DNA of 64,000 nt from an uncultured Nitrospiraceae bacterium (GCA_963730935.1 CAVSTP010000001.1:96001-160000), one strand, 5' to 3'. Shown: positions 1-64,000, counted from the stretch's first letter. The notes: a model not told the origin generated them from the sequence alone. Numbers and translations: made by a program.

Positions 1-366
1 GATCGGCTGGCGGAAAGCAGGGACTCGGTTCGGCAACGTCAACGTGAATTGGCCGGCCTCAACCCGGCATTCCTTGTCAAACGCAGTCTCTCGCTCATTT
101 CATTTTTGGCGCAGCGACTGGAACGCCAGATGATGGTGTTGGGCGATGGCCGGCGACGCCGGATGACGGGCATTGCAGCACAACTCGCGCATTTGAGCCC
201 GCTGGCGATTTTGGGGCGCGGATACAGCATACTCTCGCGCGTCCGTGACGGGGCGATTCTTCGAAAGACGTCCGATACACAGCTTGAGGAAGAAATCATC
301 GCACGCCTGTCCCAAGGCCAGCTGCGGTGTACGGTCAAGCGCGTGCTGCCCGATCCGTTGATGTAA
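1..366 (+). CDS. xseA: Exodeoxyribonuclease VII large subunit, C-terminal part (5' truncated by window)
   Basis: Frame open from base 1; C-terminal motif LAHLSPLAILGRGYSI; directly upstream of xseB. Confidence 0.9.
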   Translation, partial: DRLAESRDSVRQRQRELAGLNPAFLVKRSLSLISFLAQRLERQMMVLGDGRRRRMTGIAAQLAHLSPLAILGRGYSILSRVRDGAILRKTSDTQLEEEIIARLSQGQLRCTVKRVLPDPLM

Positions 367-424
367 ATCGGCACCGGGCCCGGTATAATGGGATTTCACA
401 TGCCATGAAAGGAGAGGTGCCGTC

Positions 425-685
425 GTGGGCGGGGTCAAATTTGAACAGGCGATGGCGAGGTTGGAGGCGATCGTCGGAGAATTGGAAAAAGGTGATTTGC
501 CTCTGGACGAATCGTTGAAGATCTTCGAAGAGGGCATTCGGCTCTCGAAAAGCTGCCTGAAAATCCTGGAAGATGCCGAGCACAAAGTCGAAGTGTTGGT
601 GCAGGATAGGAACGGTAAAAAACGGCTTCATGCCTTCTCGCCGGATGAGGAAGCAGATGATTCCTCCGACGAGTCCGCCTCTTGA
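425..685 (+). CDS. xseB: Exodeoxyribonuclease VII small subunit
   Basis: KFEQAMARLEAIVGELEKGDLPLDESLKIFEEGIRL signature. Confidence 0.95.
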   Translation: MGGVKFEQAMARLEAIVGELEKGDLPLDESLKIFEEGIRLSKSCLKILEDAEHKVEVLVQDRNGKKRLHAFSPDEEADDSSDESAS

Positions 686-735
686 TTCCACTGTGGAACC
701 CTTCTCGGGCTGTCCCATCTTTCATCCCCAGCGCC

Positions 736-1530
736 ATGCACGCGAAGCCGCCCATTGAGAAAGAGCGGTTGGATCGTCTGCTGGTCCACCAGGGCCTTGT
801 CGGCAGCCGAGAGGCCGCGGTACGGACGATTCTCGCCGGTGGCGTGCTTGTGGACGGCATGATCGTTGACAAACCTGCCAGGCTCGTCGCCCGTGATGCA
901 CGCCTTGAGATCGAACGTGCCGCCCCCTTTGTCAGTCGGGCCGGAGAAAAATTGGCGGCCGCCCTCGACGCGTTCTCCATCGATCCAGGCGGTCTGGTCA
1001 CGCTTGACGTCGGTTGTTCGACGGGAGGTTTCACCGACTGTCTCTTGCAACGGAGAGCCGAGCGCGTCTACGCCGTTGACGTCGGGTATGGCCTCATCGA
1101 CTGGAAACTCCGTCAGAACCCGCGAGTCATCTTGCTCGAGCGGACCAATATCCGGTACATAGACCGGTCGCTCATTCCCGAGCCGGTTGATCTCGCCGTG
1201 ATAGACGTGTCCTTTATTTCCCTGACCCTCGTACTGCCGAGCGTGGTGCCTCTCTTGCGTCATGGGGGGCGAATGGTGGCACTCGTCAAACCGCAATTTG
1301 AAGTCGGGAAAGGACAGGTAGGCACCGGAGGAATCGTACGGGACGAGGCTCAGCGCCGCGCTGTGACCGAAAAGGTCATCTCATCGGGCGCCGCTCTGGG
1401 CCTTGAGGCGACCGCGGTCTTGGATTCTCCAGTCAAAGGGAGAAAAGGCAATCGGGAAATCCTTGTCGGATTTCGGTATCAGGGTATAATCAGTCCCTCT
1501 GAAAGGCGGTCGAAGGTGGAGGGGGCATGA
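736..1530 (+). CDS. tlyA: TlyA family rRNA methyltransferase (S4 + FtsJ-like domain)
   Basis: KERLD..LV..GL, FVSRAGEKL, LDVGCSTGGFTDCLLQ, DVSFISL, LVKPQFE; start at ATG 736 chosen. Confidence 0.93.
   Translation: MHAKPPIEKERLDRLLVHQGLVGSREAAVRTILAGGVLVDGMIVDKPARLVARDARLEIERAAPFVSRAGEKLAAALDAFSIDPGGLVTLDVGCSTGGFTDCLLQRRAERVYAVDVGYGLIDWKLRQNPRVILLERTNIRYIDRSLIPEPVDLAVIDVSFISLTLVLPSVVPLLRHGGRMVALVKPQFEVGKGQVGTGGIVRDEAQRRAVTEKVISSGAALGLEATAVLDSPVKGRKGNREILVGFRYQGIISPSERRSKVEGA
1463..1490 (+). promoter_or_regulatory. Possible sigma70 promoter inside the tlyA 3' end, upstream of the epimerase
   Basis: TTGTCG-N16-TATAAT about 37 nt before ATG 1527. Confidence 0.35.
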
Positions 1531-2450
1531 AAGTATTAGTCACGGGCGGCGCAGGATTCATCGGATCTCATCTAGTTGATCGGCTGGTCATGGAAGGGCA
1601 TGAGGCCGTCGTGGTCGATAATCTCGCGACGGGAAAACGCAGGAACATCAATCGAGCCGCCCGCTTTTACAAGATGGACATTCAAAGCTGGCGTTTGGAG
1701 CGCGTGTTTCGCAATGAACGACCGAATGTCGTGATGCACTTGGCTGCACAGATGGATGTGCGGAAGTCGGTCGAAGATCCGATGTTTGACGCTCAGGTCA
1801 ATGTGCTCGGCACCTTGAATGTGTTGCAACAGGCAGTCAAGCATGGCGTGCGGAAGGTGATTTTCTCTTCGTCGGGGGGAGCGATCTATGGCGAACAGGA
1901 GATCTATCCTGCTCCAGAGATTCATGTGACGAAGCCGTTGTCTCCCTACGGCTTGAGCAAGCTTTGCGGTGAGCAGTACCTGTCCTACTATCAGCGCGTC
2001 AGCGGCCTTCAAGCGGTCAGTCTGCGTTATGCGAACGTCTATGGTCCCCGCCAGGATCCTGAGGGCGAAGCGGGTGTCGTGGCCATTTTCATTCAGAAAA
2101 TGCTGAATAACGAGCAGGCCGTGATCAATGGAAACGGACGACAGACCAGGGACTTTGTCTTCGTCGATGACGTCGTGGAAGCGAATCTTGCCATGATGGG
2201 GCAAGATACTCAGGGCACGTATAACGTCGGGACGGGGGTTGAAACGTCCATCAATGATCTATTCAGGATCCTTGTTCAGCACACGGGCTCCACTTCAAAG
2301 GAGATCCATGGCCCGGCCAAGAGGGGCGAGCAGGCGCGGAGCGTCATCGACAATACCAAACTCCGGCACGAGGTCTCGTGGGAGCCGAGGGCCGATCTGA
2401 GCGACGGGTTAAAAAAGACGGTTGAGTACTTTCGAGAGCGCTTGCGTTGA
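1527..2450 (+). CDS. NAD-dependent epimerase/dehydratase (UDP-glucose 4-epimerase-like)
   Basis: TGGAGFIGSH, HLAAQ, SSSGGAIYG, SPYGLSK, LRYANVYGPRQDP. Confidence 0.92.
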   Translation: MKVLVTGGAGFIGSHLVDRLVMEGHEAVVVDNLATGKRRNINRAARFYKMDIQSWRLERVFRNERPNVVMHLAAQMDVRKSVEDPMFDAQVNVLGTLNVLQQAVKHGVRKVIFSSSGGAIYGEQEIYPAPEIHVTKPLSPYGLSKLCGEQYLSYYQRVSGLQAVSLRYANVYGPRQDPEGEAGVVAIFIQKMLNNEQAVINGNGRQTRDFVFVDDVVEANLAMMGQDTQGTYNVGTGVETSINDLFRILVQHTGSTSKEIHGPAKRGEQARSVIDNTKLRHEVSWEPRADLSDGLKKTVEYFRERLR

Positions 2451-2481
2451 ACAGCGACTCTGCCTGGCGGTAGAGCCGATG

Positions 2482-2802
2482 CTAATACCTCGGCACTGAA
2501 CGGTCCACCTGGGCTGACCAGGCGTCAATTCCTCCTACCAGGTTCTTCACATTTGAGAATCCCTGTTGCAGAAGAAAGTTGGTGGCGTCGGCACTCCTCA
2601 TGCCATGATGGCAGATGGCGATAATTTCGGCATCCCGGTTAAGTTTGCCCAAAGACTGAGGCAGCGTGGCCAGCGGGATCAGTGTGGATCCGTTGAGCTT
2701 GGCCAGATCAAACTCCCATTGCTCGCGCACGTCGAGGAGAACGAGTTGGTCGCCTTTATCAAGTCTGCTCTTGAGTTCGGTGGGACTAATGGTATAACCC
2801 AT
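2482..2802 (-). CDS. Single-domain rhodanese-like sulfurtransferase
   Basis: LLDVREQWE, CHHGMRS active-site loop, NLVGGIDAWS..VD..VPRY; GGAGG RBS before ATG 2802. Confidence 0.9.
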   Translation of the reverse strand: MGYTISPTELKSRLDKGDQLVLLDVREQWEFDLAKLNGSTLIPLATLPQSLGKLNRDAEIIAICHHGMRSADATNFLLQQGFSNVKNLVGGIDAWSAQVDRSVPRY

Positions 2803-3114
2803 GATTGCCTCCGTGTGTGACTCGAAGGGCATCATAAGTGAGCCTCGAAAAGAGTGTCAATCCAGTCTGGCCCTAGCGACAATACGCGATATTCAATCGA
2901 ACGAACATTGCGTCCGCTACGCAGTTCACCCGAGGACAATATTTGTTCATTTTTGTCATAGATTACTGTCTCTTCACACAGGCTTACGGGAGTACACGCG
3001 TAAGAAACGTGGTTGACTAGGCGCAGATTGAATGTAACTAATTGATTTAGCTTACTGTGTGGCATTTTTGCTTCTAGGTAGGGCACAAGACTTGCTGAGG
3101 AAGGCTGGTGTTAG

Positions 3115-3453
3115 TTGGTGAGAGCGTCATCACGGAGGGTGTTGGTTGTGTTGGTCATGACGTCGAATCGCCGGGAGGCTGGGAGGATCGCGGAAGCGGC
3201 GGTCAAGAACAAAGTCGCTGCCTGCGCCAATCTGGTGCCGTCCGTGACCTCGATCTTTCGCTGGAAGGGCCAAGTGCAAAAGAGCCGAGAGACTCTGCTC
3301 ATTATGAAAACAAGCGCGCATCGATACCCTGCGCTCGCAAGTTTAGTTCGGTCGATGCATTCATACGAGGTCCCCGAGATCATCGGATTGACCGTTGAAC
3401 AAGGACTACGTCCATATCTTGAGTGGGTTCACAAGGAAACCGCTACAGATTGA
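3115..3453 (+). CDS. cutA: Divalent-cation tolerance protein CutA
   Basis: AACANL, SIFRWKG, HSYEVPEII, YLEWV. Confidence 0.92.
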   Translation: MVRASSRRVLVVLVMTSNRREAGRIAEAAVKNKVAACANLVPSVTSIFRWKGQVQKSRETLLIMKTSAHRYPALASLVRSMHSYEVPEIIGLTVEQGLRPYLEWVHKETATD

Positions 3454-3486
3454 GTCTCAATGGCAACTCGTGACTAAATTGAGGGG

Positions 3487-3515
3487 TTGACCAAAGCAGC
3501 CTAGATGGGTACACT
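3487..3515 (+). promoter_or_regulatory. sigma70-type promoter of the M23 peptidase gene
   Basis: TTGACC-N17-TACACT. Confidence 0.6.
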
Positions 3516-3567
3516 CGAAATCGATACCTAGGTGTGTGAGGTCCCCTTGCAGCAGGGGGTGAGGGAA

Positions 3568-4584
3568 ATGGGACAAGTGCACGGCGTAGAATCGAACGAT
3601 TCCTATACGGTGGTCATTTTCCGCGGTTCGACCGCCAAACCACTCCGCTTTAGCTTCCCCAGAAAATTTGTCCGTAAGATATTGATTCTAGGGGCGATTC
3701 TTCTCGCTGCCGACATCTTGGTTATCTCGCATTATGTGGTCAGAACTGGCGAGGTATGGGAACTCTCTTCTTTCCGCGCTGAAGCGCTGAGCGCCCGCCA
3801 ACAGACGGTTGCCTTCTCTACAGCGGTCGACGACCTGAAGAAGCGTCTGACAAGCATGAAGGAAGTCAATCAACGGCTTCGGGTCATGCTAGGGATCGAA
3901 AGCCCCAAGACAGGGGATCAGTTCAATGGTCGAGGCGGTGAGGAAACCCCGCTCCCTGAAGGCAGCACGCTGACCTTGGCAGACAAGCCGGCGAAAGGCG
4001 AATCTGAGCTGCAGTCGAGCGCAGTCACTGGCCAGAGCGATCTCGCTGGGCCAGGACCGAAGGGGCTTGACCAACAAGAACTCGTGGCTTCGGTCAAGCA
4101 AGGTATCGTCTGGCTCGCCAAAGAAGCGGACGTCCAAGAGCAAACGTTGCAAGAGCTTTCTCTTGCCGCGGAACAGAAATCCTCCCGTTGGGCAGCCACC
4201 CCTTCGATTTGGCCGGTCAAAGGATGGGTGACCTCAGGGTTTGGACCGCGCGTGTCCCCGTTCACTGAAAAGCCAGCCTGGCACGATGGGCTCGATATCG
4301 GCGCTGCCGCCAATGCACCCGTGCAGGCCCCCGCGCAAGGACGTGTGACCAGCGTGGGATTCGATCCGAAATTGGGGAACGTGGTCAAACTCGACCATGG
4401 ATTCGGGATCGAAACGTTGTACGGCCATCTTGCCAAGGCGCTGGTGAAAGAAGGGCAACGCGTCAAGCGTGGCGATGTCGTGGGTTTGGTCGGAAGCAGC
4501 GGCCTTGCCACCGGCCCTCATCTTCATTACATGGTCAAGGTAAACGGCCAGACCTTTGATCCAACGAAGTACATCCTCGACTGA
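3568..4584 (+). CDS. M23 family metallopeptidase (N-terminal TM + coiled coil)
   Basis: TPSIWPVKGWVTSGFG, HDGLD, YGHL, TGPHLHY. Confidence 0.92.
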   Translation: MGQVHGVESNDSYTVVIFRGSTAKPLRFSFPRKFVRKILILGAILLAADILVISHYVVRTGEVWELSSFRAEALSARQQTVAFSTAVDDLKKRLTSMKEVNQRLRVMLGIESPKTGDQFNGRGGEETPLPEGSTLTLADKPAKGESELQSSAVTGQSDLAGPGPKGLDQQELVASVKQGIVWLAKEADVQEQTLQELSLAAEQKSSRWAATPSIWPVKGWVTSGFGPRVSPFTEKPAWHDGLDIGAAANAPVQAPAQGRVTSVGFDPKLGNVVKLDHGFGIETLYGHLAKALVKEGQRVKRGDVVGLVGSSGLATGPHLHYMVKVNGQTFDPTKYILD

Positions 4585-4607
4585 CACGGTCTTCCATCAC
4601 ATCGATC

Positions 4608-4643
4608 ACGCGCTATGTCGTCAGGCATAGCGCGTATTTTTTT
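4608..4643 (+). terminator. Rho-independent terminator
   Basis: Stem ACGCGCTATG / CATAGCGCGT followed by ATTTTTTT. Confidence 0.75.
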
Positions 4644-4691
4644 GGTCGCGCGGGCTGTTGATGCCATGAGAAGCGTTGATCTGTACCCAGG

Positions 4692-6395
4692 ATGCTCACC
4701 TCAGCTCAGGCCATGAGCGACCTCGACATCGCGAACGCGTACCAACCCCTCCCGATCCAGGAAATCGCCAAACGGCTTGGACTTTCTCCGGACGAACTGC
4801 ATCCGTACGGCAGGCACAAGGGCAAAATCAGCCTCTCGGCACTCGAACGCCTCAAACACAAGCCTCAAGGCCGATATATCCTTGTGACGGCCATCAATCC
4901 CACGCCATTAGGCGAAGGTAAAACGACGACCTCAATCGGCCTGGCGATGGGACTGAATAGAATTGGCCCGCGCGCGGTGGTGACCCTCCGTCAACCATCG
5001 TTGGGACCGGTCTTCGGCATCAAAGGAGGCGGAACAGGAGGCGGACGCGCACAGGTCGTCCCGATGGAGGACATTAATCTCCATTTAACGGGCGACTCGC
5101 ATGCGGTTGCCGCGAGCCACAATTTGCTGTCGGCCTTCGCCGATAATCATGTCTTTCACGGTAATTCGCTCGGCATCGATCCGGCGCGGCTTTCCTGGCC
5201 GCGAGCGGTGGGCATCAGCGACCGGGCGCTCAGGCGAATCTCGCTGGATGAAAGCAGCGGACGCCGAACCAATCAGTTTGTCATCAACGAAGCTTCCGAA
5301 GTGATGGCTATTCTTGCGCTAGCGGGAGATCACGCCGATCTGCGACGCCGCCTTGGAGAGATTGTCGTCGGCCTGACCAGGGAGGGAACGCCGGTCAGGG
5401 CAGAAGCTCTCGCCTGTGCCGGATCGATGGCCGTGCTCTTAAAGGACGCGCTCCTGCCCAATCTGGTTCAGACCCTCGAGGGAACCCCCGCGTTCGTTCA
5501 CACAGGGCCGTTCGGCAATATTGCTCACGGAAATTGCTCGATCATCTCCGATGCCATCGCCTTGCATTGTGCCGATTACGTCGTGACGGAAGCGGGCTTC
5601 GGAAGTGATCTTGGGGCTGAAAAATTTTTCAACATCAAATGCCGGCTGTCAGGATTCGCGCCGGCTGCGGCCGTCGTGGTCGCGACGCTACGGGCGCTGA
5701 AGCTGCATGGGGGCGGGGGCGTCATGAAGGCGGGCACGCCGGTTCCTATCGGCCTGTCGGGGCCGAATCAGGAAGCGCTTGCACGGGGCTTTCCGAATTT
5801 GGAGCAGCACATCGCGAACGTCAAGGCCCACGGTATTCCGGTCGTGGTCGCGATCAATGCATTCAAAGATGACCCGCTGTCTGAACTGCAGTGGCTTCGT
5901 CAGCAGGCCTGCAGGGCCGGAGCGGCGGAAGCAGCTGTCTCAACTCACCATGCCGACGGAGGAAAGGGCTCCGAAGACCTTGCGCGAGCGGTCATCCGTG
6001 CGGCCGGCTTACCGTCGTCCTTCTCCCATCTTTATGATCTTGCCTGGCCGACGAAGCGCAAAATCGAGACGATTGCGATGAGGATGTATGGCGCGTCAGG
6101 AGTGTCCTTTGACGCGCAGGCGGAACGGGACATGGATCTCGCCCGGCAGCTGGGATACGAAGCGCTTCCCATCTGCATGGCGAAGACTCCCCTGTCTCTG
6201 TCGCACGACCCCGCCCTCAAGGGCCGCCCAAAGGGATTCAACTTGCCGATCAAAGAAGTGCGATTGCTCGCCGGTGCCGGATTCCTCACGGCCGTCTGTT
6301 CGGGGATTCAGTTGATGCCAGGGCTGCCGAAAAAACCGGCGGGGGAGCGGATCGGTCTGGATCCGAGGACGGGCAGGATCGTGGGCCTATCCTAG
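4692..6395 (+). CDS. fhs: Formate--tetrahydrofolate ligase
   Basis: TAINPTPLGEGKTTT, PSLGPVFGIKGG, GPFGNIAHG, VTEAGFGSDLGAEKF, ICMAKT. Confidence 0.96.
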   Translation: MLTSAQAMSDLDIANAYQPLPIQEIAKRLGLSPDELHPYGRHKGKISLSALERLKHKPQGRYILVTAINPTPLGEGKTTTSIGLAMGLNRIGPRAVVTLRQPSLGPVFGIKGGGTGGGRAQVVPMEDINLHLTGDSHAVAASHNLLSAFADNHVFHGNSLGIDPARLSWPRAVGISDRALRRISLDESSGRRTNQFVINEASEVMAILALAGDHADLRRRLGEIVVGLTREGTPVRAEALACAGSMAVLLKDALLPNLVQTLEGTPAFVHTGPFGNIAHGNCSIISDAIALHCADYVVTEAGFGSDLGAEKFFNIKCRLSGFAPAAAVVVATLRALKLHGGGGVMKAGTPVPIGLSGPNQEALARGFPNLEQHIANVKAHGIPVVVAINAFKDDPLSELQWLRQQACRAGAAEAAVSTHHADGGKGSEDLARAVIRAAGLPSSFSHLYDLAWPTKRKIETIAMRMYGASGVSFDAQAERDMDLARQLGYEALPICMAKTPLSLSHDPALKGRPKGFNLPIKEVRLLAGAGFLTAVCSGIQLMPGLPKKPAGERIGLDPRTGRIVGLS

Positions 6396-6399
6396 TCGT

Positions 6400-7260
6400 T
6401 CACCGTTGCTTGAGATAGCGGAAAAACTCGGAATCGGGGCTCATCACGAGCGTCGACTTTTCGTCGAACGATTTCTTGTACGCTTCCATTGAGCGCGTAA
6501 AGTCGAAAAACTTCGGATCCTGCCGGTAGGCGTCCGCATAGATGCGGAAGGCTTTGGCATCTCCCGCGCCGCGAAGCTCCTCCGATTCCTTATAGGCCTG
6601 CGCCAAGATGATCTCGCGGTCCTTTTCGGCGTCCGAGCGGATTTTCTGTGCCTCTTCGGCCCCCTCGGCGCGATACTGTTTGGCCTGCTGTTCCCGCTCC
6701 GCCTGCATGCGCTGGAAGACCGTCTTCTCGTTCTCCTGCGGCAAATCGGCCCGCTTGATCCGCACGTCTTGGATTGTGATCCCGTACGCCGAAGCCTTCT
6801 CGTTTGCCCGCTGGGTCACGACCTTCATCAATTCCGCTCGCGCCGTCGAAACGATCTCCGCCAGGTCATGACGGCCTAATTCCACCCGCAGCTCGGAATA
6901 GATGATATCGTGCAGCCGTTGAAGGGCCCCGCGTTGACTTTGGAAATTTTGATAGACCTTCAGCGGATCCATGATGCGCCACTTGGCAAAATTATCGAGC
7001 AGAAGCGTCTTCTTATCCTGTGTGATGACGTCCTGGGCGTCGGAATCATAGTCGAGGAGCCGCTTGTCGAAGTAGGTCACTTCCTGAACAAACGGCACTT
7101 TCACGTACAGGCCTGGCTCCATGACGATCCGGACGGGCTTGCCCAACTGGACGACGATGGCGGTCTGGGTGACGTCCACGACAAAGAGAGGCGAAGCGCC
7201 CAGGATGAAGAGGACGAACAGGATCGCAATCACAGCGATGGTCATGCCCTGCTTCGTCAT
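6400..7260 (-). CDS. hflC: FtsH modulator HflC
   Basis: SPFH domain, DVRIKRADLP, RMQAER, FFDFTRSMEAY; follows hflK. Confidence 0.95.
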   Translation of the reverse strand: MTKQGMTIAVIAILFVLFILGASPLFVVDVTQTAIVVQLGKPVRIVMEPGLYVKVPFVQEVTYFDKRLLDYDSDAQDVITQDKKTLLLDNFAKWRIMDPLKVYQNFQSQRGALQRLHDIIYSELRVELGRHDLAEIVSTARAELMKVVTQRANEKASAYGITIQDVRIKRADLPQENEKTVFQRMQAEREQQAKQYRAEGAEEAQKIRSDAEKDREIILAQAYKESEELRGAGDAKAFRIYADAYRQDPKFFDFTRSMEAYKKSFDEKSTLVMSPDSEFFRYLKQR

Positions 7261-8291
7261 CGGTCGCGTCCCTCTGTCGTCGCGGGAGGCTTCTTGGTCA
7301 ACCGATCTAACGGCAGATAGGGGAGCATGCGCTCTCCGGCCTTTCCATCGATGATGATCTTCTCCATTTTCGGCAGGATCTCTTCCATCGTTTCGATGTA
7401 GATGCGTTTGCTGATGGTATCGCGGGCCAGGCTGTATTCCTTCAGTGTGGCCAGAAAGCGGTTGGCTTCGCCTTGCGCCCGGTTCAATCGTGCCTGTGCA
7501 TAACCCTTGGCCTGGTTGACGATCTGGGCCGCTTCGCCTTTCGCTTTGGGGAGAATGTCGTTCCGGTAACCTATCGACTGGTTGATCAGCTTTTCGCGGT
7601 CTTCTTTCGCGTTCGTGACGTCCTTGAAGGCGGCAGCCACGGCTTCGGGCGGATCGACATCTTGCAGTTGCACCGCCGCGATCTGCACGCCGGTCTGATA
7701 TTGATCGAGAATTTTTTGCAGCAGGTCTTGGGTGTCCTGCTGGATTTGTGCTTTGCCGGTTGTCAGCGCTTCGTCGATTTTGCTCTTGCCGATGACTTCC
7801 CGCATCGACGCTTCCGCAGCCTTGCCGATCGTGTCATGGATGTCGGCAACGTTAAAGAGAAAATCCGATGCTTCCTTGATCTTGTACTGCACGATGAACT
7901 CGATCGCCAGGATGTTCATATCGCCCGTTAGCATCAGGGCTTCTTGCGGAATCATCTGCTGCCGGCTCTGTCGATCGGTCCGAAATCCGATTTCGACCCG
8001 ATGGAGCTTGGCCACTTTCGGCTGCAGCACCGACTCGATAAGTGGAATCTTCAGGTGGGGGCCGGGTCCGACGGACCGCACGGGAATGCCGAATCGTTTG
8101 ACCACCCCTTCTTCATCAGGCCCGATGATGAAGGCGCTCTGCCAGACCAGAAAGATCAGCAGCCCAGCAAGGAGGACATTTCTGAAGCCACCCGAAGGAA
8201 GGAAATTCCTGAACTGCATCTGCGCCTGCTTGAGCACATCCTCAAGCGGGTCGCTTTTTTTGCTCCATGGGTCTTTGGGATCCCAAACCAT
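7257..8291 (-). CDS. hflK: FtsH modulator HflK
   Basis: MVW..KDPW N-terminus, MLTGDMNI, LQDVDPP..V..AF.DV..A.ED, RIYIETMEE. Confidence 0.95.
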   Translation of the reverse strand: MVWDPKDPWSKKSDPLEDVLKQAQMQFRNFLPSGGFRNVLLAGLLIFLVWQSAFIIGPDEEGVVKRFGIPVRSVGPGPHLKIPLIESVLQPKVAKLHRVEIGFRTDRQSRQQMIPQEALMLTGDMNILAIEFIVQYKIKEASDFLFNVADIHDTIGKAAEASMREVIGKSKIDEALTTGKAQIQQDTQDLLQKILDQYQTGVQIAAVQLQDVDPPEAVAAAFKDVTNAKEDREKLINQSIGYRNDILPKAKGEAAQIVNQAKGYAQARLNRAQGEANRFLATLKEYSLARDTISKRIYIETMEEILPKMEKIIIDGKAGERMLPYLPLDRLTKKPPATTEGRDR

Positions 8292-8390
8292 GCGGCGATA
8301 GCGGAAGGTTTAATGCGCGAACGCGCGACACCATAGCAGACTGCCTAGGCCTTCGCAACACGCGGAACCACGGAGATGGAACGCAGCAGG

Positions 8391-9425
8391 CTAGGCGGTG
8401 ACGGCTCCGCCGCAGGAGGAGCCGGAGCCGGCGGTGCAGCCATAGCAATGGTTGCCCGTGACGATCACCCGCTGCTGTAACTGGAGAGGATTGAAATCGC
8501 GGATATGGCGTGGCGCGCCAGGACCCACGGGCAGGTCGAGCATTTGATTGAAATCGCAGTCGTACAGTGTGCCGTCCCAGCCAACCGATAGGGTATAGCG
8601 GCACATCACGCCCGCGGCCGCCACGGGATTGAAGGCATTGGCTAGCCGCTGCATGTACGCCTCATAGTTTTCGCTCTCGATGAGAAACTCGAGAAATCGG
8701 CTGATTGGCATGTTCGTTATGGTGTAGAGACGGTTGAACTCCACACCGTGTTTGGCGCGGAGTTCTTTGCGGAACTGCGATTCGATCGCATCTTGTTTGG
8801 GCGGCAAAAACGCGCCGACGGGATTGTGGACGAGATTCAGGGCCAGGTCGCTGTCTGGTTTGCCGTAGCCGAGCTGGTTCAAGCGGCGCAGGGCTTCCAT
8901 CGACTTGTCGAAAACGCCCTCTCCCCGTTGGGCATCCGTTTGCGGCCCTTTGTAATAGGGAAGAGAGGCGATGATCTCCACCCGATGAGCGGCCAGAAAT
9001 CCGGCCAGGTCGGCCTGCGACGGCAGCAGAAGCACGGAGAGGTTGCAGCGGTCAATGACATGACGCTTCAGTCCGCGGGCTTGTTCGACCAGCCAACGGA
9101 AATGGGGATTAAGCTCTGGTGCGCCTCCAGTGATATCGACCGTCGGAATGTCGGTTTGTGCCAAGGCTTGGATGCAGAGCTCCGCTGTCTCGCTCGACAT
9201 CCGTTCCGTCCGGTCCGGACCCGCATCGACGTGGCAATGCCTGCAGATTTGATTGCAGAGCTTTCCAACGTTGATCTGAAACACCGTGATGCCTGTCGCC
9301 AGGAGGGGGAATAGACCGGCATGCTCCATGGGTGCCGCAAAGGGGGGAGTGGTGTCTTCAAGGAGGCGCAGCTGCTCACTCGCGGTTGCAAGGGGACTTT
9401 TTCGAGCAAGCATCGTCAGCGGCAT
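8391..9425 (-). CDS. arsS: Radical SAM/Cys-rich domain protein, ArsS-like (DUF3641)
   Basis: QINVGKLCNQICRHCHVDAGP, DITGGAPELN, LYDCDFNQML, C-terminal HCYGCTAGSGSSCGG. Confidence 0.88.
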   Translation of the reverse strand: MPLTMLARKSPLATASEQLRLLEDTTPPFAAPMEHAGLFPLLATGITVFQINVGKLCNQICRHCHVDAGPDRTERMSSETAELCIQALAQTDIPTVDITGGAPELNPHFRWLVEQARGLKRHVIDRCNLSVLLLPSQADLAGFLAAHRVEIIASLPYYKGPQTDAQRGEGVFDKSMEALRRLNQLGYGKPDSDLALNLVHNPVGAFLPPKQDAIESQFRKELRAKHGVEFNRLYTITNMPISRFLEFLIESENYEAYMQRLANAFNPVAAAGVMCRYTLSVGWDGTLYDCDFNQMLDLPVGPGAPRHIRDFNPLQLQQRVIVTGNHCYGCTAGSGSSCGGAVTA

Positions 9426-9570
9426 GGCGTGTAGCAGCAGCCCCTTTCGGACTGCACGATATCGCCTCGCCGGTGACAGTACGTCCGGCGCGGTTTGCAG
9501 TCCTGACCATCTATCAAGAGATTGGCCAGCGCGTCAACCGTCATCTGGACAGCAAGCGGGCGCAGAGAGA

Positions 9571-9595
9571 AGGGGCGGCCATGTATGCCGCCCCT
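9571..9595 (-). terminator. Terminator hairpin downstream of the truncated hemoglobin gene
   Basis: AGGGGCGGC-N7-GCCGCCCCT followed by TCTCTCT on the minus strand. Confidence 0.55.
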
Positions 9596-9608
9596 GCGAA
9601 CCATCCGA

Positions 9609-10145
9609 TTACATTTTCGCCCTCGTCTGGAAGTATTCATCGTGATAGTCGAGCGGGAGGGTCATGGCGCCATCCGGACCTGCAGCCATCGGGGAGGTCA
9701 CGATATCTTTTTTCATCGGAGCCAGCGCGCCCAGCAGCTCATTTTTTTCACGGTCGCCGACCTTGAACTTGTTGAGGGTGGCCACCAGATCGCCGACAAG
9801 CGCGTCGAATTCTTCGCCGGTGATGCCCATGCCGGCATGGCTGCTCTTCATGTCTCTTCCCTTGTAGGTACAGGGACCGCCGGAGGCCTGGCAAATCTGC
9901 TCGGTGAGCATGGTCTTCAAGCGGGGAATGTTGGCGTTCGCAAACTTGCCATTGATGCGACTGTCGGCGGCGACGCGTCCGACGAAGTCTTCCACGACGG
10001 CGGCGATTGCTGGTTTTCCGCCAAGACGATCGTAGAGCGATTTCTCGCCCGTCATTGTCTGGCCGAACGACTCCATGGTGTTACATCCTCCCAAGCTCAG
10101 CAGGAGACCGCTTAAGACCACATACGAGGCAATCCATGTATTCAT
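9609..10145 (-). CDS. Group I truncated hemoglobin with predicted lipoprotein signal peptide
   Basis: SLYDRLGG, GGPCTYKGRDM..SH.GM.I; N-terminal hydrophobic stretch ending LGGC; GGAGGAG RBS. Confidence 0.88.
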   Translation of the reverse strand: MNTWIASYVVLSGLLLSLGGCNTMESFGQTMTGEKSLYDRLGGKPAIAAVVEDFVGRVAADSRINGKFANANIPRLKTMLTEQICQASGGPCTYKGRDMKSSHAGMGITGEEFDALVGDLVATLNKFKVGDREKNELLGALAPMKKDIVTSPMAAGPDGAMTLPLDYHDEYFQTRAKM

Positions 10146-10296
10146 GACTCTCCTCCTCTCTGTTAAGAACATCACAGCTTCTCGACACCTAGACGCTGTT
10201 GTTTCTTACGAGAGGCGAGCCAGGACGGATGGCTGCGCCGTCACAATAAAAATTGTCCTCGGATAGATCCAATCTCCGCTGAGGTTCGTAGGGCAG

Positions 10297-10671
10297 TCAG
10301 GCGGGGCTCGTGCATTGTCTCCTCCGCCACAGCCAGGCATAGATCGTTCCATTCAGCGCGAGCACCAGAGTGCCCAGTATGATTTGGATGCGGTCGGTGA
10401 GGAACGCGGGATAGAGCAGCGGCAGAAGCCAGTGTGAAAGAAAGTCGCCGTGGTAACCGGAGGCCCCGCCCTGTATGCGCAGCCAGTTCTCCAGCGGTGT
10501 CAGCGGGCACATCCAACTGTTGAACTCCACGAGGCAGCCCCAGGCGAAGGCCGGGCCATGAATCCACAGGACCCGAGGCCATTTGGCGGCCAACAGTCCG
10601 CCGAACAGCACGAAGACCACGAAGAGTACATGCAGCAACACGACCAGATCGGCCAACAGGACGTACCACAT
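10297..10671 (-). CDS. DUF2784 family membrane protein
   Basis: LADLVVLLH..FV.FVLFGG, CPLTPLENWLR, LYP. Confidence 0.85.
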   Translation of the reverse strand: MWYVLLADLVVLLHVLFVVFVLFGGLLAAKWPRVLWIHGPAFAWGCLVEFNSWMCPLTPLENWLRIQGGASGYHGDFLSHWLLPLLYPAFLTDRIQIILGTLVLALNGTIYAWLWRRRQCTSPA

Positions 10672-10675
10672 GCGG

Positions 10676-11221
10676 TCACGAATTCTGCGCCGCGAGAGGG
10701 TCAGAGGGTGGATAGGTAATCCGATTGTGTTCGACCACCGCAAATGGCGTTAACCGGTGCCGGTCCGCTTTGGTCCTCGTCATAATATGTCGGACGGTCC
10801 ATCCGCGGACGGCGAGCGCATCAGCAATCAACGATCGATGGCAGCGCCAAGGCACTGCCTCCGCGCACATGATGGCCGTCGGAGTGTTCCGACTCTCTGT
10901 CATCAGCGTCTCGAGGGCAGCTCGAAACGGCTCGGTTTGCATGTAGTCGGCATAGCCGCGGAAGCTTGTGTTCTTCCAGCCGGCATTGATGGAATCTTTC
11001 TTGGGCTTTCGCAGCCCGCCCAGGCTAGGCTGGTGCAGATAAATAATTTTCGCATCTGTCAGATGGTTGGCCAGCGTATCCGTGTCAAACTGCGGATTGT
11101 GGCGGGAACGCGGAACCGTTCGCACGTCGACGAGGCGTCTGATACCGTGGGATTGCAGCAGCGCCATGAATTCGTCGATGGGTTTCGTCGAATGGCCGAT
11201 GCTCCAGAGCTGCGGGTCCAT
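10676..11221 (-). CDS. DUF488 family protein
   Basis: SIGHST, LVDVR.VPRSRHNPQF, LGGLR, FRGYADYM, MCAEAVPWRCHRSLIAD. Confidence 0.9.
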   Translation of the reverse strand: MDPQLWSIGHSTKPIDEFMALLQSHGIRRLVDVRTVPRSRHNPQFDTDTLANHLTDAKIIYLHQPSLGGLRKPKKDSINAGWKNTSFRGYADYMQTEPFRAALETLMTESRNTPTAIMCAEAVPWRCHRSLIADALAVRGWTVRHIMTRTKADRHRLTPFAVVEHNRITYPPSDPLAAQNS

Positions 11222-11319
11222 TGAACATTGTCCCACAGGGCGTGCTTGGTACCCAACCCCCTGGACTTCGGGTAAAGTCACGATGTATGCGCGATGTCCC
11301 GAGAAGCGAGGTGCACGCC

Positions 11320-11805
11320 TTACTCTGGCGGCATTTTGCGTGGATCCACTTCCAGAAGTTTGAGCCGTCCGTTGCCGACATGCTCCGTTTTATAGAAGCG
11401 GTCTCCCACTTGCAGGCTCCCGACCAAGAGATTTCCTGAGGCGACCAACGTGAAGTCGCCTCGAGACGGCGGCTTGAACGATCCACGGAGCACGGCGGTA
11501 TCGTTAAAGCGTGACACCGTGGAAGTGATGTCCAGTTCATGCCGATTCACGTCGAAAAATTCGACGGTCATGCGCGGATGCGGCCGCGCGGTCGCATCCT
11601 TGAGGACCTGCAACAACTGCACGTTCAGAACGATGTCTCGCTCTCGGATCACCCAGGGCCTACGTTGGGCGGAAGACTGATCGGTCGTAGGAGCCGAGTA
11701 CCATAAACTCGCCGGCTCCGCTGTCTCCCCGGCTACGGCGTCAAGTGGTGTCGTGAAGAGGGATAGATTGACGACGGCGATACTCAGAAACAACAACGGC
11801 GTCAT
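11320..11805 (-). CDS. Secreted hypothetical protein
   Basis: Signal-peptide-like N-terminus; beta-rich body; fills the gap in a minus-strand run. Confidence 0.7.
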   Translation of the reverse strand: MTPLLFLSIAVVNLSLFTTPLDAVAGETAEPASLWYSAPTTDQSSAQRRPWVIRERDIVLNVQLLQVLKDATARPHPRMTVEFFDVNRHELDITSTVSRFNDTAVLRGSFKPPSRGDFTLVASGNLLVGSLQVGDRFYKTEHVGNGRLKLLEVDPRKMPPE

Positions 11806-11896
11806 GGTTGATAGGTTTCCTCTCGCGCGGTGTGAGGGAGAACGTGCTCATTATAATCGGGGCCGGCCGATGGTGCGAGGATGAAGTGAGATCGTG

Positions 11897-12208
11897 CTAA
11901 CGGTTGGCCGCTGCCACGGCCCACTCCACGAGAGTGTCCGCGGATTCGACAATGTCGACCGGCACCTCGTAGTAATTCTTGAGCGTCTGGCGAGCGTTGG
12001 GCTTGAAGGGTTTCATGTGATGAACGCGATAACATGGAGCGGTGGCCGGATCGGTCCTGAAATAGAGGCGGCCTTTGTGAACGATGCCGAAGAACCTTCC
12101 CTGAAGCGCCAGTCCATAGCCGCCGAACATGGCACGACAGCTCAAACCATTGAGTTGGGCAAGTTGGTCCAGGACGAACTCTTTGAATCCCTCTGACGTG
12201 GCTCGCAA
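11897..12208 (-). CDS. TfoX/Sxy N-terminal domain protein
   Basis: RAMFGGYGL, LYFRTD, YYEVPVDIVE....L.EW. Confidence 0.85.
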   Translation of the reverse strand: MRATSEGFKEFVLDQLAQLNGLSCRAMFGGYGLALQGRFFGIVHKGRLYFRTDPATAPCYRVHHMKPFKPNARQTLKNYYEVPVDIVESADTLVEWAVAAANR

Positions 12209-12241
12209 GATGACTCCTCGAAGAGTCTAACGCCAGCCTCG

Positions 12242-13099
12242 CTACGCCGGCTTCCGTCCGGCGACAACCCGTACGGCAATAGGAAAGGTGATCCAGTCGC
12301 CCTGACGATACTCCGAGGCCGCTTCGATAATGAGACGCTTCACCTGTTGTCGCTGTAAGTCGGAACACGCCGCCATCAGATTTTGGACCGGCGCGGCGAT
12401 TTCCATCATGGCGGTGTAGTACTGCTCGGGCGACTCGTAAGACCATTCGGCAAGAAACTCCTGCTCAGTGATGTCGACGAGTCCAGCATCCTGAAGCATG
12501 CCGGCCAATTCACCGGGTTTGGCAAGACGAAAGATGCCGGGAGCCGTCGGGTCGGGCGGAGGCAGATCGACAACCTGCTTGATCGCCGCCATCGACAGCC
12601 CAATCCGAGGATTCCGTTCCGGGGATGTCCAGACCATGGCCGCAAACCATCGGGCCGGCTTCAACACCCGTGCAATTTCCGCGGAGGCTTTGGGAACATC
12701 GGGGAGGAACATCAGGCAAAAGCGGCTGATGGCTGCATCAAAGGACGCCGTCTCGAACGGCAATGTCGTCGCGTCGCCTGTACGGAATGTCACGTTCTGA
12801 AGGCCGAGCCGCTTCGCCTTTCGCTCGGCGACCACCAACATCTCATCTGCGAGGTCGATCCCGGTCACCGAGCCCGAAGCCCCGACGGTCTGCGCCGCAA
12901 GAATCGCCGGATAACCGGTGCCGGAGCCGAGATCGAGGACCGCGTGACCGCTCCGAACGCGGGCGTCGGCGACCAACCGATGATTCAGATACCCCGCCTG
13001 TTCCTCGAAGAGGCGGTCCCACTTCTCCCAGCCGCCCGCGACGCGGTTCCAGTCTTGGCGTTGGCCCTCGATGAACTGCTGTGGGTCTTGTTTCGTCAT
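12242..13099 (-). CDS. Class I SAM-dependent methyltransferase (UbiE-like)
   Basis: VLDLGSGTG, LPFETASFDA, ISRFCLMFLPD, RVLKP. Confidence 0.9.
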   Translation of the reverse strand: MTKQDPQQFIEGQRQDWNRVAGGWEKWDRLFEEQAGYLNHRLVADARVRSGHAVLDLGSGTGYPAILAAQTVGASGSVTGIDLADEMLVVAERKAKRLGLQNVTFRTGDATTLPFETASFDAAISRFCLMFLPDVPKASAEIARVLKPARWFAAMVWTSPERNPRIGLSMAAIKQVVDLPPPDPTAPGIFRLAKPGELAGMLQDAGLVDITEQEFLAEWSYESPEQYYTAMMEIAAPVQNLMAACSDLQRQQVKRLIIEAASEYRQGDWITFPIAVRVVAGRKPA

Positions 13100-13117
13100 G
13101 GTGTGGATTTGATGCCG

Positions 13118-13378
13118 TCACCCTCCGCTCAAGGCACAGACAATGTACACGCAATCCTCTTGCCCCAGAGGAGCCAGCAATTCCTGCGCCTGCTCGTCAT
13201 TCACGAATATTCGGATGTGGGGCCTGATCCTGTCCTGTTCCGTCACGATGCGAAAGCGAAAACCGGGATAGCGGGCATCCAAGGCGGACAGCACTTCACT
13301 AAGCGTCGAGCCTTCGATTTCAACTTCGCTTTGCTGTTTCGTGTACGCCCGCAGCGCACTCGGGATATGGATTTTCAT
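13118..13378 (-). CDS. MoaD/ThiS family ubiquitin-like protein
   Basis: IPSALR.YT, L..RYPG, IFVN, C-terminal ALSGG; ATGA overlap with upstream gene. Confidence 0.88.
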   Translation of the reverse strand: MKIHIPSALRAYTKQQSEVEIEGSTLSEVLSALDARYPGFRFRIVTEQDRIRPHIRIFVNDEQAQELLAPLGQEDCVYIVCALSGG

Positions 13379-14544
13379 CGCCCGAACGTAGCGGCTTCCA
13401 CGGCATAAATCTCCGGCAAGTGACGGGCAATGCACACCCAGCCCTGTCCTTCCGTGCGGCTCGCCCAAATCTCTCCGCTTGTGGTTCCGACGTAGAGGCC
13501 AACCGGATCATGGGCGTCGCGGCTCATGGCCTGGCGCTTGACGGTCCACCAGGCATCAGCTCGCGGAAAACCTTTGTCGAGACGGGACCAGGTCTTCCCG
13601 GCGTTTCTCGTCACATATACGGCAGGTTTCCCGCCGAGGCTGACCCGCGGCCACACGGTCGAGCCATCCATGGGAGATACCCAGGCGACATCCGCATTGC
13701 GGGGATGAACGACCATCGGGAAGCCGATGTCGCCGATCGCCTTGGACATGTTCTTGCCGATCCGTACCCATTGATTGGACGGACGATCGAGACGATAAAT
13801 CCCGCAATGGTTCTGCTGATACAACCGGTCAGGATTGCTGGGACACAAGCGGACGCAGTGTGGATCATGAAACGTCACGGTGGCGGGATCGAACCCTTCG
13901 ACGACCTCAAGCCCTTTGATCAACGGGAGAAAGGTCTTGCCTCCGTCCACCGATTCATGGACACCCCCGCCGGACATTGCAAAATAGAGGTGTTTGGGAT
14001 TGCGCGGATCGACAATGATGGAATGGAGCTTGGGACCGTCCGGCGTACCGTCCTGAACGGTGCCCATCCATTCAATGTATTGCGGGTCTTCATTGATGTA
14101 CGAGAAGGCAGCCCAGGTCACGCCGCCATTGTCGGACCGGAACAGGCCCTGGGGCGACGTGCCGGCATACCACGCATCTGGTTCGTTGTCATGACAGGGA
14201 GTGAGCCAAAACACATGATTGACAGAACGGCCTTGTTCCCCCTCCGGCACCTTTCGGAAGGCCGGAGGCGCCGAAGACTCTTTCCAGGTCTTACCGGCAT
14301 CAGTCGAACGGTAAATCGTCGGCCCCAGATGCCCCGTGCTGACGGCCATCAGCATCGTGCGTCGATCGCGCGGGTCGAGGACCATGTGGTGGACGATGTG
14401 TCCGAGAAACATCGGCGCAGACAGTTTCCATGTCCGTCGAGATGCATCGCTGCGCAGCGTGAATGCGCCTTTCCGAGTGGCGATCAAGAGGGTCACGGCC
14501 CCCTTCGTCGCCGCCGGTGTGCCGGTGATTGCTGTTTGAGCCAT
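13375..14544 (-). CDS. BNR/Asp-box repeat beta-propeller protein (sialidase/glycosyl hydrolase-like fold), no signal peptide
   Basis: Asp boxes RSTDAGKTW, RSDNGGVTW, ESVDGGKTF, VTRNAGKTW; RLYQQNHCG; AGGAGG RBS. Confidence 0.85.
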   Translation of the reverse strand: MAQTAITGTPAATKGAVTLLIATRKGAFTLRSDASRRTWKLSAPMFLGHIVHHMVLDPRDRRTMLMAVSTGHLGPTIYRSTDAGKTWKESSAPPAFRKVPEGEQGRSVNHVFWLTPCHDNEPDAWYAGTSPQGLFRSDNGGVTWAAFSYINEDPQYIEWMGTVQDGTPDGPKLHSIIVDPRNPKHLYFAMSGGGVHESVDGGKTFLPLIKGLEVVEGFDPATVTFHDPHCVRLCPSNPDRLYQQNHCGIYRLDRPSNQWVRIGKNMSKAIGDIGFPMVVHPRNADVAWVSPMDGSTVWPRVSLGGKPAVYVTRNAGKTWSRLDKGFPRADAWWTVKRQAMSRDAHDPVGLYVGTTSGEIWASRTEGQGWVCIARHLPEIYAVEAATFGR

Positions 14545-14579
14545 CTGTTCGCCTCCTCCTGAAATCGTCAACTCGGCCC

Positions 14580-15002
14580 TTAACGCCGCCGCCGCTTCGG
14601 CCGGTTCTTGGCGCGTCTGGCGGCCGGCTTTTTTTTCGGCGGCTTCTGGTCCATTTTCGGTTGCCACAAACCGAACGTGGCCCCCGTCGGATCGTTAATG
14701 ACGCTCAACCAGCCGTATTGTCCCGCCACCATCACCTCTCGATGAATCGTCGCTCCCAGACTCCGGGCTTTCTCGGTGACGGCGGTGATGTCATCCGTCA
14801 CAATGTAGGGAATCCAGAACGATTCCGATCCGGCTTCGGGACTCTTCATCATGCCTCCCGTCGGGGAGAGCTGCTCATTGAAGAGCGAATAGGGCATATC
14901 CGGCAGGTCGTGGACTTTCCAGCCGAAAAGTTTCTGATAGAAGTCTTTCGCCTTGTCGAGGTTCTGAGTGATCAGTTCGATGTGCCCGAAGTTGGTCGCC
15001 AT
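14580..15002 (-). CDS. VOC/glyoxalase family protein with basic C-terminal tail
   Basis: HIELIT, FYQKLFGW, WIPYI, DPTGATFGLWQ. Confidence 0.85.
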   Translation of the reverse strand: MATNFGHIELITQNLDKAKDFYQKLFGWKVHDLPDMPYSLFNEQLSPTGGMMKSPEAGSESFWIPYIVTDDITAVTEKARSLGATIHREVMVAGQYGWLSVINDPTGATFGLWQPKMDQKPPKKKPAARRAKNRPKRRRR

Positions 15003-15030
15003 TGACGCCCTCCGTCGATGTGGCCGCCGG

Positions 15031-15465
15031 TTACTTGATGGTCTGCAACGTCTCGCGCAGTTCTTTGAGTTCCGCGATCGAGAGGTCGAGATGCTGATCG
15101 CGTTGCGGCTGATCATCTTTGAATTTCCAGAGACGCCAGAAAATCGCGATCAGTTCTTTCTTATGGGTGACGGCCAGATCATAGCCCGGCGTTTTCTGCT
15201 GCTCCTTTGTAACATCGCAGTAGGAGTCCAGGAGGGCGTGGAATTGGTTGTGATAATCGTCGAGCGCGGGGTCTTTGCCCTTCCCGCCTTTTGCTTTGGC
15301 CGCCGTCGCCTCCATCATCGTCGTCAGATTGATCATGGTATCGACGCCAGTGGCGCCTTTTGCCTGCGCCGCATAGTCTCCTGCGCGAGGATAGAACAAA
15401 TAACTGCATCCGCTGCTGGTGGCCAATAGGATGGTTAGGATCATGAAGCCCATTGCGCGTGCCAT
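15031..15465 (-). CDS. Hypothetical lipoprotein
   Basis: Signal peptide ending SSGC; GGGAGG RBS. Confidence 0.75.
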   Translation of the reverse strand: MARAMGFMILTILLATSSGCSYLFYPRAGDYAAQAKGATGVDTMINLTTMMEATAAKAKGGKGKDPALDDYHNQFHALLDSYCDVTKEQQKTPGYDLAVTHKKELIAIFWRLWKFKDDQPQRDQHLDLSIAELKELRETLQTIK

Positions 15466-15531
15466 AGGGTCCTCCCTTCGCGTGCTGTGGGCGGGTAGAC
15501 AAACACGTTCGTGCGCGCAGGGTCAATAATC

Positions 15532-15560
15532 GGCCGGCGTCTCTGGACGAGGCGCCGGCC
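15532..15560 (-). terminator. GC-rich hairpin after the DUF1579 gene (possible terminator)
   Basis: GGCCGGCGTCTC...GAGGCGCCGGCC stem. Confidence 0.5.
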
Positions 15561-15581
15561 TCCTGACGCGCCCGGGACTTG

Positions 15582-16196
15582 TCATTGCTTCCGGGTATAG
15601 ACGATTTCCATCATCTTTGTTTCTTTATCGCCTTTGTGCGCTCCGTACATGTCGAACGTCTGACTGTTGTTGTCCACTATCTTCCAGACGGCACGATGCG
15701 TCATCTTGCCTCCATTCGGCTCCGGGTGCGAGCCGTGGAGCGTGATGGTCTTCCCATCGGCGCTCGCCGTTCCTTCCATGATAAAGAAGCCGGTGCCCAT
15801 CGAATCCATCCAGACCGTCCGGTACTTCTTCGTCATGTTGTCGTAGGCATCGATGCCGACCCCAGAAAACGGTTGGCCCATCATCTGGCCGTTGTATTCC
15901 TGGTAGAGGAAGCGTCCGTCGAGCAGCATCTTCATTTCGGCCGTGCCGGTGGCTTCCGTCGGTGGCTTGCCCGGTTCCATCCACTCCTTGGTCGTGGTGG
16001 TCCAGCTGCCCGCGAGGGACGCAAATAATTTGTGCGGCTCGCCGGGCACGGCCATCTTCTTCCAGAGCTCCATCATCGCCTGCTGATCCATCTGTTTGTC
16101 GTGTTTCTTTTCCTTTGCCTGAGCTGTAGGCGTCGCGAGCATGAGACAAAGACAGGTGAGTACAGTAATCGTCAACCGCATCGTGTCCTCCTTCAT
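15582..16196 (-). CDS. DUF1579 family secreted protein
   Basis: PGEPHK....LAGSW, GRFL, YDN..KKY..VWMDSMGTG, MEIVYTR. Confidence 0.87.
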   Translation of the reverse strand: MKEDTMRLTITVLTCLCLMLATPTAQAKEKKHDKQMDQQAMMELWKKMAVPGEPHKLFASLAGSWTTTTKEWMEPGKPPTEATGTAEMKMLLDGRFLYQEYNGQMMGQPFSGVGIDAYDNMTKKYRTVWMDSMGTGFFIMEGTASADGKTITLHGSHPEPNGGKMTHRAVWKIVDNNSQTFDMYGAHKGDKETKMMEIVYTRKQ

Positions 16197-16280
16197 TGAA
16201 ATGATGGAGGCTGCCGTATGCCGTTCGTGGCCGGCAGTCCATCTGTTGTGTTGAGTTATTTCGACAAGCCGACGACCGAA

Positions 16281-16688
16281 TTACGGGGCCGCATGAATCA
16301 TCCAGGATACTCCAAAACGATCGGTCACCATGCCGAACCGAGGCGAAAAGAACGTCTTCATTAATGGCTGGCTCACTTGCCCTCCCTCAGCCAGCGCGTT
16401 GAACCGCCGGTCAGCTTCTGCTTCACCGGTCACGGTGAGTGATAGGGCAAACCCTTGGTACGTCTGCGAGCCCTGGCATTGCCCGTCTGACGCCATGATT
16501 GTCTGATCGCCGATTTGCAAGGTCATGTGCATGACCTTGTTGGAGTCCGCGGAGCCGCAGAGGCTCGGATCTGGACTATCCTTGAAGCGAATGAGCCTGC
16601 CGACTTTTGCGCCGACCGCACCCTCATAGAACCGAGCCGCTTCTTCGCAGCGGCCTTCAAAGAATAAATAGGGTTGTAGTTGCATCAC
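16281..16688 (-). CDS. VOC family protein (PhnB-like)
   Basis: PYLFFEGRCEEA..FY, VMH..L.IG, IMASD, FGMVTDRFGVSWMI. Confidence 0.9.
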   Translation of the reverse strand: MMQLQPYLFFEGRCEEAARFYEGAVGAKVGRLIRFKDSPDPSLCGSADSNKVMHMTLQIGDQTIMASDGQCQGSQTYQGFALSLTVTGEAEADRRFNALAEGGQVSQPLMKTFFSPRFGMVTDRFGVSWMIHAAP

Positions 16689-16717
16689 CTTCTCCTTTCT
16701 TCGCGAATCGTGCGTTC

Positions 16718-17143
16718 CTATCGTATTTTCGCCGCCTGCGTTCGAACCCGCTCTTCCTGCTCACGAAGCTCCGGAGTAAACTCTGCACCGAAATCCTCGG
16801 CCTCGAACACCTGGCGGATTTCGATCGCGCTGTCTTCGTTGTGCGGATTCGGACAACGCTTGACCCACTCGATCGCCTCTTCTTTCGACTTCACCTTCCA
16901 GAGCCAAAAGCCGGCGATCAGTTCTTTGGTCTCGGTGAACGGCCCGTCGACGACCGTACGCTTGCTGCCGGAGAACTTGACGCGTGCGCCTTTCGAGGTG
17001 GGGTGCAGACCTTCGCCGGCCAGCATCACACCTGCATTGACCAATTCCTCGTTGAATTTTCCCATGTCCGCCAGGAGTTTCTCGCTGGGCATCACGCCGG
17101 CTTCCGACTCCTTGGTGGCTTTAACGATGATCATAAAACGCAT
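16718..17143 (-). CDS. YciI/DGPF family protein
   Basis: GEGLHP, DGPFTETKELIAGFWL. Confidence 0.92.
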   Translation of the reverse strand: MRFMIIVKATKESEAGVMPSEKLLADMGKFNEELVNAGVMLAGEGLHPTSKGARVKFSGSKRTVVDGPFTETKELIAGFWLWKVKSKEEAIEWVKRCPNPHNEDSAIEIRQVFEAEDFGAEFTPELREQEERVRTQAAKIR

Positions 17144-17206
17144 ACCGATCCTCCTTTGTTTTTGGCGCTGAACGGCGAACAACAGTTTTCCGCTCTCTCG
17201 TATTTT

Positions 17207-17232
17207 GTCGAACGATCTTGGTGAAATCGACA
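17207..17232 (-). promoter_or_regulatory. ECF42-type promoter (copy 3)
   Basis: Minus strand TGTCGATTTC-ACCAAGATCGTT-CGAC, about 64 nt upstream of ATG 17143. Confidence 0.8.
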
Positions 17233-17297
17233 GAGACCCCAAGTGAAACAAAACCCATGCCCCTCCCGCACCTCGGAAAACACCTAGGGCGCAGGCA

Positions 17298-17672
17298 CTA
17301 CTGTGCCCGGAGCGGGATCAGCAGACGCAGACGCTCATCCCGGAGATACAGCCCGCCCCAGAGCAATACACCGAGCAGCACGGCCATATGGAACGGCTCG
17401 CCGATGCGTAAATGGGTGGCTGTCGCGCCGCCCAAATAGCCGGTCAGGAGAATTGCGCCGAGCACGGACGTACGAGGAATGACGTACAACAGTGTGGAGA
17501 GCAGTTCGACCAACCCCAGTGCAAGCGCCACGCTGTCGTCATAGCCGAGATGGGCAAACCCCTCCACGACCGACGGTGGCTTCACGAGTTTCATGATGCC
17601 GCTGAACAGCAGCATCAACACCGGGAGTGCGGTCATGATATATGAGACCCAGAGCTTTTGTTTTGACGTCAT
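17298..17672 (-). CDS. DoxX-like membrane protein
   Basis: SG.MKL, LYVIPRTSVLGAILLTGYLGGA.ATHLR. Confidence 0.88.
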   Translation of the reverse strand: MTSKQKLWVSYIMTALPVLMLLFSGIMKLVKPPSVVEGFAHLGYDDSVALALGLVELLSTLLYVIPRTSVLGAILLTGYLGGATATHLRIGEPFHMAVLLGVLLWGGLYLRDERLRLLIPLRAQ

Positions 17673-17687
17673 AACGTGTCTCCCGCG

Positions 17688-18176
17688 TCAGCCCCCGTAG
17701 GTCTTCTGTAACGTCTGAATGTCGATTTTCTTCATTTGCAGCACGGCCTACATGACACGGTTGGCTTTCGCGGGATCGGCATTCTTGAGCATCTCGCCGA
17801 GCCCGGTGGGCACGATCTGCCAGGAGACGCCGTATCGATCCTTGAGCCAGCCGCACTGTTGCGCCTCTGCATCGCCTCCGGCGGAGAGCGCATCCCAATA
17901 ATGATCCAGTTCTTCCTGAGTGGCGCAATGCACCTGAAACGACACCGCTTCATTGAAGGTGAAGACCGTCCCGCCGTTGAGTGCTATGAATTCCTGTCCT
18001 TCGATTTCAAATGTCGCGGTCATGACCGAGCCCTTCGGCCGTCGGGCCACTTGTGCTCCCGCATCGCCATATCGCACGATCGTTACTCATCGGGACCGCT
18101 TGAACACCGACAGATAGAATCGCACGGCCTCTTCAGCCTTGTCGTCGAACCATAAACAGAGTGTGATCTTGGACAT
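17688..18176 (-). pseudogene. PhnB-like VOC protein interrupted by two in-frame stop codons
   Basis: One frame reads MSKITLCLWFDDKAEEAVRFY..SR*(TGA 18087-18089)VTIVRYG..LNGG..CGWLKDRYGVSWQIVP..ANRVM*(TAG 17748-17750)AVLQMKKIDIQTLQKTYGG*. Confidence 0.85.
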
Positions 18177-18218
18177 TCGGTGCTCCTTTGACATCGCAGT
18201 GACGCCGACCATAGTGCG

Positions 18219-18584
18219 TTACGACGCTGCCGGTAAGCCGGGGACGTCTCGGATCGGACGAATCTCAATCGTCCCGATGCGGGCGCCGGGAACCCTGGCG
18301 GCGATCCCGATGGCTGCATCGAGGTTCTTTGCCTCAATGAGGAAGTAGCCCGCCAGCTGTTCATGCGTTTCAGCGTAGGGACCGTCGGTCACCATCGGTG
18401 TGCTGTCCCTGACACGGACGCACGTTGCCGTGGATGTTGGTTGTAACGGCGCCGCGAGGTACTGCCTCCCTGAAGTGATCTCATGAGCCAAACGGATCGA
18501 CTCTTCCAGCATCGCGGCGTGCGTGGCCTCCCCGAGCGCAGCAAAGCTCTGTTCATTGTGATAGACGAGCAACATGTATTTCAT
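18219..18584 (-). CDS. YciI/DGPF family protein
   Basis: MKYMLLVY, TDGPYAETHEQLAGYFLI, GTIEIRP. Confidence 0.92.
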   Translation of the reverse strand: MKYMLLVYHNEQSFAALGEATHAAMLEESIRLAHEITSGRQYLAAPLQPTSTATCVRVRDSTPMVTDGPYAETHEQLAGYFLIEAKNLDAAIGIAARVPGARIGTIEIRPIRDVPGLPAAS

Positions 18585-18635
18585 CAGAACCTCTTCGCCT
18601 GCGGTTCACGTTGATGTCCGCGTCGACATAACATA

Positions 18636-18661
18636 GTCGTCTGCCGTGGTTGAAATCGACA
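18636..18661 (-). promoter_or_regulatory. ECF42-type promoter (copy 2)
   Basis: Minus strand TGTCGATTTC-AACCACGGCAGA-CGAC, about 52 nt upstream of ATG 18584. Confidence 0.8.
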
Positions 18662-18752
18662 GGGAGGGCTGACCGGTGGAGCAGACTTTTTAAGTGATTG
18701 AAATTATGGGATGTACGACGGTCCTCGGATTGGAAGGCGCGCACGGCTTCCC

Positions 18753-20003
18753 TTACCCACTGAGTGTGTTGAGCCGTCGCTCCAGAAACCGTCGTTCCGG
18801 CTCCAGACGAGCGAGGGCGAGCGCCCGTTCGTAGGCATGTCGGGCCTCCTGAGTTCGTCCCAATCGACGGCAGAGTTCGGCGCGGGCCGAATGAGCCAGG
18901 TGGTATTCCGTCAATTCACCACGATTCAAGATGGCCTCGATGAGGTGAAGTCCCGCGAGAGGACCGTCGCGCATGGCCACCGCAACAGCCCGATTCAACT
19001 CCACCACCGTCGATGGGTCCACGCGCAGCAACACATCATATAAACCGACGATCTGAGCCCAATCCGTGTTGGCCGAGTCAGGGGCTTCGGCATGGACTGC
19101 AGCGATTGCCGCCTGGAGGGTATAGGCTCCGAAGCGCCCTGACGACAGCGCCTGCTCGACCAAGGCGATCCCTTCGGCGATCTGACCACGATGCCACAGC
19201 GCGCGGTCCTGATCTTCCAGGAGAATGAGGTCTCCGTCGGACGACGTGCGCGCGGCCCGCCGCGATTCCTGCAACAGCATCAGCGCAAGTAAGCCGGTCG
19301 CTTCCGCGTCCGGCAGCAAGTTCAGCAACAGGCGGCCGAGACGGAGCGCTTCACCCGAGAGGTCCGCCCGCGTCAGGGATTCCCCCGATGACGCTGAATA
19401 TCCTTCGTTGAACACCAGATAGATGACCCGCAGCACGGCATCCAGCCGGGCCGGCAGGTCCGAGGGAACGGGAACTTCGTACGGGATGCGCGCGTCGCGA
19501 ATCTTGGATTTTGCGCGCACGATCCGTTGGGCGATGGTCGCAGGCTTCGTGAGAAAAGCGCGCGCGATTTCCTCGGTCGTCAGGCCGCAAACTTCCCGCA
19601 ACGTCATAGGGATCTGGGCTTCCGGAGCCAGCGCCGGATGGCAACAGGTAAAGATCAACCGTAAGCGGTCGTCATCAATATCGTGATCCTCGGGCTCGAG
19701 CGGCTCTTCAGCTGCGACATCCACTTCCTTGGCAAATTCAGTCAGCGTCTCGTCGTAGCGTGCGCGTCGCCGCATGGAATCGATCGCTTTGAACCGGCCA
19801 GCCGATACGAGCCATGCACGTGGATTCGCGGGCACGCCTTCACGGGACCACTGTTCCAAGGCGGCCGCGAAAGCCTCGTGCAGCGCTTCCTCGGCGAGGT
19901 CGAAATCGCGCAAGAGCCGGATTAACGTAGCCAGGACACGGCGGGACTCCGTCCGGTACACCTCGTCAACCTGGGCTCGCACGTTATCGCCAGTGTGTGT
20001 CAT
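18753..20003 (-). CDS. ECF sigma factor with C-terminal TPR-like extension (ECF42-type)
   Basis: [55 protein letters not shown]; flanked by DGPF genes. Confidence 0.92.
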
Positions 20004-20101
20004 TGATGGATTCTCACCCTCCCGCTCACCGCCTGTCGGAACAGGCGTTTGGCCGATCTCACCCTCCTCCCCGAGCTGCCAAGCAGCTCCTTCCCGCAGC
20101 G

Positions 20102-20461
20102 TCATTCGGCGCAGCCGAGTTCCTTCATCGGCCGTACTTCAATACTTCCAAGGCGGGCGCCGGGAAAATGAGCGGCGATTCGGATCGCGTCGTTTAGGTC
20201 TCGGACGTCGATGGCGAGAAATCCGCCCAGCTGTTCTTTGGTTTCAGCAAAGGGTCCGTCGGTTGTCGAGGTTTTCCCGCTCCGGACTCTGACGGTTGTG
20301 GCAGTTTCAACCGGATGGAGCGGCGATGCGGCGATGAGCTGTCCGTTTTTCTGCAGGTCATTACAGAAGGCCATAGATTCGTCAGAGAGCGATTGTCGCT
20401 CGGGCTTGGGAAGCGCGTTGAGCACGTGCTCTTCGATGTAGACAAGGCAAAGGTATTTCAT
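20102..20461 (-). CDS. YciI/DGPF family protein
   Basis: [30 protein letters not shown]. Confidence 0.92.
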
Positions 20462-20511
20462 GATTGGCTCCTTGGTTTGGGGTGGCAGGTGTGTGTGCCT
20501 GACACGAAGTA

Positions 20512-20537
20512 GTCGTTTTCTGCCGACGAAATCGACA
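20512..20537 (-). promoter_or_regulatory. ECF42-type promoter (copy 1; probably autoregulatory)
   Basis: Minus strand TGTCGATTTC-GTCGGCAGAAAA-CGAC, about 51 nt upstream of ATG 20461. Confidence 0.8.
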
Positions 20538-20657
20538 GCATCGATGCCACGGTGCCAGAAAAGAGCCAAGCACCGTTCTACGGCTGTCTCTGTAAGCCTG
20601 CCGCTGGCTTGACAATCTTCCCCATTCCTTTCATTCTTCGCCACCCCCTACTGCGGA

Positions 20658-23600
20658 GTGACTGTGACCTTCTCGACGGCACTTCGTTCGTTTTTTGTCC
20701 ACCCGCTCCCTCCACTTGCAGGCCTTCTGTCGCTTGAAGTGGGTAGTCTCGTCCTCTTTGGCTGGGCTGTCGACCGTTCCGACCTCAAGAGTCTTGCTCC
20801 CGGTTTAATTTCAATGATGCCGAATACGGCGGTGGCCTTCATGCTGATCGGCATCGCGTTGTTGTGCGCCTCCATTAAACCCGGATCAAGGATTCTTCGG
20901 CTGGCGGCCGGTGGATCCGCTGCCGTTACTGCCAGCGTGGGTCTTACGACCGGCCTTGAGTACTTGCTGGGACTGAACTTCGGAATCGATCAATGGCTTT
21001 TTCATGAGCCGCTAGAGACTGTCGGTCCTTGGATCCCCGGCCGCATGGGCATCAACACTGCCGCCTGCTTTCTCCTTCTCGGCGTCGCTCTTCTTCTTAA
21101 GGTCGGCGCCTTTGCTCGTTCTGAGGCGCTGCCGGACGGCTGTACGTTGGGTGCCATGCTGTTGGCGTTCATGGCGTTTCTTGGCTATCTCTATCGCGAG
21201 CAATTCCTGTATGGCGCCGGCCAGTATACGCCGATGGCCCTGCACACTGCGCTCACGCTATTGCTCGTCTGCGCCGGCACCCTGGCTCTGCATCCTGGGA
21301 GCGGGATCATGGGGGTCCTGACCAGCGATCAGCCGGGCGGCTACATGCTCAGACGGTTACTGCCCGTGGTGCTGCTCGTCCTTCCCGTTCTCGGCTGGAT
21401 CCGGTTGTATGGCGAACGCCAAGGTTTTTACGGCGCCGCGATGGGCGTCGCAATTTTTGCCACCGGAGCCATCGTCACGCTAGCCGGCCTGTTGAGCTGG
21501 ACCGCACGTTCGGTCAATAAGACGGATCAGGCGCGCCGGCAAAGTGACAGGCTGTTTGCCGCCTTCATGAACAACCTCCCGGCGCTGGCATGGATCAAGG
21601 ATGTGCAGGGACGGTACCTCTATCACAACGAAGCCTTTACCAAGGCGTTCGGCGTGAACTTCGAACAGTGGAGGTACAAGGCGGATCGTGACGTGCTGCC
21701 GGCTTCCACGGCCATGCAGTTCGAAGCCAACGATGCGCGAGTGATCGAGACCCATAAGGCCGTGGTGACGGTCGAAACAGCCCCATACGCAGACGGCGTG
21801 CACGAACGTCTCGTGAGCAAGTTCCCGATCATCGACGAAACAGGCCATCTCGACCTGCTCGGAGGCGTTGCCGTGGATCTCACGGACCGGAAGAGGATCG
21901 AGACGGCGTTGCGCGAAAGCGAGGAGCGATTCCGGGAGGTGACTGAGCATATCCAAGAGGTGTTCTGGCTGAGCGACACGCTCAAAAACGAGGTCCTCTA
22001 CGTCAGTCCTGCCTACGAATCGATTTGGGGACGATCCTGCGAAAGCTTGTACCGCTTCCCGCGATCCTGGCTCGAGGCGATACATTCGGAGGACCGTGAA
22101 CGGGTCCTGCAAGCCGCCTTGACCAAACAGGTGGTAGGGACCTACGACGAGGAATATCGCATCGTGAGGCCCGACGGTTCAGTGCGGTGGATACGGGATC
22201 GGGCGTTTCCGATCCACGACAGTGCCGGGGCGGTGTGGCGCATCGCCGGCGTTGCCGACGATATTACCGACCGCAAGAAAACCGAGGAGGAGCTGGAGCG
22301 GATTCGTCATGAGCTCGAGCGTCGTGTAGACGAACGCACCACTGCGCTCCAAGCCAGTCAAGAGCGCTTGGAGATGGCGTTTCACGGTGCAGGGCTCGCC
22401 TCGTGGGACTGGGACATCGAGACCGGAGAGTTTTCGTTCAACGAGCGTTGGGCACAGTTGCGGGGATTCGGCGTGCTGGAACCGGCGCCCCATATCTCGT
22501 CCTGTATGGAGGGCATTCATCCGGACGATCGGTCTTTGGTCGAGTGGAATCTGAAGACCTGTCTCGCGGGGCAGACCCCCGAATTTGAAGCCGAGATGCG
22601 CGTCCGCACCAAGGCAAACGAGTGGACATGGATTCTGAATCGCGGACGGGTGATCGAACGCGACGAGCAGGGGGCGCCGGTCCGTATGGCCGGCATCGAG
22701 ATCGATATCACCGCCAGGAAGCGCACGGAAGAGGCCTTGCGTGAAAGCGAGGCACGGTACAGCTCACTTGTGTCGCAGGCCACCGACATTATTTATACCG
22801 CCGGCGTTGACGGCCGGTTCACGTTCGTCAATGCCGCCGCCTGCGTCATGATGGGGTATGAAGAGCCGGAACTGCTGGGTAAGCATTACCTCGAGTTGAT
22901 CCGTGAGGATGTCCGCGCGAAGGCTCAGCAGTTCTACAAGGATCAGCTGCTGGCTCGGATTCCCAGCACGTACTATGAATTTCCCGCCATGACCAAGGGC
23001 GGCCAAGAAGTGTGGTTCGGTCAGCACGTCCGGCTGCGCCTTGTGGAGGGCCGCATGGTTGGCGTGGAGGCCATCGCTCGCGACATCACGGCCCGAAAGG
23101 TGGCGGAACAGGCGTTGAAAGAGCGCGCGAAGTGCGCGGCATTCGCCGCGGAAGTCAGTCTGATCTTAAACCACGACGAGCCGCTCGACGGCTTGCTGCA
23201 GCGCTGTACGGATGCCGCGGTGGAGCACCTGGGGGCGGCCTTCACGCGTGTGTGGCTGCTCAAGCCTGGTGATCTCTGTGCCGACTGCCACAAGGCGTCC
23301 TGGTGTCGTGACCGGACCGTTTGTCTCCATCTGCACGCCAGCTCCGGTCTCTCAACCAATCTGAACGGGGAATATCGCCGTGTGCCGTTGGGCGCGCTGA
23401 AAATCGGCCGCATTGCCGAAGGCGAAGGCTCGCTCTTCACCAATGACATCCTCAGCGACGATCGGTTGCCCAACAAGGCTTGGATGCGCGAGCACGGTCT
23501 CCAGTCTTTTGCGGGCTGTGCTTTGATGGTGGAAAACCAGGTCTTCGGCGTCCTCGGTCTGTTCAGTCGTGACACCATTTCGGAACCCATGCGTCAAACC

Positions 23601-24764
23601 ATCGAATCGGTCTGCAATGGTCTGGCGGCTTCGATCGCGCGCAGGGAGGCCGTGGACGCCTTGCAGGCCAGTGAAATGCGGACACGCGCCATCGTTGAAT
23701 CCGCCTTGGACGCGGTGGTGACGATGGACGAACGGGGAGTCATCACCGGATGGAATTCGCAGGCAGAGACGATGTTCGGCTATCAAGAACAGGAGATCGG
23801 CGGGAGGTTGCTAAGTGAGACGATCCTGCCGCAGCGCTATCGCGAGGCGCATACCACCGGTCTGCAGCGGTTCCTGTCCTCCGGCCATGGTCCCATTCTC
23901 AACCGGCGGGTGGAGCTTTCCGCCCTACACAAAGACGGACGGGAGTTCCCGATTGAATTGTCCGTCACCGCCCTGGCCATCGAAGGCCGCAAGGTCTTCA
24001 GCGCGTTTCTTCGCGATATCAGCGAGCGGAAGCAGGCTGAACGGGCGTTGAAAGAGACCTACGAGCAGCTCAAGGACCTGACGCGGCGATTGACCGAAGC
24101 CGAAGAAATCGAACGCAAACGGCTGGCGCGGGAGCTCCACGACGAGTTCGGCCAGGCGCTTACCGGCCTGAAATTTGATGTTGCCTGGTTGACAAAGGAA
24201 TTGTCCCGGTCGATCAAAGGAACGGGGGCTGCCGCGATGAAGTCGAAGGCGATCGGCATGTCCCAGGCCATCGACGGCTTGATACAATCTGTGCGAGCCA
24301 CGGCGGCCTCGTTGCGACCAGGCGTGCTCGACGACTTGGGGCTTGTCGCCGCCTTAGAGTGGCTCGCCACATCGTTCCAAGAACGCACGGGGCTCCCCTG
24401 CGAATTCACCATCGAGCCGTCCCTTCGTGACGCGCCGGTGGACGTGGCACTGGCAACCACCGTGTTTCGCGGCGCCCAGGAACTGATGACCAATGTGATG
24501 CGGCATGCTCACGCGTCAAAGGCGGAGATACGCCTAACGGTCGAGCATGACCAACTAATCTTGACCATTCGTGATGACGGCCGCGGATTGCGCCCGGAGC
24601 AATGGAAGGAAGGTCACTCATTCGGCCTGCGCGGTTTGCACGAGCGTGTCAAGTTGGTCGGCGGCGCCGTGAAAATCGTGAGTGCGCCGGACACGGGGAC
24701 AGCGGTGACCTTGTCGATGCCCATGAAACATGAGAATGAATCACTCGCCAAAGAGCACCGCTAA
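20658..24764 (+). CDS. Membrane-bound multi-PAS/GAF sensor histidine kinase (HisKA_3, NarX/UhpB type)
   Basis: N-terminal TM helices, several PAS repeats, a GAF domain, ERKRLARELHDEFGQ, QELMTNVMRHA, DDGRG. Confidence 0.92.
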   Translation: MTVTFSTALRSFFVHPLPPLAGLLSLEVGSLVLFGWAVDRSDLKSLAPGLISMMPNTAVAFMLIGIALLCASIKPGSRILRLAAGGSAAVTASVGLTTGLEYLLGLNFGIDQWLFHEPLETVGPWIPGRMGINTAACFLLLGVALLLKVGAFARSEALPDGCTLGAMLLAFMAFLGYLYREQFLYGAGQYTPMALHTALTLLLVCAGTLALHPGSGIMGVLTSDQPGGYMLRRLLPVVLLVLPVLGWIRLYGERQGFYGAAMGVAIFATGAIVTLAGLLSWTARSVNKTDQARRQSDRLFAAFMNNLPALAWIKDVQGRYLYHNEAFTKAFGVNFEQWRYKADRDVLPASTAMQFEANDARVIETHKAVVTVETAPYADGVHERLVSKFPIIDETGHLDLLGGVAVDLTDRKRIETALRESEERFREVTEHIQEVFWLSDTLKNEVLYVSPAYESIWGRSCESLYRFPRSWLEAIHSEDRERVLQAALTKQVVGTYDEEYRIVRPDGSVRWIRDRAFPIHDSAGAVWRIAGVADDITDRKKTEEELERIRHELERRVDERTTALQASQERLEMAFHGAGLASWDWDIETGEFSFNERWAQLRGFGVLEPAPHISSCMEGIHPDDRSLVEWNLKTCLAGQTPEFEAEMRVRTKANEWTWILNRGRVIERDEQGAPVRMAGIEIDITARKRTEEALRESEARYSSLVSQATDIIYTAGVDGRFTFVNAAACVMMGYEEPELLGKHYLELIREDVRAKAQQFYKDQLLARIPSTYYEFPAMTKGGQEVWFGQHVRLRLVEGRMVGVEAIARDITARKVAEQALKERAKCAAFAAEVSLILNHDEPLDGLLQRCTDAAVEHLGAAFTRVWLLKPGDLCADCHKASWCRDRTVCLHLHASSGLSTNLNGEYRRVPLGALKIGRIAEGEGSLFTNDILSDDRLPNKAWMREHGLQSFAGCALMVENQVFGVLGLFSRDTISEPMRQTIESVCNGLAASIARREAVDALQASEMRTRAIVESALDAVVTMDERGVITGWNSQAETMFGYQEQEIGGRLLSETILPQRYREAHTTGLQRFLSSGHGPILNRRVELSALHKDGREFPIELSVTALAIEGRKVFSAFLRDISERKQAERALKETYEQLKDLTRRLTEAEEIERKRLARELHDEFGQALTGLKFDVAWLTKELSRSIKGTGAAAMKSKAIGMSQAIDGLIQSVRATAASLRPGVLDDLGLVAALEWLATSFQERTGLPCEFTIEPSLRDAPVDVALATTVFRGAQELMTNVMRHAHASKAEIRLTVEHDQLILTIRDDGRGLRPEQWKEGHSFGLRGLHERVKLVGGAVKIVSAPDTGTAVTLSMPMKHENESLAKEHR

Positions 24765-24806
24765 ACGCGCTGGTCGTTGTCAACCTTCTGCCTTAACAAA
24801 AAGCTT

Positions 24807-24822
24807 GTAGGACGAGTCCTAC
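24807..24822. promoter_or_regulatory. 7-2-7 inverted repeat, candidate response-regulator binding site
   Basis: GTAGGAC-GA-GTCCTAC between the kinase and the regulator. Confidence 0.5.
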
Positions 24823-24910
24823 GCGTAAATTATGGTGTTTCCTTTCCCGTGAAATTTCGCTACAGTATCGGTCGAAACGCTCACCAATCGTGGCTAGCAC
24901 ATTACGCCCG

Positions 24911-25603
24911 ATGCTGTCGAATCAACCTGCCCATCCTTCGCAATCCCCAATCGAATCTCCTAGTCCTCAAGGCACAAAGCTGAAGATTCTTCTCGTCGAC
25001 GATCATGCGATCGTCCGAGTCGGACTCAAACAGATGCTGGCCGACGCGTTTGCGCAGCTTGAGGTCACCGAGGTAGGGACTGGTCAAGAGGCGGTGGCGA
25101 AGGCCCAGGAGGCTTCCTGGGATCTCGTGGTTCTCGACATCAATCTTCCCGATACGAACGGTCTTGACGTACTGAAGAAATTGAAAACGCTTCGGACGGA
25201 GCTGCCGGTCGTCGTGCTCAGTTTTCACCCAGAAGAGCAGTATGCCGTCAGGGCGCTGAAGAGCGGTGCCTCCGCGTACGTGACGAAGGATACCGCGCCG
25301 CAGGAATTGGCGACCGCGATCAAGACTGTCCTTGCGGGCCGTCAATACGTCACCGCGACGCTCGCCGAGCGGTTGGAAACGATGCCGCTGCACGCAGCCG
25401 GAAAGCCGTTGCATACGCTGCTCTCGGACCGCGAACTACAAGTGCTGTCGATGATCGGAGGAGGAAAGTCAGTGACAGAAATCGCGGTGGCGCTCGATCT
25501 GAGCGTCAAGACGGTCAGCACCTACCGCATGCGACTGCTGTCGAAACTGCAGTTGAAGACCACGTCCGCGCTGATCCGGTACGCGCTCACTCACCACCTG
25601 TAA
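24911..25603 (+). CDS. NarL/LuxR family response regulator
   Basis: KILLVDDHAIVR, LDINLPD..G, LSDRELQVL, LSVKTVSTYR; start uncertain. Confidence 0.93.
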   Translation: MLSNQPAHPSQSPIESPSPQGTKLKILLVDDHAIVRVGLKQMLADAFAQLEVTEVGTGQEAVAKAQEASWDLVVLDINLPDTNGLDVLKKLKTLRTELPVVVLSFHPEEQYAVRALKSGASAYVTKDTAPQELATAIKTVLAGRQYVTATLAERLETMPLHAAGKPLHTLLSDRELQVLSMIGGGKSVTEIAVALDLSVKTVSTYRMRLLSKLQLKTTSALIRYALTHHL

Positions 25604-25792
25604 CGAATTTCACATCTGAAATTTCAGATCCGCGAGAAACCTCGCTGTAGCCACGCTGGCTTTGGTGCCCCCCATTTGAGATTTGACATCTGAGATCTTC
25701 TCGGCCGGTTGCATCCCGCGGATTCGGACGGTACAGTGATCATCGGCGATTGCCACGATGCCTGTGCCGATCCAGTCGATCTGGGAGGGAAG

Positions 25793-26428
25793 GTGGTCAC
25801 ACCCAATAAGCGGCTTCTGGCGGGACTCCTGCTATGGTACGTCGTGCTCTCTCTCTGGACGGCGTACGAGCCGGCCGACCGGCAGTTCTGGCTACTTTCC
25901 AGCATCCTGCCCGGCCTTTTGGTGCTTGTGCTCGTGGGAACCCATCGGTACTTGCCTCTGTCACCTGCCTCTTACGTCTTGATCACTATGTTTCTGAGCC
26001 TGCATACGATCGGCGTGCGGTACACGTACGCGGAGGTTCCTGCAGGAGCGTGGTTGGAGTATGCTGTGCCGCTCGGGCGAAATCAGTATGATCGCATCGT
26101 CCACTTTTGTTTCGGCTTTCTCCTGACCTATCCCATCGAGGAGTTGTTCCGGCTGACCGTGCCGCTTCGCGGCTGGCTCCTCTACTATCTTCCTGTCATG
26201 ACGGTCCTAGGCCTCAGCGGTCTCTGGGAAATCATCGAATCGTGGGTGGCCCGAATGGTCCATCCGGAACTCGGCATCACCTACCTGGGGTCTCAGGGAG
26301 ACGTGTGGGATGCGCAAAAAGACATGGCCGCTGCACTGTACGGGGCGCTGCTCTGCGTGGGACTGCTGCTCCTGTACCGGAGACCTCGCCTTGGATTCTC
26401 ACGCTCGGTCGCCGATTCGCCGCGTTGA
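25793..26428 (+). CDS. DUF2238 (YjdF-like) membrane protein, copy 1
   Basis: LHTIG.RYTYAEVP, RNQYDRIVHF.FG, WEIIE, YLGSQGDVWDAQKDM. Confidence 0.88.
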   Translation: MVTPNKRLLAGLLLWYVVLSLWTAYEPADRQFWLLSSILPGLLVLVLVGTHRYLPLSPASYVLITMFLSLHTIGVRYTYAEVPAGAWLEYAVPLGRNQYDRIVHFCFGFLLTYPIEELFRLTVPLRGWLLYYLPVMTVLGLSGLWEIIESWVARMVHPELGITYLGSQGDVWDAQKDMAAALYGALLCVGLLLLYRRPRLGFSRSVADSPR

Positions 26429-26440
26429 GCCCCATCGGGA

Positions 26441-27067
26441 TTGGATGTGACGAAGACCAAGCTGCTCCTGGGGCTGTTGGCGTGGTACGGTCTACTGTGG
26501 ACCGTGCTCGCCATTGCGCCGCGCGATCGGCAGGATTGGCTGCTCGAAAATCTTCTGGCGGTCGCCGCCGTCGTCACGCTCGTCGCCACGTACCGCCGGT
26601 TTCAATTCTCGACGCCGTCGTATCTTCTGATTACAATCTTCCTCAGTCTCCATGCCGTAGGCGCACACTATACCTATGCGGAAGTCCCGTTCGGCTTTTG
26701 GCTGCAGCAGGTGTTCGGGCTCTCGCGCAATCCGTTCGATCGGTTGGTCCACTTCGCCTACGGATTGCTGCTGGCCTATCCCTTGCGAGAGATTTTGATC
26801 CGGCTGGCCGGCGCGCGGGGCCTTTGGTCATATTATCTTCCGGTCAGCGGCATGCTCGCTCAAAGCGGATTCTTCGAAATTGTGGAGGCGGTCGTCGCCC
26901 AGATCGTGAACCCGGAGTTGGGCGCTGCCTATCTCGGGACGCAAGGGGACGAATGGGATGCCCAGAAGGACATGATCGCTGCCTTTTCCGGCGCGCTGCT
27001 GTGCATGGCGCTGGTAGCGATTTCAGCGCGCGCCGGATGGAATGGCGATTTCAGATCAAAGAGATGA
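26441..27067 (+). CDS. DUF2238 (YjdF-like) membrane protein, copy 2
   Basis: DWLLEN, LHAVGAHYTYAEVP, RNPFDRLVHF, YLGTQGDEWDAQKDM. Confidence 0.9.
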   Translation: MDVTKTKLLLGLLAWYGLLWTVLAIAPRDRQDWLLENLLAVAAVVTLVATYRRFQFSTPSYLLITIFLSLHAVGAHYTYAEVPFGFWLQQVFGLSRNPFDRLVHFAYGLLLAYPLREILIRLAGARGLWSYYLPVSGMLAQSGFFEIVEAVVAQIVNPELGAAYLGTQGDEWDAQKDMIAAFSGALLCMALVAISARAGWNGDFRSKR

Positions 27068-27112
27068 GAAGGGCCGGCCCGCTAAACAGTGCCGGCCCCA
27101 ATGCCGGCCAGC

Positions 27113-27790
27113 TTACTTTTTTGCGATTTCGAGCAGTTCCACTTCAAACAGCAACGTCGCACCAGGCTTGATCGTCGGCGGTGAGCCGCGATCGCCATAG
27201 GCAATGGCCGACGGGCACACCAGTTTGCTCTTCCCGCCGACCTTCATGAGCTGCAGGCCTTCTGTCCAACACTTGATGACCTGATTGAGCGGGAAGGTGG
27301 CCGGTTCGCCACGTTTGACGGAGCTGTCGAACACGGTGCCGTCGATGAGGGTGCCGTGGTAATGCACTTTGACGGTATCGGTGGCCTTCGGCTGCTCACC
27401 CTTGCCTTCTTTAATGGTGGTCACGATCGCGCCGGATTCGGTTTTCTTGGCGCCAGGCTCGGCTGCCGCCTTGGTGACGAATGCCGTCCCTGCTTTCTTC
27501 TCAACGTCGGCCTGTGCTGCCGCCCGCGTTTGCTGAACTTGATTGACCTTGGGCCCATAGGTCTGGAGCTCTACCTTCGGGGTCTTCTTGAGGACGCCGT
27601 CGGTCATGCCGGCTCTCACGAAATCCAGTTCGGACTCAGTGAGCGAAAACGGCGCGAGGGATTGGCTGATGATCAAGCCAAGGGCATACATGGTTTTCTG
27701 ATCGTCGGTGGAGGGATCGGCCGCGCCGGCGGTCCCCGCCGACGTACCGTTCAGCAGAACGATCATCATGAAGATTGTCGCGATGCGCAT
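27113..27790 (-). CDS. FKBP-type peptidyl-prolyl isomerase (Mip/FkpA-like), secreted
   Basis: [47 protein letters not shown]. Confidence 0.94.
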
Positions 27791-27955
27791 GCAAACATCC
27801 TTTCTGCTAGGAGGATTTCAAAGGGCGACTCCGTGCCCTCTTCGTACAGTAAGCCATCCGAGATGGCGGGCTCAAGACAATTATTCACTGGTTGCGCGTT
27901 TGCCCGTGCAACGGTACACTGCGCTCCCAGCATCATTCCACACATTGACTCCTGA

Positions 27956-29374
27956 ATGGTTCTGACCTTCGTCATTCTCTATCTGCTGATCTCTGTCGGC
28001 ATCGGCCTTCTTGCGGCGACACGCGTGCACAGCGCCAAGGACTTCGCAGTGGCCGGACGGAGCCTTCCGGTTCCTATTGTCATGGCGACGGTATTCGCGA
28101 CATGGTTCGGCGCCGAAGCAGTGATGGGGATTTCGGCGACCTTTGCCAAAGAAGGCCTGCGTGGCGTGGTTGCCGATCCGTTCGGATCGAGTCTTTGTCT
28201 CGTCCTTGTCGGACTGTTCTTCGCGCCGCGCTTTTACCGGCTCAACCTATGGACGGTTGGCGACTATTACCGGGTCCGCTACGACCGCCGGGTGGAAGTG
28301 CTGTGCACGCTGTGCATTGTCGCGTCGTATCTCGGATGGGTGGCGGCGCAGTTCAAAGTCCTCGGGCTTGTCTTGAACGTCGTCACCCAGGGGGCAGTGA
28401 GTCAATCAGTCGGGATGATGATCGGGGCCGTGATCGTACTGACCTATACGACGTTCGGCGGTATGTTTTCCGTCGCGATTCTCGATTTTGTCCAGCTCTC
28501 GGTCATCGTCGGCGGACTCCTGTATATCGCCAGCGTTTTGAGCGATGCGACGGGCGGCGTCGGGGCGGTGCTCAGCCATGCAAGAGACGCGGGGAGGCTC
28601 GAGTTCTTTCCTCCCCCCTCGCTGAAGGCCTGGATTCCCTTCGTCGGCGCCGGGGTGACCATGATGTTGGGGTCCATCCCACAGCAAGACGTCTTTCAGC
28701 GCATCACCAGCGCCAAGGACGAACAGACTGCCGTCCGCGGTTCGCTCTTGGGGGCTGCGCTGTACTTCGTCTTTTGCTTCGTGCCGATGTTCATCGCCTA
28801 TTCGGCGTTGATCATCGATCCTGTGAAATTTGGATCCTTGCTCGAAAGTGACGCTCAGCTGGTCTTGCCGACCTTGATCGTCGAACACACACCGTTGCTC
28901 GCGCAGGTGATGTTTTTCGGCGCGGTGCTCTCGGCCGTGATGAGCTGTTCCAGCGCGACCCTGCTCGCACCGTCAGTTCTCCTCAGCGAGAACGTCATCC
29001 GTGGCGCGATCCCGCACATGGACGAAAAAGGACTGTTGACCACCATGCGGGTCGTGCTGATTGGCTTTGCCGCCGTCGTCCTGGCGATTGCGCTGACCTC
29101 CGAATCCAGCATTTACCGGTTGGTGGTCAATACCTACAAGGTGACGCTCGTCGCGGCATTTGTCCCGCTGTTTGCCGGTCTCTTTTGGAAACGGGCTACG
29201 ATACAGGGCGCGCTCTGTGCGATTGCCGCAGGGTTGGCGGCCTGGCTTGGAGCAGAATTCATGAGCACCGAGCAGACCGTGGTGCCCCCACAACTGGCCG
29301 GCCTCGCGGCGGCGGCGCTCGGCATGATCATCGGTTCGTACCTGTCCGAGCCTAGTGCTACACCACGGTCCTAG
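27956..29374 (+). CDS. Sodium:solute symporter family protein
   Basis: DFAVAGRSLP, FATWFG, GGMFSVA..D.VQ, GSIPQQDVFQR, SAVMS. Confidence 0.9.
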   Translation: MVLTFVILYLLISVGIGLLAATRVHSAKDFAVAGRSLPVPIVMATVFATWFGAEAVMGISATFAKEGLRGVVADPFGSSLCLVLVGLFFAPRFYRLNLWTVGDYYRVRYDRRVEVLCTLCIVASYLGWVAAQFKVLGLVLNVVTQGAVSQSVGMMIGAVIVLTYTTFGGMFSVAILDFVQLSVIVGGLLYIASVLSDATGGVGAVLSHARDAGRLEFFPPPSLKAWIPFVGAGVTMMLGSIPQQDVFQRITSAKDEQTAVRGSLLGAALYFVFCFVPMFIAYSALIIDPVKFGSLLESDAQLVLPTLIVEHTPLLAQVMFFGAVLSAVMSCSSATLLAPSVLLSENVIRGAIPHMDEKGLLTTMRVVLIGFAAVVLAIALTSESSIYRLVVNTYKVTLVAAFVPLFAGLFWKRATIQGALCAIAAGLAAWLGAEFMSTEQTVVPPQLAGLAAAALGMIIGSYLSEPSATPRS

Positions 29375-29411
29375 TTCCTCGGCGTGATCGCTTTCTCTCG
29401 CACACTGTCGT

Positions 29412-31733
29412 ATGCTGAAGAAAATGCCGCTGCTTCATCGCTTCCTGCGTTCCCCGTGGGCCTTCCGATCCCTCTGGCTCCTTGCTGCGAGTGTTCTGCT
29501 GATCATGGCCGGCCTCGCGGTCTACGGAGCCTATCTCGCGACTTTTCTCGAACTCCCACGGAGCGAAGATCATCCGCCTCTGCTTCTGTACACGGCTCCC
29601 TTCCAGTTGAAAACGGGTCTCTCATTGAAGACGGCACGCCTTCCAGAACGGTTGCAGCGATTGGGCTATCGGCCGGTCAGTAACTCGGTCGCCTCGGCGG
29701 GCGATTATCACCTCACCTCCGAGGCCCTCACCATCTTTCTGCACGCGCAGCCTGAAGCCTTTGTAAAGGCCAACGTCGTCACGCTGGACCTGCAGGAAGG
29801 CCTCGTGACGCAGGTGCTCTCGGAGCCGGACCGGACGCCGATTTTTCCGGTCTTTCTCGAGCCTGAACTGATTAGCGGCTTTCGTGGCGCCTCGCGTCAG
29901 GTCAGGGAATGGATTCCACTGGCTCGAATGCCTGAGCGGTTGGTCGAGACGATCTTGGCGGTGGAGGACCGGCGGTTTTACTCGCATGCTGGTATCGATC
30001 CTGTGGCGGTGGGACGGGCGGTGTGGCGGAATCTGACGAAAGGTGGGGTCGTCCAGGGCGGCAGCACGATCACCCAGCAGTTGGCAAAAAATCTCTTCTA
30101 TTCACCGCAGCGGACATTCGTCCGTAAAGTGAAGGAAGCGCTGGCCGCGATCGTGTTGGAGTCGAAATACAGGAAGCGCGAAATTCTAGAGTCTTATCTC
30201 AATGAAATTTACCTCGGCCAAGCGGGGTTCGTCTCGATCTACGGGGTGGGGGAGGCGGCTCATCGATACTTCGGCAAGAGCTTGGACGAACTGACCACGG
30301 GCGAGATCGCCATGATCGCGGGACTCATCAAAGGTCCGAACACCTTTGCGCCCACCAAACACCGCGAGCTGGCCCAACAGCGTCGTGATGTCGTCCTCCG
30401 TCTGTTGCGCGACCAAGGCAAGGTCACTGAGGAGGAGTGGAAGAGCGCGGTGAACGAACGGGTTCAGGTGGTCCCCCCGGACGATGCGTTGGCCGAGGCG
30501 CCCTATTTCGTCGATACCGTCCTCCGGCAGGTCGAGGAGTCCGTTGGGACGCCCTTACCGGAAGGCTTGCGCATTGACAGCACGCTCGATTCGCTCCTGC
30601 AGCAGTCGGCTACGGAAGGCTTGGAACAGGGACTGGCCAGGCTCGAGCGGGCCTATCCGGCATTAAAAAAATCGGAGCAACCGCTCCAAGGAGCGGTAGT
30701 GGTGTTGGATCCGTCGACAGGGGCGATTGTGGCGCTGGTCGGAGGACGCGATTACCGCATCAGCCAGTTCAATCGGGCGGTACAGGCGCATCGGCAGGCA
30801 GGGTCGCTGTTCAAGCCATTCGTGTACCTGGCGGCATTTGAGGCGAGTCGAAGCGGCGCACAACCCTACATGACTCCGGCCAGCCTTTTGGCCGATGAAC
30901 CGGTCACGTTCGAATCAGAAAATGGGAGCTGGTCGCCTCAAAACTACGACAAGCAGTTTCGGGGGAACGTTACGCTGCGTAACGCGTTGGAGCAATCTCT
31001 CAACGTGCCGGCGGTTCGCGTGGCCAAAGCAGTCGGCACTCAGCCCATCCTCGATGTCATCCGCCAACTCGGTGTGACGACGGTGATGACCAATGACCTC
31101 TCGCTTGCGTTGGGAAGTCCGGCCGTCTCGTTGCTCGACATGGTGACCGCCTATGGCACCATGGCTAATGGAGGAGTTTTTGTGCGTCCGACGAGTCTAC
31201 GCGCTGCATCGGATCGAGAGGGCATGACCCTATGGACGGCGACTCCCGAACGCCGGCAGGCGGTTTCTCCACAGGCGGCTTATCTGGTCACCTCTCTTCT
31301 TGAGGGCGTCGTGCGCCGGGGAACGGCGGCAAAAGCGAAGGTGTTGGGTCTGACCGGAGCCATCGCAGGCAAGACAGGCACGACCGATGGGTATCGCGAC
31401 GCCTGGTTCGTCGGGTATACCTCCGATCTCGTGATCGGCGTATGGGTAGGGTTCGACGATGAGCGGGCGGTACGCTTGACGGGTTCACAAGCGGCGCTGC
31501 CGATTTGGATGGACATCGCCAGGCGCATGTTGCCGGAGCAAGCGGCTCCGTTTTCGCCACCCGCCGGCGTCGTCGCCCGTGCCATTGATCCTAAGACAGG
31601 CCAATTGGCGACGTCACAATGTCCCGAACGCGTCGACGAAGTGTTTATCGAGGGCACCGAGCCGACCGTGTACTGTGAAGTGCACGGGGGCGGTCTGTGG
31701 GAACGGCTTCGACACACGTTCGGATTTTCCTGA
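29412..31733 (+). CDS. mrcB: Class A penicillin-binding protein (PBP1b-like)
   Basis: EDRRFY.H.G.D, GGSTITQQLAKN, RK.KE, SLFK, SLN, KTGTT; UB2H-like insert. Confidence 0.9.
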   Translation: MLKKMPLLHRFLRSPWAFRSLWLLAASVLLIMAGLAVYGAYLATFLELPRSEDHPPLLLYTAPFQLKTGLSLKTARLPERLQRLGYRPVSNSVASAGDYHLTSEALTIFLHAQPEAFVKANVVTLDLQEGLVTQVLSEPDRTPIFPVFLEPELISGFRGASRQVREWIPLARMPERLVETILAVEDRRFYSHAGIDPVAVGRAVWRNLTKGGVVQGGSTITQQLAKNLFYSPQRTFVRKVKEALAAIVLESKYRKREILESYLNEIYLGQAGFVSIYGVGEAAHRYFGKSLDELTTGEIAMIAGLIKGPNTFAPTKHRELAQQRRDVVLRLLRDQGKVTEEEWKSAVNERVQVVPPDDALAEAPYFVDTVLRQVEESVGTPLPEGLRIDSTLDSLLQQSATEGLEQGLARLERAYPALKKSEQPLQGAVVVLDPSTGAIVALVGGRDYRISQFNRAVQAHRQAGSLFKPFVYLAAFEASRSGAQPYMTPASLLADEPVTFESENGSWSPQNYDKQFRGNVTLRNALEQSLNVPAVRVAKAVGTQPILDVIRQLGVTTVMTNDLSLALGSPAVSLLDMVTAYGTMANGGVFVRPTSLRAASDREGMTLWTATPERRQAVSPQAAYLVTSLLEGVVRRGTAAKAKVLGLTGAIAGKTGTTDGYRDAWFVGYTSDLVIGVWVGFDDERAVRLTGSQAALPIWMDIARRMLPEQAAPFSPPAGVVARAIDPKTGQLATSQCPERVDEVFIEGTEPTVYCEVHGGGLWERLRHTFGFS

Positions 31734-31810
31734 TCCGGCTTTCAACAAACTCCTAGGTGGTCCGGCCCGAAATGGTGTAAGCTGGCGCCGATGCTAGTGG
31801 GAGGCTCTGC

Positions 31811-32254
31811 ATGAAGAAAAACGGATTTGGTGGCGACGACAATATCACGCTGTTGGCCAAGGGCGTGCATCTCAAGGGCGAGATTCGGGTCGAAGGCACG
31901 GTCCGGATCGACGGCCGTCTCGAGGGTGAAATTCACACGAAGGGGCAGGTCATCGTCGGCGAAGATGGGCTGGTCCAGGGTGTGGTCGCCGCAGGCACCG
32001 TCGTGAGCAGCGGCCGCATCAAGGCCACAGTCACGGCAGTCGAGCGGGTGCACCTCCTGAAGACCGCCGAACTCATCGGCGAAATCCATACGCCGGTGCT
32101 CATGATGGAAGAAGGCGCCAAGTTGCAAGGCACGACCGACATGGGCCTCGCCGCCTGGCCTGACGAGCTGCCGAAACTGGCAGGCCCGGTCCGTGAACTG
32201 ACGTCGCACCGGGGCAAGCACGTTGTCGTGGTCGAAAAGGATTCCAACGCCTAG
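31811..32254 (+). CDS. Bactofilin (polymer-forming cytoskeletal protein)
   Basis: LKGEI...G.VRIDG.LEGEI, GEI.TP.L.MEEGA. Confidence 0.9.
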   Translation: MKKNGFGGDDNITLLAKGVHLKGEIRVEGTVRIDGRLEGEIHTKGQVIVGEDGLVQGVVAAGTVVSSGRIKATVTAVERVHLLKTAELIGEIHTPVLMMEEGAKLQGTTDMGLAAWPDELPKLAGPVRELTSHRGKHVVVVEKDSNA

Positions 32255-32350
32255 CGGACTCCCGTCCACGCGCGGCTCTCGCGGATGCAGGTTTCATACG
32301 CGCGGTGATCCAGGGAGGCCTTTGTGGAAGCGACGCTCTTCCTCGTTCGC

Positions 32351-32688
32351 ATGACCCGACCCCAAGCCTTTACCGCTGTCTTCTTCGCACTCGGAACGGC
32401 CTCACTGCCAAAGCGCTCGTCATGCTGGCATCGAGCGTGGGCGTCGTTTCGACAGTGGATCAGGTGCTCCGCCCCTGGCTGATCGGCAGGGACGTCCCGA
32501 TTCCTGTCCTCTTTCTCGTCTTCAGCGTGCTCGGTGGGTTGGTCCTCTACGGGCCGATCGGCCTCTTCGTCGGACCGGTGCTCGTGAGCCTCTTCATGAC
32601 CGCGCTGCAGATCTATCGTGAGGAGTATCACGCTGCCGACAAACCGTCCGGCCCGCCCGCCGTTGCTTCGACGCCTGGCGCCCCATAG
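32351..32688 (+). pseudogene. AI-2E family transporter remnant (internal deletion plus frameshift)
   Basis: ATG 32351 gives MTRPQAFTAVFFAL; another frame gives the AI-2E C-terminus DQVLRPWLIG...SVLGGL..YGPIGLFVGPVL...IYREEY. Confidence 0.7.
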
Positions 32689-32694
32689 TCAGTG

Positions 32695-33288
32695 TTACTC
32701 CATGGGGATCGTAATCGCGATTCCTCCCATGACATCGTTCAATTTGAAATCCCGTTTAGGGCTCAGGGGGTGAGTGTTGTGACAGCTGATACAGGCGGCA
32801 GACACGGCGCGATCGGGATAGATCGCCTGGAAGTACTGTTTGCGGCCGCTGGTCACGATTCCCGTGATCGGCGCATCCGGCGCGCGGTTCAGCGATTCCA
32901 GTGCCTTGCGTTCAAAATCCGTCGCGGGTGCGTTGCGTTGATAGATCGGTGAGAGTCCGATGAGCCGGTACCGGATGCCTTGACCGCTTTCAGCGACCAA
33001 TCGGCCGGAATGTTGCAGAAATTGGGCGGGAAGCGGTAACGCGTTCTCCTGTTCCCAATGTTCGACGGCCTTGACGACGCCTTTTTCCTGGAGGCGATTG
33101 ACGATCTGGGTTGTGTAGATGGTCCGGTGTGCTTGCAGGACGGCGTGCACGAAGCCTGCGACCCTTTCCGGAGAAATTCCCGCCGCCTTTGGCTCCTCTT
33201 TTGCCGGATACGCCGCGGCAACCCACCACAGTGCAACCACTACGAACGTGAGGCCTGCGGAAATATGGGCGACTCGGAAGCGGTCCAT
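32695..33288 (-). CDS. DUF3365 (Tll0287-like) periplasmic c-type heme protein
   Basis: N-terminal TM/signal, LPLPAQF, P.TDFE, ACISCHN, DFKLNDVMGG. Confidence 0.87.
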   Translation of the reverse strand: MDRFRVAHISAGLTFVVVALWWVAAAYPAKEEPKAAGISPERVAGFVHAVLQAHRTIYTTQIVNRLQEKGVVKAVEHWEQENALPLPAQFLQHSGRLVAESGQGIRYRLIGLSPIYQRNAPATDFERKALESLNRAPDAPITGIVTSGRKQYFQAIYPDRAVSAACISCHNTHPLSPKRDFKLNDVMGGIAITIPME

Positions 33289-35741
33289 GGGGACTCCTTT
33301 GAAGACGAGTTGGAGGCGATGAGGGGCAGCGTGACCAGGCAGGATGTGCCAGCTCCTTCCACGCTCTCCAAACGGATATCGCCGCCGAACTTTTTGATGA
33401 TGCGGCGCGCGACGGTCAATCCGAGACCGGAGCCTTCCCCCTGACCTTTGGTCGTGAAGAAGGGGTCGAAGATCTTCGAAAGATGCGACTTGGGAATGCC
33501 CGGGCCGGAATCGGCGATGGTGGCGACGACGGTCCTCTCGACGATGGCCGTGGCAAGCCGCAGCGTCCCTTTCCACTTCATGGCCTGAACGGCATTCAAC
33601 AGCAGGTTCATGAAGGCCTGCTGAAGTTGATCGGGGAGGGCCGAGACCACCGTATCCCCCACGTAGTTTCGCTCGACCGTCAATTCCGAGATGTCCACCC
33701 CGGCCGAGATCGCCGCGAGCGCATCGTCCATTTCGCGTTCGAGGTGCACCATTTGTCGCTGATCGGCGACTTCACGCGCCGCGATGCCCGTAAAGTCCCT
33801 GATGATGGTTGCCATCCGCTTCCCGTGCTGGACGATGTCCTGGGCGTAGGATTTGACGCGCGCCGGATCACAGTTGTCTTGAAGTGCTTCTCCAAGGCCC
33901 AGGATCCCGAACAAGGGATTGTTCAATTCGTGGCCGATGCCTGCCGTGAGAATACCCAGACTTCCCGACTTCTCCGCCTCCACCAGCTTCTCCTGCATGC
34001 GGCTTTCGTCTGTCGTGTCCCGGAGGACGAGTCCGATGCGATCGGACTCTCCCGGTCGGCCGGTGACGCGAAACCACTCGTACCGGTACAAATGGCTGCC
34101 TAGCTGCAGCTCGGCCTGCCTCGCATGTGATGTCGTGCGCGGGACGAGCGGATCTCTGATCTCATCAGCACTGTTGGCCCGTTCCGCGGCCGGTACCAAG
34201 ACCGCCTCCCGCTTGTGGTGACTCCACAGTTCCTGACGCAGTTGCTGTTGTTGCGAAGCATCCACCGGCAGCGCATTGAACAGCTGTCCAGGAGCCTCGG
34301 AGAACCCGAATACATCCCGAGCCGTCCGATTGACGTACTGCACCTGTTCCTGGTCGTCCACGATCAAAATGGGCGTTGGCACGGCATCCAGAATCTCATC
34401 GGTGGATCGCTGCAAGTACTGGACTTCTTGCGTCTTCAAGGTCACTTGATCGGTCAGACCTGCGAAGGCGGCCTCCAACTGCCGGTTCATGCGGTTGAAC
34501 TCTTCCGCGAGTGTCTCCAGCTCATCGCCGGTCTTAATCTCAATGGATTGCCGCAGTTCCCCGCGTCCAATGGATTGCGCAGCTTGCTGCAGTTGCCGAA
34601 CCGGCGTGACGATTCGCGTGGCCGCGAGATAGCCCAGTGTTGCCAGCAATCCCACGGCGATGGAGCCAAACACGGTCATCCATGTAAATAAATGCCTGAT
34701 CGGCCCGAAGAGCTCATCCGACGATTGCCACACAAACGTATGCCACGAGCCGGCTTCGAGAGATCCATTGGTAGCCCGGCTGGTCTCCGGCAGCGGCGAA
34801 AATCCGATGATCGATGAGGAATTCCCGCCATGGCCGTCGCTCGGTGCGTTGGTCCATCCCGGTTCGCGAGGAGTCACCAACGGGATGATCGAGGCATCGG
34901 ACAGCCGTACCCCCGTGGGAAGGATCGGACAGCTCACGACAATTCCCCGATGATCGATCAACATTACGTGACCGGTCTTCCCAAAGCGGATCGGCTGGGT
35001 GGACGGCGAAAAGAATTCCTTGGCGTCGATGATCCGGTGGATGACGCCGACCGCCTCATAGCGGAGACTATCCATGATGGGGAGACTGATGGAAAAGGCA
35101 TAGGTACCGGCCAGTTCGTCGAAATAGACGTCCTCGATAAACAGTTGTCCGATGCCCCTGTTGTAGCTCCCTTTCCACCAGGCGAAGGTACTGTTGTTAA
35201 AATGCGGCTTGTCCGCCAACGCGGCGACCACATGCCCCTGCACGTCCGTCACAAACAGCATCCGAGTGGCGCCTCGGACCACCTGCGGGATGAGCTCGTC
35301 CGGCTCACTTCGGGCGCCGGTATAGTATTCCCGCAGGAGGCCGGCCAACGGATTGTCCGTGATGGCTTTCACGGCAGCCGGGTCTTTGGACGCCCATTTG
35401 CGCTGAAATTCCTCCAGGCTCGGCGACGGTTTGCCGCCGGCCGCGAGCGCGAGATCGCGGCGGTGCTCCAGCTCACGCACAATCACAGGGTCTGCGGCGA
35501 TTCTGGAGGTCCGTGCAATTTCCTCCCCAACGAGGAGGTCGAGTTTTCTGGCGGCCTCCGTGGCCAGCGCTTTGAAGCTCTCTCCACTGACTTCGTGTAT
35601 TTCTTTCGATCCCTGCCAGAAGGCCATGCCGAGGCCGACGAGCAGAGGCACCACTCCGACCAGCAGCATGGAGACGATCAGTTTGGTCTGAAGCCTCCAT
35701 CCTCGAGTGGCGGGGGAAGGCGGCCTCGATGACGGCGTCAC
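33240..35741 (-). CDS. Sensor histidine kinase (Cache-HAMP-PAS-HisKA-HATPase)
   Basis: Two TM segments, HAMP (GDELETLAEEFNRM), AGIGHELNNPL, FFTTK, GSGLGL. Confidence 0.92.
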   Translation of the reverse strand: MTPSSRPPSPATRGWRLQTKLIVSMLLVGVVPLLVGLGMAFWQGSKEIHEVSGESFKALATEAARKLDLLVGEEIARTSRIAADPVIVRELEHRRDLALAAGGKPSPSLEEFQRKWASKDPAAVKAITDNPLAGLLREYYTGARSEPDELIPQVVRGATRMLFVTDVQGHVVAALADKPHFNNSTFAWWKGSYNRGIGQLFIEDVYFDELAGTYAFSISLPIMDSLRYEAVGVIHRIIDAKEFFSPSTQPIRFGKTGHVMLIDHRGIVVSCPILPTGVRLSDASIIPLVTPREPGWTNAPSDGHGGNSSSIIGFSPLPETSRATNGSLEAGSWHTFVWQSSDELFGPIRHLFTWMTVFGSIAVGLLATLGYLAATRIVTPVRQLQQAAQSIGRGELRQSIEIKTGDELETLAEEFNRMNRQLEAAFAGLTDQVTLKTQEVQYLQRSTDEILDAVPTPILIVDDQEQVQYVNRTARDVFGFSEAPGQLFNALPVDASQQQQLRQELWSHHKREAVLVPAAERANSADEIRDPLVPRTTSHARQAELQLGSHLYRYEWFRVTGRPGESDRIGLVLRDTTDESRMQEKLVEAEKSGSLGILTAGIGHELNNPLFGILGLGEALQDNCDPARVKSYAQDIVQHGKRMATIIRDFTGIAAREVADQRQMVHLEREMDDALAAISAGVDISELTVERNYVGDTVVSALPDQLQQAFMNLLLNAVQAMKWKGTLRLATAIVERTVVATIADSGPGIPKSHLSKIFDPFFTTKGQGEGSGLGLTVARRIIKKFGGDIRLESVEGAGTSCLVTLPLIASNSSSKESPWTASESPIFPQASRS

Positions 35742-36856
35742 GTCGAACCCTCTGATACGGACGGGAAGGTGATGGTAAAGGTCGTGCCGTGGTCGACGCG
35801 GCTTTCAACGTCGATCTTTCCACGCATTTTGTTCACGATGGTCTTGACGTTGTACAGTCCCAACCCCGTGCCCTTGCCAGATTCTTTCGTGGTGAAGAAT
35901 GGTTCGAAGATTTGGTCCTGGACCGCTGGTTCGATTCCGCATCCGGTATCGGAGATCCGCAGCGTGACGCCGTCGGAGAAGTGGTCCGTTGTCAGCGTCA
36001 GCGTCCCTCCGCCCTGTTCCATGGCTTGCACCGCATTGGTAATGAGATTGACCAGAATGTGGAGGATCTCGTCCGGGTTGCCCCGCGCGGCGGCGCCCTC
36101 CTCATATTCTTTCCGCACGCTGATATCGTGAAAGCTGACCGCATACCGGGCGATCTTCAGTGCTTCGTCAAGCCGGTTGTTCAGGCAAACCATCGTCTCA
36201 TCGCGACCCGAGGTCTTTCTGGCATATTGCGTCAAATCCCGGGAGATGGCGCTGGTTCGGCGCACGGCTTCAATGATTTCTTGCGCCTGTGCGCGGACGG
36301 CTTTCAGGTCCGTTTCCTCCGCGAGGTTTTCGGCCAACCCCATGATCAACTGGAGCGGATTGTTGATGTCGTGCGCAATGCCCGCGGCAAACGAGCCGAT
36401 CCCCGCCAACTTTTCCGCGTGAAAGAGCTCGGTCTGAAGATTCGCTTCATGACGGACCAGTTCCCACAGGAGGCGAGCGGTCGATCCGCTCAGGACCTCG
36501 ATCTCGGGGCGCTTGTGGATCTGGACGAATCGTTCCACCTCGGGATCTCCGGTGACATCCATGATCAAGTTCACGCCATGGTTGTATACGAGATCTTCCA
36601 CCCGGTCAGCGACTGGGATACGGAGGTTTTTCGCCCGCGTGAGTCCGGGCGCGGCCGGGTCTCGATCGGAGATTCCGACGATTTCGATCGAAGGAATCAA
36701 GTGGAGGAGATCGAGGAGCGCGGTCCCTCCTCGTCCGGCCCCGAGGATCGCGATCTTAGTTTGCGCGAGCTTCGACACCACCGCTCTGTCCGTCAGAGGT
36801 TGCACGGCATGACTCCCTGGATGGGGGGGAGGGACCACTGCCCTCCCCGACATCAT
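35738..36856 (-). CDS. Cytoplasmic histidine kinase with N-terminal Rossmann-like domain
   Basis: KIAILGAGRGG..IVGISDRD..IMDVTG, then AGIAHDINNPL, FEPFFTTK, GTGLGL; start uncertain. Confidence 0.88.
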   Translation of the reverse strand: MMSGRAVVPPPHPGSHAVQPLTDRAVVSKLAQTKIAILGAGRGGTALLDLLHLIPSIEIVGISDRDPAAPGLTRAKNLRIPVADRVEDLVYNHGVNLIMDVTGDPEVERFVQIHKRPEIEVLSGSTARLLWELVRHEANLQTELFHAEKLAGIGSFAAGIAHDINNPLQLIMGLAENLAEETDLKAVRAQAQEIIEAVRRTSAISRDLTQYARKTSGRDETMVCLNNRLDEALKIARYAVSFHDISVRKEYEEGAAARGNPDEILHILVNLITNAVQAMEQGGGTLTLTTDHFSDGVTLRISDTGCGIEPAVQDQIFEPFFTTKESGKGTGLGLYNVKTIVNKMRGKIDVESRVDHGTTFTITFPSVSEGST

Positions 36857-36872
36857 ACCAGCGGAGAGAAGT

Positions 36873-37307
36873 TTAGAGATGTGCGAGCTCTCTCTGCTCC
36901 ATGGCTCGAGCGACCGACTCCCGAAGCTTTTCGCCTTCCACCGGCTTCACCAGATAATCGACCACTCCCTGGCGGAGCATGGACGTTGCCATGTCCGCAT
37001 CGGGGAACCCGGTCAGCACGATGACCGGCACTCTCGGGTAGTTGGCCCGGAAGTAGGCGATGGCTTCCACACCGTTGATCTTCGGCATGCGAATGTCGCA
37101 GACCAGGATGTCCAGGAGGAGTCTGTTTTCTCCCGCGTTGATGGTCTCGATCGCCTTTTCGCCGTTCTCTGCTTCAAGGACGTCATAGCCGGCCTTTTGC
37201 AGTGTCATGCGAACCACCTTGCGGATGTCCGCTTCGTCGTCGACGACCAACACACGTCCATTCGTGGCTTGATCACCCATGAAAAATCCCGATGTAAATT
37301 CTCCCAT
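36873..37307 (-). CDS. Single-domain response regulator
   Basis: VLVVDDE, DIRMPKING, LTG, YLVKP; AAGGAGG RBS. Confidence 0.9.
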   Translation of the reverse strand: MGEFTSGFFMGDQATNGRVLVVDDEADIRKVVRMTLQKAGYDVLEAENGEKAIETINAGENRLLLDILVCDIRMPKINGVEAIAYFRANYPRVPVIVLTGFPDADMATSMLRQGVVDYLVKPVEGEKLRESVARAMEQRELAHL

Positions 37308-37521
37308 GATGTCCTCCTTGTTGGATGGTGAACGGTGTATGTGTTCCGGCATGGTCTTGTTTGCCGTGGAAGAGAGCAAGCGATGTGCCTTCTGGGCCGT
37401 TGATGGCATTGTCTGTACTTTCCTGTACTTGCAGGCGAATGTTTCTCCACCCGTTCCGCTGGGACGGTTGGAATCCACCACCAAGGCTCAAATGCACCAC
37501 CAGCCTGAAAGAAGAGCCGCA

Positions 37522-37605
37522 TCAGTCGGCCCACCAGATACGATGCAACAAGAATAGCGAGCTCAGCAGCACCGTGGGTGCGGTCAGTGTTACTAGAGTG
37601 TTCAT
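37522..37605 (-). CDS. Candidate small hydrophobic peptide (27 aa)
   Basis: AACAAGGAGG-N5-ATG; MNTLVTLTAPTVLLSSLFLLHRIWWAD*. Confidence 0.35.
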   Translation of the reverse strand: MNTLVTLTAPTVLLSSLFLLHRIWWAD

Positions 37606-37890
37606 GACGGCCTCCTTGTTCTCTTGCTCTGACCCATACGTACCATGCAGACTGGTGACAGGGTGATGACCGAATAGTCCTTCAATTCTAGGTGCTTCGA
37701 GATTGGAAGCAGCCTACATCCTCTGCGTGAGTGAGCCTGTGCGAAGGAATCACATTCGATCCAGCGCTGAATCCAATTTGTCGCGGCTGTAGAAGAGTAG
37801 AATTGCCTTTCCGAAAGGGCGTACGGTATCCTGGCTGAAGCACGTGCTGACGCAGTCAATCGTCGAGGCGAACAACGGCGGGGAGGGCCT

Positions 37891-38154
37891 TTGATTACCC
37901 AAGATATGCTGACGGATTACATCAGACGGACCATACCGGACGCCGTTGTGACCATGATCGACAAGACCGGTACGATGGATCATTTGAAAGTGACCATCGT
38001 CTCGGACGCGTTTCAGGGCAAGAACCTGCTTGACCGACATCGCTTGATCTATCAGGCACTTGACGCACCGATGAAGGACGGGCGCATCCACGCGCTGGAA
38101 TTGACGGCGAAGACCAAAGAAGAACAGCAGCAGTTGATGGCTGAGAGCCGCTGA
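37891..38154 (+). CDS. BolA/IbaG family protein
   Basis: DHL.V.IVSDAFQGK.LL.RHRLIY.AL, IHAL.L. Confidence 0.9.
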   Translation: MITQDMLTDYIRRTIPDAVVTMIDKTGTMDHLKVTIVSDAFQGKNLLDRHRLIYQALDAPMKDGRIHALELTAKTKEEQQQLMAESR

Positions 38155-38178
38155 CTGGTTGCTGGAAGGAGGCCGACG

Positions 38179-38502
38179 ATGGCGGATCCAATCGAAGAAG
38201 AAATTCAAAAGGAAGTCAAAGCCCACAAGATTCTGGTCTATGGCAAGGGCACGAAGCAGATGCCGATGTGTGGATTTACCCGGGAGACGATGCAGTTCTT
38301 CGACAAATACGGCTACCCCTATGAAGTGATCGACGTGTTGTCGCAGCCGGCCAAGCGGGAAGCCCTCAACAAAATGACCAATTGGCCTACGCTCCCCAAG
38401 GTATTCATCGACGGCACCTTCTATGGGGATACGGATATTCTGGATCCGATGGCGGCGAAAGGAGAGATTGAGCCGCTGCTGAAAAAGGCGTTCGGAAAGT
38501 AG
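38179..38502 (+). CDS. grxD: Monothiol glutaredoxin (Grx4 family)
   Basis: KGT...PMCGFT, WPTLP.VFIDG.F.G..DI; follows bolA. Confidence 0.88.
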   Translation: MADPIEEEIQKEVKAHKILVYGKGTKQMPMCGFTRETMQFFDKYGYPYEVIDVLSQPAKREALNKMTNWPTLPKVFIDGTFYGDTDILDPMAAKGEIEPLLKKAFGK

Positions 38503-38607
38503 GCAGCCAGGCAAGCTTCGCCGTCTCTCCCTTCGAGGGTACCCACTACCTCCGGCTCGCTCTCAGCTCGTAAGCTCGTTCAAAGTGTGTCGAACAATAC
38601 GCACTTC

Positions 38608-38632
38608 GCCGTTGCTCATACAGAGCAACGGC
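38608..38632. terminator. Perfect 10-bp hairpin between convergent genes
   Basis: GCCGTTGCTC-ATACA-GAGCAACGGC. Confidence 0.5.
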
Positions 38633-38741
38633 CGCGAGCGGCGGCTAGTTGTGTCCCGCCCTCTCCAGTGATTACGGTGAGAGCCTCGCCTGGCTGCTTC
38701 AAGGAAGTGATGAGAAGAGACGGCTCAACTCGCACCACAAC

Positions 38742-40478
38742 CTACTTGTGTGAGGGTGCAGGGTTCGCTTTGTGTTTGTCCGTGTGGTGTGATAGCCCAG
38801 TTGCAATTCCCACCAGAGCAAACACCCTTTCGGACGGACTGGATAAGTTGCGAGCCCAGCGTAGCGTGTGTTCTTTGCGCCCGGTCTGAATATGCAGCGT
38901 ACTGAGATCCTTGATCAAGTGAAGCCGATGTGCGGGTTGATTTATTTCATCAGCAACGGCCATTGCGCCGCTGAGGTCGCCTTTCCGGGCAAACGCTCTA
39001 GCGATGGCCTCCAGCCCACGTTCAATGTCGCCATCGACCTTCAATAAGTCTTGAAAGCGTGTTTGGTCGGCCGGACTATGGCCGAACCGGAGCTTGTCAT
39101 CGAGTCGTCGGAGTTCTTTCCTTCTCGCGCTGCGTTGGGTTTCCGTTTCAGCCAGAGCGAGGGCTGCCTTGGCCTCTTTGAGATTCCCCAATTCGGCATA
39201 GCTCATCGCAATCCCGCTGTAAAGCCATGAGCGTCTACTATCGGCATCTTGAAATCTGGCAGCAGTGTCTTTTGCCTCCGTGCCCTTGCCAGCCTTCACC
39301 ATTTCAACAAGGATTTCCGAAATCGCCTTATCGTAGTCGGAGGCCTTCTGAACCGTGGGGGGCGTTTGCTTCAACAAGGTTGCGGTATTGAATGCTCCTG
39401 CGAACTCGCCCCGTTTCGCCTGAGCGTTGGCAATATCGTACAAGGCAGATCTGCGGTGTCCCTCCTGTTCAATGGATTTGGCGATGGAGATCGCGTGATC
39501 GGCATCACCTGCCATTGCCGTTTCGACGGCGATGCGCCAGAGAATCTCGGCTCGCGTCCAATCGTTGACGGTCAAGCGTGCTGAGGATTCGGCTTCCTGT
39601 AAGAGCGTCAAGGCCAGCAGCTGGCCTCCATGTTCGCGATGATAGGTCGCCAACTCCAGTAAGGCGCTCGCCTTGGCGTGCCCTGGTTTGATCGCCGAGG
39701 CTGTCACCTGAGCATCGATGAGGCGACCTTGTCCCATCTGCGCCTGCATGACGCCCCATAAGGCGTAACGTTGAGCTCCATCATCGAGGCCGGCAATGAT
39801 GCCCTGGGCCGCTTGGGCCTTGCCATGTCGTACGTGATCCCCGACGATAGTCATCAAGGGGTACGGATTGTCTCCGGCGATGCTCAGGGCGGTTTTTACA
39901 GCTCCTGGTACATCGCCGTGCCTCGCTTGCGCTTCAGCCAACTTCGCGGTGACGATGCCCACGATGGCAAAGGACTCCTGCTTTGTGCGCTCCTTGAGGC
40001 GTTCAAGAGTGCGGAAGGCTTCTTCGAGATTGCCTTTGTTCGCATAGGCAATGGAGACTTGTCCCAATGCGTTGGCCGCAGCAAGTTTGCCAGGCGGTGA
40101 AGACTGGTCTTCGACGACGATTTCGGCATATGTCCGTTCCGTTTCAGCGACGTTTCCAGTTGCGGCATAGGCTTGGGCGAGCGCGGTGAAGTAGTTGAGC
40201 TTGTTCGGGAGTTTGGGAAAGTGCTTCAGCGTTTCTCGGGCTTCTGGTGGGTCAATGGCGATCTGTGCGACGACAATGGGATCGAGCGCCGACGAGCGCT
40301 CAGCGCGATCGTCGATGGATGCGGCGGCGCCTCTGGCTTCGAAAAGAAGTGCTGTCGGCGATTCGGACTTGAGCGTATGGGCCGCGCGCGAAGATCCATC
40401 GGGAGCAAGAAGACCGAAGCACACAATAACGAACGAGCACAACGGGGCATGACGGGTTGGCCGTGACAGGCCTGTCAC
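38742..40478 (-). CDS. Secreted TPR-like helical repeat protein
   Basis: About 9 repeats of [IL]A.A.A..G....A...A; GTG start overlaps the upstream stop (GTGA). Confidence 0.78.
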   Translation of the reverse strand: MTGLSRPTRHAPLCSFVIVCFGLLAPDGSSRAAHTLKSESPTALLFEARGAAASIDDRAERSSALDPIVVAQIAIDPPEARETLKHFPKLPNKLNYFTALAQAYAATGNVAETERTYAEIVVEDQSSPPGKLAAANALGQVSIAYANKGNLEEAFRTLERLKERTKQESFAIVGIVTAKLAEAQARHGDVPGAVKTALSIAGDNPYPLMTIVGDHVRHGKAQAAQGIIAGLDDGAQRYALWGVMQAQMGQGRLIDAQVTASAIKPGHAKASALLELATYHREHGGQLLALTLLQEAESSARLTVNDWTRAEILWRIAVETAMAGDADHAISIAKSIEQEGHRRSALYDIANAQAKRGEFAGAFNTATLLKQTPPTVQKASDYDKAISEILVEMVKAGKGTEAKDTAARFQDADSRRSWLYSGIAMSYAELGNLKEAKAALALAETETQRSARRKELRRLDDKLRFGHSPADQTRFQDLLKVDGDIERGLEAIARAFARKGDLSGAMAVADEINQPAHRLHLIKDLSTLHIQTGRKEHTLRWARNLSSPSERVFALVGIATGLSHHTDKHKANPAPSHK

Positions 40479-40879
40479 CGCTTGGCTTCCGGCGGCGGCC
40501 AATTCATTTCGGTGTGGCGGCCGCAGTAATAGCACAACAACCGGTAGCGCGCCTTGCGACGCGGGTTCGGCATGGAAATAAACGTGATCGGCGTATCGTC
40601 AAACGGGCAGGTCGGCTGGTCATGAAGCAGATGCACCTCGGCCATCATCGTAATTGACGCGATATCCCAGGACGGCGAGGTCTGTTCGCTCCCGGCGATG
40701 TGTTCCTTGTTGTGGCAACGCTCGCACTCGGCCTCGTACGTTTTGATACGCCCATGGTGCGGCGTCATGTCGGTCACGGTCATGGGACCGCCACAGCCGT
40801 CCTTGGTGCAGGTGAGGTGCTCGTGTTGCAACGCCTGCACGAATCGGCGATGCGTCTGCCGTTCCAGCTCCGATTTCAT
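40475..40879 (-). CDS. Small Cys-rich hypothetical protein (putative double zinc ribbon)
   Basis: CTKDGC, CERC, CPFD, CYYC; AGGAG RBS. Confidence 0.75.
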   Translation of the reverse strand: MKSELERQTHRRFVQALQHEHLTCTKDGCGGPMTVTDMTPHHGRIKTYEAECERCHNKEHIAGSEQTSPSWDIASITMMAEVHLLHDQPTCPFDDTPITFISMPNPRRKARYRLLCYYCGRHTEMNWPPPEAKR

Positions 40880-40940
40880 AGTACTTGTCTCCTGTGTTAT
40901 CTGGGTTTGCCTTATCCCCACCACTCTCCTCAGGATCGGT

Positions 40941-41300
40941 AGCCAATGTTGCTTCTACTGCGCACGTATTAATGACCCTTCCAAGCTCGCTTGTTTTCCC
41001 TACCATATGGATGTGGATGGTCGCGTCGCTGCGATGTGCGACGGATGCATGAGCCTGTCGTTGTGGCATCATTCTCACCCGCCCAACCCCGGCCGCGCCA
41101 AGACGCGCCCTTTTCCCAGGCGGCGATGGCGAAGATCTACATGCTCCCTCCAAGCTCGCTCGTATCTCTTCGGGGCAGGGCCGGATTGATCTCCTACTGC
41201 GCTCCCTTCTCACCCTCCCATCCCTGCGCACACCAAGACGTGCGCTTTGCCCCTGGACGAGCTCCGCCAAACAGAACTTGTTCGACCCGGAGCCAATGTT
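40941..41300. repeat. Modular intergenic repeat element flanked by a 10-bp direct repeat
   Basis: AGCCAATGTT at 40941-40950 and 41291-41300; internal duplicated modules TCCAAGCTCGCT, CTACTGCGC and TTCTCACCC...CCAAGACG...TTT.CCC. Confidence 0.6.
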
Positions 41301-41459
41301 ATTGATCCTGGCGACGGGATAGAACCCTTCTAGTCGGTGCGCGTTCGGCGAACAAAGGAGATCAACCAGCCCGTACGCCGCTCGTCTTGCGGAGACCAAG
41401 CAACGACAGGGTCATGCGGTTTATCCGTCGCTGGAGCAGGACGCGACCAACAGCATCCA

Positions 41460-42194
41460 CTATACCCCCCATGCGCCGCTGATTTGAATGTTGGCGCCGT
41501 TCACGTAGCGAGCTTCAGGACTCAACAGATAGCGCACGACGGCCACAGTGTCTTCCACCGTTCCGATGTAGCCGGCAGGAATGCGCTTGGTCATGGCGGC
41601 CAGCTCGCCAGGCGGCGCACTGCCTGAATCGATGAATCCCGGGGAGATCGCATTGACCGTAATGCCGTGAGGGGCGAGCAATTTGGCCAGGGTCCGGGTG
41701 AGGATCAAGACGCCGGCTTTGGCGATGTAATGAGCCGTCACATCGGGTTGAGAGATCATCTGATCGGCATTGGCCATGCTGAAGGTGATGATCCGGCCCG
41801 ACCGCCGCGCTTTCATTCCTGGCGCCGCGGCCTGAGCCAGGTAGAAAATCGGGTGCAGATTGCCATCGAACATCTCCTTCCACCCCGCCACCGTTTCATC
41901 AAATAGGTTCACGCGATGATACGGCCCGGCGCCGTTGACCAAGGCGTCGATCTGTCCCCATTCCTGTTCGACACGGGCGACCAACTGCTTGGCTGCGACC
42001 GGATCCGACACGTCACAGCGGATGGCCGATGCCTGGCCGCCCCGTTCGACGATGGCAGCGGCCGTGTCCTTGGCGTCGGCTTCACTGGTCCGGTAGCAGA
42101 AGGCGATCTTCCAGTGCTTCGCAGCGAGATCGAGCGCAATCCCGCGTCCGATGCCTTTTGCCCCTCCGGTGATCAGCGCGACGTTCGTGCTCAT
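41460..42194 (-). CDS. SDR family oxidoreductase
   Basis: ITGGAKGIG, LVNGAG, YIAK, VNAISPG. Confidence 0.9.
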   Translation of the reverse strand: MSTNVALITGGAKGIGRGIALDLAAKHWKIAFCYRTSEADAKDTAAAIVERGGQASAIRCDVSDPVAAKQLVARVEQEWGQIDALVNGAGPYHRVNLFDETVAGWKEMFDGNLHPIFYLAQAAAPGMKARRSGRIITFSMANADQMISQPDVTAHYIAKAGVLILTRTLAKLLAPHGITVNAISPGFIDSGSAPPGELAAMTKRIPAGYIGTVEDTVAVVRYLLSPEARYVNGANIQISGAWGV

Positions 42195-42967
42195 GACTTC
42201 CTCTCTGTGCGTGAACGCAGTCGTTTGGCGAGCAGCTGCAACGCTCCTGCGGTTCTCGTGGAGAACGATTGTTCCTGTTTTGGTTTCCTGGCGTCAAGCT
42301 GGCTTGCGTCGATCAACATGTTCAAATCATCGATCGTGTCGACATCGCGCCATTCAGGCAGGAAGCCGACGCTGAGGCCCAGCATCGCGGCTTTCTCCTT
42401 GGTGAGGGCCACCACACGATCAGTGGACCATGGGATATCGCGAAAAAGCGGCGGCGCAGCCTTCTTGAGCCCGATCAAGTAATAGCCGCCGTCGAGAGCG
42501 GGACCCAGGACGGCGTCGTATCGGTCCAACAGTTGAACAGCCTGGTGGTAGGTCTCGAGAGGCAGCGAGGGCACGTCAGTGCCGGCGATGACGACCCTGC
42601 CATAGCCGCGGGTAAAAAGCGTGTGAAACACTCCATCCATGCGGGCGCCCAAATCGTCGCCTTCCTGATCGAGCAACCGGACGGCCTGGCGTTCCTCCAT
42701 GATCTTGAAAAAAGCCAACGTCGACGACGGCGCGCAGGCCAGATAGCGGTCGACCGGCAGACGGAATTTCGAAACCGCGGCCTTCGTGCGTTCCAACGTA
42801 TCGAGGACAAAGCTCCCATGCACGGTCGCCGCTTCGTCGGGCGTCAGCGGAGGGCACAGACGCGTCTTGACCTGGCCTGGAATCGGCGCCTTGGCAAAGA
42901 CGACGAGCGCCCCTTCCCGCTGCTGGATCGCCGCGTCGGCTGTATCCTTTTTCGGGTGATGATCCAT
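42191..42967 (-). CDS. TIGR04282-type (DUF2064) transferase, rSAM/selenodomain-associated
   Basis: VFAKAP.PG.VKTRL, Q.GDDLGARM, GTDVP, LGPALDGGYYLIGL, IPWST, DVDTIDDL. Confidence 0.88.
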   Translation of the reverse strand: MDHHPKKDTADAAIQQREGALVVFAKAPIPGQVKTRLCPPLTPDEAATVHGSFVLDTLERTKAAVSKFRLPVDRYLACAPSSTLAFFKIMEERQAVRLLDQEGDDLGARMDGVFHTLFTRGYGRVVIAGTDVPSLPLETYHQAVQLLDRYDAVLGPALDGGYYLIGLKKAAPPLFRDIPWSTDRVVALTKEKAAMLGLSVGFLPEWRDVDTIDDLNMLIDASQLDARKPKQEQSFSTRTAGALQLLAKRLRSRTERKS

Positions 42968-43016
42968 TTGCGCTTGCGGATCCCAGATCTCAAATCTCAA
43001 ATTTCAGAACTCGGAT

Positions 43017-43718
43017 TTAACGCACCGCCGCATAAAACTGTGCGAGCCGGTGCGGACTGACGCCGATCCAATACAGGAAGCGCAAGCACCACATCAAGAG
43101 GATCGTGCGCAGGGGGCCCTGTTGCTCCCAGCGGCGGAAGGATGTGGTGACCTGTTCGCGGATCGCTGCAATCTCACCGGCCCGTTTGAGCCGGGTGGTG
43201 AAGTCGATGTCTTCCATGATCGGGATGTCGGAAAAGCCTCCCAGCCGCGAGAAGACCGCGCGACGGACAAAGATCGCTTGGTCGCCGGTCGAGATGCGGC
43301 TGATCCGCGACCGCACGTTCATCAATGTGCTGACCACCTTCCCCCACGTCGACGGACGGTCGAAGCGGGTATCAAAGCGGCCGCCGAGGATGGCGGGATC
43401 GACCAACGCCTGTTCCATCAGGTGTTTTGCCGCCGCAGGCAGATGAGTATCCGCATGGAGGAACAGGAGTACGTCTGCGGTGCATGCGGCTGCCCCAACG
43501 TTCAGTTGCCTGGCACGGCCCGCTTCAGACGATAAGAGCCGAATGCACACCGATTTTCCGGTACGTGCGGCCGCGGATTCGACCAGCACCCTCGTGTCGT
43601 CTGTGCTGCCGCCATCGACGACAATGATGTCGTGAAAGCCGAGCCGGGCGGTGACGACGAGCGTCATGTCGATGACGCCGGCTTCGTTCAGCGTGGGAAT
43701 GATCACCGTGAACGTCAC
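43017..43718 (-). CDS. TIGR04283-type family 2 glycosyltransferase
   Basis: IIPTLNE, VVDGGSTD, GRARQLN.GA, LFLHADT, TGDQAIF, MEDI, TS.RRW. Confidence 0.9.
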   Translation of the reverse strand: MTFTVIIPTLNEAGVIDMTLVVTARLGFHDIIVVDGGSTDDTRVLVESAAARTGKSVCIRLLSSEAGRARQLNVGAAACTADVLLFLHADTHLPAAAKHLMEQALVDPAILGGRFDTRFDRPSTWGKVVSTLMNVRSRISRISTGDQAIFVRRAVFSRLGGFSDIPIMEDIDFTTRLKRAGEIAAIREQVTTSFRRWEQQGPLRTILLMWCLRFLYWIGVSPHRLAQFYAAVR

Positions 43719-43760
43719 GGGGAGGGGCGAAGCGCGCGGCGCTGCTGGCTGGTGAATACC

Positions 43761-44174
43761 TTACCCCGGCTTCTTCGGTTCGTTGAACATGAAGTACATG
43801 ACGATCAACACCGTCGCCCAGAAGACCACCTGCTTATGCCAGAACAAGACTTCGCCATAATGGAAAAATCCCAACGCCAGCCCGATGGCGCCTGTCATGA
43901 CACCATAACGGACCGCAGGCGTCTCGATGGCGGCGTTGGCCCAGACGGCAAGGCCGCCGAAATAGATCAGGAAAGGGACGACATTGATCTCGAAGCCGCC
44001 GCTGATCGAGAGAAACACGTTGAGAAACCCAATGAACATGAGCGCCGTGCCGACCATCAGCCCGATGACGCGCATCTGATGGTCGCTGCTCGAGTCCTGC
44101 CCCTCCGGCTGTGTGGATTTCGCAGGCGAGCGTTGGGAAGGATCCTGAGGTGGAGGAAGATCGGTCGGCGCCAT
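43761..44174 (-). CDS. Hypothetical four-TM membrane protein
   Basis: Four hydrophobic segments; co-oriented within the run. Confidence 0.75.
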   Translation of the reverse strand: MAPTDLPPPQDPSQRSPAKSTQPEGQDSSSDHQMRVIGLMVGTALMFIGFLNVFLSISGGFEINVVPFLIYFGGLAVWANAAIETPAVRYGVMTGAIGLALGFFHYGEVLFWHKQVVFWATVLIVMYFMFNEPKKPG

Positions 44175-44238
44175 CGGTGCTACCAGGGGGTCAGTTGAGT
44201 CTTGTCTGTGGAGAAACCACTACTATGTGAACGATCTC

Positions 44239-45393
44239 TCAAGCCTTGAAATGCTTGCTGAGGGTCAGGGCCTGCTGTTGATAGGAAGAGCCGAGACCGA
44301 CGCCATACAGCCGATCGGGTACGTCGAGCATCCTATCATAGACGACCTTGAAAAAAGTTTGACCGTCGTGGATGAGGAACGGCACGTCATGAGGACGCAC
44401 CTCGAGCACGACCTGGGTGCCTTTGAGCTCGCCATCCGCCCCATAGCCGAAGCCCGGATCGAAGAAGCCGGCGTAATGCGTGCGGAGTTCTCCGCAGGCC
44501 GCCTCGTAGGCCATCATTTCGGCGGCGTAGTCGGGTGGCACGCGGATCCGTTCTTTGGAGGCGAGGATGTAAAATTCTTCCGGCTCGAGCAACAGGCTGT
44601 CCTGGCGATGCCGGTACAAGGGTTCCCAAAAATCGGCCGCGGCGTAATACCCGACCTTCGAGAGGTCGATCACGTGGCTGTTCTTCTTCGCGCGGTAGCC
44701 AATGACCGTATTCCCGGCGCGCTCTTCGCCTTTCAGATCGATGCGAAGGAAGAGTCCACGATCGGTGCGAAACTCCTTGGAGCGCAGCGGCTTGCGATCC
44801 GACAGGTTGTGATACAGGAGGGGCTCCTGGCGATGGAGGCGTTGCAGCGTCGCGTCCGAGGCTTCCGCCTCGCCCCGCACAAACCTGATCTGATTGAGCG
44901 ACTGACCGGTTCTCACCTTGATGGCGAACGAGCGTGGCACAACTTCGAGAAACAACGGTCCTTTGTAGCCGGCCCGGATCTCATCGAACCCTGCGTTCAG
45001 ATCCGTCACGATGCGGGTGAACACGTCCAATCGCCCCGTCGTGCTCTTGGGGTTGGCCCTCGCCCGAAGGGTCGACGGAAGACGCAGCGACTCCAGGAGC
45101 GGCACCAGATAGACGTGACCTTTCTCGAGAATCGCCCCCCCAGTCAAATCCATCTCGTACATCACGAGGTCGGACTGATAAAAGTCCATGACATCGAGGC
45201 GGCTGGAGATCGCCGAAAGCTCCGGTAAAAAACTGCTGATCAATCGATACGCTTTCTTTCCGAGCCGCAGGTCGAGGCTCGCCGGTTGGATCTGTCGGTC
45301 TTCAATCGCAAGGGGTGCCCTAATGATGCCGCTCGTGATGAGCCGTGTGATGTGTTGATAGGGGAGAATGCCTTGCCGGGTTGGTGTCGTCAC
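44239..45393 (-). CDS. dcd: dCTP deaminase, long (two-domain) form
   Basis: QIQPASLDLRLG, ANPKSTTGRLDVFTR, GELRTHYAGFFDPGFG, VLEVR.H.VPF, LSKHF; GTG start overlaps the kamA stop. Confidence 0.88.
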   Translation of the reverse strand: MTTPTRQGILPYQHITRLITSGIIRAPLAIEDRQIQPASLDLRLGKKAYRLISSFLPELSAISSRLDVMDFYQSDLVMYEMDLTGGAILEKGHVYLVPLLESLRLPSTLRARANPKSTTGRLDVFTRIVTDLNAGFDEIRAGYKGPLFLEVVPRSFAIKVRTGQSLNQIRFVRGEAEASDATLQRLHRQEPLLYHNLSDRKPLRSKEFRTDRGLFLRIDLKGEERAGNTVIGYRAKKNSHVIDLSKVGYYAAADFWEPLYRHRQDSLLLEPEEFYILASKERIRVPPDYAAEMMAYEAACGELRTHYAGFFDPGFGYGADGELKGTQVVLEVRPHDVPFLIHDGQTFFKVVYDRMLDVPDRLYGVGLGSSYQQQALTLSKHFKA

Positions 45394-46592
45394 AGGTCGT
45401 CCGCATCTCCGCCGCAGCTGTTGCCCCATGAGGCGTAGCTGTCGCGGTCCGGATAGCTGTCCGCGCACGATGCATCATCGGCGTATGTTCGCGCACCGAC
45501 CATCGGCAGTTCTCGCCGGTCCCGCCCGGTCTCGAAAGAGCCGTTCCCGGGTTTCGGCTGGGGATAATGGAAGGTCTTGTCCTCGTAGTTGCGCAAGACG
45601 GCTCCGTCTTCATCCATGTGCACCACGTAATCTCCTGGAAGCAGGGGAATCTTCCCGCCGCCTCCTGGCGCATCAATGACAAAATGCGGCACCGCCATCC
45701 CGCTCGTATGACCCTGCAGCGCTTTGACGATGTTCAGTCCCGTCTCGATGCTCGTGCGAAAGTGGTTGGTGCCCTTGGTCAGGTCCGCTTGATACAGATA
45801 GTACGGTTTCACGCGCGCCAGCAGGAGTTGGTGGACGAGCCGTTTCATGATGTCGGGATCGTCGTTGACGCCTTTGAGAAGCACCGTTTGTGCGCCCAAC
45901 GGAATGCCGGCATCCGCCAACATGCCGCAGGCCGCCTTCACCTCCGGAGTCAGCTCGTCCGGATGGTTGAAATGCAGGTTCATATAAATCGGGTGGTATT
46001 TCTTGACGATGGCGCACAGCTTCGGAGTGATCCGTTCCGGCAGGGTACCCGGCACCCGTGAGCCCAGCCGGATCAATTCCAGGTGGGGGATGGTTCTCAA
46101 CGCCTTCAAAATCCGCTCGAGGAGATGGTCCGGAAGGAGCAGAGGGTCCCCGCCCGAGAGAATCACATCACGAACCTCGCTATGTTCCCGTAGATAGGCG
46201 ATGGCGCGGTCCAGTTCGCCCTTCTTGAGAAATCCTGGTTTGCCGACCAGACGCTTTCGAGTGCAAAAGCGGCAATAGATCGGACATTGATTGGTGACCA
46301 TAAGCAGGACGCGATCGGGGTACCTGTGAACCAAGTGAGGAACCGGGCTCATCAGATCTTCTTCGAGCGGGTCGTCGTCGGCATCGATATCCGCCAACTC
46401 GGCGGAATCCGGAATTACCTGCTTCCAGATCGCATCCCCCTTTTCCTTGATGGTGCCGAGCACCGTCGGAGTGATCCGCATCGGATAGGGACCGACGATG
46501 GCTTCAATCTCCTGTTCGTCCAGCCCAAAGCGGTCGGCCAGGTCCTTGGGCTTCACGATGCTCTCGGCGAGGATGCGTCTCCACTCCTCCAT
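45390..46592 (-). CDS. KamA family radical SAM enzyme (lysine 2,3-aminomutase-like)
   Basis: HRYPDRVLL, CPIYCRFCTRKR, SGGDPL, HFNHP.E, QTVLLKGVND, PYYLYQAD, DAPGGGGK (PLP lysine). Confidence 0.92.
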   Translation of the reverse strand: MEEWRRILAESIVKPKDLADRFGLDEQEIEAIVGPYPMRITPTVLGTIKEKGDAIWKQVIPDSAELADIDADDDPLEEDLMSPVPHLVHRYPDRVLLMVTNQCPIYCRFCTRKRLVGKPGFLKKGELDRAIAYLREHSEVRDVILSGGDPLLLPDHLLERILKALRTIPHLELIRLGSRVPGTLPERITPKLCAIVKKYHPIYMNLHFNHPDELTPEVKAACGMLADAGIPLGAQTVLLKGVNDDPDIMKRLVHQLLLARVKPYYLYQADLTKGTNHFRTSIETGLNIVKALQGHTSGMAVPHFVIDAPGGGGKIPLLPGDYVVHMDEDGAVLRNYEDKTFHYPQPKPGNGSFETGRDRRELPMVGARTYADDASCADSYPDRDSYASWGNSCGGDADDL

Positions 46593-46636
46593 GGATGCTC
46601 CTTGATTGCGGTCACGGGTACCGCCCGTCCGACCGA

Positions 46637-46891
46637 TTACCCGTTCGCCGGACGACCGGCTTCCGCCTTGCTCTCCAAGTGGGCGAGAATGGCGTCCGTC
46701 TCGCTCAACACGACGTCGCCATCTTGGAGGACAGGGACGTAATACTGCCCCGATACGGCAAACACTTCTTTGCGTTGCGGCCGAAGGTCCGGGACGACGA
46801 CGTCCTTATACGACAGTCGCAGTTCGGCCAGTTTTCGGCGCACGACCTCACATTCCGGGCACCAGTGAACATGATAGAGGGTCATCGACAT
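46637..46891 (-). CDS. Dithiol glutaredoxin / GST-N-like protein
   Basis: WCPEC, SGQ..VPVL.DG....SET..I..HL. Confidence 0.85.
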   Translation of the reverse strand: MSMTLYHVHWCPECEVVRRKLAELRLSYKDVVVPDLRPQRKEVFAVSGQYYVPVLQDGDVVLSETDAILAHLESKAEAGRPANG

Positions 46892-46897
46892 ACAGGG

Positions 46898-48388
46898 TCA
46901 GGAATGAGGAGTGATAGTGTCGATCGGTTCTTCCGCGACCCCACAGGGCACCATGACCGCATCTCTCATGCCATGGATGACCTTCTTGTCTGCAGGACAG
47001 ACGGTGGCCAGAATACCAGCCAGTTCCGCTGTTTCGCCAGTCACAAAATAATAGGGCGACAGTCTTGCTCGTCCCGCCATCGTCCGGATCTCTCCGGTAT
47101 GCGCATCGAAATAGTCGACCTGGTATTGCCGGCCTTTATGAAATTCCTGGAGGACATACGGAGTGCGTGGAAACGCCGCGAGTGCCGCTTCGATGGCGGC
47201 GGTCCATTCGTGTTGCGGGAGATCGTGGCCAACCGAGACCCCGCGGCTGCCCCAAGCCAGTTCGGAAAATCCGGACGGCTTGAGGACAAAATGCCTCTGC
47301 TTTTGTGTCGCGGCGGCAAGATCGCTCCAATTCGTCACCGCCCGGCCGCCGATCGAGAGACCCGGGATCACAGCGGAGGGCGGCACTGGCGCAGGATCCA
47401 ACACCCAGGTCCGCGGCATGATGGTCGTTAAGTGCACAAACAGTTCCTCGCCCAACTCGGTCCGCCAATAGGGGGCCAGCACCGGGTGGTGGAGAAGCGC
47501 GAAAGCGGATTTCTCCTCCAGCGCCGGCTTATAAGGAGGTGTCACCGAGACTAAGCCCTTTTTCGCCGCGTATTGAATCAACTCGCTCTTGGGGATGTTA
47601 GGTAGGTCGAAGAGCTCGTAGAACCGATAGATCAGGCCGATCGGGCGGTCACCCGCTTCAACGAGCCGCAACCCTTCTTCGGTGAATCGAACTTGCCGCG
47701 GCTCGATACAATGGGTTTCGAGCCCCCGGGCGGTCAATTCCTTGGCCATCCAGGTCATCTCCTGGCGGTAGTCCTTCGCCTCTTCAGACACCACGATCGC
47801 AACCAGCCCCTCAGGCTGAGCCGACTGAGACCGCAGCATCGCAGCGAACCCCTCGATCATGCCCTCAGGGCCGCCGACGAGTTGAGGAGGAGGAGGGGTG
47901 AACGGGGACGTGGAAGCAGAAGCGCGGGCATAGAGCTGGGACATGCAGGCGGTTAAGCCGATGCCCCCGGGGACAGAGTCCAGTTCGGTGATGACCATAC
48001 CGTCCTGTGTTGGGATGATGTCCGGCCGGATGACTCTGGGCAGATCGGCACGGAACCGCTTCATCCGGCTGTATGTCACCAAGGCCTCCGGTTTGCCTTG
48101 ATCGAGCCATGACCCGACCCACGACGGCTGCGTGCCTCGCGCGCTCTCCAGATAGAGGTGGTTCAGCGCGCGGTAAAACCGTGCAAGTTGTGTCCCTAAT
48201 TCCTGAAAAAACACCAGTTGGTCAGCCGAAAGCGGTAACGGATTCAGGCCGATGCGCCACGACGTGTGACCGGTTTCCTGGCGAGATTTCTCAACGGAGG
48301 ATCCGTCAAGTTGAGGCGTGAAAAGTCCCGCCTCGATCAGTGCATCACGGATGCTGGAATAGCGGTACAGCAGGTCGGAGGTAGCCAA
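46898..48388 (-). CDS. Putative circularly permuted ATP-grasp ligase (glutathionylspermidine/glutathione synthetase-like fold)
   Basis: IRPD......ITELDSVPGG, IYRFYELFD, VLKPSGFSELAWGSRGV, YVLQEF, RARLSPYYF. Confidence 0.65.
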   Translation of the reverse strand: MATSDLLYRYSSIRDALIEAGLFTPQLDGSSVEKSRQETGHTSWRIGLNPLPLSADQLVFFQELGTQLARFYRALNHLYLESARGTQPSWVGSWLDQGKPEALVTYSRMKRFRADLPRVIRPDIIPTQDGMVITELDSVPGGIGLTACMSQLYARASASTSPFTPPPPQLVGGPEGMIEGFAAMLRSQSAQPEGLVAIVVSEEAKDYRQEMTWMAKELTARGLETHCIEPRQVRFTEEGLRLVEAGDRPIGLIYRFYELFDLPNIPKSELIQYAAKKGLVSVTPPYKPALEEKSAFALLHHPVLAPYWRTELGEELFVHLTTIMPRTWVLDPAPVPPSAVIPGLSIGGRAVTNWSDLAAATQKQRHFVLKPSGFSELAWGSRGVSVGHDLPQHEWTAAIEAALAAFPRTPYVLQEFHKGRQYQVDYFDAHTGEIRTMAGRARLSPYYFVTGETAELAGILATVCPADKKVIHGMRDAVMVPCGVAEEPIDTITPHS

Positions 48389-48447
48389 ATCAGACAGGGG
48401 ATGCGTTCATACCAGGTACGTCAGATGAAAGAATCGTAACACGCCCC

Positions 48448-49461
48448 CTAGGAACCTACAAGGGGCGCGACGGCGGACGGAGAGGGGTTTGCTGGTAAGG
48501 CCATGCGTACGCAATTCTTGCCAGCAGTCTTCGCCGTATACAGGGCGGTGTCTGCGGCAACGATGAGATCGGAGGGAATGGACGCGTGGATGGGATAGGT
48601 GGCGACACCGATGCTGCAGGTGAGGGCGAAGGGATGCGTGTTGAGCACCGTCAACTCGGGAAGCATGGTCAACGTCATCACACGGTGGCGGAGCCGTTCG
48701 GCGGCGCTGAGAGCGCCGTCCATGGAGGTATCTGGCAGAATCAGTGCGAACTCTTCCCCGCCATAGCGCGCGGAAAAATCGCTGGCTCGTGCCATACCTC
48801 GTCCGGGTGCCTGCTGGCTATCCAGGAGCCAGCCCAATTCGCGGAGGACCTGGTCTCCCATCGTGTGCCCGTACACGTCGTTGATCTGCTTGAAATTGTC
48901 GAGGTCGATGAACAAGAGCGACAGCGGACGCATTGAACGGAGCGCCAACGCGCAGAGTTGGACCAGGGTTTCTTGGAAATGTGAGTGATTGTAGAGACCG
49001 GTCAAGCTGTCGCGGATGGACTGGTCGCGCAACAGCTGGTTGGCCTGCATGAGATCCCGGTTGGTGTTGGACAGCTTCTTGACCAGTCCTTCGGCTTCCG
49101 ACTGCTGGCGTTTAATCGCGGTAATGTCCGTAATCGTTTCCACGACATGCGTCTGGCCGTTCGACGTTTGGACCTGCGCCCATTGAACCAGGAGGTGCTC
49201 GTCGTTGGGCAGGGGAACTTCGCTGGCCGTGGGTTTGCCGCTCTCGACGGCTTCCGGCATTTTGCAGAAGGCGCAGGGCGTCGCACACCCTGCAATTTTC
49301 TCATGACAGGTAAGGTTGGAAATGTCGCCGAATTTGTTTTGAGACGTCTGGTTCTGGAAGACGACCTTGTGCGTGGCGGGATCGATGACTGTGATGATCA
49401 CCGGTTGCGAGTTCAGCAACAGTTGTGGGTCGTATTGTGGTCCTCTCGGGGGGAGTGCCAT
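48448..49461 (-). CDS. PAS-GGDEF diguanylate cyclase
   Basis: DSLTGLYN, DLDNFKQIND.YGH..GD, RASD I-site, GGEEF, ADTALY.AK..GKN. Confidence 0.92.
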   Translation of the reverse strand: MALPPRGPQYDPQLLLNSQPVIITVIDPATHKVVFQNQTSQNKFGDISNLTCHEKIAGCATPCAFCKMPEAVESGKPTASEVPLPNDEHLLVQWAQVQTSNGQTHVVETITDITAIKRQQSEAEGLVKKLSNTNRDLMQANQLLRDQSIRDSLTGLYNHSHFQETLVQLCALALRSMRPLSLLFIDLDNFKQINDVYGHTMGDQVLRELGWLLDSQQAPGRGMARASDFSARYGGEEFALILPDTSMDGALSAAERLRHRVMTLTMLPELTVLNTHPFALTCSIGVATYPIHASIPSDLIVAADTALYTAKTAGKNCVRMALPANPSPSAVAPLVGS

Positions 49462-49581
49462 CGTTGTCGTATACGAATGAGCAGCGAGACTGCGACCAGT
49501 ATTCCAGTGAGGGCACTTTGGGTCAAGGATTTGAGTGTTTTGGGAATGGTGCTAGAATGTGGCATCCCTGCGGAATTCCTC

Positions 49582-51072
49582 ATGACTGCGCTGATCGCGA
49601 AGAAGGTCTCGCTTGTGACCTCCGCACCCAAAATCCTCCCCCAGCTCGTCCCAAGCAGCGCATGCTTCAGCTGTGAGATTTGCTGCCGGTTTCCGGAGCC
49701 CGACAGCGTACTGCGGCCATATTTCACCGGTGAGGAGATCGCTCGGGCGGTCGAGCACGGCCTCCCGCCCACCGCGTTCCCGGACATGCAAGGCAGTCAG
49801 GTGGCCCTGCTGCCGGATGCAAAGGGAGAAGGGTTTCACTGCCCCGCGTTTGAGAGCGAGAGCGGTACCTGCCGCCTCTACGACCATCGACCGCTCGATT
49901 GCCAGCTCTATCCTCTGGCTCTTATGTGGAACACCGCTCATAATGAGGTAGTGCTCGGATGGGACAGGAAATGTCCGTTCATGGAAGTGCAAGTGCCGGA
50001 ATCCATCCGCCGCCACGCCGATCACGTGATGACCATGCTGGAGCAGCCCGCCATCGTGGAACAGATCACCCAACATCCGAGACTGGTTGGTCGCTTTCAA
50101 GAAGATGTGGTGCAGTTATCTTCACTCCCGGCGCTGACCTGGGCGATCATCGCCCGTTGGGGACAACCGCTTCGCCGGCTCCTCTGGGAGGATCTGTCAC
50201 GCCTGACAGAGGCCATGGAGCAACCCGGTTTCCAAGGCACTCTCGCCGCGTACTCGGCTCCGTATCACTATCTGTGGAACGCGTTGCTGCCGTACTGGTG
50301 GATCGATCTCCACGGCGCTCTCTGTCTGCTCGTTCAATCGCCGAGCGGGTGGTTCATGCCGTTGCCGCCGCTGGCCAAGGGGTCCCTCGAGCGGCCGTTT
50401 CGCGAGGCATTCTCCCTCATGCACCGCTGGAACGGGTCCAGCGCAGTCAGCCGCGTGGAAAACGTGCCGGCTGAACTGTCCCCAATGCTGGAAGCGATGG
50501 GTTTTCGGCTGGTTCCAAAGGATCCAGATTATCTCTATCGAGCTGATGCATTAGCCCGGTTGGCCGGTGACCGGTACAAGTCTCAGCGGGCGCTCTGCAA
50601 CCGAGTCGAGCGTGAAGGAGGGGTGCTCATTGAGCCCTACCATCCGCGCGACCGCGCGGCCTGCCGACATTTATTGGAGGAGTGGAAACGGCAGAAACGC
50701 GCCCAAGGCTCCACTCCCTATGCGGAGTTCCTGCTCGAGGATGCAGGCTCCGCCCATGAAGTCGCCTGGTCTCATGCGGCTGATCTCAACCTCGTCGGCT
50801 CAGTCGTTCGCAAACACGATCGGCTCTGCGGCTACACGTTCGGATACTGGTTGGACACCACAACGTGGTGCGTGCTGTTGGAAGTCGCCGACCGCACCAT
50901 CCCGGGAATAGCCCAATATCTCTTCCGTGCCACCTGCCGCAAAGCGCTGTCGGACGGTGCCGAATACATCAATACCCTCGATGATTCTGGGCTCGCCGGG
51001 CTGCGCGAATCGAAAGACGCCTATCATCCTATCGCGCGCAGGCAGAGCTTTATTTGCTCCGAGACCCCATGA
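49582..51072 (+). CDS. YkgJ (CxxCxxCC) cysteine-cluster domain fused to a DUF2156 (MprF/Fem-like) domain
   Basis: CFSCEICCRF..CPAF..C.LY..RP..C.LYP; DYLY....LA.L.G.RY...R...NR; EVA....GIAQYL; IN..DDSG..GLR.SK..YHP. Confidence 0.82.
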   Translation: MTALIAKKVSLVTSAPKILPQLVPSSACFSCEICCRFPEPDSVLRPYFTGEEIARAVEHGLPPTAFPDMQGSQVALLPDAKGEGFHCPAFESESGTCRLYDHRPLDCQLYPLALMWNTAHNEVVLGWDRKCPFMEVQVPESIRRHADHVMTMLEQPAIVEQITQHPRLVGRFQEDVVQLSSLPALTWAIIARWGQPLRRLLWEDLSRLTEAMEQPGFQGTLAAYSAPYHYLWNALLPYWWIDLHGALCLLVQSPSGWFMPLPPLAKGSLERPFREAFSLMHRWNGSSAVSRVENVPAELSPMLEAMGFRLVPKDPDYLYRADALARLAGDRYKSQRALCNRVEREGGVLIEPYHPRDRAACRHLLEEWKRQKRAQGSTPYAEFLLEDAGSAHEVAWSHAADLNLVGSVVRKHDRLCGYTFGYWLDTTTWCVLLEVADRTIPGIAQYLFRATCRKALSDGAEYINTLDDSGLAGLRESKDAYHPIARRQSFICSETP

Positions 51073-54000
51073 GCAAGCAGGATTTCCAACAGCCGCTCGA
51101 CTCCTCACGCTACCGTTGGCTGCCCCAACTCATCATCTTGATGAACCTCGTCGCCGTGGCGGCAGCCGTGTTTCTCCTCCGCAGCGTAGAGCACCGGCTG
51201 GTCCATTCCACGGGCGAAGAGTTGAGGATCGCCGCTGCGGAGGTGTCGGACAAGCTCGACCGTCTGCTGTTCGAACGGTACGGCGACGCCCAGATGATGG
51301 CGCATGCATTCGCTCTGCAGTCGTCCGACCCGACATATCTCTCCAGCTACCTTGGCTGGATGCGGACGAACCACGGGCCGGTCTATCTGTGGTTGGGGGT
51401 GACGAATCGCGATGGCACCATGGTGGCGGCCACGGACGCTTCATTTCGCGGTCGGGACTTCAGCAGGACCGGGTGGTTTGAGCGTGCGCGTGCAACGAAG
51501 ACCATCCAGGTTGATGACGTCGCGGTACACGATCCGGACAATGGGACCGAGGCCATCGCGTTTACGGCGCCAATTTTGGACCCGGCCGGAACATTTCATG
51601 GCGTTGTCACCAGCCGAGTGGCGATCTCGACGCTTGAAGAGGTCACCACCAGAACGGTGCGCTCGCTTGAAGCCCGGCAGGAGTTCGCCGGAGCCGTCGC
51701 GTTCGAAATGGTGACGTCCGAGGGAATGGTCTTCGTGGATTCGGATCTCCTGCACAAGGCACCGCTTGATCGTCCGCAATCAGATCTGCTCGCGTCGAAA
51801 GCTCCTCCGTTCGGCGATGCAGGATTCGTCGAGGAGGAGTATCGCGGGCGTCCGGTCGTGACGGGTTTCGCACGCACGAAAGGTTTTGGCGACTTTCCAG
51901 GACTCGGCTGGCATGTGCTGGTCCGTATGGATCGCGACCGCATTCTCGAGCCGATTACCTCGATTTTGTGGAAGGTGGGAATCACGGGAGCGGTTGTCTG
52001 GATTCCCATGGTGTTTCTGCTGTTCTGGTCCACCTCTCACCTGCGCGCTGAATATCAACAGGTCCAGCAGGAAAGCTCGTGGGCGCGCGCGGCCGAGGCG
52101 GCGCTGCTTCAGAGCCAGGAGCGCAACCGGGCGATCGTGGAAACCGCTCTGGATGCGCTGGTCACCGTCGACGCCGCGGGCATCGTTACTGATTGGAACG
52201 GACAAGCATCCACCATTTTCGGATGGTCGCGCGAGGAGGCGCTGGGCCAGCGTCTGTCGGAATTGATCATTCCTCCAAAAGATCGGGACAGCCATGAAGG
52301 AGGATTGCGCCAGTACCTGGCCACCGGGGAAGCGCATTTTTTGAATCGACGGGTGGAAGTGCAGGCTCTCCGCCGTTCGGGCGCGGAATTTCCCGTCGAA
52401 TTGGCCATTTCTCCGGTGCGCGTCGGGGGCACCATCTTTTTCAGCGCCTTTATCCGCGACATTACTGAGCGGCGTGAAGCAGAGACGAAGCTCAAGGAGA
52501 GCGAAATCCGCTACCGCTCTGTCGTGAACGCCCTCGATGAAGGCGTCGTCGTCATCGATGCGGGGGGCGTTGTGCGCACAGGCAATGCGAGCGCCGAGCG
52601 CATCCTTGGGTTACCGGCCGATGAGTTGACCGGGCGGTCGTTACACGATGGGCGTTGGCGGACAATTCATGAAGACGGCTCTCCCTTCCGTTCGGAAGAC
52701 TATCCTGCGGCCGTGACGTTGAGGACCGGCGAACCGCGCGTCAGCGTCGTGATGGGCGTATACAGGCCCGACGGGAGGCTGCGGTGGATTGACATGAATT
52801 CACGACCGTTGCCGGCCGAAGGGGGGAACGGACCGTCGGCCGTTGTCGTCTCGTTTTCCGACATTACCGAGCGCAAGCGTTCGGAAGAGCGGCTCACCGC
52901 CCAGTATGCGGTCACGCGCGTGCTGGCAGAATCCCGCAGTCTTGAAGAAGCGATGCCGAAGATCATGCAGGCCGTCGGGCAGAATCTGGAATGGGACTGT
53001 GGAATTTTCTGGCGCGTGGATCGCAACGCATCGCTGCTTCGTTGTCTGGACCAATGGCGGACCCCGGGCGTTGGGGTCGAAGCGTTTCTCGAACCCACCT
53101 GGGAGCGGACGTTCAAGCCGGAGGAAGGACTGCCGGGCCGTATTTGGGCGAGCGGGAAAGCCGCCTGGATTACGGACGTCGCACACGATGCGAATTTCCC
53201 CCGTCAGGGACTGGCCCATGAGGTGGGATTCCACGGCGCTTTCGGATTCCCGGTGCGCGTGGGCGGCGACATCGAGGGCATCATCGAACTCTACAGCCGG
53301 CAGGTTCGCGTCCCCGATGAAGAACTGCTGAAAATGATTGAGGACGTCGGTCTCAAGCTGGAACAATTCGGCGACCGCACGAGAGCCCAGGAAGCGCTGC
53401 AGCAGACGGAGGCGCAACTTCGACAATCACAGAAAATGGAGGCTGTCGGACGGCTGGCGGGCGGTGTCGCGCACGATTTCAACAATCTCCTGACGGTGAT
53501 CCGCGGCTACAGCGAGCTTCTGCTCGCGCGACTGGCACCGGACGATTCGATCCGCAAAGACCTGATCGAGATCAAAAAAGCGGCGGACCGGGCTTCGGGC
53601 TTGACCCGGCAGCTGCTGGCCTTCAGCCGGCGCCAGTTTATCGCGCCGAAAGTCATCGATCTCAACGCCCTCATCGCCAACATGGACGGCATGCTGCGCC
53701 GTCTGCTGGGAGAGGACATCGTCGAATTGTGCACGGAACTAAATCCGCACACAGGATCGATCAGAGCGGATGCCGGTCAGATCGAGCAGGTCATCATGAA
53801 TCTGGCCGTCAATGCGCGGGACGCGATGCCGAAGGGCGGGCGTCTGACGATGGAAACGCGCAACGTGACGATCGGAAAGCCGACGCATCAGACGCCAGCC
53901 GGCGTGAAGCCCGGCTCGTATGTGTTGCTCGCCGTCCGGGATACCGGCCACGGGATGGACGAAGAGACCCAGTCGCATCTCTTTGAGCCCTTCTTCACCA

Positions 54001-54566
54001 CCAAGGAAAAAGGCAAAGGCACCGGGTTGGGTCTGTCGACGGTCTACGGGATCGTCAAGCAAACCGGCGGCAGCATCGTGGTCGAAAGCCGGAAGGACCA
54101 GGGCGCCACATTCAAGATCTATTTTCCGCTGGTCGATCAAGGCGCGACGGGGACAGCCGGAACTCCCGACGCTGAACCGCTGCATGGACGGGAGACGATC
54201 CTGCTTGTGGAAGACGAGCCGGCCGTTCGAGGCTTGGTGCATGAAACGCTGCGCCTGCACGGGTATACCGTCCTCGAGGCACGCCATGGCATTGAAGCGC
54301 TCATGACCGGCGCGAAACATCAGGGGCCGATTCATCTGTTGCTGACCGATGTCGTGATGCCGCAGATGAGCGGGCCGGAGGTCGCGGAAAAGATCCAGAT
54401 CGTCCGGCCAGGGATCAAGGTGCTCTACATGTCCGGCTATCCGGACCATCCGGTGTTCGAGCAGGGCGGCATTTCTCGTGACGCGTCGTTTCTCCCCAAG
54501 CCGTTCACCCCCAATGTGTTGGCCAAAAAGGTGCGGGACGTGTTGGACGGCGCGAAGGTAGGGTGA
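51069..54566 (+). CDS. Hybrid sensor kinase (Cache-PAS-PAS-GAF-HisKA-HATPase-REC, CckA-like)
   Basis: QKMEAVGRLAGGVAHDFNNLLT, NLAVNARDAMP, FEPFFTTK, ILLVEDE, DVVMPQMSG. Confidence 0.94.
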   Translation: MSKQDFQQPLDSSRYRWLPQLIILMNLVAVAAAVFLLRSVEHRLVHSTGEELRIAAAEVSDKLDRLLFERYGDAQMMAHAFALQSSDPTYLSSYLGWMRTNHGPVYLWLGVTNRDGTMVAATDASFRGRDFSRTGWFERARATKTIQVDDVAVHDPDNGTEAIAFTAPILDPAGTFHGVVTSRVAISTLEEVTTRTVRSLEARQEFAGAVAFEMVTSEGMVFVDSDLLHKAPLDRPQSDLLASKAPPFGDAGFVEEEYRGRPVVTGFARTKGFGDFPGLGWHVLVRMDRDRILEPITSILWKVGITGAVVWIPMVFLLFWSTSHLRAEYQQVQQESSWARAAEAALLQSQERNRAIVETALDALVTVDAAGIVTDWNGQASTIFGWSREEALGQRLSELIIPPKDRDSHEGGLRQYLATGEAHFLNRRVEVQALRRSGAEFPVELAISPVRVGGTIFFSAFIRDITERREAETKLKESEIRYRSVVNALDEGVVVIDAGGVVRTGNASAERILGLPADELTGRSLHDGRWRTIHEDGSPFRSEDYPAAVTLRTGEPRVSVVMGVYRPDGRLRWIDMNSRPLPAEGGNGPSAVVVSFSDITERKRSEERLTAQYAVTRVLAESRSLEEAMPKIMQAVGQNLEWDCGIFWRVDRNASLLRCLDQWRTPGVGVEAFLEPTWERTFKPEEGLPGRIWASGKAAWITDVAHDANFPRQGLAHEVGFHGAFGFPVRVGGDIEGIIELYSRQVRVPDEELLKMIEDVGLKLEQFGDRTRAQEALQQTEAQLRQSQKMEAVGRLAGGVAHDFNNLLTVIRGYSELLLARLAPDDSIRKDLIEIKKAADRASGLTRQLLAFSRRQFIAPKVIDLNALIANMDGMLRRLLGEDIVELCTELNPHTGSIRADAGQIEQVIMNLAVNARDAMPKGGRLTMETRNVTIGKPTHQTPAGVKPGSYVLLAVRDTGHGMDEETQSHLFEPFFTTKEKGKGTGLGLSTVYGIVKQTGGSIVVESRKDQGATFKIYFPLVDQGATGTAGTPDAEPLHGRETILLVEDEPAVRGLVHETLRLHGYTVLEARHGIEALMTGAKHQGPIHLLLTDVVMPQMSGPEVAEKIQIVRPGIKVLYMSGYPDHPVFEQGGISRDASFLPKPFTPNVLAKKVRDVLDGAKVG

Positions 54567-54644
54567 GGTGCGTCTCTTGATCTTAAACCTCCGTTCCGTT
54601 TATCGTGCCGGTGAATTTTACGGAGCTGCCGAAAGCCAAAGCGC

Positions 54645-55463
54645 ATGACTCAACATGGGCGCGAATTCGACATCGGGCAGTACCGCATTCAGCAGGAACC
54701 CTATTACGCGGACGTTCGCGGCGAAGTCGGGCTGTTCACGACGGCCGCGAAGAGCCGTCTGCCGGTCATGCTCAAGGGACCGACTGGTTGCGGCAAAACG
54801 CGGTTCATCCAGCATATGGCGTTCCGGCTCGGTCGGCCGTTGATCACGGTGGCATGCCACGAAGATCTTACGGCGGCGGATCTGGTCGGCCGGTATCTCC
54901 TCAAGGGACAGGACACGGTGTGGGTCGACGGCCCGCTCACGTTGGGGGTCAAGCACGGCGCCATCGTCTATCTCGATGAGGTGGTCGAAGCGCGTAAAGA
55001 TACGACGGTCATCATTCATCCGCTCAGCGACGACCGCCGGCTGCTGCCGATTGAAAAGAAAGGGCAGGTCGTCGAGGCCGCCGACGATTTCCTTCTCGTC
55101 CTCTCGTACAATCCGGGCTATCAGAGCGTGCTCAAGGATTTGAAGCCGAGCACCAAGCAACGGTTCATGGCGATTGAGTTTGATTATCCTACCCCCGACA
55201 TTGAAACGGCGATCGTCCAGCGCGAAGCCGGCATTGCCCACGACGTCGCAGTGCGTCTGGTCAAATTGGGCGGCAAGGTGCGCAATCTCAAGAACCACGG
55301 GTTAGAGGAGGGCGTGAGCACCAGGCTCCTCATCTACGCCGGCACCTTGATGCGCGAAGGTGTGGCGACAGAGCGGGCCTGCGATGTGGCGATTGCCCGG
55401 CCGATTACCGACGATCCCGACATGCAGCGCAGCATCACGGAACTCGTGAAAGCCATTTTCTAG
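54645..55463 (+). CDS. CbbQ/NirQ/NorQ family AAA+ ATPase
   Basis: [59 protein letters not shown]. Confidence 0.95.
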
Positions 55464-55468
55464 CAGAC

Positions 55469-55553
55469 AGGATGCTGAAACATCCCGCCAGCATTATTCT
55501 CACATCGTTCCAAGGCTCAACAGACAATGGAGAGTATGCTTTTTGAGCATCCT
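55469..55553. repeat. MITE/REP-like element with terminal inverted repeats (short copy)
   Basis: AGGATGCTGAAA ... TTTGAGCATCCT; similar to the copy at 57286. Confidence 0.7.
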
Positions 55554-55596
55554 CTTAGCTCAGCATCAGTTCCATCCACTCCTATCGTTGCAGCCT

Positions 55597-55908
55597 ATGC
55601 CTCCTCTGATTGTCCGTGACGGCAAGGATGGGGTCGTGCTCACCGTCCATGTTCAGCCGAAGGCAGCTCGTACGGCCTGCGTCGGGATCCATGGAGAGGC
55701 GCTCAAGATTCGAATCGCGGCGGCGCCGGTCGGAGGAGCCGCAAACCGGGAGTTGATCCGTTTTCTCGCAGATGAACTGTCGCTGCCGACCGCAGCCGTG
55801 CATATCGAGTCCGGCGAGGGCAGCCGACACAAACGGGTGCGGCTGGAGGGAACAACTGCGGTCCACATCATGAGACGTCTCATGTCAGAAGGAGGCATGA
55901 ACACGTGA
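55597..55908 (+). CDS. DUF167 (YggU/UPF0235) protein
   Basis: LTVHVQPKA, LKIRI.A.PV.GAANRELI.FLA, G..SRHK. Confidence 0.88.
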   Translation: MPPLIVRDGKDGVVLTVHVQPKAARTACVGIHGEALKIRIAAAPVGGAANRELIRFLADELSLPTAAVHIESGEGSRHKRVRLEGTTAVHIMRRLMSEGGMNT

Positions 55909-56330
55909 GAACGCCCGTGGCCTGGGCCTTCTGCGCGGCCCTAATGCTCAGTGCCTGTTCAGGTCCTCGTCCCGTGCTGTACGAGAACCCCCATCTGAAA
56001 TCCGTCGGGAAAGAAGTGGCAGACCAGGATATTGAAGCCTGCAAGGAGGCGGCGGAATCGGCCGGTGCCAAAGAGGGCAGCGGCAAGGCCGGAAGTGTGG
56101 CGAAGAATACCGCAGTCGGCGCAGGCGTCGGTGCGGCAAGCGGTGCGGTAGGAGGCGCAATCTCCGGCTCGCCAGGTCTCGGTTCAGCGATCGGCGCAGC
56201 CAGCGGAGCCGTGTGGGGATTGCTCATGGGTTTGTTCAATGCCGGTTCGTCCCAGCCGAGCCAGGCCTACACCAATTATGTGGATCGGTGCTTACAAGAG
56301 AAAGGTTATGAGGTGACCGGTTGGCAATAG
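55905..56330 (+). CDS. Glycine-zipper lipoprotein, copy 1
   Basis: Lipobox LSAC, PVLY.N, DI..C, GxxxG zipper, VDRCL.EKGYEV.GW. Confidence 0.85.
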   Translation: MRTPVAWAFCAALMLSACSGPRPVLYENPHLKSVGKEVADQDIEACKEAAESAGAKEGSGKAGSVAKNTAVGAGVGAASGAVGGAISGSPGLGSAIGAASGAVWGLLMGLFNAGSSQPSQAYTNYVDRCLQEKGYEVTGWQ

Positions 56331-56767
56331 GATCGTGGGTCAATCGGACAAGAGTCCTCATCGTAGGCCTGGTCTTTTTAATGGCGGCCTGCTCGAGTCC
56401 GCAGCCAATACTGCGCTCGAATGCGAAAGTGTTGTTGCAGGGACGCGAGGCCTCGAAGCTGGATGTCGATGTGTGCCAGCAAAAGGCGGAAGCCGCCGGT
56501 TTACAGCCTGGAACTGGCAGTCGTAGCGGCAATATGGCCGCGGGAGCCGCGCTCGGAGTTGTCGCCGGCGCCGCGGTGGGTGCGTCCAGCGGGTTGATCG
56601 GAGGTCCAACCGGTGTAGCGATCGGCGCTGCAGCCGGCGGAGGATTGGGCCTGATCATCGGTCTCGTCGGAGGGGCCTATAAACCCCTTGAGCCCGATCC
56701 GCCTTACGCCGATACGGTGGTGCGGTGTCTCATTGAAAAGGGGTATGACGTCACGGGATGGGAGTAA
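56321..56767 (+). CDS. Glycine-zipper lipoprotein, copy 2
   Basis: Lipobox MAAC, DVD.C, zipper, VVRCL.EKGYDV.GW. Confidence 0.82.
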   Translation: MAIGSWVNRTRVLIVGLVFLMAACSSPQPILRSNAKVLLQGREASKLDVDVCQQKAEAAGLQPGTGSRSGNMAAGAALGVVAGAAVGASSGLIGGPTGVAIGAAAGGGLGLIIGLVGGAYKPLEPDPPYADTVVRCLIEKGYDVTGWE

Positions 56768-56781
56768 CACGTCAGAGGCGA

Positions 56782-57195
56782 TCACTCTTCTGTTTGCGAT
56801 GGCGGTGACTCAGCCTTATGCCTCAATGCCCGTCCCTTCTCGGGCGTCGGATCGGTGATCACACCATAGCATTCTCGTCCTTCGTGCCCTTCCGGCAAGT
56901 ATTCCGTGATTGGCATTCCATCTTCCCGCACGAACAAGAGACAGTGGCAATATTTATAGATCTGCATCTCGTCGCATGCGCAGATCCATCGGCGCAGCTT
57001 GGCCTCGGCGACTTTGTCCTGGTAGAAATTGCAAGGACAGAGCGGCTTTCCCAGCTCGTCCACGTGCATGGCCAGGCCCTTGACCACGGCTTCGGTGACG
57101 GCGGGATTGGGATGCATCGTCGTGCCGCTCTTCTCGGCGAAGCCCCGCACATACTTCCACATCTTGTCCAGACTGGCTTGCTTCGGTTCGGTCAT
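56782..57195 (-). CDS. Ferredoxin-thioredoxin reductase catalytic subunit
   Basis: V..GLA.H...LG.PLCPC, CAC, CHCLLF. Confidence 0.9.
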   Translation of the reverse strand: MTEPKQASLDKMWKYVRGFAEKSGTTMHPNPAVTEAVVKGLAMHVDELGKPLCPCNFYQDKVAEAKLRRWICACDEMQIYKYCHCLLFVREDGMPITEYLPEGHEGRECYGVITDPTPEKGRALRHKAESPPSQTEE

Positions 57196-57285
57196 GTCGG
57201 TGATGGCCTCGTGAATGATGATTGACGGCTGTGAACGGCAGTTTACAAGCCCAAGGCCGTTCTTTACAATTCAACACTTCCTCGA

Positions 57286-57495
57286 AGGATTGCTGAAAAC
57301 GGGCTGCTAGCTTCGTTCTCACTTCGCTCAAGGTCTCGACGTGCGGCCCGGGAAAGAGCTGCTCTGGCAGCTCGAGGTGGGCGGTGAGCTTGGGTGAACG
57401 TCTGTTTCAACAGACGGGGGTGGGTGGCTGAAAACGGCTAAGCCTCCGACCTCTCGCTCGTTGCGGCCTTGCCATCAGCCGTTTTGAGCATCCTG
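57286..57495. repeat. MITE/REP-like element with terminal inverted repeats (long copy)
   Basis: AGGATTGCTGAAAA ... TTTTGAGCATCCT; shares internal motifs with 55469-55553 and 41072-41117. Confidence 0.7.
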
Positions 57496-57511
57496 TAAGA
57501 ATCCTAGAGCT

Positions 57512-60502
57512 ATGTCATCTGCGGATATTCGAGAGCGATTGACCAACCGCTTGGCTGATGAGCTTGGCTCATCTGGGGCTGCCATGTGGGTCGGGCGGTT
57601 GGAGACCCTGGCGGTCCAGCCGGGACAGGTCCTGGAATTGTTGGACGAACTCGAAGCGGTGTCCGCAAAGGCTGCGCGTGCGGCGATCAGCGCACTACCT
57701 GAGCTCGACCGGCGCGCAGGATGCTTACAGGTCGTCTCCTGGTTGGATCTGGGGGTGGCGCTTGCAGAAGCCTCGGGAGCAACCGCGCTCAAATATTTCA
57801 AGGACAGCCCGCTCATTCTGGGAGTGATTGACGACAGCAACCACCAGCGTTCGGTGTTAGCGGTCGGGCTCGAACTCGCCGAATGTGACACCAACGTCAG
57901 TTGGGAATATCTCAAAACGTCCCCTCACATCGTGACGGCCGTTCCTGCCGACCAGTTGCCGCGTTGGCTGGAGATTGGCGTCGAACTCACGCAGACGGAT
58001 CTCGTCGTAGGACTCGAGTACATCCGGCAGATTCCCATATTAGCTCCCGTGCTGCCATGGGAGGGAGTGCGGGACTGGCTGGCCTTCGGGATGAAACTCA
58101 TCGCCCCGAACGCGTTTGGCAAGCCGGACTATCTCGGCACGATGGAATACCTGCGGACGAGCCCGGCGATCCTAGGCGATATCGAGGCGCCGCTTCGTTC
58201 CCACGTGATCTCAGTGGGCAGCCAGCTCGCATCTCACACCCCTGCAACCGGCATCGCCTGGCTCGCGGAATCTCCGACACTGCTTCGTGCGCTGCCATCG
58301 TCACCGTGGAGGGTCAGGCTGCTTCAGTACGGAGGCCTTCTGGCTGAACAGGATCCGGAGACCGCCCTGGCGTATCTCCGGCGCGGTTCGGAACTCGTGA
58401 GTCTCTTGGGCGAGGAGTCTTCGGCCTTCGGCAGGTTTGAGAACTGGTTCAAGGCAGGGATGGAGGTGCTGTCCTATAGTCCGGAGGGCGCACGCGCCTA
58501 TTTCTCGGCTGAGTCGCGGAAGGCGCTTTCATCGGTCGAAGAGGCATTGAGCGGCGTGCCCCTGAAACAAGTCGCCCGCCGAGTCAAACTCTTCGTGCAA
58601 GGCCTGTGCGGCTCGGAGGTTGCCATTGCAGCGCGGACGGATACCGCGGGGGATCCGATCGCGCGCGCCGTGGTCAGCGCGGATGGAAAGACCATCGCCT
58701 TGCCGGCGTTGCTGCGACATTATCCGACGGCGCAAGAAAACGAGCGGCTGTATCTCATCATGGCCGCCCATGAGGCCGGACATCTCGAGTTTGGCACCTA
58801 TCGGCTTCGGATCGAGCAGCTGGTTGATTTGGTTCCAACCGTCTGCCGTCGTTACGATCGATCCATGGCCGTGACGCTCGAGACGCTCGGCGACCTGTTC
58901 CGTTTGTATCCGCAGCCACGTCTCGTGAAGGATCTTTGGGCGGTCCTCGAGGACGCGCGCGTCGAGTACTTGCTTCAGACGCAATATCCTGGGCTTCGAG
59001 GTGACCTCGCGCAGTTCGCTGCTGATACGATCGCCGCTCGGGATCCCGCGCATGGGTTGACCGCACGAGAGCTTGTGGTGGATTGTCTCTTGCGGCTTTC
59101 CACCGGAACATCGTTGTCCTCGGCGGTTCCTCATGCTCTCATCGAGGAGGTCTCCATACTCTGGAAGTTGTGCCAGCCGGTCTTGGCCGCTGCCGCAACG
59201 GCGGAGGATGCCGTACGCACCGCGGACGAGGTGTATAGACGGCTCGAAGAACTCGTTGCCACAGCGGCGAAGACGCCGGCGGAGCCATCAACTGATGCAT
59301 CGGACATCGGCATGACGCCAGGCGCTTCCGAGGAGGGAGCCGGTGCGTATCGTCCGGTGGAGAATTTGATCTATCGGGGAGAGATGAACGCCGACCTCGT
59401 GGCAGGACAGACGGAACAGCAGGAGCATGCGCGGATGGCCGGACAGGCCGCCGGTTCTGCTGAACAGACCGGCGCCGGAACAGGAGCCCGGCGTGAACAA
59501 CCTTCTCGAGACGGGGATGCCCTAGGCGGAGGCCGCTCACTGCCGTCTGTCGTTGAGGAACTGCTTGAGCTCGAAGTCGATGCGTCGCCGCTGGAGGCCG
59601 ATGGTGTAGACGAACGAGTCCGTCGCTATCCCGAGTGGGACTACAGACTTCAGGACCACCGCGTGAATTGGTGCCGCGTCGTCGAACGTGCCGCAAACCG
59701 CGGCTCGGATGATTGTGTCTCCGGCACGTTGACGGCTCATCGGAGCACGGTGCGCTTGCTGCGCCGGTTCTTCGAGGGATTGCGGCCGCCGGCCTTCCGC
59801 CGCCTGGCCGGTCAGCCCGACGGAGAGGAACTGGATATCGATGCCGTGGTTCGCAGGGCGGCCGAGCAACGGGCCGGGTTCGAAGGCAGCGACCGAATCT
59901 ATGTCAGACATGAAAAAAAAGAGCGCGACGTGGCGGTGGTGTTCCTTGTCGACATCAGCGGATCGACCGGACGTCAGCTCGACGGCGGTCGGCGGGTGAT
60001 CGACGTGGAGAAGGAGAGCCTGGTTCTGCTCTGCGAAGCGCTCGATGCCGTGGGCGACCGGTATGCGCTGTACGCCTATTCCGGTCAGGGGCGGGGAGCT
60101 GTCGAGATCCAAACGATCAAGGGCTTCGATGAACGGCTGGGCACGACGACCGCCCAACGCCTGGGTGGACTGTCCCCGCGCCAACAAAACCGGGACGGGG
60201 CCGCGATTCGTCATGCCGTCGCCACGCTGAGGCAACAGGATGCGAAAACGCGCCTCCTCGTTCTGCTGAGTGACGGCCGGCCGCTGGATGGCGAGTACAA
60301 GGATGAGTACGCACTGGAAGACACAAAAGCCGCGTTGCGGGAAGCCAGACGGGAGGGTATCCATCCCTTTTGTGTCACGATCGACCGGAACGCGGACGAG
60401 TATGTGCGTCGGATGTACGGCGATGTCAAATACACCGTGATCGACCGGGTTGAATCACTTCCTCTCAGGCTACCGAGGATTTACCAGCGGCTGGTGACCT
60501 AG
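57512..60502 (+). CDS. CbbO/NorD family VWA-domain protein with N-terminal helical repeats
   Basis: HEAGH, EDARVE, YPEWDY, DGEELDID, MIDAS DISGS, NRDGAAIRHA, LSDGRP, LPRIY.RL. Confidence 0.92.
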   Translation: MSSADIRERLTNRLADELGSSGAAMWVGRLETLAVQPGQVLELLDELEAVSAKAARAAISALPELDRRAGCLQVVSWLDLGVALAEASGATALKYFKDSPLILGVIDDSNHQRSVLAVGLELAECDTNVSWEYLKTSPHIVTAVPADQLPRWLEIGVELTQTDLVVGLEYIRQIPILAPVLPWEGVRDWLAFGMKLIAPNAFGKPDYLGTMEYLRTSPAILGDIEAPLRSHVISVGSQLASHTPATGIAWLAESPTLLRALPSSPWRVRLLQYGGLLAEQDPETALAYLRRGSELVSLLGEESSAFGRFENWFKAGMEVLSYSPEGARAYFSAESRKALSSVEEALSGVPLKQVARRVKLFVQGLCGSEVAIAARTDTAGDPIARAVVSADGKTIALPALLRHYPTAQENERLYLIMAAHEAGHLEFGTYRLRIEQLVDLVPTVCRRYDRSMAVTLETLGDLFRLYPQPRLVKDLWAVLEDARVEYLLQTQYPGLRGDLAQFAADTIAARDPAHGLTARELVVDCLLRLSTGTSLSSAVPHALIEEVSILWKLCQPVLAAAATAEDAVRTADEVYRRLEELVATAAKTPAEPSTDASDIGMTPGASEEGAGAYRPVENLIYRGEMNADLVAGQTEQQEHARMAGQAAGSAEQTGAGTGARREQPSRDGDALGGGRSLPSVVEELLELEVDASPLEADGVDERVRRYPEWDYRLQDHRVNWCRVVERAANRGSDDCVSGTLTAHRSTVRLLRRFFEGLRPPAFRRLAGQPDGEELDIDAVVRRAAEQRAGFEGSDRIYVRHEKKERDVAVVFLVDISGSTGRQLDGGRRVIDVEKESLVLLCEALDAVGDRYALYAYSGQGRGAVEIQTIKGFDERLGTTTAQRLGGLSPRQQNRDGAAIRHAVATLRQQDAKTRLLVLLSDGRPLDGEYKDEYALEDTKAALREARREGIHPFCVTIDRNADEYVRRMYGDVKYTVIDRVESLPLRLPRIYQRLVT

Positions 60503-60559
60503 CGAACAGCAGCTAAGACCGGGTGAGGCGCTGGGCATGAAAGGGAATGTCTCGCACGC

Positions 60560-60964
60560 ATGACGGATCAACCGACGAGGCGGGCCGTCCCGCCGTGGCT
60601 ATACAAACTCTTCACGGGGCATCAGTATCCCTATGTGCGCCGGCTAGCCAAGTTTGCGCAGCCCCTTCACCCTGGTGAAGAGCGCCAGGAGCCGACCAAA
60701 GAGATGATCGAGGCCAAATTTTGGGAGGTCTTTCCCCATTGCTCGGCGAAAATCCTTCAGGAAGTCAAGGCGGGCATGATCGTGGTGTTTCATGATCTGG
60801 GCGAGTATCCTGCGGGAGGGTACCAGGAACTCATAGACAATCCCGAGGACTTTCTGGCAAAAACGTACGGGAAAAAGAAGATCAAGGTGAACTTTTACCA
60901 CGGCGAGAATTTTGTGTGCACGATCAACTTTAAAGTCGCCGGGTGGACGGAACACGAGCACTGA
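60560..60964 (+). CDS. Hypothetical protein
   Basis: Clean 134-aa ORF filling the gap between the cbbO-like gene and mdh. Confidence 0.75.
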   Translation: MTDQPTRRAVPPWLYKLFTGHQYPYVRRLAKFAQPLHPGEERQEPTKEMIEAKFWEVFPHCSAKILQEVKAGMIVVFHDLGEYPAGGYQELIDNPEDFLAKTYGKKKIKVNFYHGENFVCTINFKVAGWTEHEH

Positions 60965-61019
60965 CAGGTTCTGAGTGTCCAAGCACTCGTCACTTTGCGC
61001 TTGGCTGACCGGAGGGAGC

Positions 61020-61958
61020 ATGGGGCGACCGAAGATCACCGTGGTGGGAGCCGGAAATGTGGGTGGAACAACGGCGCAACGGCTGGCGGAACACGACGCC
61101 TATGACGTGGTGCTCGTGGACATCGTTGAAGGTGTGCCGCAGGGCAAGGCGCTTGATATCTCTCAGGCCGGTCCCGTGTGCGGCTACAGCACGAAGGTCG
61201 TCGGGACCAACAGCTACGTCGAAACCGCGGGATCTTCAATCGCGGTGATCACATCCGGCATCCCCCGAAAGCCCGGGATGAGCCGCGATGAGCTGCTCAC
61301 CACGAACGCCAAAATCGTGAAGTCGGTGGTCAGTGAGTTGGTCTCGCGTTCACCCGGCATCATCCTTATCCTGGTGACCAATCCATTGGACGCAATGGTC
61401 CACGTGGCCCGAACCGTCAGTGGACTGCCGAAAACGCGCATCATCGGCATGGCCGGCGTGCTGGATTCCGCGCGGATGCGCACCTTCATCGCCCAAGCGT
61501 TGGGCATCCCAGGCCGGGACGTCGAAGCGATGGTCTTGGGGGGACACGGCGATACGATGGTCCCGCTCCCTCGATACACGACGGTGAAGGGGCGGCAAGT
61601 CTCGGAGATGATGCCGAACGATCAACTCGAGGCGATCGTCCAACGCACCCGCGACGGGGGTGCGGAAATTGTCGGATTGCTGAAAACCGGCAGCGCGTTC
61701 TACGCGCCGTCCGCATCCGCGGTAGACATGGTCGAAGCGATTCTCAAAGATCAAAAACGGGTCATGCCTTGTGCGGTCCTGTGTGAAGGCGAATACGGTT
61801 TGCGCGATGTTGTGGTCGGTGTGCCCGTTCAACTTGGCAAGGGCGGCGCTGAACGGGTCATCGTGTATGATCTGACGCCCGCTGAACAGAAGGCACTAGA
61901 AGTCTCAGCGAACGCGGTGCGGGAGCTGTGCGAGACCGTCGACCGGTTGATGGCGTAG
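61020..61958 (+). CDS. mdh: Malate dehydrogenase (LDH-like, tetrameric type)
   Basis: [44 protein letters not shown]. Confidence 0.95.
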
Positions 61959-62043
61959 TGCCCGACGCTCTGCTCATTCAATCCAGTGAGGACATGAGCG
62001 GATGGCATGAAGCCCGTGCGACGTGGTGAGCCATGGTGCTCGC

Positions 62044-62072
62044 TTGACAATCAAGGGAGCCTACAGTACAGA
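62044..62072 (+). promoter_or_regulatory. Possible sigma70 promoter
   Basis: TTGACA-N17-TACAGA upstream of ATG 62108. Confidence 0.4.
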
Positions 62073-62107
62073 AAGCGGTTTAGCACTGCACTGAATGAGG
62101 AGATGCT

Positions 62108-62695
62108 ATGAAATTTCTTGAAGATCCGATGCAGACCATGGGCGCGGGATTCGCGTTGGCGCTCGTGCTGATTGTGGTGTACCTCGGCATTGCCGGCGTC
62201 GGAGCCGGGGAAGCGGACTGGGCGGGAATCATTATCCGCTGGATCCACTTTCTGGCCGGCATCACCTGGATCGGGCTGCTCTACTTCTTCAACCTGATCA
62301 ATGCGGCCTTCCTCAAAAGCCTGGATGGTCCGACAAAAAACGTCGTCATTCCAAAGTTAATGCCCTCCGCGCTGAACTGGTTCCGTCATGGAGCTACCGT
62401 GACGGTCTTGGCGGGCATTCTGCTTTACATCAAGTTGTACATGCATGGAGGGACAGGCGCTTACGCCTTGGCGATCGGCGGTCTGCTCGGCATCATCATG
62501 ATGGTCAACGTCCATGCGATTATTTGGCCCAATCAGAAGAAGATCATCGCGGCCGTGACGGCGGCCGCACAAGGAACCCCCGCACCGGCTGAAATGGCGC
62601 AATGGGGCCGTACCGCCTTGTTGGCCTCCCGGGTCAATTTCATGCTGTCGATCCCCATGCTGTTTTTCATGGGCGCGGGTAGCCACCTGAAATAA
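62108..62695 (+). CDS. PuuD/DUF989-like membrane protein (short form, no cytochrome c domain)
   Basis: RWIHFLAGITWIGLLYFFN, WFRHGA, NV..IIWPNQKK, SR.N..LSIPMLFFM...SH. Confidence 0.8.
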   Translation: MKFLEDPMQTMGAGFALALVLIVVYLGIAGVGAGEADWAGIIIRWIHFLAGITWIGLLYFFNLINAAFLKSLDGPTKNVVIPKLMPSALNWFRHGATVTVLAGILLYIKLYMHGGTGAYALAIGGLLGIIMMVNVHAIIWPNQKKIIAAVTAAAQGTPAPAEMAQWGRTALLASRVNFMLSIPMLFFMGAGSHLK

Positions 62696-62705
62696 CCTGC
62701 CTTTG

Positions 62706-62745
62706 CCGGCTGATAGACCCTTCCTGTCAGCCGGTTGTGTTCTTG
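62706..62745 (+). terminator. Probable terminator
   Basis: CCGGCTGATAG-N7-CTGTCAGCCGG followed by a T-rich tract. Confidence 0.55.
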
Positions 62746-62841
62746 TCTCTTAAACGACGACAGTCCGGCCAATATGCCCAGGATCACGTAGGGCTGTCGT
62801 GCTAAACCCTTGAGAATCAGGCCTATTCTCGGCGCTTTGCC

Positions 62842-62871
62842 TTGACGGAACGGGAGCAGGCCCCGTATAGT
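62842..62871 (+). promoter_or_regulatory. sigma70-type promoter of nuoF
   Basis: TTGACG-N18-TATAGT. Confidence 0.5.
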
Positions 62872-62907
62872 AGCCACTCACCTTTCTCTGGTTCTGGAGT
62901 GCACCAG

Positions 62908-64000
62908 ATGATGACGCTAGCGGAAGCCCGCCTCGTCGAAAAGATCGATGGGGCTCCTTGGGACATCGACGCCTACATCAAGGTCGGTGGCTATGAGGCC
63001 TGGAAAAAGTGCGTCAAGGAACTGACACCGGAGCAGGTGGTTCAGGAACTCAAAACGTCCGGACTGCGTGGTCGTGGGGGGGCAGGCTTTCCCACCGGTG
63101 TGAAGTGGGACAAGGTCCTCAATCATCGGGTCAAGGAGCGTTACTTTGTGTGCAACGCCGGCGAGCATGAGCCCGGTACGTTTAAGGACCGTCATCTATT
63201 GAAAACCATTCCGCATCAGCTCATTGAAGGATGTCTGATCGCGTCACGGACGGCACAGGCCAAGGCGTCCTTCATTTATGTGAATCACGAGTACGAGGAA
63301 GAGCGGGAAAATCTGAAAAAAGCGTTGGCGCAGGCCAAGGAGCGGGGCTTCGTTGGAAAGAATATTCTCGGCAGCGGGATCGATATCGATCTACAAGTAT
63401 TTGAAGGCCACGGGAGCTACGTGGCGGGTGAAGAAACCGCCATGCTGGAGTCGATGCAGGGGCGGCCCGCGATGCCGCGTCAAAAGCCCCCGTTCTATCC
63501 CACGGATTACGGGTTGTACGGGAAGCCGACGTTGGTCAACAACGTCGAAACCTTGTGCAACGTGCCGCGGATTCTTCACAAAGGCGCAGCATGGTTTACG
63601 CAGGTGGGCACCGAGAAATGTCCGGGGACGATGATGTTTTCTCTGAGCGGTGCCGTCAACCGCCCCGGTGTCTATGAGATGCCGATGGGTGTCACGATGC
63701 GGGAATTGATCGAACGGGGTGGTGGCGTGCCCGGGGGACGACACATCAAGGCCGTGTTTCCCGGCGGGCCCGCATTCTCGATGGTCACAGCCGACCAACT
63801 CGATCTGCCCATGGATTTCGATTCGCTGAAAAAGGCGGGAACTGGATTAGGCTCAGCCGGCGTGATTGTGGTGGACGATGCCACCTGCATGGTCCGCCAG
63901 ACGTTGAAATTTTCGAATTTCTTCAAAGGCGAAAGTTGCGGGCAGTGCCCGCCTTGCCGCATGGGCACGATCAATCTCGCGACTCTGATGACCAAGATTG
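62908..64000 (+). CDS. nuoF: NADH:quinone oxidoreductase subunit F-like flavoprotein (3' truncated by window; missing from the ORF track)
   Basis: SGLRGRGGAGFPTG.KW, CNAGEHEPGTFKDR, YVAGEETAMLES..G, PT.VNNVETL, ESCGQCPPCR.G. Confidence 0.92.
   Translation, partial: MMTLAEARLVEKIDGAPWDIDAYIKVGGYEAWKKCVKELTPEQVVQELKTSGLRGRGGAGFPTGVKWDKVLNHRVKERYFVCNAGEHEPGTFKDRHLLKTIPHQLIEGCLIASRTAQAKASFIYVNHEYEEERENLKKALAQAKERGFVGKNILGSGIDIDLQVFEGHGSYVAGEETAMLESMQGRPAMPRQKPPFYPTDYGLYGKPTLVNNVETLCNVPRILHKGAAWFTQVGTEKCPGTMMFSLSGAVNRPGVYEMPMGVTMRELIERGGGVPGGRHIKAVFPGGPAFSMVTADQLDLPMDFDSLKKAGTGLGSAGVIVVDDATCMVRQTLKFSNFFKGESCGQCPPCRMGTINLATLMTKI

Follow-up and report, generated by a model that had tools for sequence, protein, structure and literature searches.

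β-Lysyl amides occur in EF-P and in streptothricin. EF-P is β-lysylated by EpmB and EpmA, an aminomutase and a ligase, and KamA works with an amide-forming partner both in the AblA/AblB pathway to the osmolyte N-epsilon-acetyl-β-lysine and in the kamA-ddl-ddl cluster. Among amide ligases, fungal Cp1B forms an amide with release of ADP, and its residues R139, D141, E163 and N165 are needed for activity (PMC12568646). E. coli YgiC and YjfC are cited as peptide-spermidine ligases in PMC12568646. In the largest EF-P family, roughly half of the members have no known modification (PMC11388002). In this study, a locus containing kamA was analyzed in a window of 64,000 nucleotides (the whole stretch of DNA) from an uncultured Nitrospiraceae bacterium. 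No description of its ligase family or of a ligase-kamA pair was found in the literature searched, subscription journals being largely outside the search.

The ORF check showed eight open minus-strand ORFs from 48388 to 41460 (Table 1). The intergenic gaps from the ligase gene to the SDR gene were 6, 44, −4, 64, 42, 49, and −4 nt. The eight co-oriented, tightly spaced genes of the preliminary description were thus confirmed, with a largest gap of 64 nt, as were its kamA/dcd and TIGR04282/SDR overlaps of 4 nt each. The TIGR04283 and TIGR04282 genes are adjacent, and both models scored over cut-off. The GGDEF gene is a ninth co-oriented gene, 59 nt upstream of the ligase gene; it separates the ligase from the DUF2156 fusion here, but of 69 related loci only 23 contain it. 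Promoter and terminator scans (4 vs. 3.2 and 5 vs. 8.5, respectively) were at chance level. Short contigs of related strains in four metatranscriptome runs cover the region, and a DNA origin of these contigs is possible, so that they speak neither for nor against co-transcription.

Table 1. Features of the locus (positions in the window).
Feature	Role	Position	Strand	Basis
496-aa circularly permuted ATP-grasp amide ligase, predicted	core	46898..48388	-	fold model, invariant residues
84-aa CPEC glutaredoxin / GST-N-like	accessory	46637..46891	-	PF13417, PF00462
KamA-family radical SAM aminomutase, predicted lysine 2,3-aminomutase	core	45390..46592	-	TIGR00238 over cut-off
dCTP deaminase (dcd), PRK07559 type		44239..45393	-	NF005734 over cut-off
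137-aa membrane protein	passenger	43761..44174	-	no Pfam/NCBIfam family over cut-off
TIGR04283 glycosyltransferase	passenger	43017..43718	-	241 bits vs. cut-off 182
TIGR04282 (DUF2064) transferase	passenger	42191..42967	-	198 bits vs. cut-off 134
SDR, TmpR/pteridine-reductase-like best match	passenger	41460..42194	-	NF012208 219 bits, under cut-off 325
GGDEF protein	lineage-limited neighbour	48448..49461	-	PF00990
YkgJ (CxxCxxCC)-DUF2156 fusion, divergent, probable start 49582		49582..51072	+	PF03692 + PF09924

The 496-aa ligase matched no Pfam or NCBIfam family at E 0.01, and PDB sequence and profile searches gave nothing useful. The three-dimensional structure was compared as a model (pLDDT 93.6). 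Foldseek matched the model at E 2e-16 to circularly permuted ATP-grasp structures, namely glutathione synthetase (GS), homoglutathione synthetase (hGS), YjfC/YgiC, GspS, and Cp1B; VIA gave Z 22–27 for these structures and at most 9.3 for classical ATP-grasps. On this model, the ligase is confidently predicted to share, over its whole length, a circularly permuted ATP-grasp fold with GspS, YgiC/YjfC, and eukaryote-type glutathione synthetase, in agreement with the ATP-grasp-like ligase proposed earlier; a shared modelled fold would by itself show no function. R121, D123, E135, D137, K293, and K370 were invariant in the alignments, and the motif R121-x-D123 ... E135-x-D137 was kept in 59/59 aligned ligases and in 6/6 from family f13. 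The motif corresponds to R139, D141, E163, and N165 of Cp1B, matched by motif pattern and not by residue-level superposition.

The ligase belongs to a large family that neither Pfam nor NCBIfam detects: of 7,999 candidates scored, more than 6,800 were relatives. At E up to 0.05, PF03738 (GspS/YgiC/YjfC) weakly matched 6 of 90 family members (14.5 bits vs. a gathering score of 29.3), and PF14403 (CP_ATPgrasp_2) weakly matched 3 of 90, also under its gathering score; PF03199 and PF03917 (eukaryote-type glutathione synthetase) matched none of the 90. Seven Nitrospirota families, among them that of the nitrite oxidisers, carried the ligase gene as a single copy in each genome sampled. Plasmids and viral contigs gave no ligase match.

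KamA scored 294.8 bits with TIGR00238 (cut-off 199.2). The best of six models was the equivalog TIGR03820, yet the score was under its cut-off (426.4 vs. 525.4 bits). The EpmB model TIGR03821 scored lowest (231.7 vs. a cut-off of 369.3). KamA matched PDB 2A5H at E 5e-108, and C103/C107/C110, R112, D270, D307, and K314 aligned with C125/C129/C132, R134, D293, D330, and K337 of 2A5H. The CxxxCxxC motif, the PLP lysine (K314), and both Asp residues are therefore kept, consistent with the preliminary description. Asp at the D293 and D330 positions is presumably a mark of lysine, as opposed to glutamate, as substrate. The lysine-binding equivalents of R112, D270, and D307 were kept in all aligned ligase-adjacent KamAs, locus L166 lying outside the alignment. 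The expected product, judged from these residues, is likely β-lysine, as had been proposed. This KamA is the sole KamA in a 99.9% complete genome.

The distribution of the two genes was investigated in 201 Nitrospirota genomes. KamA was present in 79/79 ligase carriers and in 7/122 non-carriers, although the 79 carriers represent few independent events because the Nitrospirota families are kin. kamA lay directly downstream of the ligase gene in 72/79 carriers, across six families with differing other neighbours, so the ligase-KamA link of the preliminary description is real. The seven non-carrier KamAs were accompanied by two Ddl-like ligases (three cases), AblB (one), or EpmA (one), or were a divergent KamA-like protein (one) or unexplained (one). 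In family f8, ligase-kamA adjacency was lost, yet 7/7 genomes keep KamA, and the 5/5 placed in the tree belong to another clade. The ligase gene also precedes kamA genes outside the main clade (loci L157 and L162) and a divergent one (L166), and the pair recurs in distant metagenome loci. kamA was unseen in 58 of 80 metagenome loci, 36 of those with at least 1.5 kb downstream, counts that refer to loci only and not to whole genomes. Many of these 36 distant loci are Verrucomicrobiota-like, and the ligases of kamA-less loci have the same invariant residues. In the ligase tree, the adjacency label needs only three changes. An apparent kamA loss in locus L062 was rejected as an assembly gap. A hopanoid conjugate was also rejected: shc, used as a control gene, was found in 63/79 carriers and 21/122 non-carriers, a far worse fit than that of KamA, and in 0/2 f3, 0/1 f4, 1/7 f8, and 0/6 f12 genomes.

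The ligase gene travels with kamA, and therefore the pair likely makes an undescribed β-lysine amide. The ligase and kamA probably form a housekeeping module that ligates β-lysine to a cell molecule. This reading draws on the directly computed model fold, invariant motif, KamA residues, and co-occurrence and adjacency, and on searches that matched no other β-lysine consumers. KamA would convert L-lysine to β-lysine, and the predicted ligase, through a putative acyl-phosphate mechanism, would spend ATP to join β-lysine to the cell molecule via an amide bond. β-Lysine as the acyl donor is slightly favoured over β-lysine as the amine because EF-P and streptothricin carry β-lysyl amides. The single-copy, all-or-none distribution suggests a housekeeping product rather than an antibiotic. 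With this module, the orphan KamA in these bacteria has a likely function, and a housekeeping β-lysine conjugate is suggested. It is possible, though unlikely, that this new widespread ATP-grasp family attaches β-lysine to a core macromolecule; the boldest version has it modify the EF-P lysine in place of EpmA. Nitrifiers, Leptospirillum-type bacteria, and other lineages would then carry a so far undescribed modification of protein or RNA.

The link could also be old operon inheritance, in which case β-lysine would be used otherwise and the ligase would act on different substrates, perhaps coupling a polyamine to a peptide or acid in the manner of YgiC/YjfC. dcd is an example of such inheritance. 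It follows kamA in families f1, f2, f12, and f13 (in f3, a short canonical type) without a chemical link, does not adjoin the pair in loci L148, L152, L157, and L158, and is probably an old operon neighbour in Nitrospirota outside the chemistry. Most of the distant metagenome loci are without kamA and adjoin proA, prfB, marC, or ribF, and the nearest folds use glycine, β-alanine, spermidine, or hydrophobic amino acids. However, the KamA retained in f8 is unlinked and comes from another clade, the recurring pairs include KamAs of different clades, and no other β-lysine consumer was found in this genome. Inheritance alone was considered unlikely.

Other possible users of β-lysine were searched for with profiles. 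EpmA, AblB, and YmfI were not over cut-off in this genome; the best TIGR00462 match, below its cut-off, was a frame of 498 aa interpreted as LysRS. AblB (TIGR03827) had no match in this genome, and the controls matched. Lysine 5,6-aminomutase (PF09043) had no match in this genome or in any control genome. The genome has one efp, outside the window on contig C4, whose product has a PGKG loop with a lysine tip. The lack of the usual partners in the window was thus borne out, EpmA and AblB being missing genome-wide.

As a special case of the β-lysine amide module, the ligase could replace EpmA and β-lysylate the EF-P loop lysine, which was judged quite unlikely. This proposal is consistent with the single PGKG-type efp in a genome without EpmA or YmfI, with the EF-P tip lysine in 30/30 ligase carriers vs. 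13/30 non-carriers, and with the share of EF-Ps that is without a known modification (PMC11388002); it would close part of that known gap. EpmA was over cut-off in 0/79 carriers and in 1/201 Nitrospirota, a non-carrier. With EpmA almost lacking in carriers and non-carriers alike, its complementarity with the ligase within Nitrospirota gives no information. Against an EF-P target, an identical or almost identical EF-P lysine loop occurs in 12 non-carriers that lack EpmA, no EF-P alignment column separates carriers from non-carriers, and efp is not near ligase-kamA in this genome or in any of the 80 metagenome loci. EF-P of three ligase carriers has a PGKGP loop, which is a mark of unmodified EF-P. 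In Verrucomicrobiota, 12 EF-Ps are of the arginine type (PMC11388002, supplement) and a review placed EpmAB in the phylum, and yet Verrucomicrobiota-like ligases keep the same active site, so that an EF-P target there would be either lacking or already taken care of; this argument is indirect, the observations on EF-P and ligase not coming from one same genome.

With the 84-aa glutaredoxin as query, matches were found in 12/32 ligase carriers and 0/30 non-carriers, and glutaredoxin also adjoins the ligase-kamA pair in loci L152, L156, L158, and L166. It is an optional helper for the module and, speculatively, may serve the oxygen-sensitive KamA cluster. A glutathione-like thiol containing β-lysine, made by the ligase and used by the adjacent glutaredoxin, was considered very unlikely. 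The GS fold of the ligase model, the occurrence of glutaredoxin solely with the ligase, and the presence of monothiol glutaredoxin and BolA in a genome with no match to GshB, GCS2, PF04262, or BshC are consistent with such a thiol. However, no gamma-glutamylcysteine ligase was found in this genome (PF04107, PF04262) to supply the usual acyl donor, and 20/32 carriers were without a match to the glutaredoxin query.

The SDR and the 137-aa membrane protein, whose nearest Atlas clusters are mostly Nitrospirota, were linked only in Nitrospirales, as were the two transferases and the DUF2156 fusion. TIGR04283 adjoined the ligase in 1/64 distant metagenome loci, that one of Nitrospirales type. TIGR04282 was found in 22/32 ligase carriers and 17/30 non-carriers, and PF09924 (DUF2156) in 18/32 and 10/30, respectively. 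In family f13, 7/7 tested genomes keep ligase and kamA without TIGR04282 or PF09924. The eight genes do not behave like a single pathway, and the core is ligase and kamA. The transferases, SDR, and lipid-type genes are mere neighbours, lost in other lineages, and the DUF2156 fusion is not required by the module. From the wider reading of the preliminary description, the ligase-KamA link and β-lysine were retained, and the two transferases, the SDR, and the DUF2156 fusion were removed. A single pathway made up of all eight genes, or including the DUF2156 fusion, and leading to a β-lysine compound that is glycosylated or lipid-linked is hardly credible: tight spacing, two overlaps, and a gene order kept in 47–50 of 48–51 informative Nitrospirales loci favour it, but unrelated flanking genes are equally syntenic there (cbbQ 45/45, histidine kinase 53/54), locus L047 has ligase-kamA-dcd without transferases and SDR alongside, transferases/SDR occur in only 1/64 distant loci, and the decoupling of TIGR04282 and PF09924 from the ligase, through f13, largely refutes it.

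Compared with known systems, the predicted module resembles EpmB/EpmA in combining an aminomutase with a ligase for a β-lysyl amide. The ligase is an ATP-grasp and not a LysRS paralogue as EpmA, efp is unlinked, and KamA scored lowest with the EpmB model. AblAB and kamA-ddl-ddl likewise combine KamA with an amide-forming partner, and both were seen in ligase-negative Nitrospirota. In contrast to AblAB, this genome has no AblB; the Ddl-like ligases are classical ATP-grasps, another subclass than the ligase.

The ligase model shares its whole-length fold with eukaryote-type GS and homoglutathione synthetases (PDB 2HGS, 8FBZ, 3KAL, 5OES, and 1M0W; Z 24.6–26.7). Homoglutathione synthetase ligates a β-amino acid (β-alanine), similar to the proposed role of the ligase. 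The ligase differs from these enzymes in its 12–15% identity, its lack of a GSH_synthase Pfam match, its pairing with KamA, and a genome in which no gamma-glutamylcysteine ligase was found. YgiC/YjfC and glutathionylspermidine synthetase of E. coli (PDB 7UK6, 7UKA, and 2IO8) also share the fold (Z 24–27), whereas the ligase is about 100 residues longer than YgiC/YjfC, under the Pfam cut-off, and in a different gene context. Cp1B (PDB 9CJN) is Pfam-less like the ligase and has the same fold (Z 24.2) and an R-x-D ... E-x-N set; the ligase has 13% identity to it, and Asp replaces the Asn of Cp1B. Cp1B belongs to a secondary-metabolite cluster with epoxysuccinate, whereas the ligase is encoded by a single-copy core gene.

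The preliminary description of eight co-oriented, tightly spaced genes was borne out. All eight minus-strand reading frames were open, with gaps of 6, 44, -4, 64, 42, 49, and -4 nt. Next to the ligase, they encoded a glutaredoxin/GST-N protein, KamA, a PRK07559-type dCTP deaminase, TIGR04283, TIGR04282, an SDR, and a membrane protein without a known family. Upstream came a GGDEF gene in the same orientation and a CxxCxxCC-DUF2156 fusion that diverges from it, and base composition was ordinary for the window. The source genome (G000) was 4.05 Mb and 99.9% complete, and its ligase shared 95–97% identity with Nitrospiraceae records. We read the locus as a genuine module of two genes set within a longer, otherwise ordinary operon. 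The dCTP deaminase following kamA occurred at the same position in two forms, the long PRK07559 type and the short canonical type. A small cysteine-rich gene followed the SDR gene in 39 of 41 Nitrospirales loci.

Coordinates of the features discussed (L, compared locus; G, genome)
Feature	Location	Remark
Ligase	window 46898-48388 (-)	496 aa
kamA	window 45390-46592 (-)	
dCTP deaminase	window 44239-45393 (-)	PRK07559 type
dCTP deaminase	L121:7546-8097	compared form
dCTP deaminase	L141:10502-11053	compared form
Cysteine-rich protein	window 40475-40924	149 aa, no family match
bolA and monothiol glutaredoxin	window 37891-38502	CGFT
Ligase subgroup	L161:192-1628	changes at 442, 462, 379, 380; then larE, def
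Ligase subgroup	L163:6629-8089	as for L161
Ligase in three pieces	G033:C10:41153-42682	adjoins intact kamA; assembly error or frameshift

The 496-aa ligase had no family match and no PDB sequence match, and thousands of relatives. Its structure was modelled from a 90-sequence alignment (pLDDT 93.6, pTM 0.93). By Foldseek and VIA, the model grouped with eukaryote-type glutathione/homoglutathione synthetases, YjfC/YgiC, GspS, trypanothione synthetase, and Cp1B, with Z scores of 21.9–26.7 to this glutathione-synthetase-fold set versus at most 9.3 to classical ATP-grasps. An Atlas feature search was concordant, and the ATP-grasp-like fold proposed at first is thus predicted by the model. R121-x-D123 and E135-x-D137 matched the pattern of Cp1B activity residues, and loss of catalytic residues abolishes or cuts Cp1B activity, according to PMC12568646. 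R121, D123, E135, D137, K293, K370, E203, Y207, E210, R255, E258, D261, and H472 were invariant in 59/59 aligned ligases and in 6/6 ligases of Nitrospirota family f13, checked separately. Two larE-adjoining ligases deviated at several otherwise fixed positions; this larE/def-linked subgroup possibly has a different substrate.

KamA aligned with clostridial lysine 2,3-aminomutase (2A5H) at E 5e-108, and the lysine-type residues noted earlier were confirmed: R112, D270, D307, and K314 corresponded to R134, D293, D330, and K337. They were retained in all ligase-adjacent KamAs aligned, a set lacking L166 and two others missed by the motif filter. We take the Asp pair to distinguish lysine from glutamate as substrate; the literature search found no paper on this marker. 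Among six profile models, TIGR03820 scored best yet below its cut-off, and EpmB lowest. This was the sole KamA in G000, where EpmA, AblB, and YmfI gave no match above cut-off; for EpmA and AblB, the absence reported for the window thus held for the genome. A lysine 5,6-aminomutase search (PF09043) matched nothing in G000, nor in any of the control genomes.

Gene order was kept in related genomes. In 80 close loci, kamA was in place in 69/70 (the single miss was an N gap), dcd in 62/62, TIGR04283 in 50/51, SDR in 47/48, and DUF2156 in 69/72. However, flanking cbbQ (45/45) and a histidine kinase (53/54) were kept equally, so Nitrospirales synteny says little about pathway membership. The deeper comparison singled out two genes, the ligase and kamA. 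Across 201 Nitrospirota genomes, which are kin and give counts that are not independent trials, the ligase was single-copy and all-or-none by family, present in 79 genomes of seven families and absent from 19 other families. KamA occurred in 79/79 carriers versus 7/122 non-carriers; the control gene shc fitted less well (63/79 versus 21/122). kamA lay directly downstream in 72 carriers, and the seven exceptions all belonged to family f8. In a quick midpoint-rooted FastTree with long-branch warnings, the five f8 KamAs that were placed lay apart from the clade (support 95) uniting 28 KamAs adjacent to the ligase, which suggests that KamA was replaced rather than lost in f8. Of the seven non-carrier KamAs, three accompanied two Ddl-like ligases, one AblB, and one was in a genome with EpmA; one was divergent and one unexplained. 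In three ligase-negative genomes (L291, L293, L294), kamA formed a second ATP-grasp system together with a pair of Ddl-like ligases and a short GNAT-like gene; in L291 a TIGR04282 gene lay head to head with it.

In 62 chosen genomes, TIGR04282 (22/32 carriers, 17/30 non-carriers) and PF09924 (18/32, 10/30) spoke against the suggested pathway role of the TIGR04282 transferase and DUF2156; the glutaredoxin query gave 12/32 and 0/30. Plasmid and viral searches returned no ligase match. Together with the single copy and the housekeeping character of neighbouring genes, this null result favours a core molecule of the cell over an antibiotic.

Outside Nitrospirota, where metagenome contigs only were compared, kamA was downstream in 10 of 64 loci under 55% identity. 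L139 was Nitrospirales-like and alone among the 64 had transferases or DUF2156; L141 also had dcd; L165 probably carries a truncated kamA start; L157 and L162 paired the ligase with KamAs outside the main clade; L166 had a divergent KamA, then glutaredoxin. No kamA was seen in 58 of the full set of 80 metagenome loci, 36 of them with at least 1.5 kb downstream, which counts against a paired ligase-KamA reading. There the ligase followed proA (20 loci) or prfB (12), or was near marC, ribF, larE, or cca. For one proA-type ligase, 3/5 organism-named relatives were Verrucomicrobiota.

EF-P is an improbable target of the ligase. G000 has a PGKG EF-P without EpmA, and the tip lysine occurred in 30/30 carriers (G000 and 29 others; G040 was omitted, its efp being split across contigs) versus 13/30 non-carriers. 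However, no EF-P column split carriers from non-carriers, 12 non-carriers had the lysine loop without EpmA, and efp was unlinked to the pair. For Verrucomicrobiota, 12 arginine-type EF-Ps are reported in PMC11388002, and EpmAB is listed in PMC12856214. The 30 ligase-negative genomes (L247–L276) included 17 with unusual loops, 11 with Arg (KMGRG) and 6 with Gln (KMQQR). PF09924 was in 10/13 of their lysine-tip genomes and 0/17 with MGRG/MQQR, probably one clade event. A glutathione-like thiol as product is weakened, since no gamma-glutamylcysteine ligase was found in G000 and glutaredoxin is optional. The genome with bolA and monothiol glutaredoxin had no detected glutathione synthesis or bacillithiol BshC.

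For the two-gene module, KamA would likely supply beta-lysine, and the ligase would likely form an acyl phosphate, then an amide. Beta-lysine may be on the donor or the amine side: precedent leans towards a beta-lysyl donor, and in homoglutathione synthetase a beta-amino acid can serve as amine. The literature search returned no description of the ligase family or the ligase-kamA pair, and PMC12324291, PMC11641026, and bioRxiv 10.1101/2024.04.15.589488 added nothing decisive on the module. The ligase family, its pairing with kamA, and the putative product would be new; the logic of an aminomutase with an amide ligase, and the fold, are already known.
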